From Candidatus Hodarchaeota archaeon (GTDB taxonomy: Archaea; Asgardarchaeota; Heimdallarchaeia; Hodarchaeales; Hodarchaeaceae), in assembly GCA_016840035.1 (NCBI GenBank), contig JAEOTC010000011.1, positions 1 through 11,836 of the forward strand: a stretch of DNA of 11,836 bases. The letters are read 5' to 3'. A model generated the notes under the pieces. That model ran no database searches. It was not told where the DNA came from and was given only the letters and a program-made list of their open reading frames with translations. Both the position numbers and the translations under genes were made by a program. This document shows, one piece after another, positions 1 to 11,836 of the stretch. Positions within the stretch are counted from its first letter, which is position 1, and each line of letters starts with the position of its first letter.

Positions 1-53
1 CACTTACTCGTAAAAGATTGGAAAGGTATTTTGATGACTAGAGGTTTAATACA

Positions 54-81
54 GTCTAATGTCTGTCTTTTTGATTTTCGG
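54..81 (+). repeat. Remnant (3' end only) of the inter-gene direct repeat
   Basis: gtctaatgtctgtctttttgattttcgg matches the 3' end of the copy at 2313-2340 (gtctgatgtctgtctttttaattttcgg) with 2 mismatches in 28 nt. The upstream part of the repeat is not clearly recognisable. Confidence 0.65.
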
Positions 82-197
82 GGCTTGAGGATTTGCATTT
101 GATGTTTATTTCTAGTAAGAAAAAATCCATCCAGGTGAAAATTCAGTATGTTTTTTTAGTTCTTTGTGAATTCATATAGGTCGAACGGTTTTTCGCG

Positions 198-797
198 ATG
201 CACAAATATATCAAGGTGGGTCTAATTGGAGTTCTCATCTTCTTCTCTACATTTTTCTTTCTCTTCTTTTCTTCTGGGGGAATTCCTCCTCCACAGTATA
301 TTATTCATTCTTCCATCGATCTATCTAATGTAAATGGATTTGATAGTAATAATGACACCGAAATCGACACTATTAGAATAAATTTATTTAATTCTGGTTT
401 TAGGACCGAGCAACTCATTAATATTGATTTCACGCTGATGGATAAGAATTGGAATTTGACGAATTCGACTTATCCGTTTGAATTATTACCCGTTGAGGTT
501 GGTGATATAACTTTATCAGCGGTATCCAATAATGATCAAATTAGTTCTTTTGATGAGATTTATATCGATTTTTATTTTGCCAGTGCGGGGACTAAACCAG
601 CCTTCACTCTTACTGATAATGATATCATATGGCAAGAAGAGAGTTCATTCAGCTTACGAAATAGGGTAGAAATTGATAAAGTTTATGTAGATACTCAATT
701 ATTTGTGGAATCTCTTTTATATTATGCACTTCTCAGTTTAGGCATCACTTTTCTGATCTTATTTATCTACTTGATCCTATTTAAAAGGGATGTATAA
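198..797 (+). CDS. Hypothetical membrane protein with N- and C-terminal TM helices and an extracellular beta-rich domain
   Basis: 199-aa ORF with hydrophobic N-terminus (VGLIGVLIFFSTFFFLFF) and C-terminus (LLYYALLSLGITFLILFIYLILF-KR). The acidic Asn/Asp-rich middle has N-x-S/T sequons. Confidence 0.8.
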   Translation: MHKYIKVGLIGVLIFFSTFFFLFFSSGGIPPPQYIIHSSIDLSNVNGFDSNNDTEIDTIRINLFNSGFRTEQLINIDFTLMDKNWNLTNSTYPFELLPVEVGDITLSAVSNNDQISSFDEIYIDFYFASAGTKPAFTLTDNDIIWQEESSFSLRNRVEIDKVYVDTQLFVESLLYYALLSLGITFLILFIYLILFKRDV

Positions 798-975
798 GAA
801 TTATTCAAAGAACTAATGATCAATACGACTGACACACGCGTACAGACTCATTTTCGTGCTAACTTATACGGTTTTCCTCTCTGTTATCATCTTATTGTAA
901 TTAAAGTATAAACCACTTGAGACGCTTCCAAGTATTAGAAAAAAAGAGCCATCTTATCATTCGCAGGATTCTTTC

Positions 976-1527
976 TCATTGAATGGTAAGAATGGCCTCT
1001 CCTATGGATTGTTCTAAACCCTTTTTTGTTTCCGTTTCAGTAACTTGGATAATTGTTTCCATCTTTGAAGAATAACGGCCATAGTCAGGGTGCGCTTCAC
1101 TATCAACAGAAAAAATAACAGCTACCGCGGGGTTATCGGGGTCATCGGGGTCATCAAGCTGAACTCGACCAATCCATAATGGAGTAGAACTTATAGTGGG
1201 TCGTGAAGAAAGTGACTTTGCTATATTTCGTAATAGTACGTGGGCTGTTTTACCTACAAGCATAATCCTGCGGATTTGGCTATCAATTCTTAGCAGTCCT
1301 TTCGTTTTTGTTTTTCGTTTTTCATAAGAAAATTCTTGAAGTCTGCTTGTTGTGTTAATAGAACGCTTTTTTTTCTGAGTAAGAGTGTCGAGAATTGCAT
1401 AAACTCTATTTCTTGTTACATCTAACTCTTTCGCTATGAACTCAGTGTCTTTTCCTTCGATGAAAAATTCAAGAACTTTTGACTCTTTTTCAGTCAAAAA
1501 TGTATCTTTAATCCACATACTTGACAT
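976..1527 (-). CDS. HTH DNA-binding protein / transcriptional regulator (Tfx- or LuxR/GerE-like N-terminal HTH)
   Basis: FLTEKESKVLEFFIEGKDTEFIAKELDVTRNRVYAIL fits the LT-x-(R/K)E-x-x-VL...G....IA.EL..T...V HTH pattern. Start moved from the ORF-track 1707 to ATG 1527 (or 1518), because the extra 60 aa largely translate a 66-bp AT-rich tandem repeat; a GGTG SD-like motif precedes ATG 1527. Confidence 0.8.
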   Translation of the reverse strand: MSSMWIKDTFLTEKESKVLEFFIEGKDTEFIAKELDVTRNRVYAILDTLTQKKKRSINTTSRLQEFSYEKRKTKTKGLLRIDSQIRRIMLVGKTAHVLLRNIAKSLSSRPTISSTPLWIGRVQLDDPDDPDNPAVAVIFSVDSEAHPDYGRYSSKMETIIQVTETETKKGLEQSIGEAILTIQ

Positions 1528-1662
1528 TCCTAAAGCACCACTTAATATCAGAATATTAGAATACATAAACGTTTGTAATAAAATATTAATAATTCCTAAA
1601 GCACCGCTTAATATCAGAATATTACTATATATAAATGTTTGTAATAAAACATTAATAATTCC
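1526..1662. repeat. 66-bp tandem duplication (2 copies + 5 bp) in the divergent intergenic region
   Basis: Unit attcctaaagcacc(a/g)cttaatatcagaatatta...ataaa(c/t)gtttgtaataaaa(t/c)attaata starts at 1526 and 1592; attcc recurs at 1658. Confidence 0.95.
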
Positions 1663-1668
1663 ATTTCC

Positions 1669-1690
1669 AACATATAATATATTATATGTT
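1669..1690. promoter_or_regulatory. Perfect 22-bp palindrome, candidate operator
   Basis: AACATATAATATATTATATGTT is its own reverse complement. It lies between the divergent HTH gene and the 1746 ORF. The operator role is inferred. Confidence 0.6.
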
Positions 1691-1745
1691 ATAAAGAGGG
1701 GAAACATTTTTATCTATTCAATACTATGTTATTACATGAGTTGAA

Positions 1746-2054
1746 ATGTCTAAACCCCCTCTTCAAATAGTTTTCGATTTAACGACTTTTTTGATAACAA
1801 CAATAGAAATAGAAGAGTCTACCTTTAAGGCCCGTAGAAAATACTTAAGAGACGTCTTCGAGAAGGCTGATGATCTTTGGCTAATAACATGGCAATATAA
1901 TATCACTGACGAAGAAATGGGAGCCAGATTAACTGTAGAAGAAATGGAAAAAATTGTATCCCCAATTATTCACACATTAAAATACTTTGAAGTAAGTACT
2001 TATCAAGAGATTCTTGAAATCCGTCTTGGATTTCAACACAAAATGATCCCTTGA
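1746..2054 (+). CDS. Hypothetical protein
   Basis: 102-aa ATG ORF with natural composition, divergent from the HTH gene; no family recognised. Confidence 0.6.
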   Translation: MSKPPLQIVFDLTTFLITTIEIEESTFKARRKYLRDVFEKADDLWLITWQYNITDEEMGARLTVEEMEKIVSPIIHTLKYFEVSTYQEILEIRLGFQHKMIP

Positions 2055-2234
2055 TTCTAAAAGATTTCATATGGTAAGACAGAACGACAACGATTGAAAA
2101 GACATCTTCGAAGATTGAAAGTCACCTTTTGAATTATGGATGAATAATCTTTTTATCAAATCCTATGAGATAAGACTTCGTTTAACCTTAAGCTGGATGT
2201 GAGAGTTGTGGAGAACCTTTGGCGGTGTGAATCG

Positions 2235-2340
2235 TGTGGAAAACGAGTAATGTTAGAAAATACTATCGTCAGGTGGCTTGAGGAGCGTAATTCTTTGAGG
2301 TTGAGTGTTTCGGTCTGATGTCTGTCTTTTTAATTTTCGG
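2235..2340 (+). repeat. Inter-gene direct repeat copy (lacks the 5' tgccac...cacgggct part)
   Basis: tgtggaaaacgagta...ctatcgtcaggtggcttgaggagcgtaattctttgagg...tttcggtctgatgtctgtctttttaattttcgg aligns with the copies at 3497, 4531, 5161 and 8981. Confidence 0.95.
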
Positions 2341-2373
2341 TGATCTAAAAGTCCTGAAATGTCTTGACCAACT

Positions 2374-3321
2374 TCAAATGCGTATTCTCTTGTTTTGTCT
2401 TCTTTGAGGAATCATAATGAGTGCTACTACACTCATCGCAACCACCACAGGAAGAAGCATGAGGGGCGTTTCTTCCGTGGTCGTCATGGTTGTGGTAATC
2501 GTTGTGGTTGTGGTCGTTGTAGTGGTAGTTGGTTGAGTAGTTGTGGTCGTGGGTGGGTGCGGGTCATCCACTGCTGTTTTCACCAGTCCATACACGGCCT
2601 CATCCTGATATAGATCAGAATGAAATAGATTTTCAACCTCTATATTATGTGCTCCGTCAAGTGGAGAAGATATATATGAGACCCACTCATCATCTCGACT
2701 ATAAATGGATGTATAATTGATAGTTCCTGGAATATGAGTACTGTTATAGATAATTCCCGAAATAGGATCTGTCCGATTCCCTAGAGTATCGTTTAAAATA
2801 CCCCCTGGAGTTTCATCCCCTTCGTTCATACTTGATGCCCATGGAAGATAATCAGGACATGAAGTATAACGAGAGGGAATATCCCCATGATGATCAGCCC
2901 CCAAACTCGCATAATCATCAACCTTATCTATCCCCCCCAAATATTTGATATAATACCTGCTACTCAATCCGCCCATACTATGTCCGACAAGATCAATTTT
3001 TTCCGCACCAGTGTCATTTAAAATGGTGTCTACCCATTGTTTTATCCTATTGGCATTGTTTATATTTGCTTGAACATCACAATTACTCCTATCATCAAAA
3101 TTATAGGCATAGAGAGCTGTCTCCAGCCATCCATCAGCTTTGAACCACTCTTTCATGGTGACCCAATCCATCATGCTTTTCGTCCATCCATGAAGAAATA
3201 AGATTGGATTATGGTCTTGTGACTCTTTAATTTTCGTTGTGCTGGCCTTAACACCGACAAAACAGGGTGAGATTAGAATTATCGTTACTACGATTAATAT
3301 CGCCTTATTTCGTCCACTCAC
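2374..3321 (-). CDS. Secreted, C-terminally anchored alpha/beta-hydrolase (Lipase_2 / LipA-like lipase-esterase)
   Basis: Signal peptide; oxyanion motif PILFLHGW; nucleophile elbow DLVGHSMGG; candidate Asp (YSRDD) and His (FHSDL); poly-Thr linker (2476-2550), TM helix and basic tail. Confidence 0.93.
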   Translation of the reverse strand: MSGRNKAILIVVTIILISPCFVGVKASTTKIKESQDHNPILFLHGWTKSMMDWVTMKEWFKADGWLETALYAYNFDDRSNCDVQANINNANRIKQWVDTILNDTGAEKIDLVGHSMGGLSSRYYIKYLGGIDKVDDYASLGADHHGDIPSRYTSCPDYLPWASSMNEGDETPGGILNDTLGNRTDPISGIIYNSTHIPGTINYTSIYSRDDEWVSYISSPLDGAHNIEVENLFHSDLYQDEAVYGLVKTAVDDPHPPTTTTTQPTTTTTTTTTTITTTMTTTEETPLMLLPVVVAMSVVALIMIPQRRQNKRIRI

Positions 3322-3496
3322 ATGTGATTCTCTCCGAAATTAGACAAATAGTATTAGATACGATTATCCCTTATATTAAGTTTTAGAACTCAAGATTCAT
3401 AATCCGCTTTTTTATTTATTCTTCTGAATCTATAGAGGTATAACCAGTCATTTGGCTATCGTCCTTTCATATTCCTCCTGTTTTGCAGAGTAACGA

Positions 3497-3639
3497 GCTG
3501 CCACTACTCGCACACGGGCTAATTGTCTATAAAATGGTGGAAAACGAGTATTGTCAAAAATCCTATCGTCAGTTGGCTTTAGGAGTGTAATTCTTCGAGT
3601 TGGAGTGTTTCGGTCTGGTGTCTGGTTTTTAGTTTTCGG
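3497..3639 (+). repeat. Inter-gene direct repeat, full-length copy
   Basis: gctgccactactcgcacacgggctaatt...gtggaaaacgagtatt...ctatcgtcagttggctttaggagtgtaattcttcgagttggagtgtttcggtctggtgtctggtttttagttttcgg. Confidence 0.95.
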
Positions 3640-3669
3640 AGAAGGTAAGTTTCAAATATTTGAATACTC

Positions 3670-4554
3670 ATGTCAATTGAAGTAGATCTCTTGGCACAAC
3701 CAGCTTTTACATATGACATTCAAAGATCTCCACCGCAACTGAACCCACTCTTTCAGCTCTTCTTCTTATGGGACCCACCTCCTTCATCCTATTCCATCCA
3801 TGATGACCGTGGGAATGACATTCTGATCATCCAACCGCTGAGTAAGAAAAGCATCAGGTTTGGGTGGCTTGTTGTTCGAAGGATTATCAGCTGGATTCTC
3901 CTCATTATCTTTTTTCAAGCCATTTTTGTCGTGATATCAAGTATCATGACTAATACTCCCACTCAGTTACTTGAATTAATCGCTCCAATACTTCCATTTA
4001 TCATACTCTTGTTTGGATTAGCAATACCTCAGTGGATTATAGGTAAATTCATTGGTGAATTTGAGAAATATCAACTCGTTCAAAGTCCTGATGGCACTCA
4101 GATGGGAGAAATAATAAAAACGGACTCTTTTGGAAACAAGTGGAAGATTTTAGACCCATTTAAGGAAAAGCATGCCAGTATATCGATATATGACCCCTCC
4201 CTCCGCATTTCAGGGAAGTACAGACAACTTAGAGAGGCTCAACTTCATACAGGAGAGGTACAAACAACTTTTGGCGTATACAAAGCAGAAGCGTCCTACC
4301 AAACTGAAAAACGCGGGGAGAAAAGGATTCAAAAAACTACTGAGTGCTCTATTACTGATTCAAATGACAATTTATCCTTCATAGTAAAATGGCTTGACTT
4401 TATAGAGTATTCCAAATCAGGAAGAGAATATAGAATTGATTCTTATGGGACTTTGACTCCTTTTCTTGTATGTTCAATATCTATTTGTTTAATTGAAAGG
4501 TTCCTCACTCGTTATCGTGAATATAGAATACCACGCCGGCCGGCTGGTATTTGA
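3670..4554 (+). CDS. Membrane protein with two TM helices and a possible LURP-one/scramblase (tubby-like) domain
   Basis: 294-aa ORF with two hydrophobic helices (approx. aa 72-125). Repeated 'Y/W-x-I-x-D-x-x-G' beta-hairpin motifs and the terminal EYRIDSYGTLTPFLVCSISICLIE strand-plus-helix are typical of LURP-one/scramblase folds. Recognised by pattern only. Confidence 0.7.
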   Translation: MSIEVDLLAQPAFTYDIQRSPPQLNPLFQLFFLWDPPPSSYSIHDDRGNDILIIQPLSKKSIRFGWLVVRRIISWILLIIFFQAIFVVISSIMTNTPTQLLELIAPILPFIILLFGLAIPQWIIGKFIGEFEKYQLVQSPDGTQMGEIIKTDSFGNKWKILDPFKEKHASISIYDPSLRISGKYRQLREAQLHTGEVQTTFGVYKAEASYQTEKRGEKRIQKTTECSITDSNDNLSFIVKWLDFIEYSKSGREYRIDSYGTLTPFLVCSISICLIERFLTRYREYRIPRRPAGI

Positions 4555-4656
4555 GAAAATTGTGGAAACTGAGTGGACCTATCGTCAGTTGGCTTTAGGA
4601 GTGTAATTCTTCGAGTAGGAGCGTGTCGGTCTGGCGTCTGGTTTTTTCCTTTTCGG
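4531..4656 (+). repeat. Inter-gene direct repeat copy; overlaps the stop codon of the upstream gene
   Basis: ggctggtatttgagaaaattgtggaaac...cctatcgtcagttggctttaggagtgtaattcttcgagtaggagcgtgtcggtctggcgtctggttttttccttttcgg; the 5' boundary is approximate. Confidence 0.92.
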
Positions 4657-4806
4657 AGCGAGAGTATTTGAATTCGTATGGGATAATTTTGGATATTCCC
4701 GCCCCTGTTGAACCTTTCTTCAAATTAGTAAGTTGAGTTATCCTGATAGAATTTTAAGGAGCTTTTGGTAAAACCTTATAAAAGTCAGTGATGCCCTTCA
4801 CATCCT

Positions 4807-5061
4807 ATGGCAAAAAAAAAGTATTACCTTTGTGTTATGTTTGTCGTTATTGGTCTGTTCCTCATCATTTCTGGTATCGTAGCATATGACCGTCGAATGG
4901 CTATGGATGGAAATACACGGGCAGCGACAAGAGCAAGAGATGAGCCCGCTTTCCTTGGATTATTCATTATTGGTGCATCTATTATCACTTCTCTAATAAT
5001 TTACTATGATGAACGCAGTAAGAAACAGTGGGAAGCACAGAAAACTTCTGGAAGCACTTGA
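4807..5061 (+). CDS. Small two-TM membrane protein
   Basis: 84 aa with a basic N-terminus and two hydrophobic helices. An aaaaccttataaa BRE/TATA-like motif lies about 30 nt upstream. Confidence 0.75.
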   Translation: MAKKKYYLCVMFVVIGLFLIISGIVAYDRRMAMDGNTRAATRARDEPAFLGLFIIGASIITSLIIYYDERSKKQWEAQKTSGST

Positions 5062-5160
5062 CGCTTGCAGAAAGTCCTGTATTGAGGTATTTTCCATTCA
5101 ATTTATATCATGTATTCCGATAACTAGTTACAGTGTAACCAATTGATCAGATCATTATGA

Positions 5161-5272
5161 ACGGGCTGATTATCAAATCATTGGGTAAAATTCTGAGAAA
5201 AATCTAGCATCAGTTGGTTTAGGAGCGTAAATCCTCGAGTAGGAGCAATTCGGTCTGATGTCTGCTTTTTCG
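5161..5272 (+). repeat. Inter-gene direct repeat, diverged copy overlapped by the 3' end of the 5219-5911 ORF
   Basis: acgggctgatt...tgagaaaaatctagcatcagttggtttaggagcgtaaatcctcgagtaggagcaattcggtctgatgtctgctttttcg. Confidence 0.9.
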
Positions 5273-5911
5273 TCTTTTAACCAAACCTCGTGTTGTAACA
5301 ATAGCCATGATGGGGGGAAATAGCTCAAATCCTGGACTTTTTAATCCCCCTGTTTCTGTGGTCAATTCTACCTCTCTGGTAACTTGGGAGTTATTTGTGG
5401 ATTTGAAATAATTGTAAGTTTTCCAACCAGTTTTCCAGTTCCATTTAGTGATGCTCTTCTGATGAAAGCTGCCATACTCTCCTTCAAGTTCATGAACAAT
5501 ATGATCTCCCTCTATAGAATAACCTTCCTGATCTTTATATTTTTCTTCCCAATAAGTCTTATTATCCGTTGTTTGACGAACTGCTTCCAGAAGTGACGTA
5601 TTTCTTGCGAATATAATTCCATTCATCTCAATGTTTCCATATACAATCGCATATTTAATTGACATAATTGTATATTTTACAGTTGATCCCTTTTGTAGTG
5701 TAATATTGAATTTATTTCCCTCTTCATCTGTTCCTTCTCGAATCTCTTGGTTATTTTTTGCTTTATCGATAAGTTTTGTATAAGTTAGCGTCAAAGTATC
5801 TCCTGCTTCAACTTTCCATTCGAAATTTTCCTTAGAAACACCCGCTATAACTATTTTCAAGAGTCCTAACCACATTATTATAATAACTAACCATATCAAT
5901 TTCTTTTTCAA
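5219..5911 (-). CDS. Secreted/surface protein with a degenerate PGF-CTERM-like tail
   Basis: TTG start with GAGGAGGT SD just upstream; MKKK plus hydrophobic signal peptide; C-terminal SPGFE-hydrophobic-KRRK. The last ~16 codons are read through the repeat. Confidence 0.85.
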   Translation of the reverse strand: MKKKLIWLVIIIMWLGLLKIVIAGVSKENFEWKVEAGDTLTLTYTKLIDKAKNNQEIREGTDEEGNKFNITLQKGSTVKYTIMSIKYAIVYGNIEMNGIIFARNTSLLEAVRQTTDNKTYWEEKYKDQEGYSIEGDHIVHELEGEYGSFHQKSITKWNWKTGWKTYNYFKSTNNSQVTREVELTTETGGLKSPGFELFPPIMAIVTTRGLVKRRKSRHQTELLLLEDLRS

Positions 5912-6030
5912 TGGTAAACCTCCTCGAGGAAACAGTCATAAAGATTCATTTTCCTCCTTGCTTAAAAGGTTAGTTCCTATTGAGTAGGCCTCCCTTTGTT
6001 ATCGGTATTAGATAAGTGAATCACAAAATC

Positions 6031-6130
6031 GTTGCCACTAATCGCACTCGGACTTTTTTAAGAAAAATTTGAGACCATTGTGGACACCGAGTCTTTTCTA
6101 CAAATACTCTTGTCAGGTAGCTTTAATTTT
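6031..6130 (+). repeat. Inter-gene direct repeat, degenerate copy with internal deletion
   Basis: gttgccactaatcgcactcggact...tttgagaccattgtggacaccgagtctttt...aaatactcttgtcaggtagcttt matches the 5' half, then jumps directly to aatttt. Confidence 0.8.
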
Positions 6131-6233
6131 GTGCCACAAAGTATTTTTTCACAAAACTCTTCATCAGATTTTTTAAAGGCGAAGAATACTGTTTCAGCTA
6201 TGGTTGTCATAGTGTCAAATCGAGGGATTTGAT

Positions 6234-8924
6234 TTGAAACGCAAATTTAACCAAGGGATGAGTACTTTTCTTACTTTATTCCTAATTTTAATTGTCATGG
6301 TACGATTGGGGAGTGGAAACCTTACAATACAAGAAGGACCAAGTCCCGTTTCATCTACTGAGGGATTTCCAGAGGAAATTCCCCCTTTAAGTATTTGTGC
6401 ATATACTCCTCATGCTCCTATCGAGATTTCGTCGGATACTGAATTTAATGCTGTTTCGGCAAGTGGGACTGGTACGATTTCTGATCCGTATATTCTCGAG
6501 GGCTGGCAAATTACTTCTACGGACGCTTCTGGTATTAATATTCATGATACAACTGTCCATTTCATCATTCGCAATTGTTTGATAACTCCTGGCAGTGACC
6601 ATTATGCTATTACTATAACCAATGTGGCACCTGGAACAGCCACAATCACGAATACTACTGGCGGGATCTTCCTTCAGGACGCCTCTAATTCCACTGTTAC
6701 TCATAATTTCTGTAACCAACAAGGAAGGAATGGTATTGATCTTCAAAATAGTCCGAATTCCACCGTAGCTGGCAATATTTGTTCTCAAAATGGGGTAGGT
6801 GGCATTTACCGTTATAATTCTGGTTCTTCTTCGCTTATCAACAATAATTTCAACCATAACGGTGATTGTGGGGTCTGGCTTGATGGATTTTCGACTCATT
6901 GCCTACTGGTCAATAATACCTGCAATGGGAATTACCGTGGTTTGGAAATTAAATCCTCCGGCCATACTCGCATTCTTAATAATACCTGCAATGACAATTC
7001 TCAATCAGGGATTTGGTTGTGGGAGGGGAGTTCCTTCTCTACAATAGCTAATAATACGTGTCGAAAGAATAGGTATGGTATTCAGCTTACTCGAGAAGGG
7101 GCATGGGATCCATCCACTGATTGTTTGGTTAAGTGGAATTTCCTCCAAGAAAATATTGAGTACGGCGTGCATCTCCCTAGTGGTAGTGCTAATCATGTTC
7201 TTCACCACAATTCCTTTTTGAATAATGGTGGAGGAGCTTCATCGTCTCAAGCTTTTGATGCTGGATCCAATAATCAGTGGTATGACTCCTCGGTTAACGA
7301 AGGCAATTATTGGTCTGACTACTCTGGTACTGGAGCGTATCTAATTGATGGTAGCGCGAGTGCTACCGATCCTTTCCCCTTTCTTCTTACTCGTCCTGAG
7401 GTGGGCCTTGTGGGTTATTGGAGTTTTGACGAGGGGGCTGGTGATACTGCATATGATCGATCTGGTAATGGTAACTATGGGACGATTTATGGTGCTAGTT
7501 GGACGAATGGTATTTCAGGAACGGCTCTGGAATTCACTCAGGGAGATTGGGTGGATTGTGGTAATGATTCATGCTTTGATGTAGGTACTTTTACCATTCA
7601 GGCTTGGCTGTATATTTATGGGTCCACTGGAGGATGTCATCAAATCTTAGCTAAATATCAAAATGAGGATCAGGTATTAGACGATGCTTATGTGTTTGAG
7701 CTATGGACAGATTCCCAGACGCTTGTATTGACACTATGCCAAGATGGAGAACCCCATTGGGTTGAGTGTTTTTCTTCTGAGCAAATTAGCTTCAATAAAT
7801 GGACCTTTGTCACAGGAACTTATAATGGTTCTGTTATGAGAGTTTTCATAAATGGTAAGGAGACTGGGTCTTTTGAAACTACCATTCCGGTTCGTAATAC
7901 TTCTTCGCCGTTGGTGATTGGAACTCACTGTAATGATGACAGTGGTAACTTCAACGGCCGTATCGACGAAGTCCGTATTTACAACCGATCTTTAAGTGCG
8001 GAGGAAGTCTTGTCCCATTTTAGTGAATTTTCTGTCCATGAACCCATTTCTACGCAGACTGTAACTCAAACAGAGTCACCCTATGTGACAGAACCACCCC
8101 GGCGTGGTATACCCCTACCCTCGGCAAACTTCATGGAATCTCTTCTGATGCTCTTTATGCTTTTAATTCTTGGGGTAGGAGGCCTTGTTGGGTTTGCATT
8201 ATGGCGTGAGGGCCTGAGTAAGAGACCTACTTCAAGGTTTTCTTCTGAAAGTAAGCCCCCTTCCATCACCAAACAACCCTTCCCGAAAGATTCTTCCAGA
8301 ATCGAATCCGAACTTTTTGTTAGATCTTCCGATCTTCCCTCTTCAAAACCCTCCGCTCAACCATTAACACCCAAGCCTCTTGACCCAGCTGGTGTGTCAG
8401 ATTGGAAACCTATTAAGGGAGTATCCCCTGTATCATCCCCTATAGTACCCACAATTGACGATAAACGGGCCTTATTTTCCTCCATTCAGTACCGAGTTCA
8501 AGACATTATCTATGAGCAAAGTGAAACTGACTTTTTTGTCCGTCTTATTCCCTATTTTGGGTCAATTAAAGAGATGACGACTCAATTTGATCGTAATCAA
8601 ATCATAATGCGAGGTTGGTTGGAACAGCGAGACAAACGACTAATAAAGCTCGAGTTGAAAATTGATGAATCACCTACACAATTTTCTTATGACGAGCCAT
8701 GGCGGGATATTACTCTCATCGGAAATGAGGACGTTATTCAAGGAATTAAACAGCGTAGAGAAATCGCTAACCGATTGATTTCTCTCGGTACAGCACTTGT
8801 CAAAGTCGAATCCCCTCCAATAGGAAGAATTTGTATTCAAATAACCTCTCAGGAAAGCAAGGAAACAATTAACAATGCTTTCTTCCTGCTCCAAGAGCTC
8901 CAATCGTTTATAGACGATTTTTAA
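6234..8924 (+). CDS. Large single-pass surface protein: right-handed beta-helix (NosD/PbH1) + LamG-like jellyroll + TM + Pro/Ser-rich linker + cytoplasmic domain
   Basis: Signal peptide; HAPIEISSD..F...GTG...DPYILEG cap; N-rich repeats (NNTCN.N...GI.L); GNYWSDY terminator; GLVGYWSFDEG.G..AYD.SG.GN.G...FNGRIDEVRIYNRSLSAEEV Laminin_G_3 signature; TM LLMLFMLLILGVGGLVGFALW. The start may be TTG 6234 or ATG 6258. Confidence 0.93.
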   Translation: MKRKFNQGMSTFLTLFLILIVMVRLGSGNLTIQEGPSPVSSTEGFPEEIPPLSICAYTPHAPIEISSDTEFNAVSASGTGTISDPYILEGWQITSTDASGINIHDTTVHFIIRNCLITPGSDHYAITITNVAPGTATITNTTGGIFLQDASNSTVTHNFCNQQGRNGIDLQNSPNSTVAGNICSQNGVGGIYRYNSGSSSLINNNFNHNGDCGVWLDGFSTHCLLVNNTCNGNYRGLEIKSSGHTRILNNTCNDNSQSGIWLWEGSSFSTIANNTCRKNRYGIQLTREGAWDPSTDCLVKWNFLQENIEYGVHLPSGSANHVLHHNSFLNNGGGASSSQAFDAGSNNQWYDSSVNEGNYWSDYSGTGAYLIDGSASATDPFPFLLTRPEVGLVGYWSFDEGAGDTAYDRSGNGNYGTIYGASWTNGISGTALEFTQGDWVDCGNDSCFDVGTFTIQAWLYIYGSTGGCHQILAKYQNEDQVLDDAYVFELWTDSQTLVLTLCQDGEPHWVECFSSEQISFNKWTFVTGTYNGSVMRVFINGKETGSFETTIPVRNTSSPLVIGTHCNDDSGNFNGRIDEVRIYNRSLSAEEVLSHFSEFSVHEPISTQTVTQTESPYVTEPPRRGIPLPSANFMESLLMLFMLLILGVGGLVGFALWREGLSKRPTSRFSSESKPPSITKQPFPKDSSRIESELFVRSSDLPSSKPSAQPLTPKPLDPAGVSDWKPIKGVSPVSSPIVPTIDDKRALFSSIQYRVQDIIYEQSETDFFVRLIPYFGSIKEMTTQFDRNQIIMRGWLEQRDKRLIKLELKIDESPTQFSYDEPWRDITLIGNEDVIQGIKQRREIANRLISLGTALVKVESPPIGRICIQITSQESKETINNAFFLLQELQSFIDDF

Positions 8925-8980
8925 TTCATTCATTCTTCGTGTCGATGTTTGACTAGTTAATCCATTATAAGAACTCATAA

Positions 8981-9120
8981 TTGCCACTAGTACACGGGCT
9001 AATTTTTGAGAAAATTGTGGAAAACGAGTATTTTGAGAAAAAACTATCGTCAGGTGGCTTGAGGAACGTAAATCTTCGCGTAGGGGTGTTTCTGTCTGAT
9101 GTCTGATTTTTAATTTTCGG
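8981..9120 (+). repeat. Inter-gene direct repeat, full-length copy (last in the window)
   Basis: ttgccactagtacacgggctaatttttgagaaaattgtggaaaacgagtatt...ctatcgtcaggtggcttgaggaacgtaaatcttcgcgtaggggtgtttctgtctgatgtctgatttttaattttcgg. Confidence 0.95.
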
Positions 9121-9323
9121 AAATCCAAAAGGCCTGAAATGTCTTGACCCACTTATTTGCGCTTTCTCTTGATTTGTCGTCTTTGAGGAATCAGGAGGAG
9201 TGTCACTACACTCATCGCCATCACCACAGGAATGAATGTCAGGGGAGCTTCTTCCGTGGTCGTCGTGGTTGTCGTTGTTGTGGTTGTGGTAGTTGTTGTA
9301 GTCGTTGATGTTGTAGTCGTTGT
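9121..9323. repeat. Diverged duplicate of 2341-2550 (3' flank, TM anchor and Thr linker of the lipase gene)
   Basis: Shared blocks cctgaaatgtcttgacc, tctttgaggaatca, actacactcatcgc and ttcttccgtggtcgtc. The proteins read EETPLMLLPVVVAMSVVALIMIPQRRQNKR vs EEAPLTFIPVVMAMSVVTLLLIPQRRQIKR. Confidence 0.92.
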
Positions 9324-9524
9324 CCTCTGTGGTTGGTAATAGATCCGTTGATCTACAATCGATTGATAAAAATCCTTGTTGCGTTTGATTTCTCCAATGA
9401 TGGTCTTCCCTTCGAAATCTCCTGCTTTTAACAGCGCATTTTCCACACGATATCCCAAATAGGTTAACTCAGCTGTAAGGATAGCGGGTTCTCGGTTGTC
9501 TATTCGAATGGTGTGATTCAACAT
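9153..9524 (-). pseudogene. Chimeric ORF: truncated ERCC4/XPF-like nuclease N-terminus fused in frame to a poly-Thr + TM anchor
   Basis: IRIDNRE...LG......L.AGDF......EIKRNKDFYQSIVDQRIYYQ resembles the ERCC4 D-x-RE / GD-xn-ERK-x3-D / S-I-x-D-x-R pattern but stops after ~67 aa. The remainder copies the lipase tail, and there is no signal peptide. Confidence 0.7.
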
Positions 9525-9988
9525 GTTAGAGCCTCACTATCATTAACTGGATTTATCCTTTTGACTAGCAACAGTGAGTGATTTCATTATCTCCCTATTT
9601 TGATTCTGAAAGAATGGAATCTCATAGTGCCTGAAAATAGCATCATCTATTATCCCTCTCACATTCGATTTTCCCGCTTTAAATATACCCAAATTCGCCT
9701 TTATATATTCTCAATTTCGTTTGGAGGGTATTAAAATAGATTTTTCCAATAGATACTTCGTTTTTTGCCTCTAAACAAAAATTTTAGGGTATATATAATG
9801 GCGAGAACTGCAAGAAAGCTTTCTTTTCATTCCTTCCGGAATTTTTGTGTTTTTATTAAGGCAAAAATCACGAGGTCGAATAAAATGATGCCCCCAAAAG
9901 ATGGTGGAACTGGAAATAATTGAGAATAATAATTTTGGGATGATTTCCCCTCATATCCTCCTTTTTTTTAGGAGATTCTCTTCGTTTT

Positions 9989-11539
9989 TCATTCTTTTAA
10001 CAAATTTGGGATTTTCCACTTTAACCTTGACACATTAAACCACTTAAAATCAAGATTAAGAGGATATTGTTTTCGTATTATTGAAATAACCGTCCATTTG
10101 AGATCATTTTTTATCCATTTTACGAGTTTAGGAGTTAATCGAGCCCATATATAGATGGATTTCTCCCCAGAATAAATTTCACTAAATGGTATTAAGTTCA
10201 AAAATCGTTCTAACTGAAAAAACGGGATTTTATGTAGAATAATGCAATGCAAATCGAGAGAGAAATCGTACACCAGTCGCCAAGGCACAAATCCTATTTG
10301 AACTACCTGATGATTGTAATGTAACTGTTTTAACAACCCGACCTCGGTTCTAGAGAGACGATTAGAATCCTGATTATCAATTAATCTTAATGGAAGGTTT
10401 GAGTATGAATACTCTGGAGGATTCTTACAATATAACTTAATTATCTCCTTGGGCAATTGATGCTGGCTATAATACCACTGGAGATTAAATTCGGGGGTAA
10501 TAAAAAAAGAGTTTTTCTCTCTTTGTCTTTTTTTTGGATTTTTTGATTGTAATAATTGAGTCAACCTACGAAGTTTTGTTGGGCTTAATTCAATCCAGCC
10601 AATATTCTCTTGATAATGGTTTAAAGAGATACATTTGCGTACAGTTGTGATTTTTGACAATTCTCTTAAGATAATGTACCCCTGACGTTCGCAATTCTGA
10701 AGATAGGATTCTAAACGGTCTATATCCTCAGTAGGTACCAATAGAATGGCAATATAATTATTTGGTACTTTTCTAAAGCTATATACATCACTAACTGTTA
10801 ATACCGTGTTTGCAGGATTACGAAAATCGATAACATCTTCCAACGAAGTGGATTCTTGTAGTTGAAACTGAAAAACCAACCGATTCAAACCAAAAGCGGG
10901 TGAAAAAAAAAGGAAAAACCATCGTCCATCCATTAGAGTGAAGAAACGAGTTAATTCTTCAGATGGCTTGTTTTTTTTCGGAAACACCACATTCTTGACA
11001 ATAACGGCCTTGAGCTTACGAGGATCCAAGGCATATACCCCGTCTTCTGTGATGAAGGAAAAAATAGTCTTTAATATCCTAAGTTGAACATTTGTAAGTG
11101 GAACAAGGAGTTTATCACATGAATACTGCAATTGTTCCCAAGCAAGATCTGTTAATGGAATACTTTCGCGAACAAGTCCATAAACTCCTGGAGTGGTAGA
11201 GCTACCACGCAAATATTTTGTCAAGTACTCATAGAATGAATTTGCGTGAAATGTTGAGACATTTAACAAAATATTCGCAGTTGAAAAATAACTTTCAATA
11301 AACCAAAGGAAAGCTGTGTTCAAGTATTTTTTCGTTCCTATAACTCTCTCATTGTACTCTATTAAACGCTGTGAGAGCTTGGTTCTTTGGTAGTCGGCCT
11401 CTTCATAATGTTGAAGGACTGAGAGGAATTCCATTAGTAAATATTGATCAGCTGGCGGATACTCCTCAATATGAGCTGGGAGCTGTTCAATAATGGTTTT
11501 GATAAAACGTTTAAAACTCTCTCGACCTGGCCGAACCAA
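9989..11539 (-). CDS. Hypothetical 516-aa soluble protein, possibly a degenerate winged-helix/Lrp-like regulator
   Basis: Long uninterrupted ORF with TTG start and GAGGAG upstream; no TM. LTNVQLRILKTI and FSPAFGLNRLVFQF loosely resemble wHTH helix 1 and the Lrp linker (weak). Confidence 0.75.
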   Translation of the reverse strand: MVRPGRESFKRFIKTIIEQLPAHIEEYPPADQYLLMEFLSVLQHYEEADYQRTKLSQRLIEYNERVIGTKKYLNTAFLWFIESYFSTANILLNVSTFHANSFYEYLTKYLRGSSTTPGVYGLVRESIPLTDLAWEQLQYSCDKLLVPLTNVQLRILKTIFSFITEDGVYALDPRKLKAVIVKNVVFPKKNKPSEELTRFFTLMDGRWFFLFFSPAFGLNRLVFQFQLQESTSLEDVIDFRNPANTVLTVSDVYSFRKVPNNYIAILLVPTEDIDRLESYLQNCERQGYIILRELSKITTVRKCISLNHYQENIGWIELSPTKLRRLTQLLQSKNPKKRQREKNSFFITPEFNLQWYYSQHQLPKEIIKLYCKNPPEYSYSNLPLRLIDNQDSNRLSRTEVGLLKQLHYNHQVVQIGFVPWRLVYDFSLDLHCIILHKIPFFQLERFLNLIPFSEIYSGEKSIYIWARLTPKLVKWIKNDLKWTVISIIRKQYPLNLDFKWFNVSRLKWKIPNLLKE

Positions 11540-11632
11540 TTCACTTCTCTCCTCTGGAGAAGAGAGACCCTAGACAATTAAACCTAGAGTCGGAAGATTG
11601 ATCTTTAACAGACTAGTATCAGATTGCTATTC

Positions 11633-11669
11633 TTAAATAACTTTGTAAACTTATATAGCTCTTATAAAG
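11633..11669. promoter_or_regulatory. Cluster of TATA-like boxes between the divergent 516-aa gene and the rRNA segment
   Basis: ttaaataa (11633-11640), ttatatag (11651-11658, preceded by taaac) and ttataaag (11662-11669). Directions and targets are not resolved. Confidence 0.45.
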
Positions 11670-11672
11670 AAC

Positions 11673-11836
11673 GTGTTGGATTTGTGAGAGGAAGACGTTC
11701 TCAGTACGAGAGGAACGGGACGCCGGCGCCTCTAGTCTACGGGTTATCCGGAAGGGTACCGCCCGGCCGCCACGTGCCAAGCGATAAGTGCTGAATGCAT
11801 CTAAGCACGAAACGCACCTCGAAAAGACAAATCCAC
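11673..11836 (+). rRNA. rrl: 23S (LSU) rRNA domain VI segment (H94-H97, including the sarcin-ricin loop); runs off the window edge
   Basis: SRL AGTACGAGAGGAAC at 11703-11716 closed by cgttct/gggacg; GATAAGTGCTGAATGCATCTAAGCACGAAAC matches H97; tggatttgt (11677-11685) pairs perfectly with acaaatcca (11827-11835) as H94; sharp rise in GC. Confidence 0.93.

Follow-up and report, generated by a model that had tools for sequence, protein, structure and literature searches.

An array of small gene cassettes separated by copies of the 23S rRNA gene tail in a Hodarchaeota archaeon

In a Candidatus Hodarchaeota genome, a gene-cassette array is delimited by a direct repeat that derives from the 23S rRNA gene: it is a pseudo-copy of the 3' end of that gene, shortened at its front, with the 3' trailer and a T-run behind it. 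The array was analysed from a stretch of 11,836 nucleotides of the source genome, G000 (assembly GCA_016840035.1, contig JAEOTC010000011.1; hereafter the window), together with other genomes of the genus. The best reading of it, which we consider probable while leaving real room for doubt, is a cassette island anchored by rRNA tails and reshuffled by ordinary homologous recombination. An earlier note on this DNA had proposed a private recombination site; matches to the Rfam model LSU_rRNA_archaea and sequence alignment identified the repeat instead as the tail of the 23S rRNA gene with its trailer. Positions 4584-4278 of contig C162 of G000 matched model positions 2723-2973 (199 bits), and positions 53937-54756 of contig C8 of a relative, G008, matched positions 2545-2987 (328 bits). 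The 5' block of the window's repeats is identical to the final bases of the latter match, and the right end of the window corresponds to domain VI. The direct repeats flanking the cassettes reproduce the 3' terminus of their target RNA gene, the arrangement by which genomic islands at RNA genes are recognised.

A tail copy comprises the final 25 to ~330 nt of the 23S rRNA gene, at most all of domain VI, then a hairpin where the mature rRNA ends, the 3' trailer and the T-run. The trailer probably supplies one strand of the processing stem of the pre-rRNA; the T-run is conserved and sits at the same position in almost every copy. Truncation on one side or the other affects many copies. Most copies share their 3' end, at the T-run, and differ in their 5' end, with a 'full-length' class among them; 12 or more long copies, preceded by unrelated DNA, begin no more than a few bases from the domain V/VI border (near LSU position 2718), and many short copies begin close to GCTGCCAC. 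The rRNA fold is retained in 12 long copies with 21 of 92 pairs altered on both sides, the hairpins hp1 and hp2 covary, and variable AU-rich hairpin inserts in the long copies interrupt predicted stems or replace their loops, places where expansions are tolerated in working RNA. The two-sided pair changes in a retained fold, the covariation of hp1 and hp2 and the positions of the inserts were counted as support for tails that diverged while still working. The energy of the leader-trailer duplex, compared with shuffled sequences (z -1.7), lent weak support to this pairing, in which a 10-bp GGCUUAAGGA/UCCUUAAGCU helix and others are visible. Single copies folded no better than shuffles on either strand (z-scores of +0.4 to +1.3), and RNAalifold returned no structure for an alignment of 20 copies. 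A structured small-RNA gene, to which the hp1/hp2 covariation and the T-run had pointed, was dropped as a candidate because rRNA identity accounts for both.

All seven co-oriented copies reported in the window by the earlier note were found again by repeat search, alignment and profile search, with the shared sequence blocks that it had listed and with indels between copies that proved real on alignment. An eighth copy, beyond those seven, begins at 11671 and runs into the contig end. All lie on the + strand, with E-values of 1e-40 to 4e-15 in the profile search for the six copies between 2226 and 9124. This leftmost copy (54-81, +) is a remnant of 28 nt holding only the last trailer bases and the T-run, 93% identical to 2313-2340 and a weak profile match (E 5). 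It is followed by open reading frames (ORFs) of 199 aa (198-797, +) and 102 aa (1746-2054, +), both without a family, and between them by one of 243 aa (976-1707, -) with a weak GerE/LuxR HTH match and an internal 66-bp tandem duplication at 1526-1657. The copy at 2226-2343 (+; E 1.3e-30, positions 334-429 of the extended HMM) retains part of the trailer and the T-run, its 23S part being lost or diverged. From 2235 onwards each interval holds one ORF, on strands -,+,+,-,+, as had been claimed and as the ORF list of the window confirms. The first of these genes (2374-3321, -) encodes a class-2 lipase-like alpha/beta hydrolase (Lipase_2, 5e-15) with a Thr-rich C-terminal region, the C-terminal 180 nt of the gene being 77% identical to 9158-9337. 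A complete short copy (3493-3645, +; HMM 294-430) consists of the last ~25 nt of the 23S rRNA gene (GCTGCCACTACTCGCACACGGGCT), hairpin hp1, trailer and T-run, as compared with the 23S end of G008, and is followed by an ORF of 294 aa (3670-4554, +), a probable membrane protein. Tail copies at 4528-4658 (+, E 1.3e-32) and 5156-5278 (+, E 1.3e-27) enclose an ORF of 84 aa (4807-5061, +) with faint, below-threshold matches to transmembrane families only. An ORF of up to 230 aa without a family (5219-5911, -) precedes a 3'-truncated copy (6031-6133, +; HMM 298-367) that holds the 23S end, hp1 and the first trailer blocks, and an 896-aa beta-helix (NosD) and LamG protein is encoded at 6234-8924 (+). 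Beyond a further complete short copy (8982-9124, +; HMM 301-431) lie an ORF of 123 aa (9153-9524, -), whose Thr-rich C-terminal region is common to the lipase-like gene, and an ORF of 516 aa (9989-11539, -) with a fold nearest to NirDL (siroheme decarboxylase). The named homologues of the 516-aa ORF are all from Asgard MAGs, and its family is paralogous; its position beside a long tail made it a candidate enzyme, which was rejected on account of this nearest fold and of the lack of a steady association with tails. The window ends in the start of that long tail copy (11671-11836, +; HMM 2-166, E 8e-59), which begins at about LSU model position 2718 within domain VI, is 93% identical to the G008 23S rRNA gene and is cut by the contig end. 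An Rfam scan of the window at E <= 1 returned nothing, missing even this LSU fragment, which BLAST and nhmmer detect, and no tRNA or tmRNA gene was found in the window.

The repeat family falls into two sequence subtypes, with many further copies on other contigs. About 35-40 copies were detected on 13 contigs of G000 using nhmmer, and 163-170 on 42 contigs from 10 genomes across the genus, with no mixing of strands within any contig; the repeat occurs in 15 of the 21 genomes of the genus and in none of 20 outside it. In G000 the copies occur solely on short contigs totalling about 80 kb and at the start of contig C28, and this clustering, with one orientation per contig, bears out the claim of a repeat-gene-repeat array rather than a dispersed REP or MITE. 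In G008 the array on contig C8 spans 54.7 kb and lies directly behind a 23S rRNA gene, ending inside the 23S match; that gene is itself truncated where the contig stops. Since the G000 assembly contains no genuine rRNA operon, the anchoring to the 23S rRNA gene rests on this one relative. The gradient of similarity to the genuine tail that simple serial duplication should leave along G008:C8 was not seen. The complete genome G010 holds a few degenerate copies only, and no rRNA gene lies in the stretches of it that were examined. Such arrays explain why metagenome assemblies break in these regions and at the rRNA genes, and an orphan rRNA fragment in such a genome is to be read as a scar, not as part of a split rRNA gene. 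The claim of one gene per interval holds genus-wide as the mode and fails as a rule, 51 of 115 intervals holding one ORF, 35 two and 13 three, and the mixed orientation reported for the window extends to the genus (129 ORFs on the strand of the repeat, 116 opposite). The median interval is 1.9 kb and the units measure 0.5-3 kb. A Pfam scan of 130 cassette ORFs returned 116 families, of which the 25 commonest were inspected; Ras-type GTPases are abundant, 15 of the 130 ORFs encoding Ras-family GTPases, a protein class that belongs to the eukaryote-like signature set of Asgard archaea.

Cassettes shared between relatives at 75-97% identity stand in a different order, a difference the earlier note had proposed to look for, and the same small units recur intact in several sister species beside different neighbours. 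Among 30 junctions with a homologous flank elsewhere, the left flank alone was shared in 11, the right alone in 18 and both in one. Homology broke at HMM positions 146-319 in left-shared and 342-441 in right-shared junctions, so that the breaks, single cases of which were read by eye, are spread over more than 100 nt of the repeat with no single crossover. A fixed crossover adjoining hp1, suggested by the first case, was ruled out by further cases. In G004 one junction combines two of the G000 repeats as a hybrid, and trailers run unbroken into downstream cassettes shared between genomes. Copies within one genome are only 60-83% alike.

The search for enzymes covered PF00589, PF00239, PF00078 and LAGLIDADG. 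The linkage to a recombinase or reverse transcriptase that had been envisaged was not borne out: matches to the tyrosine (PF00589, five genomes) and serine (PF00239) recombinase families were all on contigs without arrays, and RVT_1 (PF00078) had no match at all in five genomes. No integrase or remnant of one was found on any array contig of the five genomes. The C28 boundary and the surroundings of the G008 rRNA operon held no tyrosine-type integrase either, and no recombinase was found adjoining that operon. LAGLIDADG matches lay off the arrays, one in a 16S intron and most in open frames of 900-2,500 aa that are taken to be putative inteins. The earlier distinction from attC sites was upheld, the RYYYAAC...GTTRRRY pair occurring in 0 of 87 full copies on either strand (0.9 expected by chance); nor does the repeat form an attC-like end-to-end hairpin, only two short local hairpins covarying.

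The reading preferred here places the window within a large island behind the 23S rRNA gene, where small gene packets would each be bounded by a 23S tail. A new packet would bring a working tail of its own and push the resident tail downstream, and because every arrival would displace its predecessor in this manner, tails of different origin would accumulate in one orientation. Since the same kind of sequence flanks every packet, ordinary homologous recombination between tails could then add or remove packets and change their order, both inside one genome and across species of the genus, and a dedicated integrase would be unnecessary. The same cassettes were found between homologous flanks beside different neighbours, with variable crossovers and with no enzyme of the searched families on the arrays, and from this pattern of flanking-homology exchange we infer that recombination is the process at work. 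The within-genome identity of 60-83% is low for efficient homologous recombination and counts against this reading, as do the anchoring seen in a single relative and the weakly supported leader-trailer pairing. The recurrent start at the domain V/VI border near LSU 2718 hints at a specific cutting or joining step beyond recombination inside the tails, because tail-internal recombination cannot yield a common 5' start with unrelated upstream DNA.

That start is among the points in favour of a dedicated site-specific recombinase or nuclease of an unrecognised family, encoded elsewhere, for which the 23S tail would serve as an att site, as attC does for IntI, with later gene conversion blurring the crossover. 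Strict co-orientation of the tails, cassettes of single-gene size, the sharply defined 5' limit that recurs where domain VI begins, behind differing upstream DNA, and the many short copies beginning near GCTGCCAC would all fit such an enzyme. We nevertheless judge it rather unlikely, as no tyrosine or serine recombinase is encoded on or beside the arrays or the rRNA operon, the break points vary across a stretch of more than 100 nt, and a repeat made of rRNA and trailer need not be explained as a site of its own. Equally tentative is the idea that Asgard archaea possess an unrecognised, dedicated gene-capture system with the 23S tail as its landing pad, in which the domain V/VI border and the mature 3' end would be the cutting points of an enzyme or of an activity linked to pre-rRNA; if true, it would be a functional analogue of the integron, storing and spreading eukaryote-like signature genes such as those of Ras-family GTPases.

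Direct repeats of an RNA-gene 3' end around inserted DNA are also the signature of classical integrative islands, and the array might be a graveyard of such islands aimed at the 23S 3' end, as at tRNA and tmRNA genes, their integrases and most of their cargo since lost and the differing lengths of the 23S part reflecting differing attP sites. This appears improbable given the lack of any integrase or remnant on the array contigs of five genomes, the small size of the units (0.5-3 kb, at a median interval of 1.9 kb) and their recurrence intact in several species. Selection on the tails as intergenic modules, combining a terminator and an RNA-processing signal against read-through from the strong rRNA promoter, is compatible with all other readings and would make the covariation a sign of present function; the fixed T-run, the conserved blocks and the covarying hairpins agree with it, but with many copies truncated on either side, genes running in both directions and single copies folding no better than shuffles, we give it still less credence. 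Retroposition of 3' fragments of pre-rRNA, which would account for a common 3' end at the terminator, variable 5' truncation and a 'full-length' class, is already disfavoured and seems very improbable: the five genomes lack an RVT_1 reverse transcriptase, the copies are clustered in one oriented array rather than dispersed, and trailers pass unbroken into downstream cassettes common to several genomes.

Islands at RNA genes are known for direct repeats duplicating the gene's 3' end, for stacking in one orientation and for content that varies between strains. The present array resembles those at tRNA and tmRNA genes in its insertion at an RNA gene, in repeats derived from the 3' end of that gene and in its co-oriented stacking, but its target is the 23S rRNA tail with the trailer, its units hold one or two genes without an integration module or an array integrase, and its crossover position is not fixed. 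The ssrA-specific tandem islands of Dehalococcoides, one such case, are described as having a single-copy RNA gene for their integration site (PMC3146451). Sedentary chromosomal integrons and CALINs, including archaeal ones, share with the array long repeat-gene-repeat successions of small cassettes whose content varies between relatives. The ORFs of archaeal integrons are 'generally in the same orientation' (Ghaly et al. 2022, PMC9668308), unlike the genes here, which face both ways. The array further differs from integrons and CALINs in having neither attC core sites or fold nor IntI, its repeat being a pseudo-fragment of rRNA. In the minimal mobile elements of Neisseria and in capsule and O-antigen loci, alternative gene blocks lie between conserved flanks and are exchanged by ordinary homologous recombination, with variable crossover points and no element-encoded enzyme. 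The array likewise has gene blocks between homologous flanks and variable crossovers, but its flank derives from an rRNA gene and occurs in dozens of tandem copies, which lets a single locus store many cassettes. Landing at conserved single-copy rRNA loci is shared with rDNA-specific elements such as R1 and R2 of animals and HeimM2, the last of which is inserted between the genes for 16S rRNA and a tRNA in Ca. Heimdallarchaeum, a related Asgard lineage (PMC8813620). Those elements bring their own endonuclease or reverse transcriptase and, unlike the array, build no cassette arrays separated by rRNA tails. No description of such arrays was found in a literature search. At about 80 kb or more in G000 and 55 kb in G008, the island is a large one that turns over rapidly between species, and the end of the rRNA operon is here the joint of a fast-changing, integron-like array without integron parts or a visible recombinase. 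On the preferred reading the conserved end of the single rRNA operon would give each packet a portable, genus-wide homology arm, a third way of building a cassette store besides integrons and integrase-borne islands.

A repeat search and alignment identified copies of a repeat of ~105-150 bp in the window, all in the same orientation, and a profile made from six of them scored those six at E-values of 1e-40 to 4e-15, confirming the positions at which the earlier note had observed the repeat. Its reading of a single ORF in each interval between 2235 and 9120, with strands -,+,+,-,+, was likewise borne out by the ORF map, and the products of these cassettes (the gene packets between two repeat copies) are mutually unrelated: a class-2 lipase-like hydrolase, a 294-aa probable membrane protein, an 84-aa ORF, a 230-aa ORF and an 896-aa beta-helix/LamG protein. 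The lipase gene and a 123-aa ORF share, at their 3' ends (2379-2558 and 9158-9337), a 180-nt segment with 77% identity that codes for a Thr-rich C-terminal region; the repeat copies beside these two genes (2226-2343 and 8982-9124) are mutually closest relatives. Separately, a 66-bp tandem duplication with 91% identity (1526-1657) lies within a 243-aa ORF at 976-1707 on the minus strand.

We read the repeat as a displaced 23S rRNA 3' end followed by the 3' trailer and a T-run, here termed the tail. Approximately two dozen copies reach 100-330 nt farther upstream, and this extension matches positions 2723-2973 of 2987 in the archaeal LSU rRNA model of Rfam (199 bits, E 4e-59); all short copies share a conserved 5' block (…GCCACTAATCGCACACGGGCT) that corresponds to the terminal stretch of 23S. 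The array on contig C8 of G008, a relative of the same genus, ends in an LSU match to model positions 2545-2987 that the contig end truncates; the other half of this operon (16S, spacer and 5' part of 23S) is on contig C9. The match reaches the last position of the model at GGGCTAACCGTG, and hp1, one of two short hairpins in the repeat, is therefore located at the mature 3' end. The remainder of the repeat is 3' trailer, comprising GTGGAAA…, the other hairpin (hp2), …AGGAGTC…, GGTCTGATGTCTG and the T-run, and the window subtype of the repeat is similar to the genuine G008 trailer. Spacer-trailer pairing, expected for the archaeal processing stem, is possible in G008, e.g. as a 10-bp helix GGCUUAAGGA/UCCUUAAGCU, with a duplex energy weakly separated from shuffles (z -1.7). 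The right end of the window (11671-11835, 165 nt) is 93% identical to G008 23S from approximately LSU 2718 onward and the DNA upstream of it is not rRNA; this end is therefore a long tail copy, the eighth in the window, matched by the profile at E 8e-59. An Rfam cmscan run on the full window with a cutoff of E <= 1 gave no match, these 165 nt included; cmscan can miss rRNA fragments this short where a contig ends. In the same G008 operon, a 229-aa ORF with LAGLIDADG_3 domains inside the 16S gene region (C9, locus L097, 2452-3141, minus strand) probably marks an rRNA intron that encodes a homing endonuclease, and a 337-nt insert in the 23S match near LSU model position 2650 (C8, locus L088, ~1875-2280, minus strand), beside which ~16 model positions are absent, may be an intron or scar.

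The domain VI fold is kept in twelve long copies (RNAalifold, 92 pairs, 21 changed on both sides and few broken), and hp1 and hp2 covary, with 85.7% of cells paired versus 42-62% with the partner slid and the observed score reached by 0 of 500 shuffles. Variable AU-rich inserts of the TTTCTT-NNN-AAGAAA type lie within predicted stems or in place of loops in both the rRNA part and the trailer; such stem interruptions and loop replacements are sites where a working RNA tolerates inserts. The tails of one array are only 72-83% alike to the genuine tail, with no trend with distance, the exception being one copy with 97% similarity ~29 kb away. Our inference is that divergence of most tails took place while they were still genuine rRNA ends in separate lineages, with displacement coming later. 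Palindromic AU-rich mini-hairpins of the TTTCTT-NNN-AAGAAA type occupy at least five different sites in 23S tail and trailer (e.g. at loci L074:5889-6358, L075:794-1279 and L062:2561-3002), in mosaic combinations among copies.

The window is the entire contig C271 of its own genome, G000 (4.3 Mb in 293 contigs), in which a first BLAST placed copies on C271, C142 and C159 only; an iterated profile search raised the total to ~35-40 copies on 13 contigs and revealed a diverged second subtype. The 13 include eleven short contigs (~80 kb together); the twelfth location is the first 10 kb of C28 (147 kb), where genes typical of Asgard archaea, among them Ras and RagA GTPases, follow the array, and C184 has a single weak match. 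With a covariance model, a check proposed earlier, 15 of 21 genomes from the genus proved to carry the repeat, compared with 0 of 20 from elsewhere in the order and class. Clustering into arrays, as had been predicted, extends to relatives, e.g. G008:C8 (55 kb), G004:C196 (at least 34 kb) and G014:C70. The 170 copies on 42 contigs occupy one strand per contig, never mixed. Across 115 intervals (median length 1.9 kb), one gene per interval held in part (51 with one ORF, 35 with two), and mixed gene orientation stood, with ORFs facing both ways (129 versus 116).

All-against-all BLAST of the arrays, addressing the suggested comparison of cassette order, found cassettes common to species at 75-97% identity but in different order. 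Both neighbours of a beta-helix cassette differ in all three genomes carrying it (G000:C159 2010-5236, G004:C196 81565-84799 and G014:C70 13456-16593). Thirty junctions had a homologous flank on another contig, on the left only in 11, on the right only in 18 and on both sides in one. The G004 junction between the cassettes labelled B and D is a hybrid, following the after-B repeat of G000 up to GTGGAAA and then the before-D repeat of G000, where an additional cassette lies between B and D. Left- and right-side homology do not meet at one coordinate, which counts against one enzyme cutting at one place: break points judged by eye fell at ~300-320, 340, 360, 375 and 385 on the 466-position profile, and change-point estimates, with wide intervals, placed them at 146-319 for left-shared and 342-441 for right-shared junctions.

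The repeat proved to be non-attC, as claimed, attC core sites being present in no copy, and single copies folded no better than shuffles. The anticipated linkage to recombinase or RT genes was not seen: tyrosine recombinases number 1-3 in each of five genomes with none on an array contig, the best-scoring, genus-wide ones being presumably XerA-like; serine recombinases were absent from array contigs; RVT_1 had no match in five genomes; and no recombinase was found in the 12 kb adjoining the G008 rRNA operon. The LAGLIDADG matches are outside the arrays; most are in open frames of 900-2,500 aa, which we take to be inteins, and one is in a 16S intron ORF. Given the scattered breaks, the lack of attC cores and these enzyme negatives, the simplest account is therefore a 23S-anchored stack with homologous recombination between tails. 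Cassettes would build up behind the 23S gene, and exchange between tails would reshuffle them. This account is a poor fit to at least a dozen long tails that have unrelated DNA upstream yet all start at, or a few bases from, the domain V/VI border, and a contribution from a site-specific step is accordingly kept in play. The earlier proposal of a dedicated recombination site served by an outside recombinase thus stands only in part: attC is absent, but the repeat is a 23S tail, the breaks vary and array contigs have no tyrosine or serine recombinase match.

A scan of 130 cassette ORFs, with cargo families taken as the 25 commonest of 116 Pfam families, yielded 15 Ras-family GTPases, 6 methyltransferases, 3 nitroreductases, 3 RagA-type GTPases and 3 beta-helix proteins, along with TPR, LRR, Fic and MFS proteins. 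These ORFs are from the arrays of six genomes, and Ras-family small GTPases are the commonest cargo among them, with RagA/Gtr1-type GTPases present as well. The 516-aa ORF at 9989-11539 (minus strand) of the window, which we read as cargo, belongs to a paralogous family with six copies in G000 (window, C105, C41, C28:21516-23024, C111 and C57); all homologues with a named source are from Asgard MAGs. The protein matched no Pfam family, and its predicted fold (pLDDT 91) is nearest to the solved fold of the siroheme decarboxylase NirDL.

Archaeal integrons as published combine attC folds with ORFs that mostly face the same way (PMC9668308), and the array has neither. An element inserted between a 16S gene and a tRNA gene was described in Ca. 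Heimdallarchaeum (PMC8813620), a paper that does not report tail-delimited arrays, and a literature search found no description of such rRNA-tail arrays. The closest known counterparts are tandem islands at tRNA or tmRNA 3' ends (PMC3146451), which, unlike the array here, carry integration modules. The array is best read as an rRNA-tail-anchored cassette island, a variation on the islands known at RNA-gene ends, the interest of which lies in its size, turnover, cargo and lineage.

Follow-up and report, generated by a model that had tools for sequence, protein, structure and literature searches.

The locus described here raises the question of what a sequence of ~106 nt represents that recurs, always in the same orientation, between unrelated genes of a contig assigned to an Asgard archaeon, and how it came to lie there. 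The window, i.e. the whole stretch of DNA that was analysed, is one entire contig of 11.8 kb (C271) from a 4.3-Mb, 87%-complete metagenome-assembled genome. A preliminary description had taken the repeat for a long top-strand hairpin preserved by G-U-compatible substitutions, and hence for either a strand-specific folded substrate of single-stranded DNA (as with attC, IS200/IS605 or REP hairpins) or a structured RNA. The repeat itself is real, and to this extent the earlier observation was confirmed. Five full copies occurred in the window, all of them on the plus strand, together with partial copies at 43-83 and 6080-6125, and a sixth full copy was recorded on contig C142 of the same genome.

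The five copies were delimited with R1, a sequence-only model of the repeat that was also used to collect copies throughout the genus. Copy 1, the locus of the preliminary description, occupies 2236..2342 (plus strand, 101.7 bits), copy 2 3537..3641 (plus strand, 100.8 bits) and copy 5 9017..9122 (plus strand, 102.2 bits). Copy 3 (4562..4658, plus strand, 85.2 bits) is a short form devoid of the local hairpin hp2, and copy 4 (5184..5280, plus strand, 80.1 bits), which overlaps the end of ORF 5219-5911, is the most diverged one. Elements start with GTGGAAA and terminate with ATTTTCGG, and each full copy is followed by a T-run. The partial copy found on the plus strand at the contig start (43..83; cmsearch, R1 model positions 67-107, E 0.004) corresponds to the 3' end of the element, where GTCTAATGTCTG, the T-run and GATTTTCGG succeed one another. 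Rfam provided no family for the element, either with the whole window or with a 200-nt slice; the whole-window negatives are weak, since that run missed a 23S rRNA fragment which a short slice revealed. A tRNA scan of the window detected none. Coding readings of the repeat were discarded: one frame of the minus strand lacks stops in three copies and contains them in the other three, and a second one is open only via the T-poor strand and lacks a start codon.

In the window alone, the listed stem pairs of the proposed hairpin can be drawn in all five copies, and its (C/T)GTAA 'loop' is conserved in each of them. The same holds for the 6-bp middle stem, where CGTCAG or CATCAG faces CTGATG, CTGGTG or CTGGCG (5/5 window copies). 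Yet, among the 141 copies aligned across the genus, this stem was broken twice as often as it was kept compatible: 85 cells were broken, 40 displayed a one-sided compatible change and only 2 were changed on both sides. Copies from G017 (CTACTG) and G015 (CTAAT(A/C/T)), for instance, face an unchanged CGTCAG. The 26 pairs of the preliminary description were paired in 73.0% of the cells, against 72.9 +/- 0.3 for shuffled columns (168/500 shuffles scoring as high as the observed value). RNAalifold retained zero pairs from the 141 copies, and from 6 copies it returned a different and weak fold (-6.65 kcal/mol).

Folding energies were no more favourable. As plus-strand RNA, the five window copies gave z values of +1.19, -0.45, +1.45, -0.40 and +1.27 relative to dinucleotide shuffles, and the minus strand did no better against its own shuffles. 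With DNA parameters, only copy 4 (taken from 5166) folded well, with z -2.65 for one strand and -2.45 for the other; the remaining four were no better than shuffles on either strand. The G-T pairs had been claimed to work on the plus strand only. This strand is indeed more stable in absolute energy, but its shuffles are equally so, and the asymmetry is thus due to G+T composition. Because fold energies resembled those of shuffles and the deep alignment yielded no pairs, the long intramolecular hairpin is refuted, and a self-folding DNA substrate or structured RNA has become scarcely tenable, the more so as both of its arms pair with the 23S rRNA leader instead (see below). The local hairpin hp2 (AGTATTTT..AAAATACT) displayed weak covariation, with 27 cells changed on both sides against 20.7 +/- 3.1. 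Kinship with IS200/IS605 ends or REP/RAYT systems found no basis either: the repeat forms no stable short hairpin, neither a Y1 transposase nor a RAYT gene is present in the window, and full-length (long-form) copies are restricted to two small contigs of the window's genome, unlike a genome-wide spread. The latter distribution also led us to reject the repeat as a MITE or an IS end.

The nature of the repeat appeared from its native position: very probably, it duplicates the 3' trailer of 23S rRNA. On each of three independent contigs, the end of the Rfam model LSU_rRNA_archaea (position 2987) lies immediately 5' of an element. On G012:C44, 23S runs to 2089 and the element starts at 2090; on G018:C8 (minus strand), 23S runs to 9437 and the element covers 9434-9350; on metagenome contig SDBT01012223.1, which contains a complete 16S-23S operon including its 16S gene, 23S spans 10372-13473 and the element starts at 13474. 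These are the only three genuine 23S 3' ends that were available with their flanks. While native copies are directly 3' of the 23S gene, those of the window are preceded only by its own last ~25-45 nt.

Such 23S-derived modules were recognized ahead of the window copies, all on the plus strand. The one at 3497..3536 consists of the last ~25 nt of 23S rRNA (CCACTACTCGCACACGGGCTAA) and a variable palindrome, hp1, as established by nhmmer and by alignment with the three genuine 23S ends. Similar modules precede copy 3 (4521..4561, nhmmer E 3.7e-10) and copy 4 (5144..5183, nhmmer E 1.1e-4), and another one, with hp1 (AATTTT TGAG AAAATT), was detected by nhmmer and 23S alignment at 8981..9016, right before copy 5. 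A degenerate joint at 6027..6125 combines a module (CCACTAATCGCACTCGGACT..) with element positions 1-46 (nhmmer, R1 model and 23S alignment), and upstream of copy 1 the 23S-derived piece has shrunk to GAATCG TGTGG. The 23S terminus CCACTAATCGCACAAGGGCTAA matched the upstream modules at 20/22 (copy 3526) and 19/22 positions (joint 6027). Native position and terminus match together define the repeated unit as 'end of 23S plus 3' trailer'.

Within this unit, blocks CTATCGTCAG and TTCGGTCTGATGTCTG are near-invariant in ~140 copies, whereas the stretches between them are almost unalignable. Palindrome hp1 is found in array copies between GGGCTAA and GTGGAAA (window 3518-3536 and 8995-9016, as well as sites of G000:C159); its arms vary from copy to copy yet remain complementary, and genuine 23S ends display only ACC(GT) at this place. 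The sites upstream of most copies belong to a genome-wide family, all members of which face one way. Elsewhere in the window's genome, short-form sites made of GTGGAAATGGTCAGTCCTCTCG and a T-run resemble, on visual comparison, the initial portion of the trailer in other lineages, and on these sequence grounds they may be read as truncated members of the trailer family.

In its native context, the element is one strand of a pre-23S processing stem of the ordinary archaeal type. The trailer pairs along its length, over 46-78 bp, with the leader that precedes 23S in the 16S-23S spacer. Cofolding of the G014 leader gave -87.5 kcal/mol with the G014 copy on C59 (78 intermolecular bp, z -7.7) and -78.1 kcal/mol with that on C48 (68 bp, z -7.3). 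The corresponding values were -71.5 kcal/mol for the G018 leader and native trailer (68 bp, z -4.4), -62.3 kcal/mol for the G002 leader and a G002 copy (70 bp, z -3.4) and -69.0 kcal/mol for the SDBT leader and native trailer (46 bp, z -3.1). These z values refer to mononucleotide-shuffled trailers (15-40 shuffles each), and the trailers used for G014, G013 and G002 are array copies that are not proven native. Foreign-genome copies paired clearly less well with the G014 leader (-57 to -69); for the G018 and G002 leaders, the margin over the best foreign copy was small.

Leader and trailer have also changed in concert. RNAalifold applied to both strands from four genomes recovered 48 long-range pairs, 13 of which were changed on both sides, e.g. 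GGACCGC/GCGGACC versus GGACUGC/GCAGUCC or AAAA/UUUU versus CUCA/UGAG. The two arms of the supposed hairpin turned out to pair with separate parts of the leader: CGTCAG with GACG or GGCG, and GGTCTGATGTCTG with CAGACATCAGATCG in G014. Moreover, the conserved blocks of the element coincide with its leader-pairing segments. The strand-specific and wobble-tolerant look of the repeat thus results from trailer-leader pairing, without any internal hairpin. The earlier intuition of a pairing constraint on one RNA strand was sound in this respect, except that the partner is the 23S leader and not the other half of the repeat. The same pairing explains why the sequence of the joints is conserved on one strand only. 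A tempting but wrong structural reading can thereby be replaced by a testable one.

Close to the 23S ends, trailer GUGUG-G-AAA-UUUU lies opposite leader AAAA-GUACAC, with a bulge of 2-3 nt on the leader side. This leaves a helix of 4 bp (UUUU/AAAA; in G014, UGAG/CUCA) between the trailer bulge G-AAA and the leader bulge. With bulges of 2-3 and 3-5 nt, compared to 3 and 3 in the canonical bulge-helix-bulge, the topology fits, and by analogy the motif is a bulge-helix-bulge-like candidate site for splicing endonuclease and RtcB. In archaeal rRNA processing stems, EndA cuts the bulge-helix-bulge and RtcB joins the products (PMC7038931, PMC8339473, PMC12918454), and circular 16S and 23S transcripts have been described in Asgard archaea (PMC12918454; see also PMC7038931, PMC8339473). 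Termination of the operon transcript probably occurs at the T-rich tail. The likeness to known archaeal processing stems is manifold: they too lie 3' of 23S and pair with the leader over tens of bp with compensatory changes, and their two opposite-strand bulges around a 4-bp helix by the mature ends are matched in topology, if not in bulge size. Complementarity and compensatory changes were both found in G014, G018, G002 and SDBT. The difference is that, here, trailer strand and 23S terminus are present at cassette joints as tens of additional copies per genome. In these copies, nature offers a set of processing-stem strand variants on which the maturation of Asgard pre-rRNA could be studied.

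The rRNA operon of the window's genome is unassembled, its own leader was absent from the assembly, and a scan of metagenomes supplied eight leaders, all from other lineages. With foreign leaders, pairing of the window copies was moderate, z ranging from +0.8 to -4.5 for G018 and being close to 0 for SDBT; copy 3 with the G018 leader reached -67.9 kcal/mol over 64 bp (z -4.5). In G018 itself, significant pairing with the genome's own leader has been lost by many copies in the interior of the array (z 0 to -4.9), which implies that selection on inner copies is weak or absent. Since copies are complementary to the leader and each full one is closed by a T-run, they could be imagined as independent small RNAs, i.e. 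transcripts of ~100 nt ending at this run and acting as decoys or modulators of 23S leader processing, or on other targets. We consider this very improbable: the upstream region contains the 23S terminus instead of a conserved promoter-like block, many copies are truncated, and copy number varies from 0 to 34 across the species of a single genus.

The distribution of the element was informative at the genus level. It was present in 18/22 genomes, its copies were clustered in arrays, and all of them (141/141) shared a single direction per locus. Arrays of related genomes begin at the end of the 23S gene; the one on G018:C8 comprises more than 20 copies over ~47 kb downstream of 23S. Copies sit exactly where gene content changes, and the genes between them differ among genomes. 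The window copies are joints of an accessory-gene cassette array that has the same direction as 23S. Searches against fetched arrays by BLAST showed that window cassettes occur in other genomes with different neighbours. In two cases the similarity continued rightward past the element, namely between copies 2236 and 9017 and between copy 5184 and G004:C112.

In the window, successive copies enclose one or two genes that are unrelated and lie on either strand. A class-2 lipase or alpha-beta hydrolase (2374..3321, minus strand; Pfam Lipase_2, E 5.3e-15) carries a Thr-rich linker and a C-terminal membrane anchor. It is followed by a 294-aa membrane protein (3670..4554, plus strand) with no family above threshold, an 84-aa protein with two membrane helices taken from the ORF list (4807..5061, plus strand) and a 230-aa surface protein (5219..5911, minus strand) with a Heimdall-CTERM-like tail, the profile match being weak though consistent with an Asgard origin. 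The gene of this surface protein also adjoins an element copy in G004:C112, with 81% DNA identity. Further on are found an 896-aa protein combining a right-handed beta-helix (Pfam Beta_helix, E 3.5e-46) with a LamG-like domain (Laminin_G_3, E 4.7e-26) at 6234..8924 (plus strand), a 123-aa protein in which an ERCC4-like piece is fused to a lipase-type Thr-rich anchor (9153..9524, minus strand), and a 516-aa protein of a multicopy family (9989..11539, minus strand).

Several features of these genes deserve mention on their own. A second copy of the lipase segment comprising Thr-rich linker, membrane helix and basic tail was recorded (2379-2558 versus 9158-9337, 77% identity), and homologues of the ERCC4-like fragment are free-standing in G005, G004 and G018. 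Two tandem units of 66 nt (1526-1657, 91% identity) belong to the 5' part of a gene (976-1707, minus strand) that encodes a Tfx/LuxR-type helix-turn-helix protein. All genomes of the genus (22/22) contain the 516-aa family, in 1-10 diverged copies that are frequently located on array contigs. Pfam, NCBIfam and PHROG searches with the window member returned no hits; its AlphaFold model (pLDDT 79.7), for which siroheme decarboxylase NirDL was the best match (E 5.6e-5), resembles tandem Lrp/AsnC-like modules (helix-turn-helix plus ferredoxin-like). The protein was considered as a recombinase and rejected, because its model is of the Lrp/AsnC type and, among the loci checked, only about one third have it within 1.5 kb of a joint.

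A possible route from 23S trailer to cassette joint is suggested by duplications. In G012, a second copy of the terminal ~33-60 nt of 23S and of the whole trailer is situated 3.7 kb downstream (87% identity). This direct repeat of 190 nt encloses a 3.6-kb insert with three unrelated ORFs. Longer pieces of 23S were encountered as well. The right end of the window (11674..11836, plus strand, running to the contig end) is a 23S rRNA 3' fragment of the sarcin-ricin loop region, oriented like the repeats (LSU_rRNA_archaea, model 2721-2883, 147.7 bits, E 6.8e-45), and the last 166 window bases recur within arrays of many genomes as judged by BLAST against the fetched arrays. Fragments extending from model position 2721 to the 23S end, with an intact sarcin-ricin loop, were present inside arrays of several genomes (G000:C162:4226-4591; L042 1867-2169; L058 257-566; L041 ~2760-3081). 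They have a common left boundary, ACGTGTTGGAT (model 2721), and different DNA leftward of it, a configuration suggestive of another exchange point, at a fixed position within the 23S gene. Altogether, 23S-derived sequence ahead of copies measures from 7 to ~330 nt. The leader, for its part, is single-copy; only the trailer side was multiplied, and no leader copies by which each cassette would form its own stem were found inside arrays.

A spare tRNA 3' half accompanies elements that integrate in tRNA genes, and a comparable logic would account for the present arrays. The explanation that we prefer, and hold to be somewhat better than an even bet, is that joints are 23S-trailer copies left by DNA inserting at the 23S end with a replacement trailer. 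Recombination of incoming DNA would take place in the 3'-terminal part of the 23S gene, either around model position 2721 or at the extreme end. Since this DNA would carry its own 23S end and trailer, the gene would stay whole and its transcript could still be processed, while each older trailer would be displaced downstream and persist as a joint. Repeated insertions would then build arrays of tens of kilobases in which joints are fossil rRNA trailers. For insertion with replacement as a mechanism, the chances appear roughly balanced. That the 23S 3' end anchors a gene-capture array, into which packets of accessory genes bearing their own 23S end and trailer were serially inserted, is a tentative proposal that we place a little short of even. 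It has the merit of being predictive, as new genes should enter at the 23S end. It would also give cassette arrays a concrete origin and an anchor point, the repeat units that partition variable gene islands being derived from the 23S end and its processing stem.

The same arrays could conceivably have arisen as neutral relics, that is leftovers of duplication or homologous recombination at the 3' end of the rRNA operon with no present role. The loss of significant leader pairing by many inner copies of G018 fits this possibility, as do the frequency of truncated copies, the lack of a linked recombinase and the variable length of 23S-derived sequence (7 to ~330 nt), which decay or unequal crossover would also produce. 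In this case, the conserved blocks would merely mirror the conservation of the native trailers from which they were copied, a corollary that, like the relic scenario itself, we rate as unlikely. Indeed, the near-invariance of CTATCGTCAG and TTCGGTCTGATGTCTG amid almost unalignable stretches and the constant placement of copies at changes of gene content, always one way, are not what neutral leftovers would lead one to expect. Likewise, two array copies of G014, with a similarity of only ~75% as estimated by eye, both retain 68-78 bp with the leader.

Insertion with a replacement trailer calls for an enzyme, and we infer that the host would supply it, the proposal amounting to gene shuffling on an rRNA gene with host enzymes and without integron parts. 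No recombinase gene was detected in the window (Pfam), in the G012 insert or on the array contigs. Matches to PF00589 occurred in 5 genomes, all on other contigs, with 2-3 tyrosine recombinases per genome. Such enzymes open the way to a further reading, in which the repeat comprises arm or accessory sites recognized by a recombinase encoded elsewhere, e.g. a host Xer-type one, and its likeness to the trailer is historical. The placement of copies between cassettes in one direction, reminiscent of integrons and dif modules, would agree with it, and so would hp1, which marks the border between 23S end and trailer in array copies and is absent from genuine 23S ends. Still, we regard a protein-recognized site as decidedly unlikely, given that the conserved blocks are the leader-pairing segments, that hp1 arms vary in sequence, unlike a fixed protein-binding site, and that the 106 nt contain no inverted arms resembling a binding site. 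Attempts at locating the crossover itself yielded no definite point: the ends of segments shared between genomes gave too blurred a distribution, and nearest-neighbour identities of element copies were not decisive. A search with a loose GGCT..ATT site pattern returned only noise.

Comparison with known systems helps to situate the insertion-with-replacement proposal. Integrative elements and genomic islands target the 3' region of tRNA or tmRNA genes, bringing along a replacement 3' segment. As in the present arrays, one end is occupied by an intact stable-RNA gene, the inserts are delimited by direct repeats of the 3' part of this gene, and accretion in tandem leads to several repeats in the same direction. 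The target is different here (23S rRNA plus its processing trailer), and inserts comprise one or two genes and carry no integrase. R1/R2 retrotransposons also use a large-subunit rRNA gene as landing place, but they interrupt the eukaryotic 28S gene and move by reverse transcription, whereas the 23S gene stays whole and the inserts are devoid of mobility genes. As regards the Xer/dif module (a 28-bp site with 11-nt inverted arms and a 6-nt spacer), only the variable short palindrome hp1 was seen that might be compared with it.

The attC comparison made in the preliminary description was apt as far as arrangement is concerned, since integron arrays also contain ~100-nt sites in one direction between unrelated and mostly single-gene cassettes, with contents that differ between relatives. 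It fails for the sites themselves: there is no hairpin, sequence rather than structure is conserved, and the RYYYAAC ... GTTRRRY end boxes are absent, GTTAGAA being encountered only in copy 2236. Neither is there an IntI, and the anchor is an rRNA gene instead of an attI with its Pc promoter. Integrons and integrase-less CALINs were reported in Archaea by Ghaly et al. 2022 (PMC9668308), and among Asgard mobile elements one is inserted beside a 16S gene (PMC8813620). In a limited search of the literature, we found no description of cassette arrays bounded by rRNA trailers.

Repeats of this kind, together with 23S fragments, would explain why assemblies break at rRNA operons and islands. The 'single-contig' genomes G010 and G008 are in fact scaffolds with 100-N joins (L062 2604-2703; L061 590-689; L078 1539-1638; L075 2901-3000), and the L062 gap directly adjoins an element copy; the repeats may thus break assemblies.

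Some rRNA loci of the dataset were themselves unusual. On contig C9 of G018 (L077 1695-3919), the 16S gene spans 2225 nt against 1478 positions in the model, which indicates an insertion or intron of ~750 nt. In four metagenome contigs, the 23S 3' end is joined head-to-tail to a 23S 5' start (L092 1-160; L093 2672-2806, minus strand; L097 1-347; L098 1151-1305, minus strand). The link is a 45-nt stem-loop (GTGTGGAAATTTTCAGTCCTCTCG TAAG AAAGGACTGCTAAAAGTACAC) with a bulge-helix-bulge-like motif, and L097 and L093 continue to model position 2678/2679. To judge from these sequences, some relatives may possess 23S genes in tandem or in circularly permuted form. Finally, G014:C57 (L112 1900-2095) holds a second and much more diverged 23S gene, possibly a contaminant. 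It has an unrelated trailer of its own (..CAGTTACACAGGTTGCGTATAATA..) which is repeated ~120 nt downstream, so that trailer duplication may not be limited to this genus.
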